Origin: a virus
DNA length: 64,000 nt
Direction: 5' to 3' (one strand)
IMG/VR virus record: IMGVR_UViG_3300045988_079665
Below are positions 1 to 64,000 of this stretch, piece by piece. The notes below the pieces were generated by a model. It worked only from the letters and a program-made list of their open reading frames with translations. It had not been told where the DNA came from and made no database searches. Within the stretch, counting starts at the first letter, position 1. Each line of letters opens with the position of its first letter. The position numbers and the translations under genes were made by a program.

Positions 1-102
1 TAGTGGTAATAGATTATTCTTTTCTTTCATACATCGCCTTTCTTGATTTCATATAGCATTAAACAGAGCCATAGCAGCATACATACGCCCAGCCGCCATA
101 CA

Positions 103-312
103 TCATCCATTCTTTTTACCTCTTGAGTTGGCTTCAGCTACTTTACTCTTGATAACATCTTTAATTGCTTTAGCAGATGTCAAGCCACTTGTTAGCTTAT
201 AAATCTCATAAATACAAGCATCCCATCCAGTCATAAGCCCTTGTGTGAAATAGCTCTGAAATTTAGGCTCAAGTTCCTTTCTGAGTACGTCCTGTAGTTC
301 ATTATCAGACAT
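103..312 (-). CDS. hypothetical protein (69 aa)
   Basis: Intact ORF in a tightly packed minus-strand operon; overlaps the upstream ORF by 8 nt. Confidence 0.55.
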   Translation of the reverse strand: MSDNELQDVLRKELEPKFQSYFTQGLMTGWDACIYEIYKLTSGLTSAKAIKDVIKSKVAEANSRGKKNG

Positions 313-616
313 ATGTTCCCTCCCTATATGGCATATCGCAATTTGGACAATATACTTCTGTTAATGTTTCATAACATGGCTCATCCAACTCGGTATGCAA
401 CTCTCTATGTGTATATCTTTCTAGCTTAGAGCCACAAACAGGACATCGCCCCATTGATTCTAGCGCTGTATCAGCTGTGTAGGCTAATGGCAGGACTTTT
501 AGGCTAGATAGATACACTAGACAATTTACTAGTGTATCTTCATCATCTTTATAATACTCACATACCGATTCAATTATTTCATCGTGCATTTCTGTCATAG
601 CACTAGCTCCAGCCAT
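305..616 (-). CDS. zinc-ribbon protein (103 aa)
   Basis: Paired CxxC motifs (CPVCG ... CPNC); overlaps both neighbours in the operon. Confidence 0.6.
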   Translation of the reverse strand: MAGASAMTEMHDEIIESVCEYYKDDEDTLVNCLVYLSSLKVLPLAYTADTALESMGRCPVCGSKLERYTHRELHTELDEPCYETLTEVYCPNCDMPYREGTYV

Positions 617-1158
617 TCTGTGTCAACAATAAAGCTATAATGGTTATTTACATCCATGATATAAGCAAGCGTCTGATTCTTATGTTTGGCTACTGTTACA
701 ACTCTAAATCTATAGTCTTCAAGTTCGTATGTCTGCTCGCCAAAAATAAGATCAGAAGCATATGCGGTCATTACATCATCAACTGAGATATGATTTGTCT
801 TACACCAATCAGATACAGTATGTGGATAATACCAATCAACAACGCCATGCTTGAATTTGACTTTATCACCAACCTTAATTTCTCTTGGCTTCTTTGCTTC
901 AAACATTCTTTCTTTCAGCTCATCAATGCCAACCTGTAGCCGCCAATCATCGTCAGGATGGCACCGAACCTCAACCTTTTTACCGTCCTTACTTGTCATC
1001 GTCATACGATTGCCCTCAATATGCAGGTCATAATCGCCCTCTAGCCACTTAGGTGCTAGATTCTTTTCATAGAATTTGTATTCAAGATTCATGTTTTTCT
1101 TCATCCTTTCTTTCATAATTTCATCATACAAGCTATTGAACACATCTTCCCACATCAT
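595..1158 (-). CDS. hypothetical protein (187 aa)
   Basis: Long intact ORF directly downstream of the integrase on the same strand. Confidence 0.6.
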   Translation of the reverse strand: MMWEDVFNSLYDEIMKERMKKNMNLEYKFYEKNLAPKWLEGDYDLHIEGNRMTMTSKDGKKVEVRCHPDDDWRLQVGIDELKERMFEAKKPREIKVGDKVKFKHGVVDWYYPHTVSDWCKTNHISVDDVMTAYASDLIFGEQTYELEDYRFRVVTVAKHKNQTLAYIMDVNNHYSFIVDTEWLELVL

Positions 1159-1178
1159 TGTTTTGTTCTCCTTATATC

Positions 1179-2018
1179 TTAAAAATTCACAACACTCATA
1201 GCGTTAATTGCACGCTGTTCAGTGCGCTTAATATATCTGTTTGCCGTAATAGCAATAGACGAATGCCCCATTGCTTTACTAATGACCTCAATCGGCACAT
1301 CAGCCTCAGACATCATCGTAGCGAATGTGCGGCGCATCGTGTGATTGCTAATATGCAATTCTTCCCAATTCTCAATACCAGCTTTTCTAGCTGCTACCTT
1401 GAGCATAGCACTGGTATTCTTTCCGTCCATCTTCTTGGACTGATTACCAACGAATAGGTATTCGCAGCCATCTTTGCGCTCGTTGATAATATAGCTATCA
1501 ATCAACTTAATTGTCTCATCGCCTAGACCAATCAATCTATCCTTATCGCCCTTGCCGCGAATGACCAGCACATTGTTTGCGCGGCTTTCATACTGTTCAA
1601 GTGTGATATTAAGCAATTCGTGAATACGCAATCCAGTCTGTGCAAGCATCGTAATAATTGCTTTATTACGCAAATTGGTTGCCGCATTGACCATTGCTCT
1701 AACCTGTTCACCAGTTAGCGCGGACTGCTCCCGGTTCTTGATAGCAGGAGCTTCAAGAAATTCAGCAGGATTGCGACTAATAAATTCATTCCGATAGAGG
1801 AATTTGAAATATTCACGAACGGCAGATGTTCTCTGGGCAACAGATGCAGAGCTGAGATTACTCATGTTGGACTGCCACAACTCAAGGTCAATCGCCTTGA
1901 TTTCAGATTCAGGCTTGTTGACATATTCCAAGCAATTTTCAATCGACTTGGCATATTCACGAATCGTTCCCTCGCTACGATGCTTTGCTTTCAGACTCAT
2001 AATAAACAGTTCATTCAT
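1179..2018 (-). CDS. int: tyrosine recombinase / phage integrase
   Basis: C-terminal catalytic signature HTMRRTFAT ... GHSSIAITANRY (XerC/D-like). Start moved from track ATG 2060 to ATG 2018, which has AAGGAG 8 nt upstream and lies downstream of the promoter at 2048..2076. Confidence 0.9.
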   Translation of the reverse strand: MNELFIMSLKAKHRSEGTIREYAKSIENCLEYVNKPESEIKAIDLELWQSNMSNLSSASVAQRTSAVREYFKFLYRNEFISRNPAEFLEAPAIKNREQSALTGEQVRAMVNAATNLRNKAIITMLAQTGLRIHELLNITLEQYESRANNVLVIRGKGDKDRLIGLGDETIKLIDSYIINERKDGCEYLFVGNQSKKMDGKNTSAMLKVAARKAGIENWEELHISNHTMRRTFATMMSEADVPIEVISKAMGHSSIAITANRYIKRTEQRAINAMSVVNF

Positions 2019-2047
2019 AATATTCAGCTCCTTCATTTGATGATTTA

Positions 2048-2076
2048 AGTATAGCACCATAGCGGCGATTTGTCAA
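2048..2076 (-). promoter_or_regulatory. sigma70-type promoter TTGACA-17-TATACT
   Basis: Read on the minus strand: -35 at 2071..2076, -10 at 2048..2053. The TGA stop of ORF 2073..2477 lies inside the -35 hexamer. Confidence 0.75.
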
Positions 2077-2477
2077 GTATTATTTTTAACTTTCTTAATC
2101 ATCTCATCATATTTCCCACCAGATAAAACTCGTTCACACTCTTCAATGTTCTGTGTAAAATAGTAAATCGCTGGAATGTTATAGGCTTTACTTTCCCATT
2201 TGCGGAGCGATACGCCCTTTTCAACACAATACCAATCAATAGAAATAATGTTCTGAAATGGATAAGCAGTTTCGCCTACCATAATATATCCCTCATGTTT
2301 TATATCGATCATAATCCATTCAGGAATACTACATCTGATTGTATTTGGGTCAATGTAAAATTTATGCCTAAATGAATGCTCATCACCATCTAAGGTCTTA
2401 AATGTCGCGCCCCATTTTTCAACAATTACAAAATCAGTTGGCTTGTATTTCTTTTCTCGTTTCTTAAATAATATCAT
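2073..2477 (-). CDS. hypothetical protein (134 aa)
   Basis: Intact ORF; RBS-like AAAGGAAAAG upstream. Confidence 0.6.
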   Translation of the reverse strand: MILFKKREKKYKPTDFVIVEKWGATFKTLDGDEHSFRHKFYIDPNTIRCSIPEWIMIDIKHEGYIMVGETAYPFQNIISIDWYCVEKGVSLRKWESKAYNIPAIYYFTQNIEECERVLSGGKYDEMIKKVKNNT

Positions 2478-2505
2478 ATATTCACCACCATTCTTTTCCT
2501 TTAGA

Positions 2506-2539
2506 AAAATCCCTATAATCTTTCGACCATAGGGATTTT
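2506..2539 (-). terminator. hairpin terminator after hup
   Basis: 11-bp perfect stem aaaatccctat/atagggatttt with a 12-nt loop, T-rich on the exit side of the minus strand. Confidence 0.5.
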
Positions 2540-2553
2540 AACAGGCGGATTAT

Positions 2554-2829
2554 TTACTCATTGATTTCCGCCTTCAATGTACTTGTTGGCTTAAATGCCA
2601 AAGCATACTTGGCAGGAACTTCAATGGTTTCACCAGTCTGTGGATTACGAGCCGTTCTTGCATCTCTCAGCTTAGTTGTGAACTTGCCAAAGCCATGAAT
2701 CACAACGTCCTCATGCTGGACTAGACTGCGCTTTACATAATCAATGAACGTGTCTACGATTTCAGTTGTGTCCTTGACAGTATTTTCTGTGCTATCTGCT
2801 ACGAACTTAATTAGTTCCTTCTTTGTCAT
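2554..2829 (-). CDS. hup: HU/IHF-family DNA-binding protein
   Basis: 91 aa with the typical HU pattern MTKKELI...GFGKF...R.ARNPQTGE.I.VPA...F. Confidence 0.9.
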   Translation of the reverse strand: MTKKELIKFVADSTENTVKDTTEIVDTFIDYVKRSLVQHEDVVIHGFGKFTTKLRDARTARNPQTGETIEVPAKYALAFKPTSTLKAEINE

Positions 2830-3368
2830 AATTTCCTTTTAATTTCCTTTCGATTTCTAATAAAATTTTATTAAAACAAGTCGCAATGTTCATGCGCATA
2901 TTGACTTGATATATAGGGTTATTTTGTCGCACTATTAACTACTTACAGGTACTCACTTCACCAAGCCCTATACTATTTGCGCGGAATAGGATTATCACCA
3001 CACTATAAGCACATTTTCCAGTTTTGCTCTTCGGATGGTACTAGATGAGATTCGACCAACAGCCAACCTTAGCAGTGACGCGCGTTATTTACTAAGGATT
3101 TTTAGAATTGCCACACTCTCTACAAATTCATGTTAAATTGAATTTACAGTTGCGCAACCATCTTAAAATCAAGAGTGTGGCGACGTTGCCTCATAGCATC
3201 AAGTGGTCAGCTATCAACTATTCAGCAACTAGCATTATAACCTATAAACTAGACTATCCGCAGTGACCAAATCTTGAGGACTGTCTTACAAAGCTAGGAT
3301 TTTCGGCTTTTCCACCAGACGGCTATCAAGTGTGCTTACAATGCTAGTAGAGGCATGATAGACGTTTT

Positions 3369-3441
3369 TGACCGTGGTAGGATTCGAACCTACATCTCAT
3401 CCGCTATGAACGGAGAGTATTACCAATTAGGAGACGCGGTC
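3369..3441 (-). tRNA. tRNA-like element, anticodon CAU (Met/Ile2 type), D-stem unpaired
   Basis: Canonical T-arm GTAGGTTCGAATCCTAC, 6/7 acceptor pairs, anticodon loop TTCATAG. The D-arm has the GG but no stem pairing; no CCA encoded. Confidence 0.55.
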
Positions 3442-3448
3442 ATATGGA

Positions 3449-3562
3449 AATGGGCTTTAAGCGTCAACCCATTAGAAGCATTGGATTCCTATTCAGTTTA
3501 TTAAGTCGTATGTATCCAACAACCAGTGGACTTTGGTAATGGGCTTTAAAGATAAACCCATT
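3449..3562 (-). repeat. two paralogous 25-nt hairpins (3449..3473 and 3538..3562)
   Basis: aatgggctttaa(g/a)...aacccatt occurs twice, 89 nt apart; each folds into an 8-9 bp stem. Confidence 0.7.
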
Positions 3563-3880
3563 AGAACTAATCAGCAAGTCTACACTCTAACCTAGTCCTA
3601 AGACTGCTAGAACCTCTCCACATTTTTGTATGCCTCGCCTCGACTTACTGATTGCAACTATAATTAGTATCCCTTAGTTGCCTAGGGGCCAATCCCTGCT
3701 TAATCCGTCTGGTTCTCGTTATCGACATGATTGACTGCATATGCCTTTATGCTGTTAAGCAATTTAATTTCCTCTCACCAGCTCGATTTGCATTTGATAA
3801 CGAAGTGCTTATGACCAATTCTCTTCTCCGTATTAGTAGTCTATAAACCAGCCACTATATATCGTTTCAAGTGGACTTAA

Positions 3881-3959
3881 TGGTGCGGGATAGGAAAGTC
3901 AAATCCCTACGCCTTACGGATTTTGAATCCGCTCCCTCTGCCGATTGGGGTACCGAGCC
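3881..3959 (-). tRNA. possible degenerate tRNA-like element (anticodon-like loop TTCAAAA, CAA)
   Basis: Good anticodon-type arm GCGGA/TCCGT and an encoded CCA-like end, but the acceptor has 5/7 pairs and the T-arm is non-canonical. Confidence 0.25.
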
Positions 3960-4637
3960 ATATTTATCTTAAGCCGACTTTCTACCTCATAGCTATTTCT
4001 AGCATCGGCTCGTGAATGATGTTTACATATGATGTGCTATCACGCCAAAAAATCCATGTTGCTAAGGCATATCCCAACACACAACATAATGCTTAGCAAG
4101 ACAAATTTGTGTGCCAGTAGTCGCTAACTACTCTTGGGAACAAGTGAATATCGAACTACCATTTCTGGACGGTGCGACCGATTTATTCTTGTGCAAAGCA
4201 CTATGTTCATTCACTGTTAGTGACTCGCGATCAGGCTTCCTCTGATTTAACTGTCACCATTGCCACGATTTACTCCTTAGACGATGGCTGCCTCTAAGCC
4301 AACATTTCATATGTATGTAATATCCTTATATCACCTTTGCCGTTATGTTTTTGCCCTCATGCTAACGGAACACGCTCAGGCGCGACCCCAATTCTCTATA
4401 AGCTATCTGCCGCTTCTCAAACTCTGCACAGACCTGCTTCACAGGCGTGATATAGATTTGACGGTTATCTTCAAATCCGGTCGGATATTATAAACGATGG
4501 CTGTTCATCTCACTCCATTTACTACTGCTCCTGTGTTCCAAAGATTCTATATTGCTATTCATTATCGGCTTTGCCGTCCTGTCTTACCGGGCGCTCATAA
4601 TCTTTAGCTTCGTAGCACCATCATCTTTACATTCTCA

Positions 4638-4666
4638 ATTATAGCATACTTGATTTCATTTGTCAA
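4638..4666 (-). promoter_or_regulatory. sigma70-type promoter TTGACA-17-TATAAT
   Basis: Perfect consensus on the minus strand; fires into the 1.8-kb non-coding unit. Confidence 0.8.
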
Positions 4667-4809
4667 GTATTATTTTTGAAATTATTATTTATTTTTTCTA
4701 AGATTTCTTCCATTTGCACATTGGCTTTAGTCCAATGATATACGACTATCAGCATCCCAACTGCAACACCAACCGCAAATGAACCTAAACAAGCTAACAG
4801 AATAATCAT
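4663..4809 (-). CDS. possible small membrane protein (48 aa)
   Basis: Hand-translated MIILLACLGSFAVGVAVGMLIVVYHW...; its TGA stop is embedded in the -35 of the next promoter. No clear RBS. Confidence 0.35.
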   Translation of the reverse strand: MIILLACLGSFAVGVAVGMLIVVYHWTKANVQMEEILEKINNNFKNNT

Positions 4810-4871
4810 ACACTAATAATCAATAAATTTTCCCAAACTCTTTACCCTACAAACTTACCTTACCTAATTAA

Positions 4872-5111
4872 CTAATCCTGTTTTTCTTCATTATTAGTCA
4901 ATGATTTCTTTGCTAGACGAGCTGATTTGAGCCGTTCTGCCGCAGCTTGCTTCTGTTCATCGGTCATCTCTCTTTTTCTAAATGGATTGTTGCCTAGGCG
5001 AAACGGATATAAATTGCAATCGTGGATAGTACAATTCTTTACTTCATAAGCCGAGCCACAGCTACATTCTAAGCAGTGCTGACGGATGACTTTTAGTGGA
5101 GATTTTTCCAT
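4872..5111 (-). CDS. Cys-rich small protein (79 aa), probable zinc-binding
   Basis: CLECSCGS...C..H.C motif with a basic C-terminus; RBS GAGGTG upstream. Confidence 0.6.
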   Translation of the reverse strand: MEKSPLKVIRQHCLECSCGSAYEVKNCTIHDCNLYPFRLGNNPFRKREMTDEQKQAAAERLKSARLAKKSLTNNEEKQD

Positions 5112-5329
5112 ATTATCACCTCATTGATAATTGGTTCCGTTTATTATTATCTAATGCCTTATAAACGGTTTCCTTAAAATTTGGCCCCTACTTTATACAC
5201 TCATAGGTGAATTGTGGTCAGTTAACGATTGATTTCTGAACGAATTGATTTTTGGCTCATACAATCATAACCCGCAATTTCAACTGTTTGTTTAAGTGTT
5301 AACTGAAATTGCTTTAACTGCGATCACTT

Positions 5330-5422
5330 TGGTACTGGCGCTCGGACTCGAACCGAGATTTTGCGGCAATCGACCGCTAAACTGTGTATAGGACAGCTGG
5401 CTTACCATTAACCGACACCAGC
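5330..5422 (-). tRNA. type-II (long variable arm) tRNA with unusual anticodon loop CCUAUAC (apparent anticodon UAU)
   Basis: All four arms pair: acceptor 7 bp, D-stem GGTT/AGCC, anticodon stem GCTGT/ACAGT, T-arm CTCGG-TTCGAGT-CCGAG. It has a 23-nt variable arm with its own stem, discriminator A and an encoded CCA. Confidence 0.8.
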
Positions 5423-5520
5423 ATATTTGAGCCTTTTATCGTCATGCTCAGGACTATATTTTAGGAGGTTCACAATGAAGAACTGTAATTGAGATTACCC
5501 AATCTCTCAACCACATCTGT

Positions 5521-5549
5521 ATTATATCATATGAGTTGCTGTTTGTCAA
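5521..5549 (-). promoter_or_regulatory. sigma70-type promoter TTGACA-17-TATAAT
   Basis: Perfect consensus on the minus strand, about 95 nt upstream of the tRNA at 5330..5422. Confidence 0.8.
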
Positions 5550-5559
5550 GAATTATTTT

Positions 5560-5796
5560 TTATAGTTCTTGAAACATCTTTTCCCATTTTTCCATCCACA
5601 ACATAACTGGAGTTGTATCGCCTGTTCTATAAGTTTCATATGCGATAGCACCACGCACGAATGTCATAATACTAGACTTTGTAACAAGACCGGTTGGGTC
5701 TGGCAATTCTGTTTTACCAGTTTCATATTGCTTCATGATAAAATCTGTAAGTTTCTCATCCATTATATCACACCAACTTTCATTTGTCAAGAACAA
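5560..5796 (-). CDS. hypothetical protein (up to 78 aa; start uncertain)
   Basis: Intact ORF, but a consensus promoter (5762..5790) lies inside its first codons, so the true start may be an internal Met. Confidence 0.5.
   Translation of the reverse strand: MFLTNESWCDIMDEKLTDFIMKQYETGKTELPDPTGLVTKSSIMTFVRGAIAYETYRTGDTTPVMLWMEKWEKMFQEL
5762..5790 (-). promoter_or_regulatory. sigma70-type promoter TTGACA-17-TATAAT
   Basis: Perfect hexamers and spacer; the -35 contains the stop codon of small ORF 5787..5942. Confidence 0.55.
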
Positions 5797-5942
5797 ATTT
5801 TATTCATTTCAATAAATTTTTCACAAGCCCATCCATTTAGAACTGGTACTTCATCACAGTTGTAACCCCACAATCCAGTTTCACGGTCATAGCAATCTAC
5901 ATGACAAAGATAATCACCGATTTTGAAATAGGTATTAAGCAT
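5787..5942 (-). CDS. small Cys-rich protein (51 aa)
   Basis: Hand-translated MLNTYFKIGDYLCHVDCYDRETGLWGYNCDEVPVLNGWACEKFIEMNKICS; starts 3 nt after the stop of the upstream ORF. Confidence 0.4.
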   Translation of the reverse strand: MLNTYFKIGDYLCHVDCYDRETGLWGYNCDEVPVLNGWACEKFIEMNKICS

Positions 5943-5945
5943 ACG

Positions 5946-6158
5946 TTAATCCTCTACATAATATGTTTCACATACATCTTGTACATCATCTCTGTTCGAT
6001 TTAATATCTAATGTTGCATATGTTGGATTTGCGCCTTCATATACAATTTTTAGTTTGCAGTCAATCCCAAGATTTTTCATCACAGACTGAATCTTCTGAA
6101 ATGCCTTACCAAGCAATTCTTCCCTGAGCTGATATTCTTCCAATGTTTTCGCTACCAT
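5946..6158 (-). CDS. hypothetical protein (70 aa)
   Basis: Intact ORF in the operon; RBS AAGGAG upstream. Confidence 0.6.
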   Translation of the reverse strand: MVAKTLEEYQLREELLGKAFQKIQSVMKNLGIDCKLKIVYEGANPTYATLDIKSNRDDVQDVCETYYVED

Positions 6159-6168
6159 AATTTACTCC

Positions 6169-6510
6169 TTACCAATCAGCATTGATTATAATTTTATTGC
6201 CATCAATACGAGCTGATTCTATCAGCCGATAGACGCAATCCATATGCCACAAACCTTCAAAATCAGGTCGATTGACAAATTTGCTAAGCTCATCAACTTG
6301 TTTGTCGTTAAGTGACATATCTTTACCGTACATAGGTTGTGAATACGGTTGTCCTTTTACATATGGCTTATAATAACCAATAGATTCGAGAAATTCATAC
6401 CACCAACTACCGCCACCATCAACTGTATCAACGGCTCGATATGTAACCAATTCACCGCAATGTGGACAATAAATTGGCTCTGCACGACTGATTCTAATGT
6501 CTAGCCCCAT
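6169..6510 (-). CDS. hypothetical protein (113 aa) with N-terminal CPHCG zinc-ribbon half-site
   Basis: Intact ORF downstream of the promoter at 6542..6570. Confidence 0.6.
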   Translation of the reverse strand: MGLDIRISRAEPIYCPHCGELVTYRAVDTVDGGGSWWYEFLESIGYYKPYVKGQPYSQPMYGKDMSLNDKQVDELSKFVNRPDFEGLWHMDCVYRLIESARIDGNKIIINADW

Positions 6511-6541
6511 ATATTATCATCTCCATTCATTTGATAATTGG

Positions 6542-6570
6542 ATTATACCATATAAAATTAGATTTGTCAA
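6542..6570 (-). promoter_or_regulatory. sigma70-type promoter TTGACA-17-TATAAT
   Basis: Perfect consensus; the -35 contains the TGA stop of ORF 6567..6992. Confidence 0.75.
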
Positions 6571-6992
6571 GCATCTTTGATAAATTTATTTTCAATAGCA
6601 ACCCACTTTTTAATCTGGTCATCTACTCGCACCCATTTGCCATAACAATTCAGGTCTGGGTCAAAATACCAGAGTCCATAATAGTTTAGATGCGCCTCGT
6701 TGGTAATATTGCTGAATGGATTATCATAACCAATCCAACCAAACAAACCCGTAACAAACTTTACATCAGAATCATTACCTACTGTAAATACCGCCAAATC
6801 GCCTAGTTCATCATGAACAGCCTGCACATTAAATTTGATTTCTGTCCCATCTTCTCTATAAAATCCAAGACAACTTCCTTCGCGCTTCTTTACATCTTCA
6901 TACTGACACACATACTCATGGCAATGCGCCTCATACTCATCATCAAATTCTGCGCCGCAATATTCACATTTATAAATCGTTGTTTCAATCAT
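6567..6992 (-). CDS. hypothetical protein (141 aa), N-terminal C2HC-like motif
   Basis: YKCEYCGAEFDDEYEAHCHEYVC at the N-terminus; 4-nt overlap with the upstream ORF. Confidence 0.6.
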   Translation of the reverse strand: MIETTIYKCEYCGAEFDDEYEAHCHEYVCQYEDVKKREGSCLGFYREDGTEIKFNVQAVHDELGDLAVFTVGNDSDVKFVTGLFGWIGYDNPFSNITNEAHLNYYGLWYFDPDLNCYGKWVRVDDQIKKWVAIENKFIKDA

Positions 6993-7564
6993 TTGAACAA
7001 TTCCTCCATTTCTCTAGTATTGTATTTTCTATTCTTCACATATTCAACTCGACTTTTGAATTTGCCCCAATCTGCACTACGGATATTATCGTCAATCAAT
7101 TCACGAATAAAAATCTCATCCTTATATTTGCGCCGTTCGAGCCGTAAATCATGTAGCAACTTATATATCTTATATCCATCTCTTGCATTGTATGAATTGA
7201 ACTCAATAGCATGAAGCACATCTTGAATTTTATTCTCTACTTCTTGCAGTTTATATTCGACCCATGTCGCCCTTGCTACAAGCTGGTCATGCAGGTCACA
7301 GAACGCGCCAATTTGCGCCAATGCTAAATCATAATTGACCAAATTTGAATTGTTAAACTGGTCGAAATCGACGGGTTTAGATGGTGCATCAATCTGTTGC
7401 ACAAAATATCCAAGATTGCGCATTTGCTTTGGTAAATTAACAAGCGCATTATCGGCTTTGGTTTTATCATTGAATTGAAATGACTCGCTTAATTCAGTTG
7501 TTGGAATCCATTGCCCTATGGCATTATGCATGAGATAGTATTTATTGTTATAGAGTACATACAT
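6989..7564 (-). CDS. hypothetical protein (191 aa)
   Basis: Intact ORF, translationally coupled to its neighbours. Confidence 0.6.
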   Translation of the reverse strand: MYVLYNNKYYLMHNAIGQWIPTTELSESFQFNDKTKADNALVNLPKQMRNLGYFVQQIDAPSKPVDFDQFNNSNLVNYDLALAQIGAFCDLHDQLVARATWVEYKLQEVENKIQDVLHAIEFNSYNARDGYKIYKLLHDLRLERRKYKDEIFIRELIDDNIRSADWGKFKSRVEYVKNRKYNTREMEELFK

Positions 7565-7566
7565 GA

Positions 7567-7797
7567 TTATCGTTTCTTTCTTTTAGATTTACGACGTTCG
7601 GCTCGATTTGGAGGAAATGAGACACCATTTGGATATAGATAATCCTTCAATGCTAAAGTAAAATCGTAGAAGGATATATCGTATGGTAAATTTAATTTGT
7701 CACACCATCTGTTCCACCATTCATCGAATCCTATAGTCCATGTGGCTGTTTCGTCATCGCCGAACGATTCCAAATATTCAAAAATCCTATCGTTCAT
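7567..7797 (-). CDS. hypothetical protein (76 aa), basic C-terminus
   Basis: Intact ORF in the operon. Confidence 0.55.
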   Translation of the reverse strand: MNDRIFEYLESFGDDETATWTIGFDEWWNRWCDKLNLPYDISFYDFTLALKDYLYPNGVSFPPNRAERRKSKRKKR

Positions 7798-7966
7798 TTA
7801 GCACCTCATCCAATCCAACAAAATACGGACACTTCTTCGTATCTTCGCAAATGTGCTTATCTTCACCAACTTGACATACCCAACTATGAAATTCCATATT
7901 CCCTTCTTGACGGCAGTTGCGGCATTCATATGGATAATTAGGCATTTCATTTACTATAATTTTCAT
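7787..7966 (-). CDS. small Cys-rich protein (59 aa)
   Basis: Hand-translated MKIIVNEMPNYPYECRNCRQEGNMEFHSWVCQVGEDKHICEDTKKCPYFVGLDEVLNER. RBS AAAGGAAAG upstream; below the track length cutoff. Confidence 0.5.
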   Translation of the reverse strand: MKIIVNEMPNYPYECRNCRQEGNMEFHSWVCQVGEDKHICEDTKKCPYFVGLDEVLNER

Positions 7967-8018
7967 CTATATGTCTTTCCTTTAACTTTTATAAAATGTG
8001 AAAATCTGCGGTATTTGG

Positions 8019-8216
8019 TTAAGATACCCAATAAGCAATAGAGATTATACCAGATATAATAATTGCAATAATTGGTAGCATAATCAATCCAAGCCAATTT
8101 CCATTTTCAAGTAACGTCACACCAAAAGCTAGTGTCGCAAACGCAAGAGTGACTAAAATCATTACAAGAAAAATCCATAATGTTCGCTTCAAAAATCTAA
8201 TTATGTTATTCTTCAT
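8019..8216 (-). CDS. small membrane protein (65 aa, two hydrophobic helices)
   Basis: Hydrophobic segments WIFLVMILVTLAFATLAFGV and LIMLPIIAIIISGIISIAYW. Confidence 0.6.
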   Translation of the reverse strand: MKNNIIRFLKRTLWIFLVMILVTLAFATLAFGVTLLENGNWLGLIMLPIIAIIISGIISIAYWVS

Positions 8217-8530
8217 CTATATTTCTTTCCTTCTTCAATCAGCTTAGAAATTTCATCTGTGCATCTCAATACACGTTGTTTCCACATAAATTCACCCACA
8301 TCTCGTTTTCTAAAAAAGTCGTACTTGCCAATAGAATCAAACAATAACACGATGTCCTGTTCGTCAATATCCAGACATATTGATCTATTAAATTCATCAA
8401 ATTCAATTCCAATTCGATACGTCTTATCAATCATTTCGTTGGTTGGGTACATACAATATGTAATTCTTCCAGTTCGATTATGTAACTTGACATAATCTCC
8501 AGCATTAAATTGATACTTATTTGTATTCAT
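8213..8530 (-). CDS. hypothetical protein (105 aa)
   Basis: Intact ORF; 4-nt overlap with the downstream gene. Confidence 0.55.
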   Translation of the reverse strand: MNTNKYQFNAGDYVKLHNRTGRITYCMYPTNEMIDKTYRIGIEFDEFNRSICLDIDEQDIVLLFDSIGKYDFFRKRDVGEFMWKQRVLRCTDEISKLIEEGKKYR

Positions 8531-8573
8531 ATCTTAATCCTTTCCAATATACATAACATCATATTCAATATTG

Positions 8574-8963
8574 TCAATTGTGTGATTCAATTCTATATAT
8601 TCCTTTCTCACATTTAGAATACCAGAATGTCAATTCACCAATTTTCGAGCCTTCTTTAAGAAATCCAAATCCACCAATCACCCAATTGACATTAACTGCA
8701 CTAATTACATCCATTACAATTTTGATTTTGTTTGTAAAGCATTCTAGCATATCTGGTTCTGGATTACAATCTTCAAGATAATCAGCATATGCCCATATAT
8801 CAATATTACTATGAGTATGCAAAAAGAAATATTGAGGTGCATTCATTCTCAACGTAGAATCAACTAAGAATCTACCAATCTCAATGTCATATTCATCATA
8901 TACATATCCTACGCCAGAAATAGAAATGGGAACACCAGATGAAGCAGAAATTTCAACACTCAT
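8574..8963 (-). CDS. hypothetical protein (129 aa)
   Basis: Intact ORF; 4-nt overlap with the upstream gene. Confidence 0.55.
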   Translation of the reverse strand: MSVEISASSGVPISISGVGYVYDEYDIEIGRFLVDSTLRMNAPQYFFLHTHSNIDIWAYADYLEDCNPEPDMLECFTNKIKIVMDVISAVNVNWVIGGFGFLKEGSKIGELTFWYSKCEKGIYRIESHN

Positions 8964-9205
8964 ATATCAATACCTTCTTTCAAATTTCCCAATAGAATAC
9001 GCGATATTGTTTCTTTATCTCTATCTGAGCAATCGCCAAATTGCATTACGGAACACCATAAAACAGGACGTTTAATTCTCCAGTTATTGCGTTTTGAATA
9101 TATTACAACAAACTCAATCGGAATACGCTTATCCATTCTAACTTTGAATCCATTCCGTTCCACTTCTTTATCATCATGTTTCATATTAAAAATAAATTTG
9201 CCCAT
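8960..9205 (-). CDS. hypothetical protein (81 aa; possibly the 3' part of a TAA-interrupted 126-codon frame)
   Basis: The same reading frame is open back to an ATG at 9338..9340 that has a GGAGG RBS, except for one TAA at 9260..9262. Confidence 0.5.
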   Translation of the reverse strand: MGKFIFNMKHDDKEVERNGFKVRMDKRIPIEFVVIYSKRNNWRIKRPVLWCSVMQFGDCSDRDKETISRILLGNLKEGIDI

Positions 9206-9362
9206 TGGCTCACCTACATATGCAACAGGCTTAATTCCATTACAATAGGCTTGAATATATTATAATTTTTTATATACCCAATCTTTATGTATCATATAGC
9301 CGCCCCAAATATCATAGTCATCAGCAAGAAATTCAATCATAATCCACACCTCCTTTTCGATT

Positions 9363-10085
9363 TCACGGTTCAATTATACCATATTCATTTACTTTTGTCA
9401 AGAGAATATTTGCCCATTCTGCATTTTCATCTTCAGAGAGATAAAAGAACTTATGGTTAGCAATGTTTCCCCAATATTCCTGAGCCTCATGCCATTCACT
9501 ATAGCCATATGCAGGATTATAGAAATATAAAATCGGCTTGTCTGTTACAAATTTACCACCATAGAATATATCCATTACAGCATTCTTTATTTCATCATAT
9601 GCTTTTTTATCCTGCTTATCCAAATTTTCATTCCAGCCATCGTATCTATATGCCGATTTTACTTCTGTAGCTGACAGACCATCTTTCAGCATTGCGCTAA
9701 AATAACACTGAGCAACAGCCAGCTTGCCTTCATACGGCTCACCAGCGGCCTCACCACCTACTACACATTCAACAAACCATGTTTCATATTCAGTTAGATG
9801 AAACGGTGGCTCATAGGCGATAGTAGATTCTGATTCCTGTTCTTCAATCTGTGGTTCAGTTACTACAGTATCCATAACAACCACATCATTATCTTGTTGA
9901 TATTCAATTTTGGTTGTATCAATTGGTTCACATTTAATCCATTTAACAACCGGTTCAGATTCGCGCCGTTCATCCATCATCGAATTGTATTCTTGAATCT
10001 GTGTATACACAAATCCGCCACAAGCTGTAAATCCAACTAATGCCAACCCAATTCCTGCAATCATATATCGAATTTCATTTTTCAT
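9363..10085 (-). CDS. SleB/Hydrolase_2-like cell wall hydrolase with N-terminal membrane anchor
   Basis: VECVVGGEAAGEPYEGKLAVAQC resembles the SleB-family core, with an N-terminal TM IAGIGLALVGFTACGGF. Start set to ATG 10085 (AAGGAG RBS), downstream of the promoter at 10124..10152. Confidence 0.6.
   Translation of the reverse strand: MKNEIRYMIAGIGLALVGFTACGGFVYTQIQEYNSMMDERRESEPVVKWIKCEPIDTTKIEYQQDNDVVVMDTVVTEPQIEEQESESTIAYEPPFHLTEYETWFVECVVGGEAAGEPYEGKLAVAQCYFSAMLKDGLSATEVKSAYRYDGWNENLDKQDKKAYDEIKNAVMDIFYGGKFVTDKPILYFYNPAYGYSEWHEAQEYWGNIANHKFFYLSEDENAEWANILLTKVNEYGIIEP
9373..9401 (-). promoter_or_regulatory. sigma70-type promoter TTGACA-17-TATAAT
   Basis: Perfect consensus, located inside the 3' end of the hydrolase gene. 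Confidence 0.65.
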
Positions 10086-10123
10086 TGTCGATTCTCCTTT
10101 TTCAATCTCTGCCTCTGTATATG

Positions 10124-10152
10124 TATATATCACATTTAATTCTATTTGTCAA
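10124..10152 (-). promoter_or_regulatory. sigma70-type promoter TTGACA-17-TATATA
   Basis: -35 at 10147..10152, -10 at 10124..10129, 17-nt spacer. Confidence 0.65.
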
Positions 10153-10250
10153 GTACAATTTTCAATTTTCATTTTCTGAATAGGAATATTGATTTTCAAT
10201 TTCTAACTTGTTTTTCATTTTCGAAAATCATTTTTCATTTTCTAGCCCGT
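10153..10250. repeat. phased T-tract repeats TTTTCA(A/T)TTTC
   Basis: TTTTCA at 10159, 10166, 10193, 10212 and 10232; the last three are 19-20 bp apart. They lie immediately upstream of the promoter at 10124..10152. Confidence 0.7.
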
Positions 10251-10740
10251 ACATACATAGATATTTATATACATATCTATCTGCACATACATTTACATAT
10301 TCATATGCAGATTCATCTGCATCATCATGCATATAAATGATGTAGATAGATGTATTTATAGATAATACGTGGCTTTGTGTCTATAAATATAAACGCCACA
10401 TTTACTTTCATGCACATATCGGCAAACATATTAGCACCAAAGTCAATGTCATTCACATTTTTCATATGAATATATGTGAATATTCACACATTTTCCCAAC
10501 AAGTTTATGTATTGATTTGCCGCTTTTTCTATTTAGACATATAGATATATACTATTATCATCAGTCTATTACATGCACACATTATTTTGTATAGATATAA
10601 TGCTTGATTGTCAACTATGGCAGAATCGCCGCAATTAGCTGTATTGCACCATCTGCGTCTCACTATGCCAATTTCAACGCAATCTCATATACATACTAGA
10701 CTCGGCGCAAAAGTCCGTTGTACGTCATCAGAGCCGCACC

Positions 10741-10960
10741 GCCACGATTATATGTAGGCATATATTACTGGGGAAAATCTGCATAGCTTAAGCCGCACAC
10801 ACACATGAGAAAAATCTAGTCGATTTTTTCGCGCCGAGCCAGTGTATGTACTGTATATAGTTGGGGAAAATGTAAAAAATTGTAAGGTCACATATACGCG
10901 AGGATTTTTTGCATCGATTTATTGCTTCATTTGAATAAAGTGTATCTGGGAAAATATGAT
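10741..10960. repeat. three imperfect direct repeats ending in TGGGGAAAAT, with a period of about 90 bp
   Basis: Cores at 10769..10778, 10862..10871 and 10947..10955, each preceded by a TATAT-rich 15-20 nt of similar sequence. Confidence 0.6.
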
Positions 10961-11191
10961 AATTGGAAACCACTGGCAATTTAGTTAAATGTCTCTAACT
11001 CATGGCCGACTTTCCCCTCCTCATAGGTGCTTCCCTAGGTCACTTTAATTATAGCAGATCGTGTGCCATATGTCAACAAAAAAATTTGTACAAAAATAAG
11101 CCACCCATTTTAGGCACATTGTACAATGCTCTTCTGGCGGCTTTGGCGGCTTTATACGGCGCGAACTATGCTAGAGCTATAGAAAACATAG

Positions 11192-11227
11192 GGAAACAAA
11201 GAAAACCCGTTAACGTCTGTCAACGGG
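11192..11227 (-). terminator. rho-independent terminator of the island operon
   Basis: Stem cccgtt/aacggg followed on the minus strand by TTTTCTTTGTTT. Confidence 0.6.
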
Positions 11228-11386
11228 CTTGTTGCAATATGTATCAATAGCGCACTGGCAATCTTTCTTTGTGCGATATTTTCCGAAACATAGCAACTTG
11301 GAAAATTTGCGTTCTTCTGTATTATAAACACACCACCATAATCTTCTATCAATCGCAGTTCTTTTCATTGGTATAAATTTGTCCAT
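11210..11386 (-). CDS. small basic protein (58 aa)
   Basis: Hand-translated MDKFIPMKRTAIDRRLWWCVYNTEERKFSKLLCFGKYRTKKDCQCAIDTYCNKPVDRR with a GGAAGGAG RBS. Preferred over the overlapping track ORF 11152..11352, which has no RBS. Confidence 0.55.
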   Translation of the reverse strand: MDKFIPMKRTAIDRRLWWCVYNTEERKFSKLLCFGKYRTKKDCQCAIDTYCNKPVDRR

Positions 11387-11503
11387 TTTATTTTACTCCT
11401 TCCATTTCTCAACCGCTCAGCGCCTTGCTACGGACTTTCCAGCGCGTCCGGCTATGTTTACTTGTCTTTTCTGTTTGTGGCGTGGTGGGCTTGCTATGCC
11501 GTC

Positions 11504-11737
11504 TTAAGATAATTCAAACTTGACAAGCTCCACAGCGGCCGCGTGTAGCTGAGACGGCACGCTTGCGATATAGTCATATAGCTCCGCCGGGAGCAAATCA
11601 CAACCTACCGCCATATATCCGGCGCGCTCCGTCCAACGTGTATAAATATGGCACTTGTCACAATGGCGGCAGTCTCCACCACATTTTTCCAATTTTCTTC
11701 CAGCCGTTTCTAACTGTTTGATCTGTTTTTTCGTCAT
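11504..11737 (-). CDS. Cys-rich small protein (77 aa)
   Basis: CGGDCRHCDKCH motif; GC-rich codon usage typical of the island. Confidence 0.6.
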   Translation of the reverse strand: MTKKQIKQLETAGRKLEKCGGDCRHCDKCHIYTRWTERAGYMAVGCDLLPAELYDYIASVPSQLHAAAVELVKFELS

Positions 11738-11752
11738 GGTAAAATCCCCCTA

Positions 11753-11941
11753 TCATTTAACATATTCAAAAGTCAATTTATCATAGTCATAAATCGTAAC
11801 ATATTTAACAGGAATTGACGCGATTTCAATATGTTTTACGTTGTGTAAGTAATTTTTTAGCGCCTTTTGACTGGAAAATTTTGTGGTAGTGAAAAGATAT
11901 TCCCCGTTAACATAGCAACGGATTTTCCTATTTCTTTCCAT
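11753..11941 (-). CDS. hypothetical protein (62 aa)
   Basis: Intact ORF with a GAGGAGG RBS. Confidence 0.55.
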   Translation of the reverse strand: MERNRKIRCYVNGEYLFTTTKFSSQKALKNYLHNVKHIEIASIPVKYVTIYDYDKLTFEYVK

Positions 11942-11956
11942 GGTAAAATCCTCCTC

Positions 11957-12181
11957 TTATTTATAATTTTTTACAATAAATTCCATTGCTTCTTCTTCCG
12001 TGTCAAATATTTTGACTCTGTTTTCCCAATTTTTACAAGTGTAAGGATTTCCCGCCCACGCTATAAAATAAGTTTGTTTAACGCTTCTACAATGATCTTG
12101 TAACATTCCGATATATCCATTTTTTGTATGGATGTAATACGTGTCAAAATAAGCGTTCCCTTGTCTGTAAATCTTTTCCAT
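11957..12181 (-). CDS. hypothetical protein (74 aa)
   Basis: Intact ORF with an AAGGAG RBS. Confidence 0.55.
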   Translation of the reverse strand: MEKIYRQGNAYFDTYYIHTKNGYIGMLQDHCRSVKQTYFIAWAGNPYTCKNWENRVKIFDTEEEAMEFIVKNYK

Positions 12182-12183
12182 GG

Positions 12184-12414
12184 TTATTCTCCTTTACAAT
12201 TTCTAACACTCTGTACCCGCTCGACCACCTTGTAAAAAAGTGGCAGAATTTCCGGGCGCGGATACTTCATTTTGCAAAATTCCTTATACGTCGCAGGCTG
12301 ACAAGCACAAGCCGCGATATAATCTTGATCGTTGTCTATGTCATATCCCACGGAGTCGGCCAGACGTTGTAGGGATAATAATTTCTTATCCCAAAATTTT
12401 ACAGTATGTTTCAT
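12184..12414 (-). CDS. hypothetical protein (76 aa)
   Basis: Intact ORF with a GGAGGT RBS. Confidence 0.55.
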   Translation of the reverse strand: MKHTVKFWDKKLLSLQRLADSVGYDIDNDQDYIAACACQPATYKEFCKMKYPRPEILPLFYKVVERVQSVRNCKGE

Positions 12415-12418
12415 TATG

Positions 12419-12544
12419 TTAACCTCCTAAAATTTTACAAATAAGCGCAGGAATCCAAAACAAGCTGGAAATTGCTACCAGACCACCTAAAAACTGGAGC
12501 GTCCAGTAAATGGGATTTAAACGGCGTTTACGTCTTTTTTGCAT
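12419..12544 (-). CDS. small membrane protein (41 aa)
   Basis: Hand-translated MQKRRKRRLNPIYWTLQFLGGLVAISSLFWIPALICKILGG with an AAGGAGG RBS. Confidence 0.5.
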   Translation of the reverse strand: MQKRRKRRLNPIYWTLQFLGGLVAISSLFWIPALICKILGG

Positions 12545-12556
12545 GGTTTTGCCTCC

Positions 12557-12883
12557 TTACTCAATAATGACGCTTGTGCTATCGGTATACAAATAATCAT
12601 AGCCCTGACGGCACCACGCCGCCCCGTATGGGTAAATATATTTATCAGCATATCCAGCAAAAGACGGATTTAATTTTCTGCGTTCACGTTCGGCCCTTGC
12701 AAGCTGGAGCGCTTGTGCGCGTGTAATACGTTCTGCGTCTGGATAATCTTGTAAAAAATCTTCCGTTGTAAATTTCTTACAATAGCTAGGATTTTCTGGA
12801 TAGTATCCAGCATCGGTTGTGTAAAAAAGCTTGTATTGATTGCCAAAATCCCCGTGTACTACAAAATATTTTCTTTTTTCCAT
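12557..12883 (-). CDS. hypothetical protein (108 aa)
   Basis: Intact ORF with an AAGGAGG RBS. Confidence 0.6.
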   Translation of the reverse strand: MEKRKYFVVHGDFGNQYKLFYTTDAGYYPENPSYCKKFTTEDFLQDYPDAERITRAQALQLARAERERRKLNPSFAGYADKYIYPYGAAWCRQGYDYLYTDSTSVIIE

Positions 12884-12966
12884 TGTAATTTCCTCCTTAT
12901 TTTATCTTAAAAAAATGTTATGGGGTGCCGCTTTTTTATGGAAAACGGCCTAGAAAACCGCTTGTT

Positions 12967-13515
12967 TTATTCCGCAAAAAGATTTTTAATTTCTTCCAGG
13001 TCTTTTTCCGGTATGTTGGAAATGACCCACCCGTGACCGTATTTATAGGGCTTTCCGTCCGCTTTACGTGTTCCGATCAAATCAGCAGTTAACGGCACTT
13101 CATACAGTCCGCAATTTTTTAGCATTTCACAAACTTTTTTATAGTCATATTCATTCCCTTTAACTTTCCACTCCGCAACAGCTTTTTCTTGTTCTGGCGT
13201 CCCAGCGTGCATGCCGTTCAAATGATATTTTTTCCAAAAAGTATAAATTTTTTGGAAAAGAGGCGTTTTAATATATTTTGCAATGTCATCAAGATTTTGA
13301 CCGCCGGAACAAATATCAGAATGGCGAGAGTTCCAGATGCTCCCACTCGCAGAAAATTCAATATATTTATTATTATATTTTTCGGTAAAATTGCCAGCCT
13401 TATCAAATACTTTTTCTCCGCCTTTTTCTTCCAGACAAATAGTCACGTCAACGGCGCAATCTTTCCGGCCTCTGTTCATATAATCGATTTTACCAAAATT
13501 AAAAGTTTTTTCCAT
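12967..13515 (-). CDS. hypothetical protein (182 aa)
   Basis: Largest ORF of the island, with a CAGGAGGAAC RBS. The antisense track ORFs overlapping it are low-complexity. Confidence 0.65.
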   Translation of the reverse strand: MEKTFNFGKIDYMNRGRKDCAVDVTICLEEKGGEKVFDKAGNFTEKYNNKYIEFSASGSIWNSRHSDICSGGQNLDDIAKYIKTPLFQKIYTFWKKYHLNGMHAGTPEQEKAVAEWKVKGNEYDYKKVCEMLKNCGLYEVPLTADLIGTRKADGKPYKYGHGWVISNIPEKDLEEIKNLFAE

Positions 13516-13927
13516 TTTTTGTTCCTCCTGAATTTTTTGTTTGGTTGTTTATCGTGCCTTAAGTATAACCGATATTTTTTTATAATGTCAATCGGCATGT
13601 TGTACAAATTTTAATTGGTTTCTTTGTTTATTTTTTTATAGTTTGGCGGGATTGCTCCCGCCTTGCTAGTTACTGTCTATCAATCCATTCTCTAGCGGCT
13701 TTTTCGGTTTCTACCTTTGCTATAATTTTACCGCTTGTGTCTCGAATGTAATAGACGCTTTCGGATTCCTGAATTAAGAATCCTTTGTATTGTTCTTCCG
13801 TTGTTCTCACCTCCCTTGCATGGTTATATGATACAGCACGACACCGGAAAAGTCAATATAGCAGCTATAAAAATATTGCACAAAAAAGCGCGGCTGATTT
13901 TATGCAAATTGACGAAGGATATGGACA

Positions 13928-13961
13928 TAAAAATCCCGGCCAGCTATGACGGCCAGCCGGG
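13928..13961 (-). terminator. rho-independent terminator
   Basis: Stem cccggc/gccggg followed on the minus strand by ATTTTTAT. Confidence 0.55.
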
Positions 13962-13969
13962 AAAAACTA

Positions 13970-14128
13970 TTATTTTTGTTTGCGCCAGATATTATAATCG
14001 CTTGCACTCATAATCTTGTAACCTCCGTCCACTTTAACAATCACTTGATCTCTTGTTGCTGCCTTGCTTGCATAATAACGGGATGCATACAAACCGGACT
14101 TCTGATCGTAACCCTTGCAATATGTCAT
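13970..14128 (-). CDS. small protein (52 aa)
   Basis: Hand-translated MTYCKGYDQKSGLYASRYYASKAATRDQVIVKVDGGYKIMSASDYNIWRKQK. It has a GGAGGT RBS, a TAGACA-17-TATATT promoter-like site upstream and a terminator downstream. Confidence 0.55.
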   Translation of the reverse strand: MTYCKGYDQKSGLYASRYYASKAATRDQVIVKVDGGYKIMSASDYNIWRKQK

Positions 14129-14549
14129 TGTAATAACCTCCAGATAATGTATTATTGCCTTGTGGCTTGTTTATAATATAGCAGACTATGCGCCATTTGT
14201 CTATCTTTTTATAATGTTTTTTTGTATATTTTAATATATGGTTATTATATATATTATATGTATATGCGATCAATTTACTACAATGTTATTGTAAGGCCAC
14301 TGGAGCCGTTTTAAGTAGTTTTCAGGTCGAGCCGTGTTTTTATATGCCTGATCTTTTTATTCCGTTATACAGTTTTTATACAGTTTGATTATTCATTGTT
14401 TTGATAGTAAATAGCTATGATATACACTTAGAAAGTTAGAATATACTAGAATTACATAGATTATTGTATAGATATGATATGCATATACTACATATTTATT
14501 CATTTATTGCTTATTGGTACAGTGTCTTAATAGTTATATAGATATAATT

Positions 14550-14684
14550 ATATCGATATTGATTATTGTATATTTTTATCGATATATTATATCGGTATAA
14601 TTATCTATATAATGTACTGATTATAATAGTTACAATATTGTAACTATGTATTACAAAGTAGTAACAGTATTTAAATATCGATAT
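14550..14684. repeat. cluster of AT-rich palindromes
   Basis: ATATCGATAT at 14550..14559 and 14675..14684; TATCGATA at 14577..14584; a perfect 22-bp palindrome atagttacaatattgtaactat at 14626..14647. Confidence 0.75.
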
Positions 14685-14921
14685 AATAGTATTGAATATG
14701 GTATCTTGTGTGGTATATTAGATGTTATTGTATGTTATAGTAGTTGGTATGATATAGATAATGGGGTAAATGATAGTAAATAGGGTTTATTGCATGGAGT
14801 AAATATGGTTTACCAAAAAGCGTGTATCAGGTAACACGTACGCGAGTATCTAATTTTTTGCAATCGATTTTGACAACAGAAATTTTAGACTATTCTAAAA
14901 ATCCGGAAAAATCAGTCTATA

Positions 14922-14944
14922 ATAATAGGAATCATTCCTATTAT
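14922..14944. repeat. perfect 23-bp palindrome ataataggaat-c-attcctattat
   Basis: 11-bp arms around a single central base. Confidence 0.8.
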
Positions 14945-15184
14945 AGCCCGATACGCCGGCAAAGTGCTATTTTCAGGCGTTTTTTAAGATGGTAGCATTT
15001 TCCAGTACGGGGGCTAGGATATGGATGGGAATGGTAGAAATGGAAGAAATTGGCATTTAGCACAACAAGCTACATACCATGTAATCACATCATAAATTCA
15101 TATAACCCACGCATCACTATTTAGCAACAATTCACACAACCCGTAACAGATATTATTTTCCCCATCATAATAATTTACAATTTG

Positions 15185-15216
15185 TTAACAAATAGATGAT
15201 TAGAATATGGTATAAT
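15185..15216 (+). promoter_or_regulatory. extended -10 promoter (TTAACA-20-TGgTATAAT), paralog of the promoter at 21437
   Basis: gaatatggtataat matches gaatatatggtataat of the 21437 promoter. A second TATAAT lies at 15256..15261. Confidence 0.5.
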
Positions 15217-15251
15217 TAGATGATGATAAAAAAGTTGTACAATCGCTGATA

Positions 15252-15279
15252 CTAATATAATACGTTAGTATTATTATAG
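15252..15279 (+). promoter_or_regulatory. leader hairpin or operator with apex aatac-gtta-gtatt
   Basis: The 14-nt core aatacgttagtatt is identical to that at 21480..21493. The lower stem differs in sequence but still pairs. Confidence 0.5.
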
Positions 15280-15338
15280 TGTCACGCAATGTACAAAAAT
15301 TTTACATCAATGTACAAAAAAATAGAAAGGAAGAAAAT

Positions 15339-16379
15339 ATGCCAAGCAAACCAAAATACCTGCCATCCAACGAAGATAATAAATTAATTGACGCTCTTAT
15401 CAAAATAGAAGGGCGCGAATTAAAATATCCAGAGTTATGCAAGGCGCTTGATATTCCAACCAAATCTGGCAACACTAAGATATCTCAACTAGATAAAGTT
15501 CGGAATTATTGCCAACTAGATACTCTAGAACATCCCACCCGTTATATTGTCCAAGAGGTCTATCCTGAAGCAGATGCCCTTATCAATGAGCTAGATAAAG
15601 ATTCCTATCAAGCCGCATTTGAAGCCGCTCTTTATCAAATATTTCTAAAGACAAACTGCGCCACTATATATGCGTCAACCAGCAATTTGCTCAGGATGTT
15701 CCAAGAGGTTAATGATAATTTCAGCTATACATATAGCCAAGCCGTAGAAAATTCAGAGCATTATGGATATATGAGCTTAGTCAATGGCGTTGTTTATAAT
15801 ATCCTAGCTCAATGGACTAGGCGCAAATTGCTAACCATGAAAAATCGTTATGTCATTGATCTAAATAGGGGCTATCGTCTCTATAAACAACGGCGCAACC
15901 CAGAAGGAAAAGAAACGTGGCTCGAAACATATGATGTGCCAGAAGATAGCATAGATCATCAGACCTGCTTATCCATCTATTCTAAAGCCGTCAATGAGAT
16001 TATGCCGCCAAATTGGGGCAAGGTCATAGATAATAGGGTCTACAAGCCATATGTGTCAACAGAACAATATAAGGCGTTTGAAGCACGACTTGCACAATTA
16101 ACCCAAGAGGCATTTGATGGTGAATATGTCAAAGTCAAAGAGGTTTATATCATCAAGCCAGCAACAAAGGAATGGATTGTCAATCGGCTATTAGATGTCT
16201 ATGAGCATTATCCTAGCTTTGAGAAAATCAATAAAGAAGCGTGTGCGAAGATTATTCAGACCAGCCAGCTTAGTTGTATTACAGGCAAACAGCGGCGCGA
16301 ATTTGTTGACATCAATATGGACAATAAGCAAAGCGATAAACTCAAGGATTTAGTTGCTAGTGAAAAGTGTAATCAATAA
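15339..16379 (+). CDS. hypothetical protein (346 aa), possible N-terminal HTH; function unknown
   Basis: Lone plus-strand gene between minus-strand blocks. Start set to ATG 15339 (GAAAGGAAG RBS); the N-terminal YPELCKALDIPTKSGNTKISQL looks HTH-like. Confidence 0.7.
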   Translation: MPSKPKYLPSNEDNKLIDALIKIEGRELKYPELCKALDIPTKSGNTKISQLDKVRNYCQLDTLEHPTRYIVQEVYPEADALINELDKDSYQAAFEAALYQIFLKTNCATIYASTSNLLRMFQEVNDNFSYTYSQAVENSEHYGYMSLVNGVVYNILAQWTRRKLLTMKNRYVIDLNRGYRLYKQRRNPEGKETWLETYDVPEDSIDHQTCLSIYSKAVNEIMPPNWGKVIDNRVYKPYVSTEQYKAFEARLAQLTQEAFDGEYVKVKEVYIIKPATKEWIVNRLLDVYEHYPSFEKINKEACAKIIQTSQLSCITGKQRREFVDINMDNKQSDKLKDLVASEKCNQ

Positions 16380-16380
16380 A

Positions 16381-16431
16381 AAATCTGCCCCAATTTATTC
16401 CCTATATGTATAGGGTCTTTGGGGCAGATTT
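16381..16431. terminator. bidirectional terminator
   Basis: 12-bp stem aaatctgcccca/tggggcagattt with A-run upstream and T-run downstream, sited between convergent genes. Confidence 0.75.
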
Positions 16432-16435
16432 CATT

Positions 16436-16630
16436 TTATTCTACTGTATTACAAGTTGAACCTTCATCATAAATGAACGGTGGGTTGCCTGTGTTCACAT
16501 ATGTTAATCCATTGTACTCGTATTTTTGACCAGTACAAATTTTGGCGCTTCTCCAATTTGTCACAAATTGCTTATATTTACATCCTAGCGTCGTTTCTAC
16601 ACATTCAGGCCAATTTGCATTTTCTCTCAA
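16436..16630 (-). CDS. hypothetical protein (64 aa, TTG start)
   Basis: Intact ORF, but weak start context. Confidence 0.4.
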   Translation of the reverse strand: MRENANWPECVETTLGCKYKQFVTNWRSAKICTGQKYEYNGLTYVNTGNPPFIYDEGSTCNTVE

Positions 16631-16688
16631 TTGCTTATATTCTGACCTATTCTAAGTCTCAATAGTTGACGTATATCCACTTGCCATA

Positions 16689-16970
16689 TTACCAAAATGC
16701 ACCTTCATCATAATCTTCAAATCTCCTATTCCATGCTTCAGCGGCTTGTTCTTCCGTGTCGTAAATATATACACCACCCAAAATCCCGCCATCGCACTCA
16801 TAGCTTGCAATCGGACATTCCGGGTTTTCCTCGTGAGCATGGTGAAGCATAAATCCAAGCCCACTATAGGGATGTTCTCTATATGTCTCATCATGCAGAT
16901 TCCCTTCGTCATCGCACAAAACAATGCTAACTTTACCTCCGCAGAATGGGCATAGCTTCAACTTAGTCAT
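16689..16970 (-). CDS. Lar-family restriction alleviation protein
   Basis: N-terminal LKLCPFCGG and C-terminal EEQAAEAWNRR match the Lar-family pattern; preferred over the overlapping frame 16652..16924. Confidence 0.7.
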   Translation of the reverse strand: MTKLKLCPFCGGKVSIVLCDDEGNLHDETYREHPYSGLGFMLHHAHEENPECPIASYECDGGILGGVYIYDTEEQAAEAWNRRFEDYDEGAFW

Positions 16971-17169
16971 CCTTCTTGTCCTCCTCTACACGCGACTTAA
17001 GCCATTCTTTGATTTGCATTGCGCAGGAGCAGCAAAGCTCGATATCGGGTGATTCCTCATGAAACGCGCTTCGTACATTTACATACGTCGCAGAGCTTGT
17101 GGGGTTTATTTCCGCCCCACAACGGTCACATACTCGTTTTGTTGCCATCTTTCTCATCCTCCATTTCAA
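16963..17169 (-). CDS. zinc-ribbon protein (68 aa)
   Basis: CDRCG ... CCSC motifs. Confidence 0.55.
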   Translation of the reverse strand: MKWRMRKMATKRVCDRCGAEINPTSSATYVNVRSAFHEESPDIELCCSCAMQIKEWLKSRVEEDKKDD

Positions 17170-17348
17170 TCCTTCTTATCAAGTTTATTCATGTAATTTT
17201 CAATAATTTTATTAGCTTGGTTTGTTATATTAACCAATCCACCAAGCCCAACAACGATATTCCACTCATTTATGCCAATTTGATAATAGTCATGTCCGGC
17301 ACATTCGATTGGCTTGATTTCTACATAATCTTGATTGATATATTTCAT
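17166..17348 (-). CDS. hypothetical protein (60 aa)
   Basis: Intact ORF with a 4-nt overlap. Confidence 0.5.
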   Translation of the reverse strand: MKYINQDYVEIKPIECAGHDYYQIGINEWNIVVGLGGLVNITNQANKIIENYMNKLDKKD

Positions 17349-17361
17349 TCAATCAATCCTT

Positions 17362-18039
17362 TCAACAATCAAACTCAAATACGATGCGCACATCATCCTC
17401 TGTGCCACCATCTGGAATAAGTCGCCTCAACCCTTCCATCGTTTCATTATAGAACCAATCCGCGCATTCTCTATAGGTGATTGGCGCAAAATAGCAAGCA
17501 GTATAATATTGTTTTGATTCGTCTCTTAGATATTCACCATTGATTAAATCAACCATTTCTGGCTCGGTCAATTTAACAATGTTGCATCCCCATATATCAC
17601 CACTGTAAGAATTTGGTTGTTTACCCTTCATGATATAATCACGATATGTAGCTTCATCAACATAGCCGTATTTTCTATGCAGCTGTTCCCAATCATATTC
17701 GTGCAACTCTCTCAATGTAAGCCAAGAACCATAGCCATATTCATCACCAAACAACACATCATTTTTAGACATATCGTCAGGATAACCCTTTAGATTGGCA
17801 ATAGGATTGAATCTTTCCCCGGTTCTACATCCAGCAAATCCTTCACCATTTCTAACTCCTGCAAGAATGGCAAACAAGTTATAATTGCGACTATCGTCAG
17901 GTTCGCTCATATATTCTTCCATAGCCCATTTCTTGTTTGAAGCTGGGTCATAATATGGATTCTTGAATACTTTAGCAGTTGACATTTCCCACACACCATT
18001 ACGCCGCACTTCGGCAATCATGTTAATATCAGTTCCCAT
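17362..18039 (-). CDS. hypothetical protein (225 aa)
   Basis: Long intact ORF abutting the deaminase gene with no gap. Confidence 0.65.
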   Translation of the reverse strand: MGTDINMIAEVRRNGVWEMSTAKVFKNPYYDPASNKKWAMEEYMSEPDDSRNYNLFAILAGVRNGEGFAGCRTGERFNPIANLKGYPDDMSKNDVLFGDEYGYGSWLTLRELHEYDWEQLHRKYGYVDEATYRDYIMKGKQPNSYSGDIWGCNIVKLTEPEMVDLINGEYLRDESKQYYTACYFAPITYRECADWFYNETMEGLRRLIPDGGTEDDVRIVFEFDC

Positions 18040-18489
18040 CTAATCAATCCTTTCTTCAGCAATTCCATCAGCCGTACTATAGCAAATATGCTTAATTCCC
18101 AATTCTTTTATATATTTCATACAAGCAGGACATGGACGCGCCATTGCTTTATTACCATTTGCATACTCACGATATACATACAGTGTTGATTTGCTAAAAT
18201 CAATATCCAGATATTTTACTTTGCTCAATGCCCTGATTTCGGCATGGAGCGAATTTACCACGCCGCTTTGATTTGGGTCAAATTCACGCTCTGCATTAAG
18301 CCGCTTTTGCAACGGGCTTGTTTTGGTACTATTGCATCCAGTAGCCAGCAATACGCCCTTATAGTACAGAGCTGCGCCAAGGTGGTATCTTGGAAATTCA
18401 GATTCTTTGCTTGCCCTACAAGCCGATTCAATGCCGCGCTTAGTTCTCTGGTTCATCTGGTTCTTTGTGTTCCTCATCAAGCCAATCAA
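18040..18489 (-). CDS. dCMP/cytidine deaminase-family zinc enzyme
   Basis: HAEIRAL (H-A-E) and PCPACMKYI (PCxxC) zinc-binding motifs. The start is uncertain (Met at 18489, 18477 or 18456). Confidence 0.8.
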   Translation of the reverse strand: MIGLMRNTKNQMNQRTKRGIESACRASKESEFPRYHLGAALYYKGVLLATGCNSTKTSPLQKRLNAEREFDPNQSGVVNSLHAEIRALSKVKYLDIDFSKSTLYVYREYANGNKAMARPCPACMKYIKELGIKHICYSTADGIAEERID

Positions 18490-18607
18490 TCCAGCATTCC
18501 GTACATGATTTGATAATGTCAGGACAATGATAATGAGGACATGGCTTTGACATATTTGTAATAGTTTGTTCTTTAGATTGGTTCATCAGCCATTCACGAT
18601 TAGTCAT
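18440..18607 (-). CDS. small Cys/His-rich protein (55 aa)
   Basis: Hand-translated MTNREWLMNQSKEQTITNMSKPCPHYHCPDIIKSCTECWIDWLDEEHKEPDEPEN; ATGA overlap with the upstream stop. Confidence 0.45.
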   Translation of the reverse strand: MTNREWLMNQSKEQTITNMSKPCPHYHCPDIIKSCTECWIDWLDEEHKEPDEPEN

Positions 18608-18792
18608 TCGTTCACCTCACTTTTAATTAAATATTTGTGGCATTTGCAGATAATATCAATAGCTCTTTGAGCTGGAAAGAAATTAGCAGAATTATCGTCA
18701 AAAATACCATACTTCACAAAATTCGCTTCATCATCTGCTTCAGCTTTTTTAAATGCCTCAACCGCATCATCAAGTTTGATATAAATAGCCAT
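18604..18792 (-). CDS. hypothetical protein (62 aa)
   Basis: Intact ORF in the operon. Confidence 0.55.
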   Translation of the reverse strand: MAIYIKLDDAVEAFKKAEADDEANFVKYGIFDDNSANFFPAQRAIDIICKCHKYLIKSEVNE

Positions 18793-19328
18793 TATTCATT
18801 CACCTCATATCCCAATTCAATCAACGTCATAATAGCATAATTAGCCATATCAAGCAACGTGTCCTCAATTTTTTCATCTTTTACCTGAGCATCATGTGAT
18901 ACAGCAAGTGACATAAGTCGATTCATCTTATCACTAAGCCGAGTCACAGCACTGATGATGCCGAGTTTTTTGTATGTGTCACCAAATGAATCACCATAGT
19001 CATGATTTTTGGCTTTATATACCTGATTTAGCTTCTGACAGATTTCATAGTGCCGCGCCACTTTTGACTCAATATGTAACTTTAGGTCATTGGGCTCTTT
19101 GTTGCAACATTTAGCCTCAATATTTTCACAAGCTGCTGGGTCTAGCTTTTTATACCAGTTATAGCATTTGTTGAGCATATCTTCGTCCATTTCATCAAAC
19201 ACACAACCATTGCTATCTGTAAAAACATCTACTTGTTCATCGTATAACTTTCTTAGTTCACAAGTGTCGCATTTATGGCATTCCTGACAATATTCTTCAA
19301 GAGCGTCAATCATCATTTCAGTGGTCAT
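18792..19328 (-). CDS. DUF1599-like (nucleotide-modification-associated domain 1) protein with Cys-rich N-terminus
   Basis: KNHDYGDSFGDTYKKLGIISAVTRLSDKMNRLMSL resembles the DUF1599 core; N-terminal CQECHKCDTC. Confidence 0.55.
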   Translation of the reverse strand: MTTEMMIDALEEYCQECHKCDTCELRKLYDEQVDVFTDSNGCVFDEMDEDMLNKCYNWYKKLDPAACENIEAKCCNKEPNDLKLHIESKVARHYEICQKLNQVYKAKNHDYGDSFGDTYKKLGIISAVTRLSDKMNRLMSLAVSHDAQVKDEKIEDTLLDMANYAIMTLIELGYEVNE

Positions 19329-19352
19329 ATTTATTCATCCTTCATCAATTAT

Positions 19353-19568
19353 TTAGTCATTCAGCATAACGTTCTCAATGTTTTCATACATTGTCCAATC
19401 TTCATCGAGCTTGGCTTTGATTGGTTTGAATGGGCGATATTCAATTCCGTCTTTTTCTTCATACCGCCAGTCACAATCTAGGCAAGCCCATACATCAATA
19501 GGCGGCAATGTACAGATACAAGTATGGTAAATATCGCCACCACACTTTGGGCAAGTATAGATAATCAT
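19353..19568 (-). CDS. zinc-ribbon protein (71 aa)
   Basis: CPKCGG ... CLDC motifs. Confidence 0.55.
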   Translation of the reverse strand: MIIYTCPKCGGDIYHTCICTLPPIDVWACLDCDWRYEEKDGIEYRPFKPIKAKLDEDWTMYENIENVMLND

Positions 19569-19871
19569 TTATTTATCCTCCTCATCTAGCGTTCTATTAG
19601 CTAACACAATTTCTTTTGCTTCTTCATATGTCAACACATCATCAAACGTATGACCAACATCTTCAATTATTGAGTCAAGAGCATATCCACCCCATCCATC
19701 ACCAACATCAATACCGTCTGCATTGAATTTAAGAAATTTTCTAAATGTATCATACCATCCTAAACACCAGTCTCTATCACCGCATTGTTCGCAGTATAAG
19801 TCGTGTGGTGAGATATAAGCATCACTTGTATAATAACCGCCTAGATGGCTTTCATAAACATAAGCTCCCAT
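19569..19871 (-). CDS. hypothetical protein (100 aa)
   Basis: Intact ORF abutting its neighbours. Confidence 0.55.
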   Translation of the reverse strand: MGAYVYESHLGGYYTSDAYISPHDLYCEQCGDRDWCLGWYDTFRKFLKFNADGIDVGDGWGGYALDSIIEDVGHTFDDVLTYEEAKEIVLANRTLDEEDK

Positions 19872-19874
19872 AAT

Positions 19875-21035
19875 TTATTCATCCTCCTCATTTTCATCAC
19901 AATTTTCATCTACAAAATGGACATCTACATTGAAAATTTCTTTCAGAACATCAATAGCTTCTTTTGGCTCGATGCGGAAAAATTCTCTATCTGGGTTGAC
20001 CCGCTCTTTGTCGAAATATTTATGGATATTATTTTCCAGCTCAAAGCAATCATCACTGAATACAAAACAATGAGCATGATATGGTTCTGGCAAGCTGCTT
20101 GAGCTAAGTTCACGCACTCTTAATGCAGGATTCAATCTTCTAGTGCAACCGAGCTTTACCAATCCGGGCAAGCTTGGTGAACTAATTACATATAGCCAAC
20201 CAGCTTTGCTATGTGATTCACGATAAGCAATAGAATCGAGCCGCTTGTCAATACTAGCTAATTGAGATTTAATTCTATTACGCTCATCGTCTGTTAGCGC
20301 TTTATCAAACGCAATATTCATTGCTTTCTTTTCTTCAAGCAATTTAGCGCGTTCTCTAGCAATATCAGCAAGCAACTGTTCCTGTTCTTTTAATCTGCGC
20401 TTTTCTTCACGGATTCGCGCCTTTTCTTCTTTCTGTTTAACCTTAATTGCTAAGTTGATATATAGCATATCAAGCCGCGCCTTTACATATTCAGCATTGA
20501 GCGCCAATCCGACTTTATTTGCCTTAGACTGATAAGAATTAAATTTATTCTTAATCAATTCTTTGCTCTTAGCAATATTGCTTGTTGTTATGGATTTTTC
20601 TTTGTTGTCAATATATTCTGACATAGCATAGCACAATCCGCGCCCATATACATCCTGCATTTCTTTACCGCGCCTAGCAGAATCATTGAGGGTATATCCT
20701 TGCTCAATGCGATATAGACCAGTATTTACGGCAGATTCAATTTTGCTTTGTAGCTCATAGCGTTTATGCTCAAGTTCATCTAGTGAATCTTGATAATATG
20801 GGATATTATAATCCTGCATTTCTTCAATGGTATGGATTTTGCCATTTAGAGCATTAAGGACGGATTGAGCTTCTTTTGCGGCGATTTCGGCACTTTCTGC
20901 TGATTTACGGCTTTTTTCTTCTTTTGTTTCAAGAGAATCAATTTCCTTATACAACTCTTGAATCTTAAAGTCTAGTAAATCGATATAATGCTCAAGTTCT
21001 TTCTTCTTCTTGTTCATCTTGAAAATCTCGAACAC
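19875..21035 (-). CDS. coiled-coil (DUF4041-like) plus C-terminal T5orf172/MUG113 GIY-YIG-like domain protein
   Basis: Long heptad-rich N-terminal part. The C-terminal GWLYVISSPSLPGLVKLGCTRR...RVRELSS...FFRI fits the T5orf172 pattern. Confidence 0.65.
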   Translation of the reverse strand: MFEIFKMNKKKKELEHYIDLLDFKIQELYKEIDSLETKEEKSRKSAESAEIAAKEAQSVLNALNGKIHTIEEMQDYNIPYYQDSLDELEHKRYELQSKIESAVNTGLYRIEQGYTLNDSARRGKEMQDVYGRGLCYAMSEYIDNKEKSITTSNIAKSKELIKNKFNSYQSKANKVGLALNAEYVKARLDMLYINLAIKVKQKEEKARIREEKRRLKEQEQLLADIARERAKLLEEKKAMNIAFDKALTDDERNRIKSQLASIDKRLDSIAYRESHSKAGWLYVISSPSLPGLVKLGCTRRLNPALRVRELSSSSLPEPYHAHCFVFSDDCFELENNIHKYFDKERVNPDREFFRIEPKEAIDVLKEIFNVDVHFVDENCDENEEDE

Positions 21036-21222
21036 GCCTAGCCGCCTCCTTGCTAAAAATTTTATCTATATGCTTATCAAAATCCAATGGATTATTGCTC
21101 TTTGCTAAAATTTGCTTGGTGCTGGTATTATATAGCTCGAATTGCCCATTGCCGCAATCGTTGATAATCCAGCCTGTATCGCCATATTGGACTACGGCGT
21201 TAATTTTCTTTGTTCTTGGCAT
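20992..21222 (-). CDS. hypothetical protein (76 aa)
   Basis: First gene downstream of the promoter at 21243..21271. Confidence 0.55.
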   Translation of the reverse strand: MPRTKKINAVVQYGDTGWIINDCGNGQFELYNTSTKQILAKSNNPLDFDKHIDKIFSKEAARRVRDFQDEQEEERT

Positions 21223-21242
21223 TTATTTCACCTCATATTGCA

Positions 21243-21271
21243 ATTATATCACAGCCATTTGCATTTGTCAA
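21243..21271 (-). promoter_or_regulatory. sigma70-type promoter TTGACA-17-TATAAT
   Basis: Perfect consensus; the leftward member of a divergent promoter pair. Confidence 0.8.
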
Positions 21272-21302
21272 GCATAATTTTTGGCAAATTGATTTTTCCC
21301 AT

Positions 21303-21352
21303 CAATTTAACTATTATCTACGAATGTATATGAGTAGATAATAGTTAAATTG
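21303..21352. promoter_or_regulatory. 19-bp perfect inverted repeat with 12-bp spacer (candidate operator)
   Basis: caatttaactattatctac (21303..21321) and gtagataatagttaaattg (21334..21352), sited between the divergent promoters. Confidence 0.6.
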
Positions 21353-21436
21353 TAATTATATATTATTATATATACTAATAGATATTATAACATAGAAAGT
21401 ATGTAATGTCAATAGAAAAATTTTTTATTTTACCAC

Positions 21437-21465
21437 TTGACAAAGTGATGAATATATGGTATAAT
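21437..21465 (+). promoter_or_regulatory. sigma70-type promoter TTGACA-17-TATAAT with TGn extension
   Basis: Perfect consensus; the rightward member of the divergent pair. Confidence 0.8.
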
Positions 21466-21472
21466 ATAGTAA

Positions 21473-21500
21473 ATAAGTAAATACGTTAGTATTTACTTAT
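21473..21500 (+). promoter_or_regulatory. 12-bp perfect leader hairpin ataagtaaatac-gtta-gtatttacttat
   Basis: Begins 8 nt after the -10; shares its 14-nt apex with the element at 15259..15272. Confidence 0.6.
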
Positions 21501-21558
21501 ACATTGTTTCTTTCTTTTGGTTCTTTTCTTTCTTAGAATTTATAGATAGGAGATAAAT

Positions 21559-22137
21559 ATGGAAAATAATAACGTTGTATATAAGCACACTAACTTAGAA
21601 AATGGATTGGTCTATTATGGGATTGCTGAAAATTATGTAACAAGATGGAATGACGGCTTTGGATACCAAACAAATCAGAGATTTTGGAAAGATATAGTAA
21701 AATATGGATGGAAAAATTTTAAGCATGAGATACTTGTGGAAAATCTAACTCGCGATGAGGCAAAATTTTATGAAGGTATGCTAATTCAAGAAACAGGCTC
21801 GTATCTTCCTGAGAACGGATATAATCAAAGTCTTGGCGAACATATGAATTATCAAGAAGTAACACCTGATGATATTAGAGATGACATTATTAGAACACAA
21901 AGACCAAGAACTGGGCGTGCAGGTACACCAGTTGTTTGCAATGGAAAGACGTATTTGACGATTGCTGAATTGTCCGAAGAAATCAATGAAGATGCTGGTG
22001 TGCTTGCTCAGATGCTAAGTCCTGCTTGCACAAGAAAAATGTCTAAAATTTATGAAGATATGGGGCTTAGATATGCTACAGAAGATGAAATTCTTGCCTG
22101 TGTGAATGAGCGAATGGAAAGAGATATCTTGGGTTGA
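21559..22137 (+). CDS. GIY-YIG homing endonuclease-like protein
   Basis: N-terminal VVYKHTN..NGLVYYGIA ... R.....H..... E pattern of GIY-YIG (Seg-like) enzymes, free-standing, with a C-terminal DNA-binding-like tail. Confidence 0.7.
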   Translation: MENNNVVYKHTNLENGLVYYGIAENYVTRWNDGFGYQTNQRFWKDIVKYGWKNFKHEILVENLTRDEAKFYEGMLIQETGSYLPENGYNQSLGEHMNYQEVTPDDIRDDIIRTQRPRTGRAGTPVVCNGKTYLTIAELSEEINEDAGVLAQMLSPACTRKMSKIYEDMGLRYATEDEILACVNERMERDILG

Positions 22138-22162
22138 CAAATAATCAAATATATGATATAAT
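22134..22162 (+). promoter_or_regulatory. sigma70-type promoter TTGACA-17-TATAAT
   Basis: Perfect consensus; the -35 contains the TGA stop of the GIY-YIG gene. Confidence 0.75.
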
Positions 22163-22191
22163 AGCATTAAGCTCAAGGAGGTGGTAAGAAA

Positions 22192-22335
22192 TTGTGGAGC
22201 GAGATGAGCTATAACTGGTATGTATCGGAAGATACAGAGCCAGAAGTATGGGATGATGAATATGAACCAACTGAGCGCGATTGGGTGCTTTGGATATATG
22301 GTAGTTCAGAGAATGAATTAGAGGTGATTTATTAA
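22192..22335 (+). CDS. small acidic protein (47 aa, TTG start)
   Basis: AAGGAGGTGG RBS 6 nt upstream; the stop abuts the GTG start of the RNA polymerase gene. Confidence 0.45.
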   Translation: MWSEMSYNWYVSEDTEPEVWDDEYEPTERDWVLWIYGSSENELEVIY

Positions 22336-24924
22336 GTGCCATTAACAGAGTTCTGTTATATACCTTCTGTGGCAACGGATGCTTTTTATACGCCAGAGGA
22401 ACAAGTAATACATAATCGACTTGTCAAGCTATATGCCTTGAGAATGCGCGAGAAGAATGGTCAGAATCGAAAATGGCGTGTTTCATCAATTAACCGTGTT
22501 ATCAAGAAGCATAAAGATGAACTTGTTGAGTTGCTGAGAAAATCGCTTGAAGACAACATTACAAGAGAACTTAATCCAGATGCGGTAACAGATAAGACAA
22601 TTATTAACCTGTTTTGTTCTGAGTTGACTCGTAGCCTTGGCATTAAGACATTTGAGCGAAGTGACAAAATTATTATTGTCAATGTTTTCTTTTTCGAGGT
22701 ATTAAACAGCATCATTCATAATGGATTCAATTACAATGGGGAGCATTATATTTTCTATTCATGTGGCGCTGGCATGATACGTACAAAGCGATTTATGGCT
22801 GTTCGTGAAAAAGATTATTTGGCGGTTGAACAAACCCTCATGTGTGGACTGACCATTGAATCAATCAATGCGCTGGGTGGCATGAATGAAAATAAACTAT
22901 TGAGCTATAAGAGCCTTATGGCATCTGCAACAGATAGAATTACAGACTTTGACATAGACCGTTGCATTATAGTTGATGATTTCGAAATGCCAGTTATGGC
23001 TGAATCAGATTTCATTGATTATACGGATTATAGCATTACGCGTAAAACATCAGAGACAATTATAGCTGAAACTGACGGTTGGGGAATGTGTTGCAAGCCC
23101 GGATTTAAGACACAGATTGTTCGTGCGCCTTGGATAAAAGGACTAGTGTCATACTTTGATTTTAGGGCATGGTTAAAGGAATATTGTCCTGCCGACGATT
23201 GGACTGTAACTGATATATACGGAAGAGAATGGAATATTATTGTGGATGACATTCAGTATATATTAACTAAATCAATGTTTAAGTTGTATAAATTTTATCC
23301 ATCTTGGCTTTGCTACAAGACTAATTTTAAGAGTTATGGTTGTTATTTTGGATGCTGTAAAGTTGAGGAAGATTATATACCAAAGGCGCGAATCAATTAT
23401 CAGATGCTTCAATCTCTAAGTGATATGACGGATAATGAGATTGAGCGGCTTATTGCCAAGACAGCAGATGAAATTAATAGTGTCGGGAGAGATTATCAAA
23501 CTACCATGAGACTATTAGGCGCGACTGAATACAATCAAACAAAATCAGCCATGCAAGAAGCGTTGACAATATATCCAGAATTATTTAAAGATGCGTATAA
23601 CCGGGAGTTGTTGAAACAGACAAAGAAAAGTTTGGTAAAACAAGCAAAAGGTGGCAGATTGAGAATTAACGGCAAATACCTGTTTATTTCGCCTGACCCT
23701 GTGGCATTTTGTGAGTGGTTGTTCAAAGGTGAGCAATTCCCAACTGGTATACTTGAGAATGGAGAGGTTTATACTAATCAATTCAAAGATGGTGACGAGC
23801 TTGATTGTTTGAGAAGCCCACACTTGTATCAGGAACACGCGGTTAGAATCAACAAGCGAAATGGGCTGACCGATAAATGGCTTGGCGGAACAAAATGCAT
23901 ATATTTCAGTGCACACGATATGATTAGTCGTATATTACAACAGGACTTTGATGGGGATATTTCCTTGGTTGTGAAGGATAAGACGTTGACAACTGTGGCA
24001 AAGCGCAATATGCAAGGAATTGTACCGTTATCGTATGACCTCAAAAAAGCACGTGGCGGTATTATTGATGCGGATAGACTGTATGAAGGTGTAAGTACTG
24101 CATATACAGGTGGGTCGATTGGCCCGATTAGTAATGCAATCAGTAAGGTAAAAAATGCTAATGGTGGTAAAATGACTGAGGAGCAAATTAGAGTAATTGC
24201 TTGGCTTACAATGAAGAACAATCAAATTATTGATTTTGCGAAAACGTTATGGAAAAGTGAGCCACCAAAAGAAATTGCAGATATTATAAAAAAATATACA
24301 AAGTCAAAATTGCCTCATTTTTTTATCTATGCCAAAGACAAAGACCCAGATACTCAAGTTGAGTTGCCAAATAATTCCACGATGAATCGTATATCAGCCA
24401 AAATCCCTACTTCTCGAATTCGATATAATAACAAGATTGGGAAATTCGATTGGACGATGTTGATAAATAAATCAGTCGATTATACTACTAGAGAAAATTC
24501 ACCAATCATTGAGCGGTATAATTGGTGGATGTGGAATCAGCGCCGATTTGATTATGGCGATGACCCGCATATCAATGAGGACGATTTATATAAATATCGT
24601 CGCATAGCACAAGATATTGTGGAATATAGCAACGAGCCACTAGATGTTGTGGCAAATAGCCTAGTTGCTTATCTATATACAGTTAAAAAATCAAGCAATA
24701 AGAAAATGCTGTGGGCTTGTTTCGGTTGGACGATTGTAGAGAATTTGAGAACCAATACGGCGCAACTTAATCCAATCTGTCCCATTTGCGGCAAGCGCTT
24801 CAAGCCGCGAGATGTATGTCAGCATTATTGCTCAGAGGAATGTTATAAGAAAGCAGATAATCAGAGGCGTACTGAATCGCGCGAAGCCCCACCTGTCCGC
24901 ACGGGGGACATGTTAAAACAGTAG
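22336..24924 (+). CDS. YonO-like single-subunit two-barrel (multisubunit-RNAP-related) RNA polymerase
   Basis: 862 aa. RSPHLY...(38 aa)...QQDFDGD mirrors the beta-prime RAPTLH...NADFDGD catalytic barrel. Size and phage context match SPbeta YonO, HU-like genes lie downstream as with yonN, and the C-terminus has a zinc ribbon. Confidence 0.7.
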   Translation: MPLTEFCYIPSVATDAFYTPEEQVIHNRLVKLYALRMREKNGQNRKWRVSSINRVIKKHKDELVELLRKSLEDNITRELNPDAVTDKTIINLFCSELTRSLGIKTFERSDKIIIVNVFFFEVLNSIIHNGFNYNGEHYIFYSCGAGMIRTKRFMAVREKDYLAVEQTLMCGLTIESINALGGMNENKLLSYKSLMASATDRITDFDIDRCIIVDDFEMPVMAESDFIDYTDYSITRKTSETIIAETDGWGMCCKPGFKTQIVRAPWIKGLVSYFDFRAWLKEYCPADDWTVTDIYGREWNIIVDDIQYILTKSMFKLYKFYPSWLCYKTNFKSYGCYFGCCKVEEDYIPKARINYQMLQSLSDMTDNEIERLIAKTADEINSVGRDYQTTMRLLGATEYNQTKSAMQEALTIYPELFKDAYNRELLKQTKKSLVKQAKGGRLRINGKYLFISPDPVAFCEWLFKGEQFPTGILENGEVYTNQFKDGDELDCLRSPHLYQEHAVRINKRNGLTDKWLGGTKCIYFSAHDMISRILQQDFDGDISLVVKDKTLTTVAKRNMQGIVPLSYDLKKARGGIIDADRLYEGVSTAYTGGSIGPISNAISKVKNANGGKMTEEQIRVIAWLTMKNNQIIDFAKTLWKSEPPKEIADIIKKYTKSKLPHFFIYAKDKDPDTQVELPNNSTMNRISAKIPTSRIRYNNKIGKFDWTMLINKSVDYTTRENSPIIERYNWWMWNQRRFDYGDDPHINEDDLYKYRRIAQDIVEYSNEPLDVVANSLVAYLYTVKKSSNKKMLWACFGWTIVENLRTNTAQLNPICPICGKRFKPRDVCQHYCSEECYKKADNQRRTESREAPPVRTGDMLKQ

Positions 24925-25012
24925 GAAATATATGGATAAAATTAACTCACCACAATATGTTGTGGTAGACTAATAGGGAGACATATCTTTGAAATGAAGG
25001 GTGGTGAATGTG

Positions 25013-26104
25013 ATGGCATACATGGCTTATAAATTTAGGATGTATCCCAATACTGAACAGGAAAATCTTATAATAAAGACATTTGGTTGTGTTCGGTTTA
25101 TTTATAATAAGATGCTTGAAGATAAAATAAAGTTTTATGAATGTACAAAGAAAAGATTAAATAATACTCCCGCACAATATAAAAAAGAATATCTTTGGTT
25201 AAGAGAAGTTGACGCTTTTGCTTTGTGCAACGCACAAATTCATTTGCAAGCAGCATATAATAATTTTTTTAAGAATCCAAAGAGCGGGTTTCCTAAATTT
25301 AAGAGTAAGAAAACGGGCAAGAATAGTTATACAACAAATAACCATTCGGAAAATATAAGGATTGTAGATAAAACTATTAAACTTCCGAAACTTGGAATGG
25401 TTAAAATAAAGCAACACAGAGAAATCAAGCAAAATCAAAAAATTAAGTCTGTTACCATCACAAGAAAACCATCTGGGAAATACTTTGTATCAATTTTAGT
25501 TGAATATAATATTGTTGAAAAGTCGGTAAAATTAAATAAGGAAAAATCGATTGGACTTGATTATTCAAGTCATAGCTTTTACGTCGATAGCCAATGTGTA
25601 GAAGCAGATTATCCACGATTTTATCGAGCGTCTCAAGATCATTTGTCCAAAGAGCAAAGGAAGTTGGCTACAATGAAGAAAGGTAGCAACAATTATTATA
25701 AGCAAAAAGTAAAAATTGCTACTATTCAAGAAAAAATAGCAAACCAAAGAAAAGATTGGATGCACAAATTAAGTACAGAATTATCAAATAAGTACGATTA
25801 TATTTGCGTTGAAGATATAAATTTACAACAAATGTCACAGCATTTAAATCTTGGGAAATCTACATATGACAATGGATTTGGTATGTTTAGAGATATGCTT
25901 TTTTATAAATTAAAGCAAAGAGGGAAAAAGTTCATCAAGATTGATAAATGGTATCCATCTAGTAAAATGTGTAGATATTGTGGCACGATAAATTCTAATT
26001 TAACTCTAAGCCAAAGAGTATGGACATGTGAATGTGGAAAAGTGCTTAATAGGGATGAAAATGCAGCGATTAACATATTGAACGCTGGATTAAGTATGAT
26101 ATAA
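25013..26104 (+). CDS. tnpB: TnpB (IS605 OrfB) RNA-guided nuclease
   Basis: N-terminal MAYKFRMYPN. RuvC triad contexts IGLDYSS, ICVEDINL and NRDENAAINIL, plus the zinc finger CRYCG...CECG. Confidence 0.85.
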   Translation: MAYMAYKFRMYPNTEQENLIIKTFGCVRFIYNKMLEDKIKFYECTKKRLNNTPAQYKKEYLWLREVDAFALCNAQIHLQAAYNNFFKNPKSGFPKFKSKKTGKNSYTTNNHSENIRIVDKTIKLPKLGMVKIKQHREIKQNQKIKSVTITRKPSGKYFVSILVEYNIVEKSVKLNKEKSIGLDYSSHSFYVDSQCVEADYPRFYRASQDHLSKEQRKLATMKKGSNNYYKQKVKIATIQEKIANQRKDWMHKLSTELSNKYDYICVEDINLQQMSQHLNLGKSTYDNGFGMFRDMLFYKLKQRGKKFIKIDKWYPSSKMCRYCGTINSNLTLSQRVWTCECGKVLNRDENAAINILNAGLSMI

Positions 26105-26200
26105 ATAAAAAATAACCGTAGGGGCTACGGAGTTAGCTTGTTGATACTTATGCTTTAAGCATATTGAGCAAGAAATTTGTTGAAACACAAATAGCCCACT
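26000..26200 (+). ncRNA. putative omega (right-end) RNA of TnpB (approximate)
   Basis: Hairpin-dense right end: 26116..26130, palindrome 26149..26163 and tttgt/acaaa near 26176..26190, in the position expected for the TnpB guide RNA scaffold. Confidence 0.4.
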
Positions 26201-26218
26201 AGGGAAAGGACGATATAA

Positions 26219-26638
26219 TTGCATAAAAATAAATATCCTCGGCTAGGCAAAGCCGATATGAGCAAAGAGCTACGACGGCGCACAGGCGTTGATTCTAAAA
26301 TCATTGAGCTAGTGTTAAGAAACTATCATGACATTATTCGTGAGACACTACAACATGGCGTGGAATATTCTTTGCCAGATATTGGTGTTATTACATTCCG
26401 CGACCACCCACCAAAGCCAGCTGGCGAATATTGGAACGGATTCCAAAAGCGGCGTATGTACTATCCTGACAGAATGGGATATTATCGACTAGAGTTTAAG
26501 GCTGAGAAACATATGGCTAGTTATGTAAAAGCTGGTACATTGTATGGTAAAGGCCCGACAAAAGAAGAATGGGATGCTTGGGTATTAGAGAATTATCCTA
26601 ATAATCCTAAGTTTGCTAAGGAAGAAGAAGATGGCTGA
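26219..26638 (+). CDS. divergent HU/IHF-like DNA-binding protein (139 aa)
   Basis: The pattern SKELRRRTGVDSKIIELVLRNYHDIIRETLQHG..YSLPDIGVITF resembles the HU fold (helix-helix-beta arm). TTG start; ATG 26258 is an alternative. Confidence 0.5.
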   Translation: MHKNKYPRLGKADMSKELRRRTGVDSKIIELVLRNYHDIIRETLQHGVEYSLPDIGVITFRDHPPKPAGEYWNGFQKRRMYYPDRMGYYRLEFKAEKHMASYVKAGTLYGKGPTKEEWDAWVLENYPNNPKFAKEEEDG

Positions 26639-27194
26639 ATATAATAAGCTGAATCAAGAATTTTATGCTTATGCTGGTGGATTGCTCAATGTATCGCCAC
26701 AGACTGCCAAGAAATATTGGATGGGGTTTGTTGATACTATCATCCATATTCTTCATTTTGATGGCAAATGCCAAATGCCAAGTGTAGGCACATTTACACT
26801 AGAAGAATTGCCTGAGCGTAGAGTAATGGCTAAGAATGAGCAGGGTGAACTTGTTGAGCAAATTAACCCTGCTTGGTTTAAGATATTATACAAATATAAT
26901 GAGGATTTTCTTAATAACGTAAATGGACGCGGCGTTACAAAGAAATATCGTAGGCGTGTTCGTGAACGTAAGTTGACACCAAATGATCTCAAGCTGATAA
27001 CTCAAGCTGAAATGGAACGAACGGCAAAGCGAACATTAGAGCAAATGCAAAATGAGCGCATTGAGAAAGCAAAGCAACAGAGCTATGATGATTTTATCAA
27101 TGTCATCAATCAGAAAAAAGAAGATTATGAACGGAAAAAGAAGGAAAAGGAACAGAAATTGAATGAATCTAATGAAGATACGACAAGCGACTGA
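26631..27194 (+). CDS. divergent HU/IHF-like protein with basic/acidic coiled C-terminal tail
   Basis: TAKKYWMGFVDTIIHILHFDGKCQMPSVGTFTL resembles the HU core. Start set to ATG 26631 (AAGGAAG RBS, ATGGCTGA overlap with the upstream stop). Confidence 0.45.
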   Translation: MAEYNKLNQEFYAYAGGLLNVSPQTAKKYWMGFVDTIIHILHFDGKCQMPSVGTFTLEELPERRVMAKNEQGELVEQINPAWFKILYKYNEDFLNNVNGRGVTKKYRRRVRERKLTPNDLKLITQAEMERTAKRTLEQMQNERIEKAKQQSYDDFINVINQKKEDYERKKKEKEQKLNESNEDTTSD

Positions 27195-28347
27195 GCTGCT
27201 AGATAGCAAATTGATTGACTTGCAAGAATGGACGGCTCGTTGTCTTGGTGAGGATTATAGGGGCGTCTGGTCAGAGGAATATTTACGTCGATGTGCTGTG
27301 TTTGTTCGCAATATGCTAAATGGCGCAGACGATTGTGAGTCAGACGAAAAAGACGCTGAGATTTTAGCCCAGCTTAAAGAAGCAAAAATTGAGTTAGAGA
27401 AAGAACGCAAGAAATTACAGAGCGAGAATATTCAGTATGTTCAAAATCAGAGACTTGACGCAAGAGCAGACTTGATTCAAGAAAAGATTGCTGAGTCGAT
27501 TAAGAACCTTGAGCCGTTTACTATTCGTGAGTTTAACATTCTGCCGCAAATGAATGTAAGTGGACTTCTTTGTATTTCTGACCTTCATGCTGGCTCGACC
27601 TATGAAATCAAGGGTGCATATAATGAAATTGTAAACAAGTACAATTTTGATATTATGAGGGCGCGGCTTGATGGGTTGCTTAACAAGATGTGTAATGATG
27701 ACAACTGCATCTGGATTGATGATATTACGGTTGCTGTGCTCGGTGACTGCGTAGAGAATATTTTACGTACATCTAGTTTAACTAAGCTAAGAGAGCCAGT
27801 TATTGATACGGTTATCAAGTTGTCTGAATATCTGGCTGATTGGTTTGTTGAGTTACATGACCGGCTTGAAATTCCTGTTAATGTGGTGATGGTTGGTGGT
27901 AACCATGATGTATGCCGCCCGTTGACATCTAAGCCACAGTTTGAGGAAGAAAATCTAGGTAAAATCATTGTATGGTATCTACAAGAGCGGTTAAAGTCAG
28001 TAGATGGAATTACAGTTGATGATTACACAGATTGTGCTATTAAATACATTAAGAACAATGCAATCATGCTTCATCATGGGGATGGCGGCGATGTAACTGA
28101 GACAATGCGATATTTTGAAAATTTATATAATATTGACATTGATGAATGCTACGTTGGGCATCTACACCGACAAGAAATGAAGAATGCTGGTATTACTGAG
28201 TTAGGTGATAAACTGTGTTGGCGCGTTGGCTCGGTATGCGGTGTTGATGGATTTGCCAAGTCTATTCGTAAAGCATCAAGACCATCTTGTATGTTTACTA
28301 CATATTCAGAAGATGGTGCAGAATGGCGTAAAACATTTTATCTTTAA
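27163..28347 (+). CDS. calcineurin-like metallophosphoesterase (SbcD/Mre11-like)
   Basis: Ordered motifs ISDLHAGS (DxH), VLGDCVEN (GD), VGGNHD (GNHD), HHGD and VGHLH (GH). Confidence 0.75.
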   Translation: MNLMKIRQATELLDSKLIDLQEWTARCLGEDYRGVWSEEYLRRCAVFVRNMLNGADDCESDEKDAEILAQLKEAKIELEKERKKLQSENIQYVQNQRLDARADLIQEKIAESIKNLEPFTIREFNILPQMNVSGLLCISDLHAGSTYEIKGAYNEIVNKYNFDIMRARLDGLLNKMCNDDNCIWIDDITVAVLGDCVENILRTSSLTKLREPVIDTVIKLSEYLADWFVELHDRLEIPVNVVMVGGNHDVCRPLTSKPQFEEENLGKIIVWYLQERLKSVDGITVDDYTDCAIKYIKNNAIMLHHGDGGDVTETMRYFENLYNIDIDECYVGHLHRQEMKNAGITELGDKLCWRVGSVCGVDGFAKSIRKASRPSCMFTTYSEDGAEWRKTFYL

Positions 28348-28349
28348 TA

Positions 28350-28378
28350 TTGACAATCAATAGATTATGTGATATAAT
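28350..28378 (+). promoter_or_regulatory. sigma70-type promoter TTGACA-17-TATAAT
   Basis: Perfect consensus; there is no ORF downstream for about 970 nt. Confidence 0.8.
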
Positions 28379-28384
28379 ACAACT

Positions 28385-29306
28385 ATGGAATTGCGGCTAA
28401 TATCTGCGGAGTTAGCCTTGGCTTGGGGATGCGTCCTACAAGTCTCATAATAGAGGAAAAGTCTGAACTCTTTTCGCCGTCACAAGACGGAATTTAGAAC
28501 AATCGGTAGCGTCAGTTGCAAATGGCGCTACCAACTTAAATTGATTCATTCTCTGCTAGGTGATAGCTATTTTAGCTGTGTTAATCATGCTTGTGGGGCG
28601 ATTGACCCACCTAGTAGAGTTGGATATCTTCGCCGTGAATCTGCAATTCAGCAGAGCCTGATACGAGCGTGTCATATACTGTGGCGAGATATGACAATTT
28701 ATCTCGTGTACCATGCGTACATGGAGTTTTCAGGGTCGTTTATGGCGGCTCTTGCAAAATCCTATCCTTGACGATAGGCGTATAGCAACAGGTGTGTTAT
28801 ACGAGCGTATGAAGCATAGAACCGGGTTGTCTTTCGGCAATATGTGGACGTTAATCGAAGGTTTGCGGTATACCATATGGCAACAATGAAAACCGCATCG
28901 CCATTAGAACGATGCAAAGGCGAGATGTGATGGCATCTAATACCCATTGCACCATAATACCGAGCGACACGGTAAATATGTCGCACTTGTAAAATGATAA
29001 AACATAACAATGAGTGGCGCTCGATACCGGCATGCGCTTGATAAATACCGGACATTGATGAGTCCCTAGGCAAGGACAATAAACTACCTGTCGCTACTAC
29101 TCATTGGCGGCTATGAATATCCGAAAGGAGGTCACTATTCTCTTGAATTATCCACTGGTTTATCCGAAGCATAATTAAAGAAAGGATGGTGGTCAGAGCC
29201 AATCGGCTCATATCTACAATAAGCCCAACTCAATGGGAACTGTTGTTTAACTGAATATTGAACCTTGACAAATACAAAGCAGCTGAGAGCAATCTTGGCT
29301 GCTTTG
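28385..29306 (+). ncRNA. about 0.9-kb non-coding transcription unit (candidate large structured RNA)
   Basis: Bounded by a promoter and a terminator, with no credible ORF and elevated GC. Numerous helices, for example 28505..28532, 28685..28706, 28964..28984 and 29196..29209. Confidence 0.5.
29275..29306 (+). terminator. hairpin terminator
   Basis: 9-bp stem caaagcagc/gctgctttg followed by tcatattta. Confidence 0.55.
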
Positions 29307-29349
29307 TCATATTTATAGGAAAGTAAACGGAACAGAAAGGAATGAGAAT

Positions 29350-30174
29350 ATGTTTTGCCCATATTGCGGCAAGGAAAAGCAAGACAGCCAATTCTATAAA
29401 AGCCCAATCAAAACGGGCGAATATATTAAGCCATGCAAATCATGCGTAACTGAGATATATAAACAAGCTCTTGAATCTACTAAAGACCAAGGCGCGGCAT
29501 TATGGTCAACTTGTATGCAGACTGGCATTCCCATGAGACGTGCTGAATATACGGCTTGTCTTGATACGCTAGAAAAGGCGGCTAAAGGTAAAAAGCCTAG
29601 TCTATTTATGTTGTATCATACATACTTATCAACATCTCCTGATAAATTAACAGGCGTATGGGATAGCGATATGGAGTTGTCTAATTTCAAGGATTTGGGC
29701 GATGTAGCTAAGGGTGAAACAGATGAAGTTGCGCTTAAAGCAAGATGGCGCAAACAATGGGGCGGTGACTATGAAGATGAGGACTGTCAATGGCTAGATG
29801 ATATGTTCGATAGCTATACGGCAGATATATTTGAAATGGATACCGCTATGGAAATGCGTTATCGTGATCTGTGTAAGCTAGAACTTGAACAGTATAAAAA
29901 TGGTGTTAATAAAGACACTCAAGCACAGATCAAAACGTTAATGTCACTACTTAAACTTGATGATTTTAAGAGTAATCAGAAGTCGGACGCGGAACGAGCA
30001 TTTGAGAAACGTATAGCTTGGGTGGAATATACTAAACCATCTGAATGTGAAGATTTGACAAGATTCGTAGATATGGTTGGATATGAAAAGGACAAGGGTG
30101 AAAAGATGCGTAGCTTGCGCAACGCTGTTGCTGGCACTAGAGATTATCCAGCAATCCCGAAGGAGGAAGCATAA
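29350..30174 (+). CDS. terS: probable terminase small subunit with N-terminal zinc ribbon
   Basis: Lies immediately upstream of terL and overlaps it (ATAATG). N-terminal CPYCG...CKSC; assignment rests on position only. Confidence 0.5.
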   Translation: MFCPYCGKEKQDSQFYKSPIKTGEYIKPCKSCVTEIYKQALESTKDQGAALWSTCMQTGIPMRRAEYTACLDTLEKAAKGKKPSLFMLYHTYLSTSPDKLTGVWDSDMELSNFKDLGDVAKGETDEVALKARWRKQWGGDYEDEDCQWLDDMFDSYTADIFEMDTAMEMRYRDLCKLELEQYKNGVNKDTQAQIKTLMSLLKLDDFKSNQKSDAERAFEKRIAWVEYTKPSECEDLTRFVDMVGYEKDKGEKMRSLRNAVAGTRDYPAIPKEEA

Positions 30175-32018
30175 TGCGCTCTAGGATGGGCGGTCTTAGA
30201 GAATCATTTAAGGCTGATAAACTTCGCGCCGTATCTGGCATATCTAAAAAAATAGATAGTGCCTTAGAAGATAACATCATAGAGTGGACAACTCTATTCA
30301 GACGAAATTGGGATATATTTGCTGAATTTTATCTAGGGATTCCATTAAAACCATATCAGCGTCAGGCATTACATGAAATTGGTGTATCAGATGTGTACTT
30401 TTGGAGAGCAGGACGTGGCGGCGCAAAATCGTTTATTACTATGCTTGCGGCGGTCTGCAAGCTACTATTGTATCCAAACTGTCAGATAGTTATTACATCC
30501 TCTACTGTTGACCAAGCTAATAAGATGGTCAAAGAAAAGCTAGAGAAAGAATTGATAAAAAAGTTATCTCAACTACTTTTGCTTTATTATGAAAAAGACT
30601 GGATAAAAATAACAAAGCCGAACGATGGATATTATGTAGAGTGTACACTTAACAATTCGTCCATTACTGTTCTTGCCCCTGTTGAATCAGCTAGAGGTTC
30701 GCGTTCTAACTTTACCATATATGATGAGGTTGCCATTATGAAGAAAACGGCAATAGACCAAATCTTTGATGGGATGTTGTTTCCAAGGCAACCAAATTAT
30801 TTAAGCAATCCTGCATATTCTGGAAACAAGAGATGGATAGAAGAATCTAAGAGTATATATCTAACATCATCTAAGTTCAAGTTCCAGTGGTGGTATAGAT
30901 TGTGGTGCGATTGTGTAACAGGATATTATGTTGATAAGCGTACTAAATATGGCATATTCGCAACTGACTTTTTTGATAATATAGAAAATGGCTTAAAAAC
31001 ATGGGGTGATTATCGTAGAGCTAAAAGGCAGAACGACGATATATCATTTAGGACAGAATACTTAAATGAAGCGATTGGCGAGTCAGAGGATTCTTTCTTT
31101 AGTCTTGAATCATTTAAGGAAAATCAAGTTATTACAGATGCGTTTTGCCCACCAAAACCGATGGATTTATTGGTTGCTAGTGAATTAGAAGATGACGAGA
31201 AAAAAGACGATGAAGTGCGCCTCATTGTATCTGACTTTGCTTGGACAACAACTGGCAAAAAAGCAAACGAATCGGATAATAGCATTGCTATATGTATAAG
31301 AGCAAAGTGGAAAAAAGACCATTTTGATAAATATGTAGAATATATTGAACTGCTACCAACGGCAGATGACGCAGATGGTTGTGCTGATAGGTTAAAAGAA
31401 TTGTTTTGGTTGTATCAAGCAGACTATTTAGTGCCTGATGCTAGATCGGGTGGCGAAGCGGTTATGATAGCTTTATCTAAACCATATACCAATGAACGTT
31501 ATTCGGCGTTCATCAATAATCATGGCCTAACTATGGCTGATAAAAAAGAATATCATGTGGCTCGACCCGATAAGCTAGATTACTATAGAGCCAATGCAGT
31601 AGACCCAAATGCTTATCCTTGTATCATACCTATTGTTGGTAGTGAAACGCTCAATACGTCTTATTGGAAAGCAACTAAAATGTCACTTGAGAATAATCGT
31701 ATAAAATTCTTGATAGGGATGAGCGATAAGCAAGATGTTATTGTTGAAACTGGCGAATATTACAAATACACCGGCGAACAGATAGCAGATATACTTGCGC
31801 CTCATGGCAATACTGATTTGCTTATATCGGAGGCAGTTAATTTAACCACCATATTCAAAGGCGAAAACATTAAACTGGAAGCGCCGAGAACAGGGCATCG
31901 TGACCGTATTGTTACATTAGCTATGGGTATTTTAATATGTGATTATATTGAAAATGAATGGAATAGACAGAATCATGCTGAAGAATATGATTTAGATGAC
32001 ATTCAATTAGTATATTGA
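30174..32018 (+). CDS. terL: terminase large subunit
   Basis: Walker A-like AGRGGAKS and Walker B-like FTIYDEVA; 614 aa; directly upstream of the portal-sized gene. Confidence 0.85.
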   Translation: MRSRMGGLRESFKADKLRAVSGISKKIDSALEDNIIEWTTLFRRNWDIFAEFYLGIPLKPYQRQALHEIGVSDVYFWRAGRGGAKSFITMLAAVCKLLLYPNCQIVITSSTVDQANKMVKEKLEKELIKKLSQLLLLYYEKDWIKITKPNDGYYVECTLNNSSITVLAPVESARGSRSNFTIYDEVAIMKKTAIDQIFDGMLFPRQPNYLSNPAYSGNKRWIEESKSIYLTSSKFKFQWWYRLWCDCVTGYYVDKRTKYGIFATDFFDNIENGLKTWGDYRRAKRQNDDISFRTEYLNEAIGESEDSFFSLESFKENQVITDAFCPPKPMDLLVASELEDDEKKDDEVRLIVSDFAWTTTGKKANESDNSIAICIRAKWKKDHFDKYVEYIELLPTADDADGCADRLKELFWLYQADYLVPDARSGGEAVMIALSKPYTNERYSAFINNHGLTMADKKEYHVARPDKLDYYRANAVDPNAYPCIIPIVGSETLNTSYWKATKMSLENNRIKFLIGMSDKQDVIVETGEYYKYTGEQIADILAPHGNTDLLISEAVNLTTIFKGENIKLEAPRTGHRDRIVTLAMGILICDYIENEWNRQNHAEEYDLDDIQLVY

Positions 32019-32262
32019 TATTTGCCTATGAAGCGGCTACTATGTTGGTGTGTGGCTGTGGAGGTGCTATTAGGGTTGTGTGGTGAATATACTCCAAGTT
32101 CCAACTTAGGCTTAATTGAAAGCTGAAAATAAAAACACTCAAAAATATCAAACGAGCGGATAGGGAGGACAAGTAGCTCAATGAACTTTGGCATACGTTA
32201 ATGAAGTCCATAATCTAACCGCTCTAATATATAAACAATAAAACAAAGAAAGGAGGTTGAAG

Positions 32263-33837
32263 ATGCCAAAAAATAATGAAGATGTAAAGCTATCTAAAAA
32301 TGACCTTCAAGACATTATTGATTTTAGTGCTGGCTTGATGGCGGTTGATAATTTTTATTCACCATTTTTGAGCAATCAGCTATTGACCAATCTAAACAAT
32401 AATCCACGCTTACCTAATGCAGAGGCGGTAAAAAAGGCGCTCAATGACTACAAGAATAGTGGCGCTGATTTACAGGGGTTTGTAGAATTTGCATCAGCGT
32501 TTGATATGATTTTCAAGCGTACTTTATATTCTTATGCAAATGTGCTATCTTTCGACCTTCAGATAACCTGCAAAAACGCATATACAAAAGGCGACTATGA
32601 ATCAGAGGAATATAAGAAAGACCGGCAAACAGTAGATAATTTCTTGACTAATTTTGACTACAAGAAAGAATTTTATAATGTTCTGCTAAACGTCCTAAAG
32701 CGTGACTCATATTTTACTTGGTTCAGAAAGACTAAGAGCGGCAATCGCGGCAAGATGAAGTATGCTCTACAAATTATGCCACAAGATTATTGTATGCTTA
32801 CTGGATACTTTGAAAAAGGGTTGCTGTGGTCTTTTAATGTACTGTATTTTATGCAACCGGGCGTAGATATTGAGGGGTTTGACCCAAGTCTTAAAAAGAC
32901 ATATCTTGATGCGATTGAAAATGCGGAGCTAAATTATAAGCCGTCTGCACCACTCGATAAACGTAATGGTAGTTATGCACTATGGGCAGATGTATCACCG
33001 CTTAATGGTGCTTATGCTTGGAAATTTTCCACAGACAACTTTGCTAACAATCCATTCTTAGCACCATATGTAGCCAATGTTCTACGCAGTGATGAGGTTG
33101 GTGAGTTGCAATATAACAAAGACCTTATCTCTGCGGCTGGTATTTTAGCTGGTGAAATTAGACTATTTGATTCAGCCAAGTCAGGCACGAAGGCGAATCA
33201 ATTTGCTATTGACCCGAAAACGCTTGGAGCATTTATGCAAAAGGCGGCTAATGGACTCAAGAATATTGCTAAACTGGCCGCTATGCCACTTGAGAATATC
33301 AAGTTTTTCCAATTTGAGGACAAGAACCCAAATAGCTATACAAATGAACTAACTACAACAGCTGGTATTGGTACTGGTATTAGCCGTGTTATCTATTCAT
33401 CTGATAAGATGAGCAATGCTGAGCTAGAGGCGGCGCTTAATGAGGTATATCAGACTATGAAGCCAATGTATGCTCAGTTCAATAATTTCCTTGATTTCTA
33501 TGTCAATCAAATGACTAGCAAATATAAGTTTAAGTTTGAGTTTGTTGGCTCTAACTATCAATTTGAGCGTGATGCCAGATTTGATAAGATGATGAAAATG
33601 GCTGATAAGGGACTTGTGCTCAATTCGTCCGCATGGGCTAGTGCTATTGGCATGAATCCTATTACATTCGATAGGATGCTTGCTGAGAGCAAATATACTG
33701 GATGGATTGACAAGTATTCAACGCTTATGTTAAATGCAAATACCACAGCGCAATCAAATGAAGGTGGCCGCCCCCGTCAGTCAGGAACATCACTTACTGA
33801 AAGCGGAGAGGCAAGCCGAGAAACATTAGAGGAATGA
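32263..33837 (+). CDS. portal protein (by position and size)
   Basis: 524 aa ORF following terL, with an AGGAGG RBS 6 nt before ATG 32263. Confidence 0.65.
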   Translation: MPKNNEDVKLSKNDLQDIIDFSAGLMAVDNFYSPFLSNQLLTNLNNNPRLPNAEAVKKALNDYKNSGADLQGFVEFASAFDMIFKRTLYSYANVLSFDLQITCKNAYTKGDYESEEYKKDRQTVDNFLTNFDYKKEFYNVLLNVLKRDSYFTWFRKTKSGNRGKMKYALQIMPQDYCMLTGYFEKGLLWSFNVLYFMQPGVDIEGFDPSLKKTYLDAIENAELNYKPSAPLDKRNGSYALWADVSPLNGAYAWKFSTDNFANNPFLAPYVANVLRSDEVGELQYNKDLISAAGILAGEIRLFDSAKSGTKANQFAIDPKTLGAFMQKAANGLKNIAKLAAMPLENIKFFQFEDKNPNSYTNELTTTAGIGTGISRVIYSSDKMSNAELEAALNEVYQTMKPMYAQFNNFLDFYVNQMTSKYKFKFEFVGSNYQFERDARFDKMMKMADKGLVLNSSAWASAIGMNPITFDRMLAESKYTGWIDKYSTLMLNANTTAQSNEGGRPRQSGTSLTESGEASRETLEE

Positions 33838-33841
33838 TATT

Positions 33842-34354
33842 ATGATGTTATCAGAAAGAACAAGTGAAGCCCTAGATATTCTAGTTGGGCAGTATTTCCA
33901 GTTGAACCGCACATTCGACCGTTGCGTTTCGTGGATGGAAGTGAAATTTGCTATGCCAAATGCTGCAAATATTATCCATCACAAATTAGCGCATCTCTGG
34001 CCGCTTATGGCTGACACTGTAAGCGACTTTAAGCATCAGTGGAATATTGTAACATACTATCCTGAGACGCGCGGCGATAAACGCACATATGAGAATCTTG
34101 AGGATATGATGGGTACTATGCTTAGAGAAACATTAGATGTTTATGATGTTATTAAGCAGACATATTATATTGCTAAAGAAGAAAAAGATTTTAATGCCAA
34201 TGTTATGCTACAAGAGCTTATGCAGGATATGAATAAAGTTGTAGCGCAGATTATTCTATTGGATGATAAAGCCAAACAAATGTCAACAGAATATGATGAA
34301 TACGACCGCCATATTGACAGTTGGGGCATTGTTGGCTTGGAGGATTATCAATGA
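33842..34354 (+). CDS. hypothetical head-module protein (170 aa)
   Basis: Intact ORF in the structural operon. Confidence 0.55.
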   Translation: MMLSERTSEALDILVGQYFQLNRTFDRCVSWMEVKFAMPNAANIIHHKLAHLWPLMADTVSDFKHQWNIVTYYPETRGDKRTYENLEDMMGTMLRETLDVYDVIKQTYYIAKEEKDFNANVMLQELMQDMNKVVAQIILLDDKAKQMSTEYDEYDRHIDSWGIVGLEDYQ

Positions 34355-34530
34355 TTATCATTGGAATCCCCAAGAATCCAGAAGATTATTTCATTGCTGA
34401 TGATGCGCTTGCATGGGAATTAGACAAGGCTGGCTTTTCAGCTAAATATTTAGATGATGACGCGCATTATTATAAGCGTAATGCAAAATTGCTAAAATGG
34501 CTTGAAAAGAATGGAATAAAAGAAGGATAA
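34351..34530 (+). CDS. hypothetical protein (59 aa)
   Basis: Start set to ATG 34351 (GGAGGA RBS, ATGA overlap). Confidence 0.45.
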   Translation: MIIIGIPKNPEDYFIADDALAWELDKAGFSAKYLDDDAHYYKRNAKLLKWLEKNGIKEG

Positions 34531-34554
34531 TACGCTAGAAAGGAGGAGCTATGA

Positions 34555-34974
34555 TTGGAAACAGTCAAGAACATTGCTGCAATTTTAGGAGCAATTCTTT
34601 CTTTAGCAGCGGTTATTACCCTATGTTGCAAACCTATTAAAGCATATATTGCAAATGCTCTAAAGAAATATCAGAGCGAACAAGATGATAAATTACAGCA
34701 AAATACCATCAAAGCGACGCTCAAGAGAATTGAGAGTAAGCTAGACGCAACTGTAGCATATACAACAGAGGCGTGTCGTGGTGAAATCAAAAATATGTTC
34801 TATAAGTACATAGACAACAAGACATTGCCGTATTACGAAAAAATGCACATGTTGCAAATTGAGGATATTTATGTCAATAAGCTACAAAAGAATCACTATA
34901 CTAAGGGGCTTATTGAAGAAATGAAAACGTGGTCTGTTGACTATACTGGGGTTGATTCACAGGATGTCAATTAA
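34555..34974 (+). CDS. membrane-anchored hypothetical protein (139 aa, TTG start)
   Basis: N-terminal TM IAAILGAILSLAAVITLCC; AGGAGG 8 nt before the TTG. Confidence 0.55.
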   Translation: METVKNIAAILGAILSLAAVITLCCKPIKAYIANALKKYQSEQDDKLQQNTIKATLKRIESKLDATVAYTTEACRGEIKNMFYKYIDNKTLPYYEKMHMLQIEDIYVNKLQKNHYTKGLIEEMKTWSVDYTGVDSQDVN

Positions 34975-35065
34975 CCATAAATTGGCGGCTTGGGCATAGT
35001 GCTCTTTGGGCCACCGTAAACGGGATGAATATCTCGTTATATCCTTGCAGAAAGGAGGAAGATGA

Positions 35066-36775
35066 TTGCAAAAAACAATTAAATTTGAAGCATCAAGTAT
35101 CAAGCATATTGATATGAGCGAATATGACAACGATGATTACATGGTAGGTCGGACGGCATTTTTATCAACACGTCCAAACTCACATGATATTGTCATTCCA
35201 GAAAATGTACTCAGAGAATATGCGCCGTCCGTGCTTGGTAAATGGGTCACTGCTGAGGTTAAATTTAATGACTGTACTACACATACCAACGGGCAGTCAA
35301 TCGTAGGGATTGTGCCGAAAGAACAGGATGTTGAGTTTATCGAAGCTGATGACGGCTATCTTGATGCTTATGTTGATTGTATTATCAGTAAACGATATGC
35401 TAAAGAATATTGTAATGTTTTCTCAGAGGATGATGCAACGCGCTCTGTAAGTATTGAGGCTACATTCTCAATGATTGATGAACATGAATGTGATGGATTT
35501 AACATTAAAACAATCACAACTCTTGGGCGAACTGTGCGCCCATCTGTGCCTGACGCAAATATTACAATCGTTAGATTCTCAGAGGAAGATGCGGAGAGCT
35601 ATTACAGTAATCTACATAAATCTGATTCTCTATCTAATCTAAAGCAATTTGTCGAAGAAAGGAAACAATCAATGGTTGAAAAATATGTAAACCATCCTAT
35701 CAATACATCTAAGGATGCTGTATATACAGGCGAATGGGATGGTGATGACGCAAAGAAAAATTTAGTCAAAGAGAAAAATTATAAGACTCTAGCACCCAAG
35801 GTGTGCCTCAGACTTGAGGAAGGTTGGGAAGATAGAGAGGTAACCAAGTTGGGTTACCCCGTCATGGGACTATATGACGGTGAATGGCGTTATTCAACCA
35901 AAGCCCTATCATCTGCACTAGCGTATGCAAAACAGAATGATGAGACTGAGGTTGTAAATAAAATTGAGGCTATCTATAAAAAGTTAGACCTTGATGACGA
36001 TTCTGAAAGAAAGGAGGACAAGAAAATGGCTGAAATTGAATTTAGCGCAGTTGATATTGGCGATATGTGGGGTAGACTATATGGCGCTATGCGCGAAGCT
36101 CGTAATTGGGAATATGGTATTCAGGGTATTTATGAGGAGGACAATAAGAAATTTGCTATCCTCATTGATGATGCCAAGAAGCTATATCGGCTCGATTTTA
36201 GTCTGACTGAGGACGGTCTTACTCTTGCAGATGAGGTTGTTGAGGTCAAGCAGGAATTTACTGAGACAGACAACATGAAGAAATTTGCTGAACCAGAAAA
36301 TGTTGCCGAATATCGTCTAGCTGAATGTGATGAATGTGAACATGATGACGATGAGCACGAAGAGGAAATGTCCGCTGACGAAATGAAGGCAAAGATGGCT
36401 GATCTTGAAAAGGATATTGAATCCCGTGATAATATCATTATGGAAAAGGACGTAGAGCTAGAAGAACTGCGCAAGTTTAAGGCAGAAGTTGAGGAACAGC
36501 GTAAAGCCGCAACCGTTGAATCTATTATGGCTGAATGTAAGGAATATATGTCTGATGAGCAGTATAAGGAAATGCGCGATGAGGGCATGGCTTGCAAGAT
36601 GTCTGAGATTGATGGTTGGACAAATAAGGTCAAGGCCGTATCTTTCTCTGCCGTAAAGAAGAATGTAAAGAAAACAAATGATGGGTTGTTCCGCTTTGCG
36701 GCTCCTATCGCCAAGACAAATCGTGAAGATGAGGACGTTTGGACTCGTTTAAAGAGAAAATCTGAAAATATTTAA
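35066..36775 (+). CDS. putative prohead protease/scaffold fusion (569 aa, TTG start)
   Basis: Sited between portal and capsid genes. The C-terminal half is an acidic coiled coil typical of scaffolds; the N-terminal protease call is tentative. Confidence 0.45.
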   Translation: MQKTIKFEASSIKHIDMSEYDNDDYMVGRTAFLSTRPNSHDIVIPENVLREYAPSVLGKWVTAEVKFNDCTTHTNGQSIVGIVPKEQDVEFIEADDGYLDAYVDCIISKRYAKEYCNVFSEDDATRSVSIEATFSMIDEHECDGFNIKTITTLGRTVRPSVPDANITIVRFSEEDAESYYSNLHKSDSLSNLKQFVEERKQSMVEKYVNHPINTSKDAVYTGEWDGDDAKKNLVKEKNYKTLAPKVCLRLEEGWEDREVTKLGYPVMGLYDGEWRYSTKALSSALAYAKQNDETEVVNKIEAIYKKLDLDDDSERKEDKKMAEIEFSAVDIGDMWGRLYGAMREARNWEYGIQGIYEEDNKKFAILIDDAKKLYRLDFSLTEDGLTLADEVVEVKQEFTETDNMKKFAEPENVAEYRLAECDECEHDDDEHEEEMSADEMKAKMADLEKDIESRDNIIMEKDVELEELRKFKAEVEEQRKAATVESIMAECKEYMSDEQYKEMRDEGMACKMSEIDGWTNKVKAVSFSAVKKNVKKTNDGLFRFAAPIAKTNREDEDVWTRLKRKSENI

Positions 36776-36795
36776 TAAAAAGGAGATTATATATT

Positions 36796-37329
36796 ATGGC
36801 TTTTCATGGTCTAGTTAATACTATGGGTATGTCCTGCACCAATGTTGATGCAATGAATAAGGTTGGTGTGGCAACTTCTGACATTGATAATGGCACTCTT
36901 GTCACTATCGGTAAGATGGAACAGGCTGCTGACGGTACTGTTACCAGCTATCATTATGAGCTAACCCCTGCTACTGCAAATGCAGAGCACGTTCTACTTG
37001 TTGCTTCTCCAGAGGTTGGTAGAACTTTTGAGATGCAGATTCACAATGACCGTCGCTATTTCTACAATGAAAAGGGTTATCCTGTTGATGTAAAGGATAT
37101 TCTTGCGCAGGTTGATACTTTTGAGGTTGATGCTGTTGCGTTTGGTGGCACTTTCCCTGTTGCTGCCGATGTCGGTAAGTTTGTATCTCCTGATGCAAAC
37201 GGCAAGTATAAGGTCGGCACAACTGCTGCTCCCGCTACTGGTGCATACTTTAAGGTTGAGGGCTTTGGCTCTATTACTTGCGGTCAGGATGAGGTTAAGA
37301 CTGTTATCCTCCGCTGCATCAAGAACTAA
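36796..37329 (+). CDS. head-module protein (177 aa), possible decoration or auxiliary capsid protein
   Basis: Lies immediately upstream of the major capsid gene. Confidence 0.5.
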   Translation: MAFHGLVNTMGMSCTNVDAMNKVGVATSDIDNGTLVTIGKMEQAADGTVTSYHYELTPATANAEHVLLVASPEVGRTFEMQIHNDRRYFYNEKGYPVDVKDILAQVDTFEVDAVAFGGTFPVAADVGKFVSPDANGKYKVGTTAAPATGAYFKVEGFGSITCGQDEVKTVILRCIKN

Positions 37330-37365
37330 GCGGGAAACTAATTATTGTAAAGGAGAAAGAATAAT

Positions 37366-38406
37366 ATGCTAATGAATAAAGAACTCGTTCAGTTTGCCGC
37401 TGGTAATACTGAATTTTATGAAGGCGCTATGTCCTACTTCTGCGACAAGAAGCAGAGTGTCGAAAATAAGGGTCTACTTCAAGAGGCTTTTCTAGCAGAA
37501 GTTGAGCGCAAGTCTGGCGTTTCTCGCTCTGGCAATGAAATTTCTGCTTGGCTCAATAACCCCAACGTTCAGTGGGCGGCTTTTGCTATTGTTGATAGAA
37601 CTATCAATGCAATTCTTCCTATCAGCATTCTCCCTCAGTTCAGTCTATTTGCTGATTTCCGTCTACAGAATTTTGGCGACATTACCAAGTTTAAGATTCT
37701 ACCAGGTAGCTTCTATACTGTTTCTCTTGATGGCCGTGGTCAGCGTACTACTCTCCGTCAGAAGAAGGGTGCATCCGACATTACTGTCGCTCCCAAGGGA
37801 CATATTGTCACCATCTTCAGTGACCTATTCCGTGTTCTAGCTGATATGGATAACATTGCTGATTTCATGGGTTGGCTACTCATCTCTGTTGAGTCTGAAA
37901 TGTACAAGGATGCTGTTGGCGCTCTTAATGCTGGTCTTACTGCAATTCCTGCTGGCGACCTTAATGTTACTGGCGCAATCGACCTTGGCAAGCTAGTTAC
38001 TATGTGTGAGCTAGTTGAGGCTCGTAACGGTGGAGCTCCTGCTACTATTGTTGGCTCTGCAACTGCTCTTATGAAGGTTCTACCTGATTCTACTCTTGGC
38101 TATCGTGTGAATGTTGGTAGTGAGGGTGGTCGTATTGAACTACTTAAGGATATTGTTGGTTATGACGTTATGCGTCTCCGCAATGCCGTTGATGGTACTG
38201 GCAAGCTAGTCCTTGATGCCAACAAGATTTATGTTGTTTCTGCATCTGCTGATAAGCTAATTAAGGGCGTTATGTCCAACGCTATGACTAACACCAATCA
38301 GCATTTCGACAACGCTGATATTACTTCCAACTTTACTTATCGTAAGGAATGGGACTTCGTTTATGCCTCTGCTGCAAAGGCTGGCGTTTATAACATTACT
38401 GACTAA
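37366..38406 (+). CDS. major capsid protein (by position, size and strong terminator)
   Basis: 346 aa, biased codon usage, followed by the GC-rich terminator at 38416..38441. Confidence 0.7.
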   Translation: MLMNKELVQFAAGNTEFYEGAMSYFCDKKQSVENKGLLQEAFLAEVERKSGVSRSGNEISAWLNNPNVQWAAFAIVDRTINAILPISILPQFSLFADFRLQNFGDITKFKILPGSFYTVSLDGRGQRTTLRQKKGASDITVAPKGHIVTIFSDLFRVLADMDNIADFMGWLLISVESEMYKDAVGALNAGLTAIPAGDLNVTGAIDLGKLVTMCELVEARNGGAPATIVGSATALMKVLPDSTLGYRVNVGSEGGRIELLKDIVGYDVMRLRNAVDGTGKLVLDANKIYVVSASADKLIKGVMSNAMTNTNQHFDNADITSNFTYRKEWDFVYASAAKAGVYNITD

Positions 38407-38415
38407 TTATATTTT

Positions 38416-38441
38416 GAGAGGGGTTAGAAATAGCCCCTCTC
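38416..38441 (+). terminator. rho-independent terminator
   Basis: gagagggg-ttagaaatag-cccctctc followed by tattta. Confidence 0.75.
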
Positions 38442-38477
38442 TATTTATAACGGAAATAAGAAAGGAAAATAAAAGGA

Positions 38478-39131
38478 ATGGCAAACACTACTAATACCAA
38501 ATCCACAACTACACCAAAGACAACCACCAAGAAAGAAACCACGCCAACTACGCCTGTTGTTGATACAGAGAAGGAACAGCTAAAGGCGCAGCTTGCCGAA
38601 CAACAGAAGCGTATGGAAGAAATGATGGCGCAGATGCAGGTTCTTATGCAAGCACAGAGCAACGCTGTAACGCCCACAAAGCCAGTCAATAATCGCAAGA
38701 TTAAATTTGTTAATATGTGTACTGGTAAGCTAATTCTAAAGGGCACATCTCTATGGGAAATTGATGGACAGTTTAATGATCGCGATTTCTCAGAGACAGA
38801 GGCTAATATCATTGTCAACAATATGGCAAATGCAATTCGTTCAGGATGTGTATATATTGCTGACGCGCAGTATGTAGAGGAACATCAGCTACAGCCAATT
38901 TATGATAATCTACTTTCTGATAAGCAGATGTTAGACCTCCTTAATCACGACTATAAATATGTTCTTGATATGTATAAGACGGCTAGTGACGCACAGAAAA
39001 AGATTATTGTTGATACTATTGTATCAAAGCGTAGCAATGGCGAATACGTCGACGCAAATATTATGATTAAGCTCGGTGAGCTTTGTGGGAGAGATTTGGT
39101 TGGTATCACCTCACTAGATAATGAGGAGTGA
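38478..39131 (+). CDS. hypothetical protein (217 aa) with Thr/Lys-rich N-terminus
   Basis: Intact ORF with a GGAAAATAAAAGGA upstream context. Confidence 0.55.
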   Translation: MANTTNTKSTTTPKTTTKKETTPTTPVVDTEKEQLKAQLAEQQKRMEEMMAQMQVLMQAQSNAVTPTKPVNNRKIKFVNMCTGKLILKGTSLWEIDGQFNDRDFSETEANIIVNNMANAIRSGCVYIADAQYVEEHQLQPIYDNLLSDKQMLDLLNHDYKYVLDMYKTASDAQKKIIVDTIVSKRSNGEYVDANIMIKLGELCGRDLVGITSLDNEE

Positions 39132-39137
39132 TAAATT

Positions 39138-39578
39138 ATGGCAACATCATTTGATGTTATTGGGCAAAGAGCATTAAGTGTAATTGATGACTATAAACTG
39201 CGCAAACTATACGACGCAAATATTGAGCTGTTTCACGACAAGATTGATGGATGGGTCATTAGTTCAGCTGCAAAGTTTATAGAATGTGAACAACCGCTAA
39301 CATATGATTTAGAGCTTAGACAATTTGACGCAGATTTAACAGATTTAGAGATTCAGATTCTTGCCGAATATTGGGTTATATACTGGTGGCGCGGTGAGAC
39401 GGACGTAGCAACACAGATTGCACAAAAACTTAAAGTTCCATCCTCTTTCCAGATGGATGGCGTATCCTCGCAGAATTTCAAAGAAAAGCAGAACGTTATT
39501 GATAAGCTAGAAGAAGATGTAGATAGGTTAATTCACGACAAATACCAGCTCTTATATCTATCCTCCTATAATTATTAA
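39138..39578 (+). CDS. possible head-tail connector protein (146 aa)
   Basis: Position only. Confidence 0.45.
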   Translation: MATSFDVIGQRALSVIDDYKLRKLYDANIELFHDKIDGWVISSAAKFIECEQPLTYDLELRQFDADLTDLEIQILAEYWVIYWWRGETDVATQIAQKLKVPSSFQMDGVSSQNFKEKQNVIDKLEEDVDRLIHDKYQLLYLSSYNY

Positions 39579-39592
39579 AGAGGGGTGGATAT

Positions 39593-39859
39593 ATGAGTAG
39601 AACAGATAAGCAAGAAAAAATTCATGCTTTATATAAAGTCCTGTTGCTGTTTGAAGATTTGACCAGTCTTGAGCCGACAATTGAAGAAGCCGACTATACA
39701 GCATATTGTGAGCGGCTATCTGTACGATTTAGGGCGGTTGATGGTGAAATTGCTGATACATTGGCAGGATTAAGCAAAATGGGGCTTGAGCTTACTCATC
39801 CTATTATCCGTTCATGTGTATTGCGCATGACAAACAGAATTGAAAGGATGGGTGATTGA
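39593..39859 (+). CDS. hypothetical protein (88 aa)
   Basis: Intact ORF with a GAGGGGTGG RBS. Confidence 0.5.
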   Translation: MSRTDKQEKIHALYKVLLLFEDLTSLEPTIEEADYTAYCERLSVRFRAVDGEIADTLAGLSKMGLELTHPIIRSCVLRMTNRIERMGD

Positions 39860-39860
39860 T

Positions 39861-40571
39861 ATGGCGTATGATGAATTTATTCAGGACATATTAAATACTC
39901 GTGGTAGATTTGCTTGTGGCGATGAATATCATGAAAGACACCATATCATTCCTAAATGTCTTGGTGGCACTAACGACGAGGATAATCTTATAGATTTGTA
40001 CGCGAGAGAACATTATGAGGCACATAAACTCCTTTCTGATGAAAATCCTGGGAATACACCTTTGCAACATGCTTTTTTTATGATGTCGACGTGTATTTCT
40101 CAGAATAAAGGTAGATATAAATGCACCGCAGAAGAATATGAGATTGCTAAAAAGAGAGTTTCAGAATGTAAGTTTTCTGAGGAAACATTAAAAAAAATGT
40201 CTATTACCAGAAAGGGAAGAACTCTTTCTGAAGAACATAGAAAACATATGTCTGAGGCTCAAATTGGAAGAAAAGTTTCATTAGAAACTAGATTAAAGTT
40301 GAGTTTGGCACAAAAAGGAAAATCTCGTCCACATAAAGGACACATACCGTCTGATGAAACAAGGGCGATATGGTCTAAGCAGAGAAAGGGACGAGACGCA
40401 GGTGGTAAAAATCCAAATGCGAAAAAAGTTTTGTGCGATGGCGTACTATATGATTGGGCTGGAGAATGTGCTGATAAATTAGGGATTGCAAGAACAACTC
40501 TTAGAAGTTGGTTGAATGGACAACGTAAGATGCCAAAGCAGTGGGTAGATAGGGGGCTTTCATATGTATGA
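39861..40571 (+). CDS. HNH homing endonuclease with NUMOD3-like repeats
   Basis: HHIIPKCLGGTNDEDNLIDLYAREHYEAH (HNH) plus repeated S.E.....S.A..G motifs (SEETLKKMS, SEEHRKHMS, SLETRLKLS, SDETRAIWS). Confidence 0.8.
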   Translation: MAYDEFIQDILNTRGRFACGDEYHERHHIIPKCLGGTNDEDNLIDLYAREHYEAHKLLSDENPGNTPLQHAFFMMSTCISQNKGRYKCTAEEYEIAKKRVSECKFSEETLKKMSITRKGRTLSEEHRKHMSEAQIGRKVSLETRLKLSLAQKGKSRPHKGHIPSDETRAIWSKQRKGRDAGGKNPNAKKVLCDGVLYDWAGECADKLGIARTTLRSWLNGQRKMPKQWVDRGLSYV

Positions 40572-41313
40572 TATGTTTCAATATCAAACCCGCCCGAATG
40601 ATTACTATAGAGATTTAATGTCTGAATATATTTGTGCGCAATGGGATAACACGTCTGCTAAAACACCTGAGAATGGTGGCGCATTACTAGAACAAAATGG
40701 AATAGGGTCTAATGAATATAGTTGTGTTCAAGCATGGGTTGCTCCTACTGTGGCAACAACATCAACCGGACAAAAGGATACTATAGATTTTTTGCAGTTT
40801 ATATTCAAGAACATTGACCATTTTGTTGTGCGCGGGCTTTACTACAAGTTTGATAGCAATGTGTGGATTGTCCACGATTCTGGCAAATTTGATGGCTTGC
40901 CCCGTGGTGTTGGTGTGCGTCGTTGCAACAATGTTATGCGGATTAAAGATGAGGTCAATGACGTAATCTTTAGCACTCCATGTGTTGTTGACTATGATAT
41001 GCAATCACCATCAGCACAGGTTAGTACGCCTATCATCACACCAAACAACCATGCCGTTGTTATGGTTCAGGGCAATGAGGATGTATATAGGCTATTCAAG
41101 CTGAATACCAGATATATCCTAGGTGGCAGACCATTTAAACTGTTATCGTATCAAAATGCTATTAATGCTTATGGTATTAGCAAACCAACATTGCTCACGC
41201 TTGAGCTATATCTTGATGAGGCTCATGCTGGTGATGACATTGAGAATCAGCTTGCGGATAATAGCTCTGTTGATTATCCAATGGACGAAAACGCGCCATT
41301 TCCAATGGGCTAA
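40564..41313 (+). CDS. hypothetical neck/tail-module protein (249 aa)
   Basis: Intact ORF in the structural operon. Confidence 0.55.
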   Translation: MYDMFQYQTRPNDYYRDLMSEYICAQWDNTSAKTPENGGALLEQNGIGSNEYSCVQAWVAPTVATTSTGQKDTIDFLQFIFKNIDHFVVRGLYYKFDSNVWIVHDSGKFDGLPRGVGVRRCNNVMRIKDEVNDVIFSTPCVVDYDMQSPSAQVSTPIITPNNHAVVMVQGNEDVYRLFKLNTRYILGGRPFKLLSYQNAINAYGISKPTLLTLELYLDEAHAGDDIENQLADNSSVDYPMDENAPFPMG

Positions 41314-41330
41314 AGGAGGTCGGTTAGATT

Positions 41331-41909
41331 ATGTATAATTCATTAAGTCGCTTGCCGACAATACCATATAATATTATGGTATATTTAGCAAAATCGACTG
41401 ACCCTATTGCTGATGTCTTTTGGAAGATGCTGGCATATAAGGACTATAAGGCGTTAAGCCATGAACCACTTACATTTCAACAGAAAATGAAATTAGTGTG
41501 GTCATATGGCAAGCAGGATACATATAGCGTATTCTTAACTAATCTAATTGAGGACGCTATGGCTGAATCTAAGCAGATTGTTAAGATATATCAATATTAT
41601 ATCCATGCGTCTGAGCTATATACTAGCACAGTAGTCTATGCGTTTGATTGTTTATATGGCGGTCAAATGAGCTTAGTTGAATATAATGGTATTCCTGTCA
41701 ATCGTGGCGATTTGTTCATTCATTGTGTGTTATATTTGCTCAATGGCGCAGAGGTGGGCGGTGTAGGTAAGCTCATGTTCTTAGATGATATGAGCCGATA
41801 CAGCGCGGCACGTTCAACTATTGGCAATAATAAGACATTCACCGGTGTTCAGTTATATATGGCGGTCAATGTTGGTGATTCTGGCAAGGTGGTAGATTGT
41901 GGCGATTGA
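41331..41909 (+). CDS. hypothetical neck/tail-module protein (192 aa)
   Basis: Intact ORF with an AAAGGAGG RBS. Confidence 0.55.
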   Translation: MYNSLSRLPTIPYNIMVYLAKSTDPIADVFWKMLAYKDYKALSHEPLTFQQKMKLVWSYGKQDTYSVFLTNLIEDAMAESKQIVKIYQYYIHASELYTSTVVYAFDCLYGGQMSLVEYNGIPVNRGDLFIHCVLYLLNGAEVGGVGKLMFLDDMSRYSAARSTIGNNKTFTGVQLYMAVNVGDSGKVVDCGD

Positions 41910-42747
41910 TATTGCCGTCCTTGAAAAAGGATATTTTTATTTCGACAAGCCCGTACCATATAAATTATCAGATACGACCCATATTGATATAACGCCTATA
42001 TCAGTATATGACAGCGAGGTCTTTTTGTCAAGTTGTGATATTCTTCAAATAGATAAAAATGCGCTTAATTCTGTTGAGATAATACAGATGAGTTATCTTG
42101 ATTTTTTATTGAAAATTATGTTGCCAACAGACCAATCAGGATTATTACTAGATAAATTCTGTAATATACTTAAATTATGCCTTGGCATGCCAGATTGGAA
42201 AATCAAGATGGATGGAAAAAAAAGAATCAGCATACTTGCACCTGATGAATCGTTTGAAATTACAGGCAAGCAATTTGATGATATTAAGCGTATTATATTG
42301 TATCAGAATGTGCCGCATTATGACGATACCTATATTGACCCAGAGGCAAAGGCAGCAATGCAGGAATTAGATAAACTGAAAAGCGCTAATATCAATATGC
42401 CGACACTAGAGCGGCGCATGGCTATTATTACAGCTCATTGCGGCATTGATAAACAAGCATTGATGCAGTATACAATGCGGTCATTACAGTTACTATTTGA
42501 AGAATGCGCTGGAGAAGTTGAGTTTACAACTTTGCGTCCTATTATGCTATATGCTGGGAAAGCTAAAGAGCTTGAACATTGGATATATAAGAAAAAGAAA
42601 GATAAGTTTGATGGCTATTTCACTAGTGTTGGCTCATATCAAGAAAAATTTGGTGGAGAATCTGGTGTAAAAATATCTAACGTATCTCAAGAAAATTCTG
42701 TTGGTGCTAGTTTTGACCAACAATTTAATTCATTTAGAAAAAATTAA
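41899..42747 (+). CDS. hypothetical protein (282 aa, GTG start)
   Basis: Intact ORF with an AAGGTGG RBS. Confidence 0.55.
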   Translation: MAIDIAVLEKGYFYFDKPVPYKLSDTTHIDITPISVYDSEVFLSSCDILQIDKNALNSVEIIQMSYLDFLLKIMLPTDQSGLLLDKFCNILKLCLGMPDWKIKMDGKKRISILAPDESFEITGKQFDDIKRIILYQNVPHYDDTYIDPEAKAAMQELDKLKSANINMPTLERRMAIITAHCGIDKQALMQYTMRSLQLLFEECAGEVEFTTLRPIMLYAGKAKELEHWIYKKKKDKFDGYFTSVGSYQEKFGGESGVKISNVSQENSVGASFDQQFNSFRKN

Positions 42748-42759
42748 GGAGGAAAATAT

Positions 42760-43830
42760 ATGAACTATGTAGCTGGCGGTGCTGGCAGAGCGCTACTGTT
42801 CCTTGGCGAACAGCTTTATTCTGTCGGTAATACGCTTGACAACAATGCGATTCATTTCTCTATTACAGCTGAAGACATTCGTGGCGGCAAGAAACATTTC
42901 CTGCTTGCTCAGTATTTTCATGACCCCAACATGACCGTTGATCTACAGAACGTTTTCTTTAACTTCAACGAGCTTGGTCTAGTCACTGGCAATACTATCG
43001 AACAGGGTGGTCTTTCCCTAAAGGAAGAACAGGTTGTTGCGGCTGCCGGTGGCGTTGTAACTCCAACTCAGACACCTGTTGCTCCTGTTGGAATGGGAGG
43101 CAAGATTCTTGTTTGGTACAAGAAGCCTACTGAGGACAATTGGAAGGATGTTACTTATACCAATGGCGTGACCATTCCGGGCGCTGTTCTTGGCGAAGTA
43201 TATTGCATCAAGTATTTCTGGAACAATCCTAACGCAGAGTCTATGACTCTCAATGCAAACAGTGAACCTGCTGAACTTCAGCTTGTTCTTATTCAAGACC
43301 TGTATTCTGCTAGCGTTCAGAAGGGTGTTACTACTCCCGGTGCAAAAGCTGGTCAGGTAATTACTATTTGTCCAAGATATAAGTTGAATGGTACAACCGA
43401 CCTTGACTTTGCGGCTGCATCTACTGTTGGTACGTCTCTGAGTGGTACTGTTCTAGCCGTGGAAGATGATTCTAGCTGTGAAGGCGATTACATCTTTGGT
43501 TATATGACTCAGGAAATCTTTGGCGCAAAGTGGCAGAATGAAGTTAGAGCGATTGCATTTGAAGATGCTGACATGTCTCTAGCTGCTCAGGGCACTCAGA
43601 CTGCTGTTTGTTATGTCTTGTTTAACGGTAATAAAGCACCAAAGATTGTTGATAATGCCAACTTTACGTTTGCTGTTGAAGATGGCGATACGTTTGCATC
43701 TGTTGATGCTAAGGGTGTTGTTACCGCTAAGGCAGCTGGTAAGGCTCACATTTCCGCGACTCTAAAGGGTGCAGACCCCGGTAACGGCCCTGCTGTCGTT
43801 GGCTATTTTGAGGTCACTGTAACTGGCTAA
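42760..43830 (+). CDS. probable major tail protein with C-terminal Ig-like (Big_2-type) domain
   Basis: The C-terminal FTFAVEDGDTFASVDAKGVVTAKAAGKAHISATLKG resembles Big_2. Strong RBS, followed by a terminator. Confidence 0.55.
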   Translation: MNYVAGGAGRALLFLGEQLYSVGNTLDNNAIHFSITAEDIRGGKKHFLLAQYFHDPNMTVDLQNVFFNFNELGLVTGNTIEQGGLSLKEEQVVAAAGGVVTPTQTPVAPVGMGGKILVWYKKPTEDNWKDVTYTNGVTIPGAVLGEVYCIKYFWNNPNAESMTLNANSEPAELQLVLIQDLYSASVQKGVTTPGAKAGQVITICPRYKLNGTTDLDFAAASTVGTSLSGTVLAVEDDSSCEGDYIFGYMTQEIFGAKWQNEVRAIAFEDADMSLAAQGTQTAVCYVLFNGNKAPKIVDNANFTFAVEDGDTFASVDAKGVVTAKAAGKAHISATLKGADPGNGPAVVGYFEVTVTG

Positions 43831-43844
43831 TTCGTTTGATTTCA

Positions 43845-43874
43845 ATGGGGAGAGATAGCAATATCTTTCCCCAT
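43845..43874 (+). terminator. rho-independent terminator
   Basis: Stem aatggggagagata/tatctttccccatt followed by ttatt. Confidence 0.7.
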
Positions 43875-43907
43875 TTTATTACGTTCAAATAAAGTAGGTG
43901 AGAAATA

Positions 43908-44222
43908 ATGGATTGTCCATATTGTAATGTAGTAAATTATGATACCATCCCAACTTGCAACAAGCAAGAGGGGCATCATATTTGCCCTCATGTCAGGCGG
44001 TGCATTGAGCATCATACATGGAAGCCACTAAATTTTATGGCTAATTGCCCAATCAAATCCGCGCCAACCGGGAACGTGCAGTTTGAACGGCATGGTTATC
44101 TATATGTTAAAGTAGGCAATGAGGTTATTAAGGTACAAAACCCATATAATTATATCCCAGATAATGTAGAATTAAGGAAATATAAAGGAAAATATAAGGT
44201 AGTAAAGGAGAATAAGGAATAA
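43908..44222 (+). CDS. Cys/His-rich protein (104 aa)
   Basis: CPYC...C...HHICPH..RC.EHH motifs. Confidence 0.5.
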   Translation: MDCPYCNVVNYDTIPTCNKQEGHHICPHVRRCIEHHTWKPLNFMANCPIKSAPTGNVQFERHGYLYVKVGNEVIKVQNPYNYIPDNVELRKYKGKYKVVKENKE

Positions 44223-44617
44223 TGAAGGAAAATATTAAGGCATTTGAATCTGTAGAATTGGCTGATTATGGTATTCGTGTTAATCGTTATCTGACATATA
44301 GTCAGATTCAGTCTATTGTTGATGGGCTAAAAAAGCTAGATTCATGGGCAGAGCGTCAGCAGAGTATTGATATGTGTATACTCTATTTTGCAACTGACCT
44401 AAAGAAGGAAGAAATTGAGAATCACGATCATGATTATTGGCTCAAGACTGGCATTATTGAAGCTGTGAATGATAAGATTGTGAATATCTATCAGCTCAAT
44501 GAGGCGATTGATTATGAGGAATCACTAAAGAAGGCGATTGTTCAGATTTCGCGTGAACTGCCCAGATTCAGCAATAAGGTGGATGAGGTGATGAAAAATG
44601 CCTCAAGCAAGAAGTAA
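44222..44617 (+). CDS. hypothetical protein (131 aa), possible tail assembly chaperone
   Basis: Position upstream of the tape measure gene only. Confidence 0.4.
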   Translation: MKENIKAFESVELADYGIRVNRYLTYSQIQSIVDGLKKLDSWAERQQSIDMCILYFATDLKKEEIENHDHDYWLKTGIIEAVNDKIVNIYQLNEAIDYEESLKKAIVQISRELPRFSNKVDEVMKNASSKK

Positions 44618-45149
44618 TAAAGAGGTCTTAGCTATGTTGCATAGCCCTATAGCTAATGCTATCAACTATGTCATAGATAAGATATATGATGAGAATATAG
44701 GCGCGATACATGATATAGTATATATGGCATATAGCCCAGAGGAGTATGAGCGAACTGGGGATTTTTATAGAGCATGGGGCATGGGCGAACCAACTAAAGC
44801 ACTAAATGAAAGAACTACCAGAGGCGAGTTCACATATAAGCCCAATAAGATGAGTATTGGTAGCACTGATCCAAACAGCTCTAGCTATGGACAACATATT
44901 GGTCTAGCCGGTGATTTCTATGGGCAGGATGCGCGACCATACTTAGCCGAATTAATATATAATGGCGCAACTGGCGGCTATTTTGGCGATGGTGCGTTTA
45001 GAAAAAAGCGCGACGCATGGGAAGAATTGAATAAGCGTATAGGTAGACGTAAGATGAAACAATGGATGAAAGAGGGGTTGGAGGCGGCTGGGCTTAAAGT
45101 GCAGATGCACAATAAAGCCATAGAGGTCACGACAACTAAGGTGGACTAG
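44598..45149 (+). CDS. hypothetical protein (183 aa)
   Basis: Own GAGGTG RBS and ATG; TAG stop. Confidence 0.55.
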   Translation: MPQARSNKEVLAMLHSPIANAINYVIDKIYDENIGAIHDIVYMAYSPEEYERTGDFYRAWGMGEPTKALNERTTRGEFTYKPNKMSIGSTDPNSSSYGQHIGLAGDFYGQDARPYLAELIYNGATGGYFGDGAFRKKRDAWEELNKRIGRRKMKQWMKEGLEAAGLKVQMHNKAIEVTTTKVD

Positions 45150-45151
45150 AT

Positions 45152-45670
45152 ATGATTATAGCAGGATTAGATGCTAGTACGTCTTCTACTGGATGGTCTA
45201 TATTTGATAATGGGAGGCTCATTGCATATGGCACAATTAAGCCAAAGGGCGATGATTGGCATGATAGAGTAATGGGACTTACTATGGAATTATCAAGCAT
45301 ATTGAGACAGTATAAGCCAACAATTCTCTATGCTGAGGAAGTGCCATTAAAAAAAGGCGCGTCAACCATAGAGAAATTGGGTGCAGTACAAGGCGTAATA
45401 TTAGCATTATGTGCTGGCTTCAAGATAAAGCCATGCTTCTTGATGCCAAGTAAATGGCGTGGCGACCTTAATCTCTTTGATGGCACAAGAGCTGGTCTAC
45501 AAAGGGATGTTCTGAAAAAAAAAGCCATAGAGATGGCGAATGAAGAATTTAGCCTCGATTTGGCATGGGTTGCCCCAAGTAGCAAAAAAAATGAGGATGA
45601 TTGCGCAGAAGGAATCCTCATAGCCTACTCACAAATAAAAAAAGGGAGTGTGATGAATGGCTGGAAGTAA
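45152..45670 (+). CDS. RuvC-like Holliday junction resolvase
   Basis: MIIAGLDASTSSTGWSIF (first catalytic Asp context), ILYAEEVPL (Glu) and a C-terminal acidic NEDDCAEGILIA. Confidence 0.7.
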   Translation: MIIAGLDASTSSTGWSIFDNGRLIAYGTIKPKGDDWHDRVMGLTMELSSILRQYKPTILYAEEVPLKKGASTIEKLGAVQGVILALCAGFKIKPCFLMPSKWRGDLNLFDGTRAGLQRDVLKKKAIEMANEEFSLDLAWVAPSSKKNEDDCAEGILIAYSQIKKGSVMNGWK

Positions 45671-46055
45671 CTCTCAGTACTCGATTCTGGTTGATGTTCA
45701 GCTACAAGAAGAGAGTATAAAGAAGCAACTTAAAGATATACAAAATAGCAAAGACACCAAGTTAAAGATTGGCGTTACAGCAGATGGAGCAGAACGAACC
45801 AAGACAGAGTTAGATGGTGTAACTCAATCTACTAAAAATCTTGATAATTCTACTAAAGATTTGATGTTTACATATCAACAATATCGTCAAGTCTTAGATA
45901 GTGTAATTAATATCACTGAAAAAATGTATCAGTCAGTGAAATCACTGGATGATGCGCAGACAGAACTAAAGAAGGTGTCTGATCTACAAGGCGCGGCACT
46001 TGATAATTATACTAAGAAATTATCTGAATCTGGAAAGACAGTAGCAAGAACCGGT
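45657..46055 (+). CDS. tail tape measure protein, exon 1 of 3
   Basis: The frame continues seamlessly into 46707 after removal of a group-I-like intron; the exon ends in U, paired to the intron guide GCCGG. Confidence 0.7.
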
Positions 46056-46401
46056 AAACCAAATCGGTCTGAGCCGGTATGTACAGATGGTAAATGTGCA
46101 TAAAGAACAGCTCCTAAACCCTTGAAAGCCTAAAGAGCCTTATCACTACAACATGAGGATTAGATATACCTGAGTGTGAATTATTCATTGTTAACAATGA
46201 ATTAGTGCGAAAGCAGAAAGACGATAAGGATGATTCCATGGTTGAAAGACCTAAAGAATCTGTTGCAAATAATGTATAATATTTGGGACAAAAGGGCAGA
46301 TTGGGCGCGAAGTCCTGATGAGGGATGTGTCAACAGAATATACAGAGCGACCCTCCAATAATATAGGGTGAAGAATTATTCGGGAAGGGATTGAAAACCC
46401 C

Positions 46402-46430
46402 TTGACAAATTATTTAAGATGTGATAGTAT
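46402..46430 (+). promoter_or_regulatory. promoter TTGACA-17-TAGTAT inside intron 1
   Basis: Consensus -35, 17-nt spacer and a good -10, followed by the hairpin gtagata/tatctac and an RBS. Confidence 0.6.
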
Positions 46431-46470
46431 GTAGATACTTAAATAATATCTACGAAAGGAAGTATTTATT

Positions 46471-46692
46471 ATGTATCTATCTATTGCGACATTTGTTCTT
46501 ATAGGCCCATTGATTGTCATTTGTGGTTGGGTAATTATCGTTAAGGATATTATTCATTGGATGGAAAAAGACAATGAAGAGGTAGACAAACAGCTGAAAG
46601 AAAAATATAATGTGCGCAATGAAACGCCAGAAGAGGAAGAGGCGCGTGTTGAAGAATACGGGCTTGATGACCAATGGAGTATTCTTAAATAA
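46471..46692 (+). CDS. intron-borne small membrane protein (73 aa) with acidic tail
   Basis: N-terminal TM IATFVLIGPLIVICGWVIIV; GAAAGGAAG RBS; no endonuclease motifs. Confidence 0.55.
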   Translation: MYLSIATFVLIGPLIVICGWVIIVKDIIHWMEKDNEEVDKQLKEKYNVRNETPEEEEARVEEYGLDDQWSILK

Positions 46693-46706
46693 TTTGTAAA
46701 TAACTG

Positions 46707-47258
46707 TCAGAAATGGTTTCTGCGGCTACTATGTTTAGGAAGTCCGGCTTTAATGATTCTGATGCCGTGATACTAGCAAAGGTAGCCGCACAATATCAAA
46801 ACGTAGCGGATACTGCGGTGTCAGCAGAAGATGCCGTCGCATCTATTGTTTCTCAGATTCGCGCATTTGGCAAGGATGCAAGCTTTGCCACTACGGTAAT
46901 CGACGCATATAACGAAGTAGCAAATCGTTTTAGTGTAGGTACTAATGACCTATCTAATGCCATGGAAATTGCATCTAGCGGTATGGCTACTTATGGCAAT
47001 GAATTCTCTGAAATCATTGGGTTAGTTACCGCAGGTACAGAAATCATGTCAGGACGCAGCTCACAGGTTGCTAGAGGCTTATCCACAATTGCATCTCGTA
47101 TTGTAAAAAATCAAGATGCTCTTGCAGAATATGGTATCACAGTAAAAAATGTAGATGGTAGTTTAAAAAGCACATATGACGTGCTTGCTGAATTGAAGCC
47201 AAAATGGGATTCAATGACAGATGCTCAAAGAACTGCTTTAGGCGATACTATAGCTGGT
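46707..47258 (+). CDS. tail tape measure protein, exon 2 of 3
   Basis: Contains a typical TMP core (AQYQNVADT...AYNEVANRFS...LVTAGTEIMSGRSSQVARGL). Confidence 0.75.
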
Positions 47259-48826
47259 TAAATTGATTTAGCCAGAGACAGACTTAATTGACGGGAAAGA
47301 ACAGGGTCGGACTTGTTATCTGTGCATTCGCATGGATGCCTAAGAGCCTTATACACCAACTTATTATGGCGACATAATAGGGGTCTAAACTAATCATTTA
47401 GAGTATGGTAAAAGAGATGAGGATATATGGTCAATCCGCAACGAAGCATCTATTGGAATATAGATGAACGCTCAACGAACATCGAAAGCAACCAATAAGT
47501 ATTGGTAAATGTAACTAACGATAGTTAGAATAAGCCGTTTAACGGACGAAGCGAGTAGAGTAAGCGATAGTGCTAGTCGCTGAAAGAGTCTGCGTATTAC
47601 AGTATTGTAATATAAAATATGTTCTATTCCTATGCGAAAGGCATAGGCAATGATATTATCAAAATGTGATTGATGGAGGAAGGTGAAAACATATCAAGAC
47701 TAACAAAGGAAAAAGTTGATGATATATTGATGTCAAGAGGGCTAAAGCTAAAAGACGATGTATATATTTCAAGTAAATCTAAAATTCACTGTGTAGACGA
47801 ATATGGATATGAGTACAGTTTAACATTAGATAATATACAAGATAAGAGAACGGTTAGTTTTGCTAGATATTCTGTACGAAATCCATATACATTGCACAAT
47901 TTGAATCTATTTATAAAAGAAAATGAGCTTGAATGCGAATTGCTTTCTACAGAGAATCCTAAAAGTGAAAAAGACAAGTTAGAGTTTAGATGCAAATGTG
48001 GCAAACATTATTTTCTATGTTATAATCATCTATTGATGAATCAAAAAGATACTTGCAATGAATGTGGAAGAGCAAGGGAAAGTAGATATACTCCGGAATA
48101 TATAAATAGCATTATATCTGTTTTAGGCTACTCTTTGATACCAAATACTCCTGCGTCATACCGTTCTGTTTGTGTGCAAGATAATGATGGATACAAATAT
48201 AAGGCAACGTTACCAAATTTGATGAATGGTGCAACGCCTATCAAATTTCATAAACTCAATCCATATACAATAGAGAACATGAAGTTGTTTCTAGCTTCTA
48301 ATAAGTATCCAGTTAAACTTTTAGAGCCAGATGATAAAGTGATAGAAGTACGAACAGATTATCTTAAATTTTCTTGTTGCGTATGTGGTTCTGAGTATAT
48401 GGCGACTTGGGGACAAGTGGTAGAAACAGATAGATTTAGATGCGAAAAATGTGTTAAGAAACAATCAAATCTATCATATTATGTTGAACAATATTTAATA
48501 GAAAAAGATGTTGAATATATTAGAGAATTTAGATTTGATGATTGCCGTTACAAAAGAGCATTACCGTTTGATTTTTATTTGCCATTACATAATTATGTTA
48601 TTGAGGTAAATGGCGATCAGCACTATTATGAGAATCCAATGTTCCAACAATCTCTTGACGAAAGACAGAAAATAGATAAAATTAAAGAAAATTATTGTAA
48701 AGAAAATAACATAGGATTTTTAGCAATGCCACGATGGTGGATTCAAAACAAATATGAAGTAAAAAGATATAAACAAGAAATAGATAATATCGTTGGGCGA
48801 GATTAGCACCCTCGTTTAATAAAAAG
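47259..48826 (+). mobile_element. group I intron 2 in the tape measure gene (carries a homing endonuclease ORF)
   Basis: P1: exon ctggU with intron Gccag (47271..47275). P10: intron attgattt (47262..47269) with exon-3 aaatcaat (48829..48836). The last intron base is G (48826). Confidence 0.7.
47673..48806 (+). CDS. intron-encoded putative homing endonuclease (Vsr/DUF559-like PD-(D/E)xK C-terminal domain, CxxC repeats)
   Basis: C-terminal FDFYLPLHNYVIEVNGDQHY fits the restriction-endonuclease-like fold; repeated CKCG/CNECG/CCVCG/CEKC zinc-ribbon modules. Confidence 0.6.
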   Translation: MEEGENISRLTKEKVDDILMSRGLKLKDDVYISSKSKIHCVDEYGYEYSLTLDNIQDKRTVSFARYSVRNPYTLHNLNLFIKENELECELLSTENPKSEKDKLEFRCKCGKHYFLCYNHLLMNQKDTCNECGRARESRYTPEYINSIISVLGYSLIPNTPASYRSVCVQDNDGYKYKATLPNLMNGATPIKFHKLNPYTIENMKLFLASNKYPVKLLEPDDKVIEVRTDYLKFSCCVCGSEYMATWGQVVETDRFRCEKCVKKQSNLSYYVEQYLIEKDVEYIREFRFDDCRYKRALPFDFYLPLHNYVIEVNGDQHYYENPMFQQSLDERQKIDKIKENYCKENNIGFLAMPRWWIQNKYEVKRYKQEIDNIVGRD

Positions 48827-51800
48827 ACAAATCAATATAAAGTCCTTGCTGCTGTTATGCAGAACTTTGAACATGCTACAGATGCAACAAAAGTAGCGCT
48901 CAACTCTGCGGGCTCTGCTGCACATGAAAATGAACGTTATATGGAGAGCCTCGAAGCAAAAGTTCAAGCTGTAAAGGCTGAATTTGAAGATTTCTCTAAT
49001 CGTGTATTGTCAAAAGAATTAGTATCTGGATTCCTTGATGCCGGACAGGCAGTTCTACAATTTGTGAATACAGATTTTGGCGCATCATTGACAAGAATAG
49101 CCGGTGTTGGTACTGCCGTTGCTAGCACACTTGGCTTGATTGGCACAATGGGCGCTAAGTTGGTACTTGTAGCAAAACAGCTGCAAAATGTAGGCGGAGC
49201 AACTGGGTTATTAGGATTGCTAACAACACCAAAAACAGTGCTTGCCATTGGTGGCGTTGTGGCTGCACTTACAGCCATGTTCGAGATAATGAAAGCCATT
49301 GATGGGATTGATGACAAGAAGCTCACATCTCTCAGTGATACATTGCAAACAACAAATGATAAAATAGCTGAAATGTCAGCTGATGGCTCTGAATATGATA
49401 CACTAATTAAAAAGGCGGGCAATCTTACAGAACAAGAAGAGGCGCGACTTGGTATTTTACAAGCACAGTTAGATACTCTAAAGAAGCAATCAGTTGAAGA
49501 AAATAAGGCATATTATACCGAGTGGCAAAAACAACAGCAAAAAGGTGACAGCAGATGGGAATATGGTGAAGGTGATGGTACAGGTACTACATTAACATTT
49601 GAGGGACAGACATATACTTTCTATACAACGACTAAAGCCGAAGAAGCGACACGGAATTTAAGCGCAGCGATTGTTGATTTACAACAAAAATATGACAATG
49701 GAATGTCACAGCAAGAATATATTGCTGGGTTACAAAATATAATTGATGGTGCTCAAGAAACATATGACAATATTCTTGCGTTAAAAGACCTGTATGCAGA
49801 GACCGGGGATGAACAATATAAGCTCACACAACAGCAAGAGATATTTGTTGACATCATTGAGCATCAAAAAGAAGTTGTAGCTGGTCTTGGCGCAGAATAT
49901 GCACAAAATTCTGAGGATATTGGACAATTTGGCGATGCAGTAGAAGAATCAGCCTCTAAGCTAGATACATATGTTTCCGCTCTTGATGAATATCGTGGTG
50001 CAAATGAAGATGCGGCCAGTTCGTCTGAGATTCTTGTCAATTCCCTATTTGACGCAAATGGACAATTGACAGAAGCCGCCAAACAAGCGTTAACCACAGA
50101 TGGTGCTATGGCAAGCATGGCGCAATCATTTATTCAGGCACAGCAAGCACAAGCACAGGCAGATTTTAGCGCATTGATATTGGCTATTAGTAAAGTTGGA
50201 GAAGCGGCTATGGTTACAACCAGCCAATTAGCAACTATGATGGCTATGGCTGGCGTTGATATTTCTGGCGGAGAAACAAGTGCAGTAGCAAGCCTGAGGC
50301 ATCAATATTATCTTGAAACCGGTAAAGGTAGTACATCTGGGTCTAAAATGGTGGGCGGCAAAGTTGAAATGCAGAACACCAAAGAATTTACAGATTGGGC
50401 AGCTTCATATATCCAAAAACAAGCACAAGAAAAATTTGAGAAGCAACAAAAAGAGTATGCTGATAAGCTCAAGCAGATAGGTACATTTGTCCCATCTGGT
50501 GGAGGAGGTGGCGGTGGTTCATCCAGAACCAAGCAAGACCAAGAAGAAGTTAAAGCTCAAACCATCAATACCATTGAAGAACTGCGTGAATATTTAACTG
50601 ATGAATCAACTCGCCTCAAGTTAATTGACCCAGATATTAGTAAATCTGATTTACAGTCAACTCTATCAGAAGTAGCTACTATATATCAATCCTATCAGGA
50701 TTATCTATCTCAGCTCAAGCAACAGGGATTTGATGAAACAAGTGAACAGTATCAACAAGCCGAGGCTGAATTTGCTCAATTTGTTGAAGTATTAAAAACG
50801 CTGTTCACACAACTTGTATCTGGTGGCAAATACAGCGTAGATGAGCTTGTTGGGTATATTGAACAAAATTGTGGCAATCTATCAACCACCATTAGCGGGA
50901 TGCTAAGTGGATTGAAAACAGAGGTTCAATCGACAATAGCATCTATATCTGCTTCTACGCATCAAGCATTTGCTTCTGGCGACGCTAACAGTATTATTGG
51001 CTCGATTGAAAATGCTTGGGATATGATTAGCTCTATGGGAAGCTCTATAGATGAGTCTTATAGCTCTGCCGTAGATGAGATTATAGCAAAAGCTGAGCAA
51101 GAATCAGAGGTTGCCCAAGAAGTAGCGGATAAATACGAATGGCAAAACAAGCTACTTGAGGATAAGATAGCTCTTGAAGAAAAGTTAGAGGCACTTGAAA
51201 AAGCAAAACAGCGGCGCATGCTTGTATATAGCGAAGGTCGCTTCCAATATATGCAAGATGTTGATAAAATATCTTCTGCACAAGCTGAATATCAAGAAAC
51301 ATATAGAGGTGTTGAGCAAAGCCAGATTCAAGGACTTTTGGATAAGATAGGCGAAGAATCATCCGAGTTCTTTGCTGACTATTTTACAAAAGCTAAAGAG
51401 AAAGGATACGGCGACCTTCCAAGTAGTAGCATACAGGCATATCCATCGGTGTTGAAAAAGCACCTAATGGATTATCTTGAAAAGCAAACAAAAGGAACAG
51501 TTCTTGAAGGCGCGGACGAAAGCCAACTAGAAAAGATTTTTGGTTCAGCTATGAAACCGGGCGAAGCATATGCACAACTTGCAGCCGCTGAAGCCGCAAG
51601 ACAAGCTGCCGCAGATGAAAGAGCTGAACGAAAAGCAGAGTTAAAAAAGCAAATTCAGGAAGAAAACGTAAAATATTACGGAGTTCAAACTGACTTTGGT
51701 GAGAAGATATTAAACGCACAAACCCAAGCAGAGGTTGAATATTGGACTAAGCTTAGAGATACCAAGCAACAGATGATTAAGGAATATAGAGAGGCATATG

Positions 51801-52480
51801 GTGATGAAGCCGCCTCAAAATATTTCGGAACAGATGTTAGTAAGCAAGAAGAATGGAAATCTAATAAAGACTTATATAAAGAGGCTTACGAGTCTGGTAG
51901 TGAAGCTTGGAGAACTAAAAAAGCCGAGTTCGAAAGGCAACATTATTTTGACGAAAAAGATAAATATACTGAAAAGAATCCAGACCTCACAGTAGCACAG
52001 TATAATGCTGCGACCGCTGTTGATATGGAAGGATTAGGCGAGCAGAGATTATATGACAGAATATTTAGAGGCTCTATCACTAAGTCTGAGATTCAAGACC
52101 TATATAACAAGTCAAAATCTGACATTTCTAAGGGCTACTTGCTTAATCTAGCATCTGAGATGCATAAAGCTGGTTATCAGGGATATGCTAGAGGAACTAC
52201 AAAAGCTGGCGGTGGCTTATCTCTAGTTGGTGAAAACGGCCCAGAACTAAGAGTGCTGAATCAGGGCGATGGTATATTACCTAACAGCATCACAGATAAT
52301 CTATGGCGATGGGGCTCTATGACTCCTAGTGATATGCTGGCTTCTTTGGCTCAAAAAGCACAGAATTGGGCGCAAACGCTTAATATTAGTAATGTCACAT
52401 TGCCAAATGTACGTGACGCTCAATCGTTCGTAACAGGACTTAGAGAATTGGCGCAACAATATGTGACAAGACGTAGTTAA
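48827..52480 (+). CDS. tail tape measure protein, exon 3 of 3
   Basis: The junction gives ...GDTIAG|TNQYKVLAAVMQNF..., a typical TMP continuation. Long coiled-coil, Gly-run and hydrophobic segments; the spliced product is 1534 aa. Confidence 0.8.
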   Translation, partial: TNQYKVLAAVMQNFEHATDATKVALNSAGSAAHENERYMESLEAKVQAVKAEFEDFSNRVLSKELVSGFLDAGQAVLQFVNTDFGASLTRIAGVGTAVASTLGLIGTMGAKLVLVAKQLQNVGGATGLLGLLTTPKTVLAIGGVVAALTAMFEIMKAIDGIDDKKLTSLSDTLQTTNDKIAEMSADGSEYDTLIKKAGNLTEQEEARLGILQAQLDTLKKQSVEENKAYYTEWQKQQQKGDSRWEYGEGDGTGTTLTFEGQTYTFYTTTKAEEATRNLSAAIVDLQQKYDNGMSQQEYIAGLQNIIDGAQETYDNILALKDLYAETGDEQYKLTQQQEIFVDIIEHQKEVVAGLGAEYAQNSEDIGQFGDAVEESASKLDTYVSALDEYRGANEDAASSSEILVNSLFDANGQLTEAAKQALTTDGAMASMAQSFIQAQQAQAQADFSALILAISKVGEAAMVTTSQLATMMAMAGVDISGGETSAVASLRHQYYLETGKGSTSGSKMVGGKVEMQNTKEFTDWAASYIQKQAQEKFEKQQKEYADKLKQIGTFVPSGGGGGGGSSRTKQDQEEVKAQTINTIEELREYLTDESTRLKLIDPDISKSDLQSTLSEVATIYQSYQDYLSQLKQQGFDETSEQYQQAEAEFAQFVEVLKTLFTQLVSGGKYSVDELVGYIEQNCGNLSTTISGMLSGLKTEVQSTIASISASTHQAFASGDANSIIGSIENAWDMISSMGSSIDESYSSAVDEIIAKAEQESEVAQEVADKYEWQNKLLEDKIALEEKLEALEKAKQRRMLVYSEGRFQYMQDVDKISSAQAEYQETYRGVEQSQIQGLLDKIGEESSEFFADYFTKAKEKGYGDLPSSSIQAYPSVLKKHLMDYLEKQTKGTVLEGADESQLEKIFGSAMKPGEAYAQLAAAEAARQAAADERAERKAELKKQIQEENVKYYGVQTDFGEKILNAQTQAEVEYWTKLRDTKQQMIKEYREAYGDEAASKYFGTDVSKQEEWKSNKDLYKEAYESGSEAWRTKKAEFERQHYFDEKDKYTEKNPDLTVAQYNAATAVDMEGLGEQRLYDRIFRGSITKSEIQDLYNKSKSDISKGYLLNLASEMHKAGYQGYARGTTKAGGGLSLVGENGPELRVLNQGDGILPNSITDNLWRWGSMTPSDMLASLAQKAQNWAQTLNISNVTLPNVRDAQSFVTGLRELAQQYVTRRS

Positions 52481-52486
52481 CATAAC

Positions 52487-52518
52487 ATCCTAGTAGGTTG
52501 AAATATACCTACTAGGAT
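52487..52518 (+). terminator. hairpin terminator after the tape measure gene
   Basis: 11-bp perfect stem atcctagtagg/cctactaggat followed by tattt. Confidence 0.65.
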
Positions 52519-52538
52519 TATTTAAAAGAGGTGATTTA

Positions 52539-52868
52539 GTGTTACCTAGTGAAGAATTATTACAATCCATAGACATCTTGGCACAAAATGCGGTCAAAGA
52601 TGTGGTTAAGATATATACAGCTATAGTAACAGCTATAGCCAATAATGGCACATGCTCAGTTAGAATAAATGGCAAGACGCATAGTAATATAGCATATTAT
52701 GGGGATGCGCCTAGTGTAAATAAAAGCTATAGGGTATTCTGTCCAAATGGCTCATTAAATCAAGCATTTATTATTACAGAATTTAATTTACCGCCATATA
52801 CAAAAGAGGATGCTGGAAAGGTCTTGTCAATAGATTCAGAAGGAAAGCTAATTTGGAAAACATTATAG
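52539..52868 (+). CDS. hypothetical tail protein (109 aa, GTG start)
   Basis: AAAGAGGTG RBS; first gene after the TMP. Confidence 0.5.
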   Translation: MLPSEELLQSIDILAQNAVKDVVKIYTAIVTAIANNGTCSVRINGKTHSNIAYYGDAPSVNKSYRVFCPNGSLNQAFIITEFNLPPYTKEDAGKVLSIDSEGKLIWKTL

Positions 52869-52883
52869 GAAGGAGGATGAGAT

Positions 52884-53966
52884 ATGGCTTTAACAAAACC
52901 TAGTTTATATCCAGTAGCCGCATTCGATGCAAGCAAAGAGCAGAAGTTTAAGTTCTACTCACAAGGCGGCTCTCAGGTCACAGGTAACATATTAACAATA
53001 AAAAATAATGCAACGTTGGCTCAGGTATATAAACAGACGGTTACATCATTTGCTTATATTCATACATTACCAGCCAACACATTAACCAATGGTGTGCGAT
53101 ATCAGGCAACAATCCAGACCATTGACGCACAGGGCAATATATCAGTTGAATCTGATCCAATTTTATTCTATTGCTATACTCAGCCTACTTTAGCGTTTAC
53201 TAATATACCAGCAAGCAATAATATTCCGAACGCATCATTTGAATTTGAGGCACAATATAATCAGGCTGAATCTGAGCCATTGGCGCAATATCAGTTTAAT
53301 CTATATGACGCTCAGGGTGATTTGGTAGCAACTAGTGGCGTTAAGTATCTACAGAATCAAGCTGTGCCAACAACCATATCATATATGTTCTCAGGATTTG
53401 AGGATAAGTTGACATATCAAATTGAGGTTGTTGGGCAGACTGTAGAAGGAACGGTTGTAGAATCAGGCAAGACTAGTATATATATTGTTTACTATGTGCC
53501 GCGTGTATACACAACCATGTACCTAACCAATAATTGTCGTGATGGTTACGTAACCATTGAGAATAATATGGTTGGTATTCCGGGTGATTCTAATCCGTAT
53601 CCTCCTATCTATATTGATGGCAAAGAGGTTGACCTTAGAGCTGATGGCTCATGGGTAGAATGGAAGGACAACTATGAGATAGCTGGCGATTATACCATGG
53701 GTATATGGGGACGCGACTTCAATCCTAATTCAACCATCCTAACATTTACTAATGATGATGGAGCAACTGTCACAATATCATATTATGAAACAAATACACA
53801 AGCATGGGTTGAACTTGTGGCTATTCATCCAAAATGGCGGCATTATTACAACATCGTATCTAACAAAATAGCCAAGCCAGCTGATACAGAATATCTATTT
53901 ATCTGGAATCGGCGCATCAACAATGTATATGACTTAAAAATTGAGAATAGAGGTGAGACGGTATGA
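52884..53966 (+). CDS. probable distal tail protein (360 aa)
   Basis: Position downstream of the TMP only. Confidence 0.45.
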   Translation: MALTKPSLYPVAAFDASKEQKFKFYSQGGSQVTGNILTIKNNATLAQVYKQTVTSFAYIHTLPANTLTNGVRYQATIQTIDAQGNISVESDPILFYCYTQPTLAFTNIPASNNIPNASFEFEAQYNQAESEPLAQYQFNLYDAQGDLVATSGVKYLQNQAVPTTISYMFSGFEDKLTYQIEVVGQTVEGTVVESGKTSIYIVYYVPRVYTTMYLTNNCRDGYVTIENNMVGIPGDSNPYPPIYIDGKEVDLRADGSWVEWKDNYEIAGDYTMGIWGRDFNPNSTILTFTNDDGATVTISYYETNTQAWVELVAIHPKWRHYYNIVSNKIAKPADTEYLFIWNRRINNVYDLKIENRGETV

Positions 53967-54871
53967 TTGCTGTATTAGGATATAATTTTTGTGCAGATAG
54001 AAACGCTATTGACCCTATGCCAACTAACGTCTCACATATTACTAAGACACGCATTGAAAATGGTATATATGACCATTTTAATGTAAGTCAAAATGTAACT
54101 AAGCCATATAATCCGGTTATCCCTACTGATTGGGATTGGGAGACATTGATGGATTGCAACTTTGAGAATAATATCTCAGCTGGTAATGTTGACCAAATTG
54201 CAAAGGATATTACAGGTTACAGACTAAAGCGGCGCAAAGTGGGCGAATTTGAATGGACAACGATTAAAGAGGAAGAAATCGCCGACTTGTCAGAATTGGC
54301 GTTTACGTTCACTGATAATTTAGCGCTTAACTTCACCGAATATCAATATGCATATGTGCCTATGATGAGCGGCGTTGAGGGTGATTATATTATAGAACAG
54401 ATTGCCACTAACTTCAAAGGTGTATTCATTTGCGACCTAGATACAGTATATAAGCTATATAGTGGTGTATCTTATGGTAACAATGACCAAGTACGGCAAG
54501 TTGGTGTATTTACACCATATGGGCGCGAATATCCTATTGTTATTAGCAATGGCTTACAGAATTATCAGATTGGCTCAATTCAGGGCAAGGTGCTACCTGT
54601 TGATTTTGAGAAAAATGGAAATCTTGATAGACAGGAAATCACAGCTAGAAAGAATACCTTGCTAAAGTTCTTAACGAATGGGAAACCCAAGATAATAAAG
54701 GACTGGAATGGTGAGGCTTGGCTCTGCCTTATCACGGGTAATCCCTCAGTATCTTATGATAGTAATTATGGTATGGGCATGTGCGATATTAGTGCAAGTT
54801 GGACAGAAACAGGTAAACCGGATAATAAGTTTGATTTGTTTATGAATGGGCTTATCCCAACGGAGGCATAA
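53963..54871 (+). CDS. tail/baseplate protein (302 aa)
   Basis: ATGA overlap with the upstream gene; position only. Confidence 0.45.
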   Translation: MIAVLGYNFCADRNAIDPMPTNVSHITKTRIENGIYDHFNVSQNVTKPYNPVIPTDWDWETLMDCNFENNISAGNVDQIAKDITGYRLKRRKVGEFEWTTIKEEEIADLSELAFTFTDNLALNFTEYQYAYVPMMSGVEGDYIIEQIATNFKGVFICDLDTVYKLYSGVSYGNNDQVRQVGVFTPYGREYPIVISNGLQNYQIGSIQGKVLPVDFEKNGNLDRQEITARKNTLLKFLTNGKPKIIKDWNGEAWLCLITGNPSVSYDSNYGMGMCDISASWTETGKPDNKFDLFMNGLIPTEA

Positions 54872-54874
54872 CAT

Positions 54875-56956
54875 ATGGCATTGAATATCACACAGGATGA
54901 TTATAATATTCTTAGACAATCATATATCAAGCAATATATTAAACTAGACCTATTGGATTTCAACATGAACGTCGTAGATGAACTAAGCGGAAATCTGATT
55001 GGATTATCAGTTACAGTTGATGCTAATGCTGATTTGCGGCGTTCATGTGAATGTAGCTTAGTTGTTACGGACAACTCCTTTGAGATTAAGGCTGGCGGTA
55101 AGATTTTTCTTGACAAATATATTCGTCCGTGGATAGGTTATTTGAATATCCGTACAGGTAATATCCAGTGGTATAATCAGGGTATATATCTAATCAATGC
55201 ACCTAGTTATCAATATGATGCGGCGACATATACATTATCTTTCTCAGGGCTTGACTTGATGTCCAAATTGACAGGGTTGAGAAATGGTGAACTGCCGGGT
55301 GTGCCAACTAAAATACCTATTGGCTCAGATGTGCGTGGTGCTATTATCGCCGCATTGGAATTAGGCGGGTTTAATAAGTATATAGTAAGTGAATGCAAAA
55401 ATGTGGATGATACCATACAAGAAGTACCATATGATATTGAGATAGCACAAGGCGGCACAGTATATGACATTCTCAAAGAGCTATGTGCTATATTGCCACA
55501 ATATCAGATGTATTTTGATACAGATGGCGTATTTCACTATGAGCTAATTCCAACTGGCGCGAACGACCCTGTGCTAATTGATGACGATATGTGGCAGAAT
55601 ATCCTTATCTCAGAATCAGTAAGTACAGATTTTGAGAATGTCAAGAATTATATAGAGGTATATGGACGAAGCCATGATATTGACCATTTCAGCGATAAGA
55701 CAACTGTATCAGGCTCAACTGTGACATTGCATATCCCGTCATTAACACCAACTGAAACAGGTGGCTCACCATTACAAGAATGGACAGAAATTGGCTTTGT
55801 TCCGCCTAGTGATGTAACAGGTGATATCCAGCTTACAATTACAGCTGGTGCTAGTGAAGCAGAGCCTACCACATTAGGCACATATAAATTTGTCAATAAA
55901 GATGGCTCATATGTAAACAAGCTTGAAAAAGACAAATATTATGTTGGACAATTCCAAGCGGACGACACATTTTTAGACCTAGGACAAGACCAAGCATATG
56001 GAATAGCATATGATAATAACCCAGACAGCCCATTTTATGTGGGTGACCCTGTTGGTTCTAGCTCCGTTGGTATTATTAGACATGTGTGCTATAGTGGAGA
56101 ATATGATAATATCACATCTAATGATTTAGCCAAGCAGAGAGCTGACCTTGAATTATATTGGAGCTGTCGGCTTAATGATAGCATATCATTAGCTACTATA
56201 CCAATTCCATGGTTAGATGTCAACATTATTATGAGCCATGCCATGAAATTGCAAGGCGACCCAAAGAAATATATGATACAGTCATATAATGCAACATACG
56301 GTGAATCAAATAGTATGACCATATCAGCGTCAAGTTGGTATCCATATTATCTTGTAGATGGAACACAAGAGCCGGTTGAGCTAGAATATATTATGTCAAC
56401 TGGAACACAATTCATCAGCACGGGTTTTATCCCTAATAATAATACGCGTGTCCAGATGACATTAGCAATACTTAATGATGTTAGCGGATATTTATTTGGC
56501 TCACATTATACTAACGAGAAAGAAAAGCAGGAAGACCCAGATACATACACTTATTATTCATTACAATATGATAAGGGTGTGTTTACAATGGGATACGACC
56601 AAGAAAATACCAAGACGTTGACTATAGAGCCAACTTTTAATCGTATTACGGTTGACATGAATAAAAACCAGCTTACTGTCAATGGACAATCTATTCAGTA
56701 TGATGCAAAAGAATTCAAGATGAAAAATAATATGGCGCTATTGACTTATACTAAAGACGGATTCTTCCAGACTCCCTGTTTGTCATCATTTTTATATTCA
56801 TGTAAGATATGGGACGATGGTGTATTGATTAGGGATTATATTCCATATCAAAATAAATTGGGCGATGTCGGATTATGGGATAAAGTGCATAGCGTATTTT
56901 ATGGCAATTTTGGCACGGGTAAATTTATTGCTGGGCCAATTGTTAAAAAAGAATGA
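54875..56956 (+). CDS. large tail-tip/baseplate protein (693 aa, Tal-like)
   Basis: Size and position only. Confidence 0.45.
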   Translation: MALNITQDDYNILRQSYIKQYIKLDLLDFNMNVVDELSGNLIGLSVTVDANADLRRSCECSLVVTDNSFEIKAGGKIFLDKYIRPWIGYLNIRTGNIQWYNQGIYLINAPSYQYDAATYTLSFSGLDLMSKLTGLRNGELPGVPTKIPIGSDVRGAIIAALELGGFNKYIVSECKNVDDTIQEVPYDIEIAQGGTVYDILKELCAILPQYQMYFDTDGVFHYELIPTGANDPVLIDDDMWQNILISESVSTDFENVKNYIEVYGRSHDIDHFSDKTTVSGSTVTLHIPSLTPTETGGSPLQEWTEIGFVPPSDVTGDIQLTITAGASEAEPTTLGTYKFVNKDGSYVNKLEKDKYYVGQFQADDTFLDLGQDQAYGIAYDNNPDSPFYVGDPVGSSSVGIIRHVCYSGEYDNITSNDLAKQRADLELYWSCRLNDSISLATIPIPWLDVNIIMSHAMKLQGDPKKYMIQSYNATYGESNSMTISASSWYPYYLVDGTQEPVELEYIMSTGTQFISTGFIPNNNTRVQMTLAILNDVSGYLFGSHYTNEKEKQEDPDTYTYYSLQYDKGVFTMGYDQENTKTLTIEPTFNRITVDMNKNQLTVNGQSIQYDAKEFKMKNNMALLTYTKDGFFQTPCLSSFLYSCKIWDDGVLIRDYIPYQNKLGDVGLWDKVHSVFYGNFGTGKFIAGPIVKKE

Positions 56957-56965
56957 GGTGATTAA

Positions 56966-57292
56966 ATGGCGACTAAATTTCCCGGTCAAGTTGATATATT
57001 TCCAACTATGCTAGATATTACAGCTGATGATGCTGAGTTGGTTAAGCAATATCAAGATGCTATGGAGGCTGGTAGTTATGATGTGGCGCAACAGGTATTA
57101 TCTCAAATACCAAATGGACAACAGAAGATTATTTCAGCTGGTCTTATGAATGATGTGCTAGACGGGCTTACAGCAACAGAGCAATATTTTGGCGATAGAT
57201 ATAGCCCCGGTTATGTTGTATCTGAGACGCAACCGACATTTCAGCAAGCTACGGATTTTTGGTTTCATGTGACAGGAGCGGCTAGTATATGA
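56966..57292 (+). CDS. hypothetical tail-module protein (108 aa)
   Basis: Intact ORF with a GAGGTG RBS. Confidence 0.5.
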   Translation: MATKFPGQVDIFPTMLDITADDAELVKQYQDAMEAGSYDVAQQVLSQIPNGQQKIISAGLMNDVLDGLTATEQYFGDRYSPGYVVSETQPTFQQATDFWFHVTGAASI

Positions 57293-57576
57293 TGACAATG
57301 AAATATCAAGATTTACACCTGACTGATGTTGAATTAAATACACGGTTCAAGCAGTATATGGTGACTGGGCAGTATGAGGAGGCTCTTGCCATTCTAAAAA
57401 ATGACCAGTTAACAGATAAGACAGTAGTAGCCGCATTATTCAATTATGTGACTGGGCGCATTGTTGCAGTTCAATCAACATCAGACCCTACATTTAAGCA
57501 GGATAAAATCAAGGTTGCCGCTGAGCCTCCGGCGGGCATAACAAGCGGACAAGTATACTTCAAATTGAAGGAGTGA
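57289..57576 (+). CDS. hypothetical tail-module protein (95 aa)
   Basis: ATGA overlap. Confidence 0.5.
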   Translation: MMTMKYQDLHLTDVELNTRFKQYMVTGQYEEALAILKNDQLTDKTVVAALFNYVTGRIVAVQSTSDPTFKQDKIKVAAEPPAGITSGQVYFKLKE

Positions 57577-57581
57577 ACAAA

Positions 57582-58916
57582 TTGGCTGAAAAGAAAAATT
57601 TTATCATAGAGAATTATAATGGCACAGATTATGACACACTATATCCAGAAACAAATAGTGGACAGGTACTATTAGATAGTGTTGCTCAAGCCAGTACTAA
57701 CCTTTCATCTGGTTCAACGCTAGATGATGCGCTAAATGGTATTACTAAAGACGGTGGTGGATTCCAAGTTGGTGATACATTGACAACGGCTAGAAAAAAT
57801 TTAGGTAATAAATGGCTATTGTGCAATGGTGCACATGTTTTAACAGAAAATTATCCAGAGCTTGGAGAATTGTTTGATTCGAAGGAATTTGATTGGACAG
57901 TAATAGGTGACTCCGGTAAGACAATATTAAACTTTGCAACGAATGCAGACCAAACAAATGAGAAATTTCTAATTTCAACAAATGATGGGGTATATTTTGG
58001 TAGCACTTTGGTTAATAGCGCTTCTTGGACTAAATTATTCACCTATACAAATGCTGACGTATATTATCTAAATAACACATGGATAGTAATTAGTGATACT
58101 AATTGGAAATATTATTCTGGTAATGAAGTCACGGCAGATAATTTTGCTAACATTTCAGTTCCTAGTTCACCAAGGTACACTTTCGATGACATTGCTTATA
58201 GTGGAGACAAATATTATATTTTGTCTAAGTATACAAAAAGCGATAATACCGAAAAAGATGTTTTAATTTATACAGATTTAGCGGTCGTTCCATCCACTGT
58301 AGATACTAATTATAACAGCTCCTATCGTGCATGGTCGGCACTGTATCCTGTACCAAATGGTGTAGCGACAACAGGACATATTTATTCATCGACATCACAA
58401 CAAAACATCCCCATTCTTTTGATAACGTCTAACGGAACAACAGAGTTGTTTACATCTGATGCCCCGTATTATGACCAGATACCAAAACTATCTATGTTTA
58501 GACATGCACTTTGTTATTTTAACAACAAATATTACATTTATAAATGCACCGATATTTCAACTAGTGACACAACCACCACATATCACAAATCCTTATATAG
58601 CAGCGATACTATTAACGGTACGTACACTATTGTCCAAAATACCAATTCTACTAGTTATATGAATCATCCATTTGTATTTTCTGATAACTTCTTAATTTCG
58701 TATTATGGATGTTATATTGACAAAGAGAATGTTGCACATCCATGGGATTCAGACCTGTCGACTCCAACAGATATCGAAGTTGGCGCAGATAAATATTATG
58801 CTACAATTGGTAGTATTGTGTATAGTTGCCCTAAATCACAACATTTTGTATTGCCCACAGTATCTGTTGCAGATGGGTTGTATACCTACATTAAGGCAAA
58901 ATCAAAAAGTAATTAA
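57582..58916 (+). CDS. putative receptor-binding/tail fibre protein (about 444 aa)
   Basis: Ser/Thr/Asn/Tyr-rich beta-type composition. Start set to TTG 57582 (GAAGGAG 8 nt upstream); GTG 57573 is an alternative. Confidence 0.45.
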   Translation: MAEKKNFIIENYNGTDYDTLYPETNSGQVLLDSVAQASTNLSSGSTLDDALNGITKDGGGFQVGDTLTTARKNLGNKWLLCNGAHVLTENYPELGELFDSKEFDWTVIGDSGKTILNFATNADQTNEKFLISTNDGVYFGSTLVNSASWTKLFTYTNADVYYLNNTWIVISDTNWKYYSGNEVTADNFANISVPSSPRYTFDDIAYSGDKYYILSKYTKSDNTEKDVLIYTDLAVVPSTVDTNYNSSYRAWSALYPVPNGVATTGHIYSSTSQQNIPILLITSNGTTELFTSDAPYYDQIPKLSMFRHALCYFNNKYYIYKCTDISTSDTTTTYHKSLYSSDTINGTYTIVQNTNSTSYMNHPFVFSDNFLISYYGCYIDKENVAHPWDSDLSTPTDIEVGADKYYATIGSIVYSCPKSQHFVLPTVSVADGLYTYIKAKSKSN

Positions 58917-58931
58917 AATGGAGGGAAGTAT

Positions 58932-59141
58932 ATGATTATAACTCCACAATTACCGGCAAGAGCTGGGTATGTAGAAATCGTTGACGAGTATGACAATCAT
59001 GTATATGCACCTACTCAAGATACGATTGATAAACAAGCACAACAGGCTCTAATTGATGAGCTACAAACAAAACTGAATGAAGCCAATAAGGTTATCGATA
59101 CTATGATTGGCTTGTCTACAAAAGAGGAGGTGGCTGAATAA
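58932..59141 (+). CDS. hypothetical protein (69 aa)
   Basis: Intact ORF with a GGAGGGAAG RBS. Confidence 0.5.
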   Translation: MIITPQLPARAGYVEIVDEYDNHVYAPTQDTIDKQAQQALIDELQTKLNEANKVIDTMIGLSTKEEVAE

Positions 59142-59788
59142 TGGAAAGAATTGCATATGCAGAACAATTTAGAAAAGCAGTGCAGTATTTCGCTACAACT
59201 CTACCAGAAGAAAAAGCGCTAGTTGTATCTAGTATCTTTGATGAATGGGCTGTTAATGTAAAATATGTAACTGGTGAATGGGTGGCGTATGGTGTTAATA
59301 CTGTAGGCGACCCACAGCTATATCAGGTGCTACAAGATCATACATCTGCGGCTGAATGGACACCAGATACGGCCACTAGCCTGTATAAGGCGGTTGGCAT
59401 TGACTCAACTGGTATCCCTCTATGGGTTCAGCCACTAGGCGCGACCGACGCATATAAGCTCGGTGATATCGTTATGCACAATGGGAAGAAATGGAAAAGT
59501 TCTATTGACAACAATGTATGGGAACCGGGCGTATATGGCTGGGAAGAAGTGACTGAATCCACAGGAGATGGTGGTGATTCAGGTGGAACTGGTGGAGGCA
59601 GTACAACTGAGCCGGAAACCCCACCTGCTGAAACAATCCCCGATTTTGTCCAACCAACAGGCGCACATGACGCATATAAGAAGGGCGATAAAGTGAGATT
59701 CAATGGCAAGATTTATGAGAGCCTAATTGATGCTAATGCATATAGCCCGTCTGACTATCCTGCTGGTTGGAAGGAAATTACTGAATAA
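59141..59788 (+). CDS. protein with two CBM5/12-like carbohydrate-binding repeats
   Basis: GDIVMHNGKKWKSSIDNNVWEPGVYGWEEV and GDKVRFNGKIYESLIDANAYSPSDYPAGWKEI, separated by a Gly/Thr/Pro linker. Confidence 0.5.
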   Translation: MERIAYAEQFRKAVQYFATTLPEEKALVVSSIFDEWAVNVKYVTGEWVAYGVNTVGDPQLYQVLQDHTSAAEWTPDTATSLYKAVGIDSTGIPLWVQPLGATDAYKLGDIVMHNGKKWKSSIDNNVWEPGVYGWEEVTESTGDGGDSGGTGGGSTTEPETPPAETIPDFVQPTGAHDAYKKGDKVRFNGKIYESLIDANAYSPSDYPAGWKEITE

Positions 59789-59811
59789 TAGGAATATAGG
59801 AGGAATATAAA

Positions 59812-60129
59812 ATGGATTATACTCAGATTATTGTTAGTGTTATTAGTCTTATCGTTGCTGTTCTTACTGGTGTTCTTGTACCATATCTCAAGCAGAAATA
59901 TGGTGAAACTAAGATTGCCCAGACACAGCAATATGTAGATATTGCAGTCAGAGCCGCAGAACAACTGTTCAAGACCGAACAAGCACAAGAGAAAAAGGCA
60001 TATGTTGTCAATTACCTGTCTGAGCGTGGCATTAAGTTCGATACGGCTACTATTGAGAATATGATTGAATCCAGCGTCCTACTGCTCCACAATGAGCTAT
60101 ATGGCACTAAGCAAGAGGAGAATAAATAA
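59812..60129 (+). CDS. holin (LL-H-like)
   Basis: N-terminal TM IIVSVISLIVAVLTGVLVPYL followed by AVRAAEQLF...; lies directly upstream of the lysin. Confidence 0.6.
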   Translation: MDYTQIIVSVISLIVAVLTGVLVPYLKQKYGETKIAQTQQYVDIAVRAAEQLFKTEQAQEKKAYVVNYLSERGIKFDTATIENMIESSVLLLHNELYGTKQEENK

Positions 60130-60797
60130 TGGCTGTTTATATTGGTCAAGCTAGCATTGATGAAAATGGCGGCATTAAGAATGGCCAAGCTGGTAATCAA
60201 TCAGGTCGTGAGCTGAATCGGTCTAATTGGTATAATGGCGGTTGGACATTACTGATTCGAGCTAAAGACCCAAAGACGGCTGAAAAGATGGCTAAGGCGT
60301 GTGAAGCCGGTGTAGCTAATAAAAATATTGGCTATGATCAATGGCAGAGAAATACGCTTAGAGTTGAAGCAAAGAAAGCTAGTTGGAATCTAGGCGCAAT
60401 CAAGACGCCATGTGAAACAGACTGTAGTGCATTTATGGCGGTTTGCGCTGAAGCTGCTGATGTCAATATGGATGTGGCATATACACAGGGTAATGCTCCT
60501 GCTACATTCCAGATGAAACAGCAATGGGCTAAGACGGGTAAATTTGAGATGATTACAGATAAGAAATATCTAACATCTAGTGATTATCTCAAGCGTGGCG
60601 ATGTGCTAGTTAATGAGTCTAGACATACCGTAATGGTGCTTAACGATGGGTCTAAAGCCGAACAGATTGATGAGAAGCATGAGGCAAACAAAGCCAAGGT
60701 AAAGAGCCGTTTTGGATTTACCGATGCTACAGTAAATTGGCTAGATACATATAAATATAATAAAGACCTGATGGATAAATTAGCTAATAAGGGATGA
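60129..60797 (+). CDS. endolysin, Amidase_5/NlpC-P60-like peptidoglycan hydrolase
   Basis: N-terminal GQASIDENGGIKNGQAGNQSGRE and the catalytic-type CETDCSAFMAVC; follows the holin with an ATAATG overlap. Confidence 0.6.
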   Translation: MAVYIGQASIDENGGIKNGQAGNQSGRELNRSNWYNGGWTLLIRAKDPKTAEKMAKACEAGVANKNIGYDQWQRNTLRVEAKKASWNLGAIKTPCETDCSAFMAVCAEAADVNMDVAYTQGNAPATFQMKQQWAKTGKFEMITDKKYLTSSDYLKRGDVLVNESRHTVMVLNDGSKAEQIDEKHEANKAKVKSRFGFTDATVNWLDTYKYNKDLMDKLANKG

Positions 60798-60803
60798 TAA
60801 CCC

Positions 60804-61064
60804 ATGTTTAAACTTAGAAATAAGCGAAGATGGGCTAAAGGGGAAATGAGCCGGACGATAGTAATATACTGTCTCCGGCTCTTAACTTTAGTAATGATAT
60901 GGGCAGCTTGCCTAAAGACATATGCTATTATACGCTGGGGTGAGACAATTGGGTGTGACCTTAGTGATGTGCTGATATATGCAGCTGGTGCATTTGGCTT
61001 TGAGCTGATTTCTTTGGCATTCAAGCGCATCTTTGCTAAGAAGAATGAAGAGGTAGAAATATGA
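60804..61064 (+). CDS. small membrane protein (86 aa), possible lysis accessory
   Basis: Two hydrophobic segments (IVIYCLRLLTLVMIWAACL and VLIYAAGAFGFELISLAF). Confidence 0.5.
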   Translation: MFKLRNKRRWAKGEMSRTIVIYCLRLLTLVMIWAACLKTYAIIRWGETIGCDLSDVLIYAAGAFGFELISLAFKRIFAKKNEEVEI

Positions 61065-61550
61065 AAATTTTAGCCAAAGATGGTAAAGCAATTAAGCTTA
61101 ATGGGGGAGTGATATTGCCTCCTTCTGCCGCTGGCTCTGATGTTAATATCCAATATAATGTAATCGACGCATCTTTTTTTTGAAAGAAATAAAAGTGACG
61201 GTAGCGTAACAATCAATCTACCAACAACCGCTAACAATTGGGCGTTTTTAGTGCAAGGTACTGGAGTTATGACAGATTATAATACAGGTTTAGTCCCGGC
61301 GAGTGGAGACGAATCACCAAGCAGCTTTATGATGTTTGCTAGTTTTGATAGTAATGACGCAGAGAATAATACCCTATATTCTGCTTGCGGTTATTTATAT
61401 AATGTTGAATCTGACACAGGTTTAATGTTTGTGCCAATTAAATATGAAAATAATAAATATCAACTACCGTTTATTGTTGAATTTGCTAAAGAAAGTTATT
61501 TTATTTGGACAGTCACATCAGTTTGTTATTCTGTTTTAATAACGTGGTAA
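61061..61550 (+). pseudogene. ORF split by a +1 frame change at a T8 tract (61174..61181)
   Basis: ATG 61061 (ATGA overlap) reads to TGA at 61181. Frame +1 is open from 61164 to 61550, and loss of one T would fuse both parts into 163 codons. Confidence 0.45.
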
Positions 61551-61584
61551 TAATAAATAAAAACAAGGAAAGGAGTTGGTAGAG

Positions 61585-62289
61585 GTGAATATAACATTAA
61601 CAGGTAAGAAAATATCACAAGATGAGCGGATTTTAGCGTTCAAGAAAGATAATTTGACTGCTCAGATGACATTCACTGTGGACACTGACGATTCTTGGGT
61701 ATACAAGCTAGATGTGCGATTACCTGAAAAATGCTGCACTGGCGAAGAATTGTTCAATATTATTGATCTGCCAATGGACGCAAACCGCACTTGCACGATT
61801 GATGTCACGGCGGCTATGGTGCCCCTTACTGGCAAATATACCATGCAGTTGCGCGGCATTAGTGGCGAACAGGTGTATCATAGTGATACATTTGAAGTAT
61901 GGGTTAAGTACAGTATAGACCCCGGCATGGCATATGACCCAGTTCCTAGCGAATTTTATCAAATTGAGCAAAATATAACAGAAATTAACAATCATCCTCC
62001 TTATCCTGATATTAGTGGATTCTGGATGATATGGAATCCGCAAACACATAAATATGAATTGAGTGATATTCCTGTGCCTACTGAGGGTGGCGGCGATAAG
62101 ACATATGTATTCACTCAAGCCACAGCATCAGACACATGGGAAATTAAGCACAACCTATATAAATACCCATCTGTATCTATTGTAGATACTGGGGATAATA
62201 TAGTATATGGTGACGTTGAATATATAGATATTAACAATTGTGTATGTCATTTTTCCGCGCCATTTAGCGGAAAGGCGTATTTGAATTAA
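61585..62289 (+). CDS. hypothetical structural-like protein (234 aa, GTG start)
   Basis: AGGAG 9 nt before GTG 61585; precedes the fibre gene. Confidence 0.5.
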   Translation: MNITLTGKKISQDERILAFKKDNLTAQMTFTVDTDDSWVYKLDVRLPEKCCTGEELFNIIDLPMDANRTCTIDVTAAMVPLTGKYTMQLRGISGEQVYHSDTFEVWVKYSIDPGMAYDPVPSEFYQIEQNITEINNHPPYPDISGFWMIWNPQTHKYELSDIPVPTEGGGDKTYVFTQATASDTWEIKHNLYKYPSVSIVDTGDNIVYGDVEYIDINNCVCHFSAPFSGKAYLN

Positions 62290-62304
62290 GGAGGATAATA
62301 TAAT

Positions 62305-64000
62305 ATGAAATATGTAAATTCATTAAATCTATTACAGAACGAACTACAAAATGCCGTAATTCAGGTGCTAGCTACTGACCCAGCCAATGGCAAGATGGGG
62401 CAGATTTATTATAATAGCACAATTAAGGCGCTCATGCAGTATGATGGCACACAGTGGAATAGAGTTGGCGTTGTATATCAGCAAGATTCAACAACTGGCG
62501 CGGTCATTACTGGACTTGATGCTAGCGGCAATGTAACCACTACTAATGTCACGGGTCTTACTCTGACTGATTATACCCCTGTTGAGGACGGCTATGTGTC
62601 TGCCAATATGAGCTTGGAGGATGCACTTAAGGCTCTTGATACAGCTGTTAAGAATGCTGTAGCTGGTGGTGGTGAAGTCAACCAGAACGCATGGTCTAAT
62701 ATTAGCGTTAAGAAGCAAAGCACAGCTACTACAGCGGTTACGGGAGCTGCGGCCGATACGACCATTGCCGCTACTGCCAAGACGGATACATTCTCTGTAG
62801 CATCTGGTAACAAATGGGTTGATGTTGGTTCAACTGGTAAGCAAATCAATATTGGGCATAGTCTGAGCGGTGTTACAGCTGGTACTACAGGTGCGGCTAA
62901 TTCCGTTCCTGCTATCACGGTTGATGCGGCTGGTCATATTACCAAGGTTGAGGCTAAGACAATCACCGCTGCTGCTATTGGTGCTGACCCTGCCGGTTCT
63001 GCTGCGGCTGTTCTAGGCGTTGATGGCGACACTAGCGATAAGAATACGGTATTTGGCGTTAAGGCGCTAGCTACTCAGGCATCTGCTGATGCGGCTGCTG
63101 CTGAAGCGTTAGCCAATGAGAAGGTGGCATCTGTTGGTGCTACTGCTAATGGCGGCATTGAAATTGGTGGCACGGCAACTGAGCCTACTGTTGGCATTAA
63201 GCTAGACCCAGCAAGTGGCAATGCGGCTACTTTAGGTGCGGCTGGTCTTATGGTTACCATTCCAGAAGTGACAGTTCCAGAATATACAATCAAAAAGCTA
63301 GCCACAGCTACCACAGGCTATTTAGCATCTTATCAGCTTGAGAAAGATGGAGCCAAAGCTGGTGAGGTCATTAACATTCCCAAGGACTATCTAGTAAAGA
63401 GCGCTGAAATCAAGACCTCTACTGGCACGGCTGACCCATCCAAGTTACCTGAAGGCTCTAAGTATATTGACTTCGTTATCAATACTTATGATACTGCATC
63501 TGGTACTGGTACAGAGAGCCATATCTATCTAGATGTTCAGAGCCTAGTTGATGTTTATACAGCTGGTAATGGTATTGAGATTAGTGAGGCAAATGCTATC
63601 TCAGCAAAGGTCGTTGCGGCTAATGGTTTATCTGTTGGCGCAACTGGTATTGCTATGGCTCTTGTATCTGCTGATACAAATGGCGCAATGTCTAGTACAC
63701 AGTTTACCAAACTAGCAGGTATTGATGAAGGCGCAACTAAGAATACCATTACTCTCAATGGCACAGTAACAAAGACTCCCAGCTTCTATGCACCTACTAC
63801 GGCTGGTACATCTGGTCAGCATCTAGTATCTAATGGTACAGGTGCGCCAACATGGCAGAATATGCCAACTATTCTCAAGAAATATACGGCTACTAATGGC
63901 GCTATCACGGCGGTTGGCGGTGCGTTCTCTTGGACTATTGCGGCTGCTACCCATGGTGTTTCTAGCCCTATTGCTGTACAGGTATATGAAGTTTCAACTG
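62305..64000 (+). CDS. tail-fibre-like protein, partial (open to the window end)
   Basis: Hand-translated with no stop through 64000. GGAGGA RBS; Ala/Gly/Thr-rich repeats such as ITAAAIGADPAGSAAAV and GATGIAMALVSADTNGAMSSTQFTKLAGIDEGA are typical of phage fibres. Confidence 0.7.
   Translation, partial: MKYVNSLNLLQNELQNAVIQVLATDPANGKMGQIYYNSTIKALMQYDGTQWNRVGVVYQQDSTTGAVITGLDASGNVTTTNVTGLTLTDYTPVEDGYVSANMSLEDALKALDTAVKNAVAGGGEVNQNAWSNISVKKQSTATTAVTGAAADTTIAATAKTDTFSVASGNKWVDVGSTGKQINIGHSLSGVTAGTTGAANSVPAITVDAAGHITKVEAKTITAAAIGADPAGSAAAVLGVDGDTSDKNTVFGVKALATQASADAAAAEALANEKVASVGATANGGIEIGGTATEPTVGIKLDPASGNAATLGAAGLMVTIPEVTVPEYTIKKLATATTGYLASYQLEKDGAKAGEVINIPKDYLVKSAEIKTSTGTADPSKLPEGSKYIDFVINTYDTASGTGTESHIYLDVQSLVDVYTAGNGIEISEANAISAKVVAANGLSVGATGIAMALVSADTNGAMSSTQFTKLAGIDEGATKNTITLNGTVTKTPSFYAPTTAGTSGQHLVSNGTGAPTWQNMPTILKKYTATNGAITAVGGAFSWTIAAATHGVSSPIAVQVYEVST

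What the first reader, a model, noticed from the sequence alone, without database searches (positions are those of the whole stretch)
45657..52480. Tape measure gene interrupted by two group I introns with readable P1/P10 pairings
Three in-frame pieces (45657..46055, 46707..47258, 48827..52480) join into one 1534-aa tape measure protein with seamless junctions (...TVARTG|SEMVSAATMF... and ...GDTIAG|TNQYKVLAAVMQNF...). Both interruptions obey group I rules. The 5' exon ends in U, paired with G of an internal guide (ccggU/Gccgg; ctggU/Gccag). The guide's 5' flank pairs with the start of the next exon (tctga/tcaga; attgattt/aaatcaat). Each intron ends in G. The two introns share a gcctaa(a)gagccttat block. 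Both ORFs sit at the extreme 3' end of their introns, as in the T4 sunY/nrdD arrangement.
Basis: partly seen in the sequence, partly recalled or inferred. Interest (0 to 1): 0.65.

Follow-up and report, generated by a model that had tools for sequence, protein, structure and literature searches.

The report
Two group I introns split tape-measure gene
The tail tape-measure gene of this uncultured gut phage really is interrupted by two self-splicing-type (group I) introns, a known kind of interruption; standard RNA databases miss both, and one carries a small membrane-protein gene instead of the usual homing endonuclease.

Summary
The pieces 45657-46055, 46707-47258 and 48827-52480 join in frame into a 1534-aa tape measure protein. 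One TIGR01760 domain match runs across both junctions. Uninterrupted homologues exist, including 97-98% identical phage genomes that lack intron 2 exactly at the predicted junction.

Both inserts fold in the canonical group I order (P1 to P10, with the P3/P7 pseudoknot). Compensatory base changes in relatives support this: 27 of 65 pairs for intron 1 and 23 of 102 for intron 2, far above the controls. Rfam RF00028 misses both at its threshold.

Intron 2 is IA-like and carries a Vsr/EDxHD-type homing endonuclease. It occurs in three allelic states: absent, without its ORF (454 nt), and with the ORF.

Intron 1 has no endonuclease. Its terminal loop holds a fast-diverging small membrane-protein gene under purifying selection (pN/pS about 0.13). 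A promoter-like site of the type seen upstream in the window precedes that gene.

In related phages the same 260-codon region has at least seven intron sites. Group I introns in tape-measure genes are already published, so this is a new member of a known kind. The cargo of intron 1 is the unusual part. Splicing itself was not tested.

The parts
45657..46055 (+). Tape measure exon 1 (133 codons). Its last 6 nt, ACCGGU, form the 5' strand of P1.
   Evidence: A tblastn match of 100% ends at residue 133.
46056..46706 (+). Intron 1 (651 nt, 'site A'), group I, no endonuclease. Helices: P10 guide 46068-72; IGS 46073-78; P2 46079-85/46095-101; P3 46110-13/46345-48; P4 46119-23/46292-96; P5a 46138-44/46223-29; P6 46304-08/46327-31; P7 46334,46336-40/46377-82; P8 46350-54/46365-69; P9 46383-46402; terminal G at 46706.
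   Evidence: In 26 distinct relatives 97.6% of cells are paired. 27 of 65 pairs show changes on both sides, against 11.6 +/- 1.8 in shuffles and at most 6 when partners are slid. RF00028 gives no hit.
46402..46430 (+). Promoter-like site inside intron 1: TTGACA, 17 nt, TAGTAT, with TG at -15/-14. It is followed by a Shine-Dalgarno-like AAAGGAAG at 46455-62.
   Evidence: It fits the same consensus as at least 11 other sites at about 4.6-28 kb of the window. The arrangement is present in all 26 aligned relatives, and in L030 it is re-created at a shifted position. Function is inferred.
46471..46692 (+). Intron-1 cargo gene: a 73-aa small protein with an N-terminal transmembrane helix and an acidic tail ending ...EEYGLDDQWSILK.
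   Evidence: At least one ORF of 40 aa or more lies in the terminal loop of all 37 distinct site-A introns. 19 of the 37 have one with a Shine-Dalgarno-like sequence. A shared C-terminal (K/E)YD(N/D)DWG-type motif recurs in most variants. pN/pS is about 0.13. There is no Pfam or PHROG family match. Only close homologues exist among 5.8 billion proteins.
46684..46696 (+). 3' strand of the long-range helix that pairs with 46406-46418. It closes the loop holding the promoter-like site and the ORF, and it overlaps the ORF stop codon.
   Evidence: A 13-bp perfect duplex, with compensatory variants in relatives (coordinates).
46707..47258 (+). Tape measure exon 2 (184 codons), the core of the PhageMin_Tail / TP901 domain.
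   Evidence: There is no Shine-Dalgarno sequence before its first ATG at 46713.
47259..48826 (+). Intron 2 (1568 nt, 'site E'), group I, IA-like. Helices: P10 guide 47262-69; IGS 47271-75; P3 47279-84/47587-92; P4 47288-94/47436-41; extended P5 domain 47295-47435; P6 47447-53/47460-66; P7 47477-82/47619-24; four hairpins between P7 and P3' at 47491-47581; P8 47595-601/47606-12; P9 47629-47; long-range helix 47648-60/48783-95; terminal hairpin 48797-48814; terminal G at 48826.
   Evidence: 98.9% of cells are paired. 23 of 102 pairs show changes on both sides, against 3.9 +/- 1.7 in shuffles and at most 3 when slid. RF00028 gives 22.9 bits on the core alone. nhmmer links the core to RF00028-positive introns. 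A 454-nt version without the ORF exists in L198.
47670..48806 (+). Intron-2 ORF (378 aa from TTG 47670, or 377 aa from ATG 47673): a homing endonuclease with N-terminal zinc-ribbon repeats and a C-terminal Vsr/EDxHD-type nuclease domain.
   Evidence: PHROG 559, 9084 and 7140, annotated HNH endonuclease, homing endonuclease and intron encoded nuclease. D301, E312, H318, D336 and K339 are invariant. AlphaFold2 pLDDT is 90.5. Foldseek hits Vsr (1cw0, 1vsr) and the I-Bth0305I catalytic domain 3r3p_B, with target TM-score 0.80 and rmsd 2.9 A.
48827..52480 (+). Tape measure exon 3 (1217 codons plus the stop). Its first bases, ACAAAUCAAU, carry the P10 target.
   Evidence: There is no Shine-Dalgarno sequence before its first ATG at 48857.

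Best explanation
The late transcript of the tape measure gene carries two group I introns.

Inferred mechanism, following established group I chemistry:
1. Each intron folds into a catalytic core (P3-P9), with the end of the 5' exon held on an internal guide sequence (P1).
2. A free guanosine attacks after U46055 or U47258.
3. The freed exon end then attacks after the terminal G (46706 or 48826), with the next exon aligned by P10.
4. The ligated message of 4605 nt encodes one 1534-aa tape measure protein.

Shown here: the frame-exact junctions, the P1 and P10 pairings, the full helix set with covariation, and intron-less alleles.

Intron 2 is a mobile element. It carries a Vsr/EDxHD-type homing endonuclease in the loop of a terminal helix. 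It is found absent, without its ORF, or with its ORF in near-identical phages.

Intron 1 has no endonuclease and is present in nearly all relatives sampled from this phage clade. Its terminal loop holds a small membrane-protein gene with its own host-type promoter-like site. That gene can therefore probably be expressed independently of the late transcript (inferred).
For: Gene continuity:
- One TIGR01760 match spans both junctions, and Pfam PhageMin_Tail covers residues 120-317.
- Contiguous homologues: P0010, P0013, P0017 and Enterocloster phages such as CB473P3.
- L197, L199 and L200 read ...GCGGGT|ACTAATCAG... with no insert.

Structure:
- Covariation counts.
- In intron 1, P7 has the C-G pair, bulge, then G-C layout of a G-binding site. 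C[A]G.../...CG switches to U[C]G.../...CA in relatives.
- Intron 2 has P/Q/R/S-like elements: AAUUGACGGGAAAG, AAUCCGCAAC, CUCAACGAACAU, AAAAUAUGUUC.
- P1 changes compensate: U-A becomes G-C in L029, and U.G becomes G-C in L030.
- Long-range helices close the ORF loops.

Homology: the intron-2 core matches RF00028-positive introns of relatives.

Mobility:
- Three allelic states occur at site E.
- Nine synonymous differences lie at +2..+25 of exon 3 between the intron-plus and intron-minus alleles, and none in the next 275 nt.

No Shine-Dalgarno sequence or start codon sits at the starts of exons 2 and 3.
Against: - Rfam RF00028 does not reach its gathering score (50 bits) on either intron. Intron 2 scores 22.9 bits only when its core is searched alone, and the 3' half of that alignment is misplaced. 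Intron 1 gives no hit at E<=10.
- P3 and P7 never vary, and P4 varies at one pair on one side only, in the intron-2 alignments (6 and 8 sequences). They therefore rest on sequence resemblance rather than covariation.
- In intron 1, P3 is only 4 bp and no clear P5 partner was found.
- Three relatives have C or G instead of U at the site-A splice site, which is unusual for group I.
- There are no RNA data, so splicing is inferred.
Confidence: 0.9

Rival explanations
1. Genes in pieces. The inserts are selfish cassettes that are never spliced. The tape measure would be made as three polypeptides that assemble, as in the Aeh1 nrdA gene split by mobE (recalled from memory).
For: Gene callers in public data report the pieces as separate ORFs with these same boundaries (P0012 and others). 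Exons 2 and 3 have in-frame ATGs 2 and 10 codons after the junctions.
Against: Neither of those ATGs has a Shine-Dalgarno sequence, whereas the intron ORF does. About 400 nt of non-coding sequence in each insert is conserved, with compensatory base-pair changes in the group I order. A cassette would not need that. The P1 and P10 pairings fall exactly at frame-restoring positions. An ORF-less 454-nt insert persists in L198.
Confidence: 0.03
2. Intron 1 is derived from a group I intron but is not an autonomous ribozyme. It would need a phage or host protein, or it is a diverged subclass whose chemistry differs in detail.
For: There is no RF00028 signal at all. P3 is short (4 bp), the P5 partner is unclear, and there are no P7.1/P7.2 helices, unlike intron 2. 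Relatives have C-G or G-C instead of U.G at the splice site.
Against: The helix order, the junction lengths, the bulged P7, the terminal G and P10 are all canonical and covary. The intron sits in an essential late gene in nearly all relatives sampled, so removal must be efficient.
Confidence: 0.07
3. A decaying gene in a defective phage. The tape measure gene would be a pseudogene disrupted by insertions.
For: Nothing beyond the interruption itself.
Against: All three pieces stay open and in frame across dozens of contigs of 80-100 kb. The exons are conserved at the protein level.
Confidence: 0.01

Closest known systems
Group I introns in the tape measure gene of Bacillus cereus-group prophages (TMP-IVS1, IVS2, IVS3; Tourasse and Kolsto 2008, PMC2504315)
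   Same: Several group I introns sit at different sites of one tape measure gene. Related introns are adapted to different sites through P1 and P10. Both endonuclease-bearing and endonuclease-free versions occur. Presence is patchy among related phages.
   Different: Those introns were classed IA1/IA2 and lie at three sites. Here the clade has at least seven sites within about 260 codons. The two window introns fall below the RF00028 threshold. Intron 1 carries a non-endonuclease gene. Whether the insertion sites correspond to the Bacillus sites was not tested.
Phage T4 nrdD (sunY) intron layout
   Same: The catalytic core lies entirely 5' of the ORF. The 3' splice site is far downstream and is brought back by pairing of the 3' tail. 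The T4 details are recalled from memory (Michel et al. 1992).
   Different: There is no detectable sequence relationship. The ORFs are of different kinds. Here the closing helix overlaps the end of the ORF.
I-Bth0305I, the EDxHD homing endonuclease encoded in a group I intron of Bacillus thuringiensis phage 0305phi8-36 (PDB 3R3P)
   Same: The C-terminal nuclease domain of the intron-2 ORF superposes on 3r3p_B (target TM-score 0.80, rmsd 2.9 A) and on Vsr. A conserved D...E..G..H...D..K pattern is present. Both are encoded in an intron.
   Different: Sequence identity is only 19%. Sequence searches of the PDB do not find it. The N-terminal part is made of zinc-ribbon repeats of the DUF4379 type. 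Cleavage activity and target are unknown.
Unannotated intron in cultured Enterocloster phage CB457P1 (OP172753.1)
   Same: It has a site-E type intron core, 75.7% identical over 85% of the query, at the same place in the tape measure gene.
   Different: It carries a 157-aa ORF instead of the 378-aa one. The record calls all the pieces 'hypothetical protein'. Sister phages (CB457P2, CB473P1-3, PMBT24) have an uninterrupted gene.

Membership tests
Group I intron | The 5' exon ends in U, which pairs with G of an internal guide sequence (P1). | tested here: met
   ACCGGU/GCCGGU and CUGGU/GCCAG. P1 shows compensatory changes in relatives. Three relatives at site A have C-G or G-C instead of U.G.
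Group I intron | The last intron nucleotide is G, and P10 forms between the 5' flank of the guide and the 3' exon. | tested here: met
   All 21 site-A and 12 site-E introns end in G. P10 is 5 bp and 8 bp. P1 plus P10 arise in 8 and 17 of 200,000 shuffles.
Group I intron | Core helices in the order P3-P4-P5-P4'-P6-P7-P3'-P8-P7'-P9, with the P3/P7 pseudoknot. | tested here: met
   Intron 1: 97.6% paired, with double changes in P2, P3, P5a, P6a, P7 and P8. Intron 2: 98.9% paired, with double changes in P1, the P5 domain, P6, the P7.x hairpins and P8. Its P3 and P7 are invariant, and P4 varies at one pair on one side only.
Group I intron | G-binding P7 and the conserved P/Q/R/S core sequences. | tested here: met
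   Intron 2 has AAUUGACGGGAAAG, AAUCCGCAAC, CUCAACGAACAU and AAAAUAUGUUC, which RF00028 aligns to P4, P6 and the R element. Intron 1 has C[A]GAAUA/UAUUCG, with covariation of the flanking pair and the bulge. Resemblance only; binding was not tested.
Group I intron | Rfam RF00028 score at or above the gathering threshold (50 bits). | tested here: not met
   There is no hit in the whole window or in 45900-49000 at E<=10. Intron 2 core alone scores 22.9 bits, E = 8.7e-4. Intron 1 core gives nothing. Other introns in the same gene of relatives score 60-99 bits.
Group I intron | Guanosine-dependent self-splicing. | not testable with these tools
   This needs in vitro transcription with GTP, or RT-PCR.
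Subgroup IA | Extra helices (P7.1/P7.2) between P7 and the 3' strand of P3. | tested here: inconclusive
   Intron 2 has four covarying hairpins there (47491-47581). Intron 1 has only ACA between P7 and P3'. So the feature is met for intron 2 and not for intron 1. The finer IA1/IA2 assignment was not tested.
EDxHD / Vsr-like homing endonucleases (I-Bth0305I family) | Vsr-type nuclease fold with a conserved acidic/His catalytic set, encoded in a mobile intron. | tested here: met
   Foldseek hits 1cw0, 1vsr and 3r3p_B, the last with target TM-score 0.80; no Foldseek E-value is at or below 0.001. D301, E312, H318, D336 and K339 are invariant. Sources name homologues 'very-short-patch-repair endonuclease'. 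There is no Pfam hit for the window protein itself. Nuclease activity was not tested.
Homing (mobile) intron | Presence/absence polymorphism at one exact site among close relatives, with altered flanking exon sequence. | tested here: met
   At site E the states are empty (L197, L199, L200), a 454-nt intron without the ORF (L198), and the intron with its ORF (window). Nine synonymous differences lie within +2..+25. For intron 1 no close intron-less relative was found; only relatives at 52-66% identity lack it.

The most novel reading that the evidence does not exclude
Intron 1 is a fixed group I intron without an endonuclease. Its terminal loop acts as a cargo bay for fast-diverging small membrane-protein genes, one to three per intron, that mostly share a C-terminal KYDNDWG-type motif. 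They would be driven by a host-type promoter of the kind seen upstream in the window. This amounts to an accessory gene, perhaps for superinfection exclusion or anti-defence, hidden inside an intron of a late structural gene and removed without a scar by the ribozyme. The same module family, which RF00028 mostly misses, has colonised at least seven sites of one tape measure domain.
Probability: 0.45. Interest if true: 0.55.

Novelty: new member of a known kind. Interest (0 to 1): 0.42.

Why it matters
**Annotation.** Standard tools (RF00028 at its gathering score, and gene callers) miss both introns. Public records therefore list the tape measure gene of this abundant gut phage clade as three to six unrelated 'hypothetical proteins'. 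This includes the cultured Enterocloster phage CB457P1. It distorts protein clustering and tail-length inference.

**Biology.**
- The clade offers an unusually dense natural series of group I intron sites in one domain.
- All three stages of the intron/endonuclease life cycle occur in near-identical genomes.
- One intron has non-endonuclease cargo with its own promoter-like site, which is uncommon in phages.
- A cultured relative makes the splicing directly testable.

Tried and rejected
**Structure models of intron 1 that were dropped**
- My first P3 guess (ACAGAU/AUCUGU) failed because the partner is not conserved in relatives. The 5' segment is instead the covarying hairpin P2.
- A P/Q-like reading (AAUUAGUGCGAAAG with UUGGGCGCGAAG as P4) was dropped. 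GUGCGAAAGCA is a covarying GAAA-loop hairpin, and the double change in the window (C to U at 46112, G to A at 46346) supports P3 = GCUC/GAGC.
- The local hairpin CCUUAU/AUGAGG was replaced by the long-range P5a, CCUUAUC/GAUAAGG, which covaries in four lineages.

**Searches that gave nothing useful**
- The 14-base pattern scan returned mostly chance matches; filtering left only the same clade.
- Megablast of the locus against GenBank phages found no match.
- Blastn of the intron-1 core against phages found no match.
- PDB sequence and profile searches with the intron-2 ORF gave only zinc-ribbon noise.
- The genome-contig scan found one 20-kb MAG contig labelled Bacteroidales. That gives no evidence of lysogeny and no reliable host.
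- Group II intron, intein and translational bypass were considered and rejected. The inserts are full of stop codons and contain no domain V or reverse transcriptase, and no Rfam family other than RF00028 matches them at a meaningful score.

Full report
**1. The observation**

The three pieces (45657-46055, 46707-47258, 48827-52480) are each a multiple of three. They join into 1534 codons with no stop. Alone, exon 2 matches Pfam PhageMin_Tail from profile position 17 onward. The joined protein matches from position 2. NCBIfam TIGR01760 (tape_meas_TP901) matches residues 91-374 in one stretch across both junctions.

Shuffling the first 45 nt of each insert reproduces P1 plus P10 in 8 and 17 of 200,000 trials.

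**2. Uninterrupted homologues**

Among 199 database relatives of the joined domain, P0010, P0013 and P0017 read straight through both junctions (...ARTGSEMVEAA......TIAG(T/Q/I)NQYKVLAAV...). P0023 and P0028 cross junction 1 and stop at junction 2. P0001-P0004 start after junction 1 and cross junction 2. P0012 is exon 2 alone.

The closest cultured phages are about 100-kb Enterocloster bolteae phages. Their tape measure gene matches residues 1-398 in one piece at 35-37% identity.

The most direct evidence comes from contigs L197, L199 and L200. They are 97-98% identical to the window around the gene and have no insert at junction 2...GATACTATAGCGGGT|ACTAATCAGTAC... L198 has a 454-nt insert there that equals the window's intron 2 without its ORF. 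Between the intron-plus and intron-minus alleles there are nine differences, eight of them synonymous, at +2 to +25 of exon 3. There are none in the next 275 nt. This is the usual mark of homing (co-conversion, or target-site divergence).

**3. What the inserts are**

*Rfam.* Rfam finds no group I intron in the window at its gathering score, and none at E<=10 in 45900-49000. Searched alone, the core of intron 2 scores 22.9 bits on RF00028 (E = 8.7e-4). P1, P4, P6 and the R element are aligned correctly and the 3' part is misplaced. Intron 1 gives nothing.

*Relatives.* I collected relatives from IMG/VR and from public assemblies. In this phage clade the tape measure domain is interrupted after residues 104, 133, 204, 238, 251, 317 and about 360, with up to four or more introns per genome. 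The introns at 104, 204, 238 and 251 score 60-99 bits on RF00028. Those at 133 (the window's intron 1) and 317 (the window's intron 2) never reach the threshold.

*Link to validated introns.* A profile HMM of the intron-2 core matches the RF00028-positive introns at sites 204 and 238 (E from 1e-17 to 1e-7). In the reverse direction, those introns hit window 47334-47640 (E about 1e-5 to 1e-6).

**4. Structure of intron 2**

The helices are P1, P3 (CAGACU/AGUCUG), P4 (UUG[A]CGG/CCGCAA), a 140-nt P5 domain, P6, P7 (GAACAU/AUGUUC), four hairpins between P7 and P3' (the IA hallmark), P8 and P9.

- On six distinct sequences 98.9% of cells are paired.
- 23 of 102 pairs change on both sides, against 3.9 +/- 1.7 in shuffles and at most 3 when the partners are slid.
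- P3 and P7 never vary, and P4 varies at one pair on one side only, even after adding the more distant L201 intron. These three rest on resemblance to the consensus.

**5. Structure of intron 1**

Two of my first guesses were wrong and were corrected by covariation (see Tried and rejected). The supported model is:

- P1
- P2 (AUGUACA/UGUGCAU)
- P3 (GCUC/GAGC)
- P4 (CCCUU/AAGGG)
- a large P5 domain with P5a (CCUUAUC/GAUAAGG) and two GAAA-loop hairpins
- P6 and P6a
- P7 (C[A]GAAUA/UAUUCG)
- P8 (ACCCU/AGGGU)
- P9

On 26 distinct sequences 97.6% of cells are paired. 27 of 65 pairs change on both sides, against 11.6 +/- 1.8 in shuffles and at most 6 when slid. P7 keeps the layout of a G-binding site. 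The closing C-G pair with a bulged A switches to U-A with a bulged C in 20 sequences. There are no P7.1/P7.2 helices.

It is shared with the RF00028-positive site-238 intron (CCCUUAGAGCCUUAUC).

**6. The ORF loops**

In both introns a long-range helix closes off the ORF: 46406-18 with 46684-96 (13 bp) and 47648-60 with 48783-95 (13 bp, one G.U). Compensatory variants occur in relatives. The ORF-less L198 intron keeps this helix as a plain hairpin. The 3' strands overlap the ends of the ORFs, so translation could interfere with folding. That is an inference, and it parallels T4 introns as I recall them.

**7. The intron-2 ORF**

- It matches PHROG families annotated HNH endonuclease, homing endonuclease and intron encoded nuclease (E = 6e-41, 2e-22, 1e-15).
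- Sources name its homologues 'very-short-patch-repair endonuclease' or 'restriction enzyme', and many carry DUF4379 zinc ribbons.
- D301, E312, H318, D336 and K339 are invariant.
- The AlphaFold2 model (pLDDT 90.5) matches Vsr (1cw0, 1vsr) and the I-Bth0305I catalytic domain (3r3p_B, target TM-score 0.80, rmsd 2.9 A). The Foldseek E-values are weak, about 7e-3.

I read it as a Vsr/EDxHD-type homing endonuclease.

**8. The intron-1 ORF**

It encodes a 73-aa protein with one transmembrane helix. It has no family match and only close homologues.

Across 37 distinct site-A introns (601-1066 nt) the loop always holds at least one ORF of 40 aa or more. 19 of the 37 have one preceded by a Shine-Dalgarno-like sequence, and some introns hold two or three ORFs. 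The products are very divergent small hydrophobic proteins, most of which share a C-terminal motif (KYDNDWGYIR, EWGLDDDWRWGKL, YDDWGFIE). Among close variants pN/pS is about 0.13, so it is a real gene.

It is preceded by TTGACA, 17 nt, TAGTAT with an upstream TG (46402-30), and by a Shine-Dalgarno-like sequence. The window has at least 11 other sites of the form cTTGACAaat, N13-15, TGnTAtAAT, all between 4.6 and 28 kb. The arrangement is kept in all 26 aligned relatives. In L030, where the P9 strand differs, a new TTGACA with correct spacing to TATAAT is present. Promoter function, and any role for the protein, are inferences.

**9. Comparison with what is known**

Group I introns in phage structural genes are well documented. 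Three intron sites in the tape measure gene of Bacillus cereus-group prophages were described in 2008, including related introns re-targeted through P1 and P10, and versions without an endonuclease (PMC2504315). Capsid and tail gene introns are known in Cluster J mycobacteriophages (PMC3706429).

The finding is therefore a new member of a known kind. The new aspects are:
- both introns fall below the RF00028 gathering score;
- the clade has at least seven sites in one domain;
- intron 1 carries non-endonuclease cargo;
- the cultured Enterocloster phage CB457P1 has a site-E type intron (75.7% identical) that is not annotated.

I found no paper on this clade's introns.

**10. Verdict**

Confidence that both inserts are group I introns removed from the tape measure mRNA is about 0.9 (higher for intron 2 than for intron 1). 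Splicing itself remains untested.

Noticed in passing
window 4666, 5549, 5790, 6570, 9401, 11076, 21271, 21412 (- strand); 21437, 22134, 28350 (+ strand): A family of near-identical promoter-like sites of the form cTTGACAaat, N13-15, TGnTATAAT lies on both strands of the 4.6-28 kb region. This is probably the early-gene region. The only other copy in the window is inside intron 1.
   Followed up: partly
window 39840-40571 (+): A free-standing endonuclease gene (Pfam HNH, NUMOD3 and the I-TevI DNA-binding domain) sits between two tail-module genes. It is present in L199 and L200 but absent from the otherwise near-identical L197 and L198, so it is a second mobile element polymorphism.
   Followed up: partly
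relatives: L018 2476-2761, L026 1896-2187 (site 104); L016 4066-4322 (site 204); L029 7067-7401 (site 238); L019 6346-6628 (site 251); L201 about 7560-9128 and L203 from 7072 (site about 360): The same 260-codon tape measure domain has at least seven intron sites across the clade, with four or more introns in some genomes (for example L026, L029, L018). L029 has a 39-nt mini-exon between two introns.
   Followed up: partly
L030 3588-3615; L010 and L024 around 5257 and 5285: At the site-A 5' splice site, L030 has G paired with C (both sides changed) and L010 and L024 have C paired with G. The near-universal pair in group I introns is U.G. This supports P1 but is unusual for group I chemistry.
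   Followed up: no
L201 2821-2938; L011 1367-1483: The P5 module of the site-A intron matches sequence upstream of the tape measure gene in relatives (E = 2e-10 and 9e-7). In L201 it falls in an uncalled gap just before the tail-tube gene. This suggests further introns of this class in other structural genes. RF00028 found nothing in L011 at its gathering score.
   Followed up: no
L204 (OP172753.1 25265-30963): In the cultured Enterocloster phage CB457P1 the tape measure gene is split by a site-E type intron with a 157-aa ORF. All pieces are annotated 'hypothetical protein'. Sister phages have an intact gene.
   Followed up: partly
window 45152-45670 (+): A RuvC-like resolvase gene (Pfam PF02075, E = 2e-6) lies directly upstream of the tape measure gene and overlaps its start, inside the tail module. 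It is conserved in relatives. The tail module resembles that of SPbeta (YomU, YomW, YomX and YonB Pfam families in relatives).
   Followed up: no
window 5330-5422 (-) and 3368-3442 (-); window 32023-32143 (+): There are two tRNA genes: tRNA-Met (CAU), and tRNA-Ile (UAU), 93 nt long with about 20 extra nt in the variable region. There is also a match to the Rfam 'drum' RNA at 45.0 bits, just above its 43-bit threshold.
   Followed up: no
window 46686-46689: The window's copy of the small intron-1 protein ends ...DDQWSILK. Close relatives have ...DD(D/Q)WG(I/M)LK, so the conserved glycine of the C-terminal motif is replaced by serine here.
   Followed up: no

Follow-up and report, generated by a model that had tools for sequence, protein, structure and literature searches.

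A group I intron in the tape-measure gene of a gut phage, with a predicted promoter and a small membrane-protein gene in its 3′-terminal loop

Phage group I introns are usually treated as selfish elements, and the passengers they are known for are homing endonucleases or, in IStrons, transposases. Positions 46056-46706 of a viral record (IMG/VR IMGVR_UViG_3300045988_079665; the window analyzed here is a stretch of 64,000 nucleotides) raise a different possibility. The original prediction placed there a group I intron carrying its own promoter and a gene for a membrane protein instead of an endonuclease. This raises the questions of whether the segment is an intron at all, whether the gene inside it is real and has its own expression signals, and what such a gene could be doing in a ribozyme.

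The tape-measure protein of this phage is encoded as three pieces, 45657-46055, 46707-47258 and 48827-52480, and the segment in question, intron 1, is the first interruption. The features around it are as follows.

45657..46055, plus strand: exon 1 of the tape-measure gene, 133 codons, 3′ end ACCGGT, TMP_3 match
46056..46706, plus strand: predicted group I intron (intron 1), 651 nt, terminal base G46706
46707..47258, plus strand: exon 2 of the tape-measure gene, PhageMin_Tail domain, 5′ end TCAGAA

Without splicing, the reading frame of exon 1 runs into a TAA stop at 46101-46103, within the P2 element described below. When exon 1 is joined to exon 2 the product reads GKTVARTG/SEMVSAATMF, and its alignment with the uninterrupted tape-measure protein of Enterocloster phage PMBT24 has no gap across the junction (ARTG/SEMV here, ARTA/DEMV in PMBT24). 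At the nucleotide level, ACYGGT/TCRGANATG is a continuous stretch in three uninterrupted homologues of about 30% identity. In the predicted spliced RNA, ACCGGU of exon 1 is joined to UCAGAAAUGG of exon 2.

The Rfam Intron_gpI covariance model had no match in the region, either at the gathering score or at E≤10, and blastn and tblastn searches of the region and of ORF73, the reading frame within it, against the phage collection returned no match. Because Rfam gave no match, the group I features were tested one by one. We gathered 20 distinct intron copies from related metagenomic phages and aligned 16 distinct mini-introns from which the ORF loop had been removed. The structure that was scored comprised P1, P10, P2, P3, P4, P5 with its extension, P6, P6a, P7, P8 and P9, and its elements were placed as listed.

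46068..46078, plus strand: internal guide sequence, UCUGA 46068-72 (P10) and GCCGGU 46073-78 (P1)
46079..46101, plus strand: P2 hairpin AUGUACA/UGUGCAU, double changes in four of seven pairs
46110..46348, plus strand: P3, GCUC 46110-13 with GAGC 46345-48, double changes in three of four pairs
46119-21/46303-05, plus strand: P4, 3 bp, invariant, placed by position only
46128-31/46294-97, plus strand: P5 (4 bp, invariant) with a large extension that covaries
46306-09/46326-29, plus strand: P6, inside P3, together with P6a (46313-25), which covaries
46334-41 and 46377-82, plus strand: P7, 5′ strand with bulged A46335 and 3′ strand UAUUCG; P3/P7 pseudoknot
46350..46382, plus strand: P8 hairpin (46350-69, covaries), then J8/7 GAAGA, then the 3′ strand of P7
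46385..46403, plus strand: P9 hairpin AAGGG/CCCUU, covaries; end of the ribozyme core at about 46403

Over 77 pairs in 17 helices, 96.8% of the cells in the 16 distinct introns were paired. Double changes were found in 31 of the 77 pairs, a number reached by none of 500 shuffles. In controls in which the partners were slid by 1-3 columns, 27-43% of the cells were paired and only 2-5 pairs had double changes. P1 is formed between ACCGGU at the end of exon 1 (46050-55) and GCCGGU (46073-78), with U46055.G46073 at the splice site; this pair is U.G in 13 of the 16 relatives, C-G in two and G-C in one. One intron (L035) has a compensatory change in P1 from C-G to U-A, giving ACUGGU/GCCAGU. P10 pairs UCUGA (46068-72) with UCAGA of exon 2 (46707-11), and every cell of it is paired in the 16 sequences. 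P7 has two double changes in all, C-G to U-A and A-U to G-C, and its bulged nucleotide at 46335 is A or C and stands beside a constant G-C pair. The assignment of P4-P6 is without independent covariation support, P4 and P5 being short, invariant and placed by position. As judged from covariation, the first ~350 nt (46056-46403) are shown to fold as a group I core comprising P1-P9, with P3 and P7 in a pseudoknot.

Two details of the fold had competing solutions. For P4, RNAalifold offered CCCUU/AAGGG, which competes with CCC/GGG; neither covaries, and the most diverged intron (L044) is better fit by CCC/GGG plus GCCU/GGGC. A candidate 3′ strand of P7 at about 46679-46686 in the end of the ORF, GUAUUCUU, was rejected: it has uncompensated changes in relatives, whereas 46377-82 covaries.

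It could be argued that the insert does not splice and the tape-measure pieces are made as separate polypeptides, or that it is some other mobile element. The lack of an Rfam match would fit this, as would the finding of no intron-less allele in the close clade. However, the exons meet exactly and in frame at the junction, group I rules are obeyed at P1, P10 and the terminal G, and the pseudoknotted core covaries; exon 2 is without a ribosome-binding site of its own; and the second intron of the gene is present or absent exactly at its predicted boundaries among near-identical phages. Such an explanation is disfavoured and we give it hardly any weight. The identification of 46056-46706 as a group I intron in the tape-measure gene is thus supported by splice sites that follow the group I rules, by the restored frame and by covarying helices, and splicing of the intron is predicted.

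The original prediction also put the ORF inside the intron. That is correct, and its place could be defined further: ORF73 lies outside the core, in a 3′-terminal loop closed by a helix of 15 bp.

46405..46419, plus strand: closing helix, 5′ strand, ACAAAUUAUUUAAGA; overlaps the -35 element and spacer of the promoter
46683..46697, plus strand: closing helix, 3′ strand, UCUUAAAUAAUUUGU; ends 9 nt before the 3′ splice site

The last 300 nt of the intron form this terminal domain, whose 263-nt loop contains the -10 element, the 5′ UTR, the Shine-Dalgarno site and ORF73. The closing helix is perfect (-13.9 kcal/mol), and the longest complement in 20000 shuffles of both stretches was 12 bp. A helix of this kind is present in all 20 introns, always perfect, 9-15 bp long and 5-16 nt before the terminal G. 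It occurs there in six different sequences and at somewhat shifted positions, which amounts to compensation having arisen repeatedly and independently. By pairing, the closing helix would return the 3′ splice site to the core, where exon 2 would pair with the guide sequence in P10. The last three codons of ORF73, two sense codons and the stop, are in its 3′ strand, and in seven of the eight types of small ORF found in these introns (cargo types) the stop codon is within or right beside that strand. The distance of only 14 nt that had been pointed out between the ORF stop (TAA 46690-46692) and the intron end G46706 is exact, and is explained by the location of the stop codon in the 3′ strand of the closing helix.

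The signals for expression of ORF73 are located in the same part of the intron.

46402..46430, plus strand: sigma-70/sigma-A-type promoter, TTGACA, 17 nt, TG-extended TAGTAT; start predicted at about 46437
46455..46462, plus strand: Shine-Dalgarno site AAAGGAAG, 8 nt before the ATG
46471..46692, plus strand: ORF73, 73 aa, predicted N-out/C-in; transmembrane helix at about residues 2-24, charged helical tail, C-terminal EEYGLDDQW

The -35 hexamer TTGACA occupies 46402-46407 and the TG-extended -10 element, TGATAGTAT, 46422-46430, as originally proposed. The pattern TTGACA-N14-TGnTAnnnT has 14 matches in the 64-kb window, far above the expected 0.07. Twelve of the 14 fall within the early region at 2-28 kb, half of the matches (7/14) have the extended form TTGACAAAT, and within the late structural region no plus-strand match other than the intron copy occurs. 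All 20 introns keep the promoter: the -35 hexamer, the 17-nt spacing, the TG and positions T1, A2 and T6 of the -10 element are invariant and there are no indels, unlike the spacer, 5′ UTR and ORF, which are wholly different between cargo types. Since the closing helix or P9 overlaps the -35 element and spacer, an RNA constraint could account for some of the conservation there. The -10 element, however, lies in unpaired loop, and which part of the -35 element is covered by the helix differs from type to type. We regard the predicted promoter as very probably functional.

The ribosome-binding site that had been noted upstream of the ORF was located at 46455-46462, and a Shine-Dalgarno site precedes the start codon in all variants. 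The hairpin said to stand between promoter and ORF is also there (GTAGAT/ATCTAC, 46431-46453; 6 bp, AT-rich, -5.6 kcal/mol), but it is not conserved, being partly broken in diverged ORF73 alleles and absent from the other cargo types, and it was dropped as a candidate regulatory element. Host RNA polymerase would be able to transcribe ORF73 from the promoter inside the intron without depending on the late tail operon. The transcript from this promoter would lack the closing helix because its predicted start is downstream of the 5′ strand of the helix. In the late pre-mRNA ORF73 would also be readable, and there ribosomes arriving at the stop codon would be expected to open the closing helix.

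The coordinates of the 73-aa ORF hold, and the reading frame is conserved in relatives. A single strongly hydrophobic segment (residues 5-23, mean Kyte-Doolittle value 2.65) agrees with the one transmembrane helix assigned to it. The description of its tail as very acidic fits this copy, with 16 D+E against 8 K+R in a 49-residue tail, but not the family as a whole, in which net charge ranges from -8 to +2. AlphaFold models ORF73 with helices at 2-45 and 53-63 and a disordered end that bears the C-terminal motif described below (pLDDT 68). Fifteen close homologues with 82-99% identity were found in human and pig gut metagenomes, 14 of them 73 aa long and one a 43-aa fragment. Among the seven distinct alleles of ORF73, pN/pS is 0.13-0.31 and the variable sites are distributed 11/6/26 by codon position.

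The survey of homologous introns that had been suggested showed that promoter, helix and one or two small ORFs are retained in all 20 distinct introns. In the introns of the other cargo types at this site the small ORFs are very different from ORF73 (60-110 aa, in some cases two in tandem). In every context examined, RuvC was followed by tape-measure exon 1, then by one or two small ORFs and then by exon 2 of the tape-measure gene. Searches against Pfam and PHROG gave no endonuclease match for ORF73, in line with the original prediction, and no homing endonuclease was found among the 12 other cargo proteins or in any copy of intron 1 examined; apart from the cargo, no ORF of at least 40 aa in the intron is kept in relatives. 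The same 13 proteins had no above-threshold family and no holin match in Pfam and PHROG. Sub-threshold matches to PF25184 YxzE-like (E=0.015) and phrog_26573 (E=0.004) were disregarded.

When aligned, the cargo proteins nevertheless share a plan. They have at the N-terminus one to three hydrophobic helices, the first of them preceded by no charge, and a charged tail, and in all cargo types a lysine or arginine follows directly after the last membrane helix. Their C-terminal motif can be written [DE]-x-[WYF]-G-hydrophobic, as in EEYGLDD, NEWGLDD, DDWGFIE, NDYGIYD and NDWGYIR. Values of pN/pS are 0.02-0.23 in type B and 0.11-0.16 in type C, with pS of 0.13-0.44 in the informative pairs. A profile search collected at least 124 clusters, all of 40-110 aa and none of them named, and a library-wide HMM search added only two further representatives at the 50% level. 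These sequences define a new and so far uncharacterised family of proteins in which a C-terminal motif is conserved.

These data also bear on whether ORF73 is a gene. Conservation of the ORF and of the "promoter" might reflect nothing but constraints on the RNA structure of the 3′ domain, and the -35 element and spacer do overlap the closing helix, as the end of the ORF overlaps its 3′ strand. But variation in the ORF is 3-periodic, pN/pS is well under 1 in three cargo types, and the protein architecture and C-terminal motif stay the same where the nucleotide sequences are unrelated; furthermore, the -10 element and Shine-Dalgarno site are in unpaired loop sequence. An origin in RNA constraints only is disfavoured and appears most improbable. 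The pattern of substitutions shows ORF73 to be a real gene under purifying selection. That the architecture is as described and that ORF73 is a real gene, taken as one claim, is in our opinion likely.

Could the cargo be a lysis-timing protein of the holin or antiholin type? Small size, one to three membrane helices, a charged C-terminal tail and extremely diverse sequences are all reminiscent of holins, as are the tandem pairs in some introns. However, a canonical holin is encoded elsewhere in this phage (59812-60129; phrog_6918, E=5e-24), no cargo type matches a holin family, and for a holin it would be dangerous to stand under a constitutive host-type promoter. We consider a role in lysis timing unlikely.

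The clade that carries the intron consists of human, pig and Hadza gut phages. The intron was found at this site in all 21 IMG/VR relatives and in all other contigs, including phages in which the exon 1 protein is only 35-52% identical. Its core retains 88-92% nucleotide identity where the last 300 nt of exon 1 have 54-74% and the first 300 nt of exon 2 have 59-81%. In addition, all four possible combinations of the P2 and P7 variants are found in a single cargo type. From these combinations and from the higher identity of the core than of the exons it follows that recombination between introns is frequent.

Further intron sites in the tape-measure gene are located after residues 104, 204, 238, 251 and 317, and many of these introns carry endonuclease genes. 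Intron 2 of the same gene encodes an endonuclease (phrog_559), and in otherwise near-identical phages it is absent, ORF-less or endonuclease-bearing. An end of intron 2 at 48842 was rejected on the basis of an intron-less allele, which places the start of exon 3 at 48827. Double-strand breaks made by neighbouring endonuclease introns could co-convert intron 1 together with its cassette. Intron 1, itself free of an endonuclease, probably persists by vertical descent combined with recombination and co-conversion driven by introns a few hundred bases away.

A toxin-like peptide could provide another reason for persistence: as an addiction module it would make loss of the intron costly, or it would serve the intron and not the phage. 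An intron without an endonuclease which is nevertheless present in every clade member examined, and is better conserved than its exons, would be in agreement with this, and a small protein made up of one hydrophobic helix plus a charged tail is similar to type I toxins. Yet no antitoxin RNA or protein was found, with antisense promoter-like sites reaching only 9/12 matches, and many type I toxins are basic-tailed, whereas most cargo tails are acidic. This explanation has, in our view, a small chance of being correct, about the same as a role in lysis timing.

Several known systems resemble parts of this arrangement. In phage T4, the ORFs within introns come with promoters of their own and do not depend on the host gene for expression, but they are the homing endonucleases I-TevI, II and III, which move the intron. 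The T4 introns td, nrdB and nrdD/sunY are reportedly the subject of "Genes within genes" by Gott et al. (1988, Genes Dev), and the remote 3′ splice junction of sunY is said to have been described by Michel et al. (1992, Genes Dev). In sunY, as here, the ORF lies 3′ of the core in a loop outside the ribozyme, and the distant 3′ splice site is drawn in by a long-range pairing. The T4 introns differ in having endonuclease ORFs in place of a 73-aa membrane protein, an endonuclease being present in no copy of intron 1.

Phage morons, which are autonomous promoter-ORF-terminator units in late operons, are similar in combining a host-type promoter with a small accessory gene amid late structural genes. 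In the present case the unit lies in a ribozyme loop and not between genes. Also, no terminator was found between ORF73 and exon 2, the nearest terminator-like site being at 46829-46844, inside exon 2. With no terminator found after ORF73, the cassette would not be a textbook moron.

Genes other than endonucleases at the 3′ end of a group I intron are known from the IStrons CdISt1 of Clostridioides difficile and BcISt1 (PMC3984707, PMC4227781); the ORF of sunY is mentioned in the first of these papers (PMC3984707). IStrons likewise have a group I core in the 5′ part and non-endonuclease genes in the 3′ part, and they occur in Firmicutes. Their cargo, unlike that of intron 1, is an IS200/IS605 transposon (TnpA, TnpB) which gives mobility; the 3′ part of intron 1, 300 nt with a single 73-codon ORF, had no match to an IS200/IS605 transposase. 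The host gene is shared with the tape-measure introns TMP-IVS1-3 of Bacillus cereus-group prophages, described as mostly endonuclease-free (Tourasse and Kolsto 2008, PMC2504315). According to the parts of that account drawn on here, these introns also occupy several insertion sites, have a core more conserved than its surroundings and pose the same puzzle of how immobile introns spread between phages. They differ, in a comparison made by description, in being of the IA1/IA2 classes and ORF-less or endonuclease-bearing, and those parts of the account do not mention promoter-driven membrane-protein cargo (PMC2504315).

In the literature we found no phage group I intron described as constantly carrying a small membrane-protein gene with a promoter of its own. 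A recent intron database considered only ORFs of at least 120 aa and applied a cargo label only where there were endonuclease matches, so that small cargo such as ORF73 goes unseen in it (PMC11835236). This arrangement suggests that the usefulness of a gene housed in an intron can be a reason for the intron to be kept, and that accessory genes can find an insulated place in the loop of a ribozyme even within a late operon that is essential. The cargo family is open to direct testing for exclusion, toxicity and partner binding.

As for function, the product of ORF73 may be an accessory protein anchored in the host membrane, whose C-terminal motif would bind a conserved partner that is either cytoplasmic or entering the cell. 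The function that we tentatively prefer, while regarding it as some way short of probable, is a role at DNA entry, where the protein would exclude related phages or compete with them. Exclusion would act at the step at which the tape-measure protein itself crosses the membrane. Precedents exist in lactococcal Sie2009 and in Ltp of S. thermophilus phage TP-J34, the target of Ltp being reportedly the tape-measure protein (as attributed to Bebeacua et al. 2013). These too are products of small phage genes with their own promoter, are membrane-associated and have a functional link to the tape-measure protein. Ltp is a superinfection-exclusion membrane protein that blocks DNA entry (PMC3952083). 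There is no sequence similarity between these proteins and ORF73, and Ltp is an external lipoprotein whereas the bulk of ORF73 is predicted to be cytoplasmic. Since known exclusion proteins act mostly outside the membrane, the predicted cytoplasmic tail of ORF73 counts against exclusion.

Nearly as likely as exclusion is a factor for host takeover or anti-defence, which would be expressed early from the host-type promoter. The acidic-aromatic C-terminal motif of its membrane-anchored tail would capture a conserved host protein of the cytoplasm, such as a component of division, repair or defence, or mislocalise it. The promoter is of the same class as the early-region promoters of the phage, and the tail is predicted to be cytoplasmic in all types from the K/R after the last membrane helix. 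The last ~10 residues, conserved yet predicted to be disordered, are like a short binding motif, and purifying selection within each type is strong. On the other hand, no homology to a known inhibitor or anti-defence family was detected in Pfam or PHROG, and the tie to one intron site would be left unexplained. We regard such a role as possible, only slightly behind exclusion.

Returning to exclusion, it can be combined with the structure of the intron in a broader proposal. The intron would be a dedicated carrier, swappable by recombination, of a diversifying family of promoter-driven membrane proteins that act in exclusion, and translation of the cargo on late pre-mRNA would gate the splicing of the tape-measure message. 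Gating is suggested by the location of the ORF stop codon in the helix that positions the 3′ splice site, and if true it would couple expression of the accessory gene to tail production. As a whole this proposal is speculative; we would rate it well below exclusion by itself and a little above a role in lysis timing or addiction.

The 862-aa ORF at 22336-24924 had no Pfam match. On the life style of these phages the indications differ: the complete relatives encode a tyrosine recombinase, though no large serine recombinase, but the nearest cultured relatives, with 36% identity in the tape-measure protein, are virulent (PMC11035940).

The tape-measure gene is interrupted by a second group I intron, which contains an endonuclease ORF:

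47259-48826, second group I intron of the tape-measure gene
47670-48806, ORF of 378 aa within this intron, HNH-type endonuclease (phrog_559)

Comparison of the near-identical phages revealed three states of this intron. It is wholly absent from four of them (L005, L006, L008 and L009), where exons 2 and 3 are fused into a reading frame of 1399 aa and the junction reads ...GDTIAG/TNQYKV (slash at the exon boundary). In three others (L007, L011 and L013) the intron is present without the ORF, and in others again it contains an ORF of 340 or 377 aa. The presence or absence of intron 2 is a live polymorphism among near-identical phages.

Among the IMG/VR relatives (L028-L048) the tape-measure gene has as many as six points of interruption, which in the numbering of the window protein follow residues 104, 133, 204, 238, 251 and 317. 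For one gene, such an intron load is unusually dense. A related tape-measure gene in a GenBank human-faecal phage scaffold (L002, MT838326.1; region 3441-4448) is split by an insert following ...LVTAGTEILTGQA; the insert carries a related endonuclease ORF, and exon 1 of this gene has an apparent frameshift. In one of the close relatives, a free-standing gene for a GIY-YIG endonuclease (L011:1462-2187) is inserted immediately upstream of the intron-bearing gene, with the RuvC gene on one side of it and exon 1 of the tape-measure gene on the other.

Intron 1 also varies among the relatives. The U.G wobble at its 5′ splice site is near-universal, whereas L030, L039 and L044 have C-G or G-C at this position, their exon 1 ending in GGC or GGG. 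Such copies are poor at splicing, unless this intron tolerates a Watson-Crick pair at the site. The copy at L043:3387-4085 has an insertion of about 100 nt within the P5 extension, and an inserted 31-nt hairpin, with a second TTGACA inside it, in the P8 loop. Among the contigs (L015-L027) with a diverged ORF73, the membrane-protein gene of intron 1, many short metagenomic ones end 84-400 nt upstream of the ORF, inside the intron core. These breaks may be due to collapsed assembly of a conserved core common to co-occurring phage variants.

A strong promoter signature, TTGACA[AAT]-N-TGnTATAAT, was found in 14 copies (window 2048-28378 and 56195-56223) against 0.07 expected by chance. The following sites lie in the late region and in exon 2:

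56223-56195, minus strand, promoter signature copy within a 693-aa late ORF (54875-56956)
46829-46844, plus strand, terminator-like hairpin and T-run inside exon 2, 123 nt past intron 1

The first of these is on the minus strand inside a late ORF, so this promoter runs antisense within the late region. The hairpin with its T-run could be where transcripts from the intron promoter end.

Two sites elsewhere in the window matched Rfam families at gathering score:

5333-5422, minus strand, tRNA with a long variable arm
32023-32143, plus strand, drum RNA
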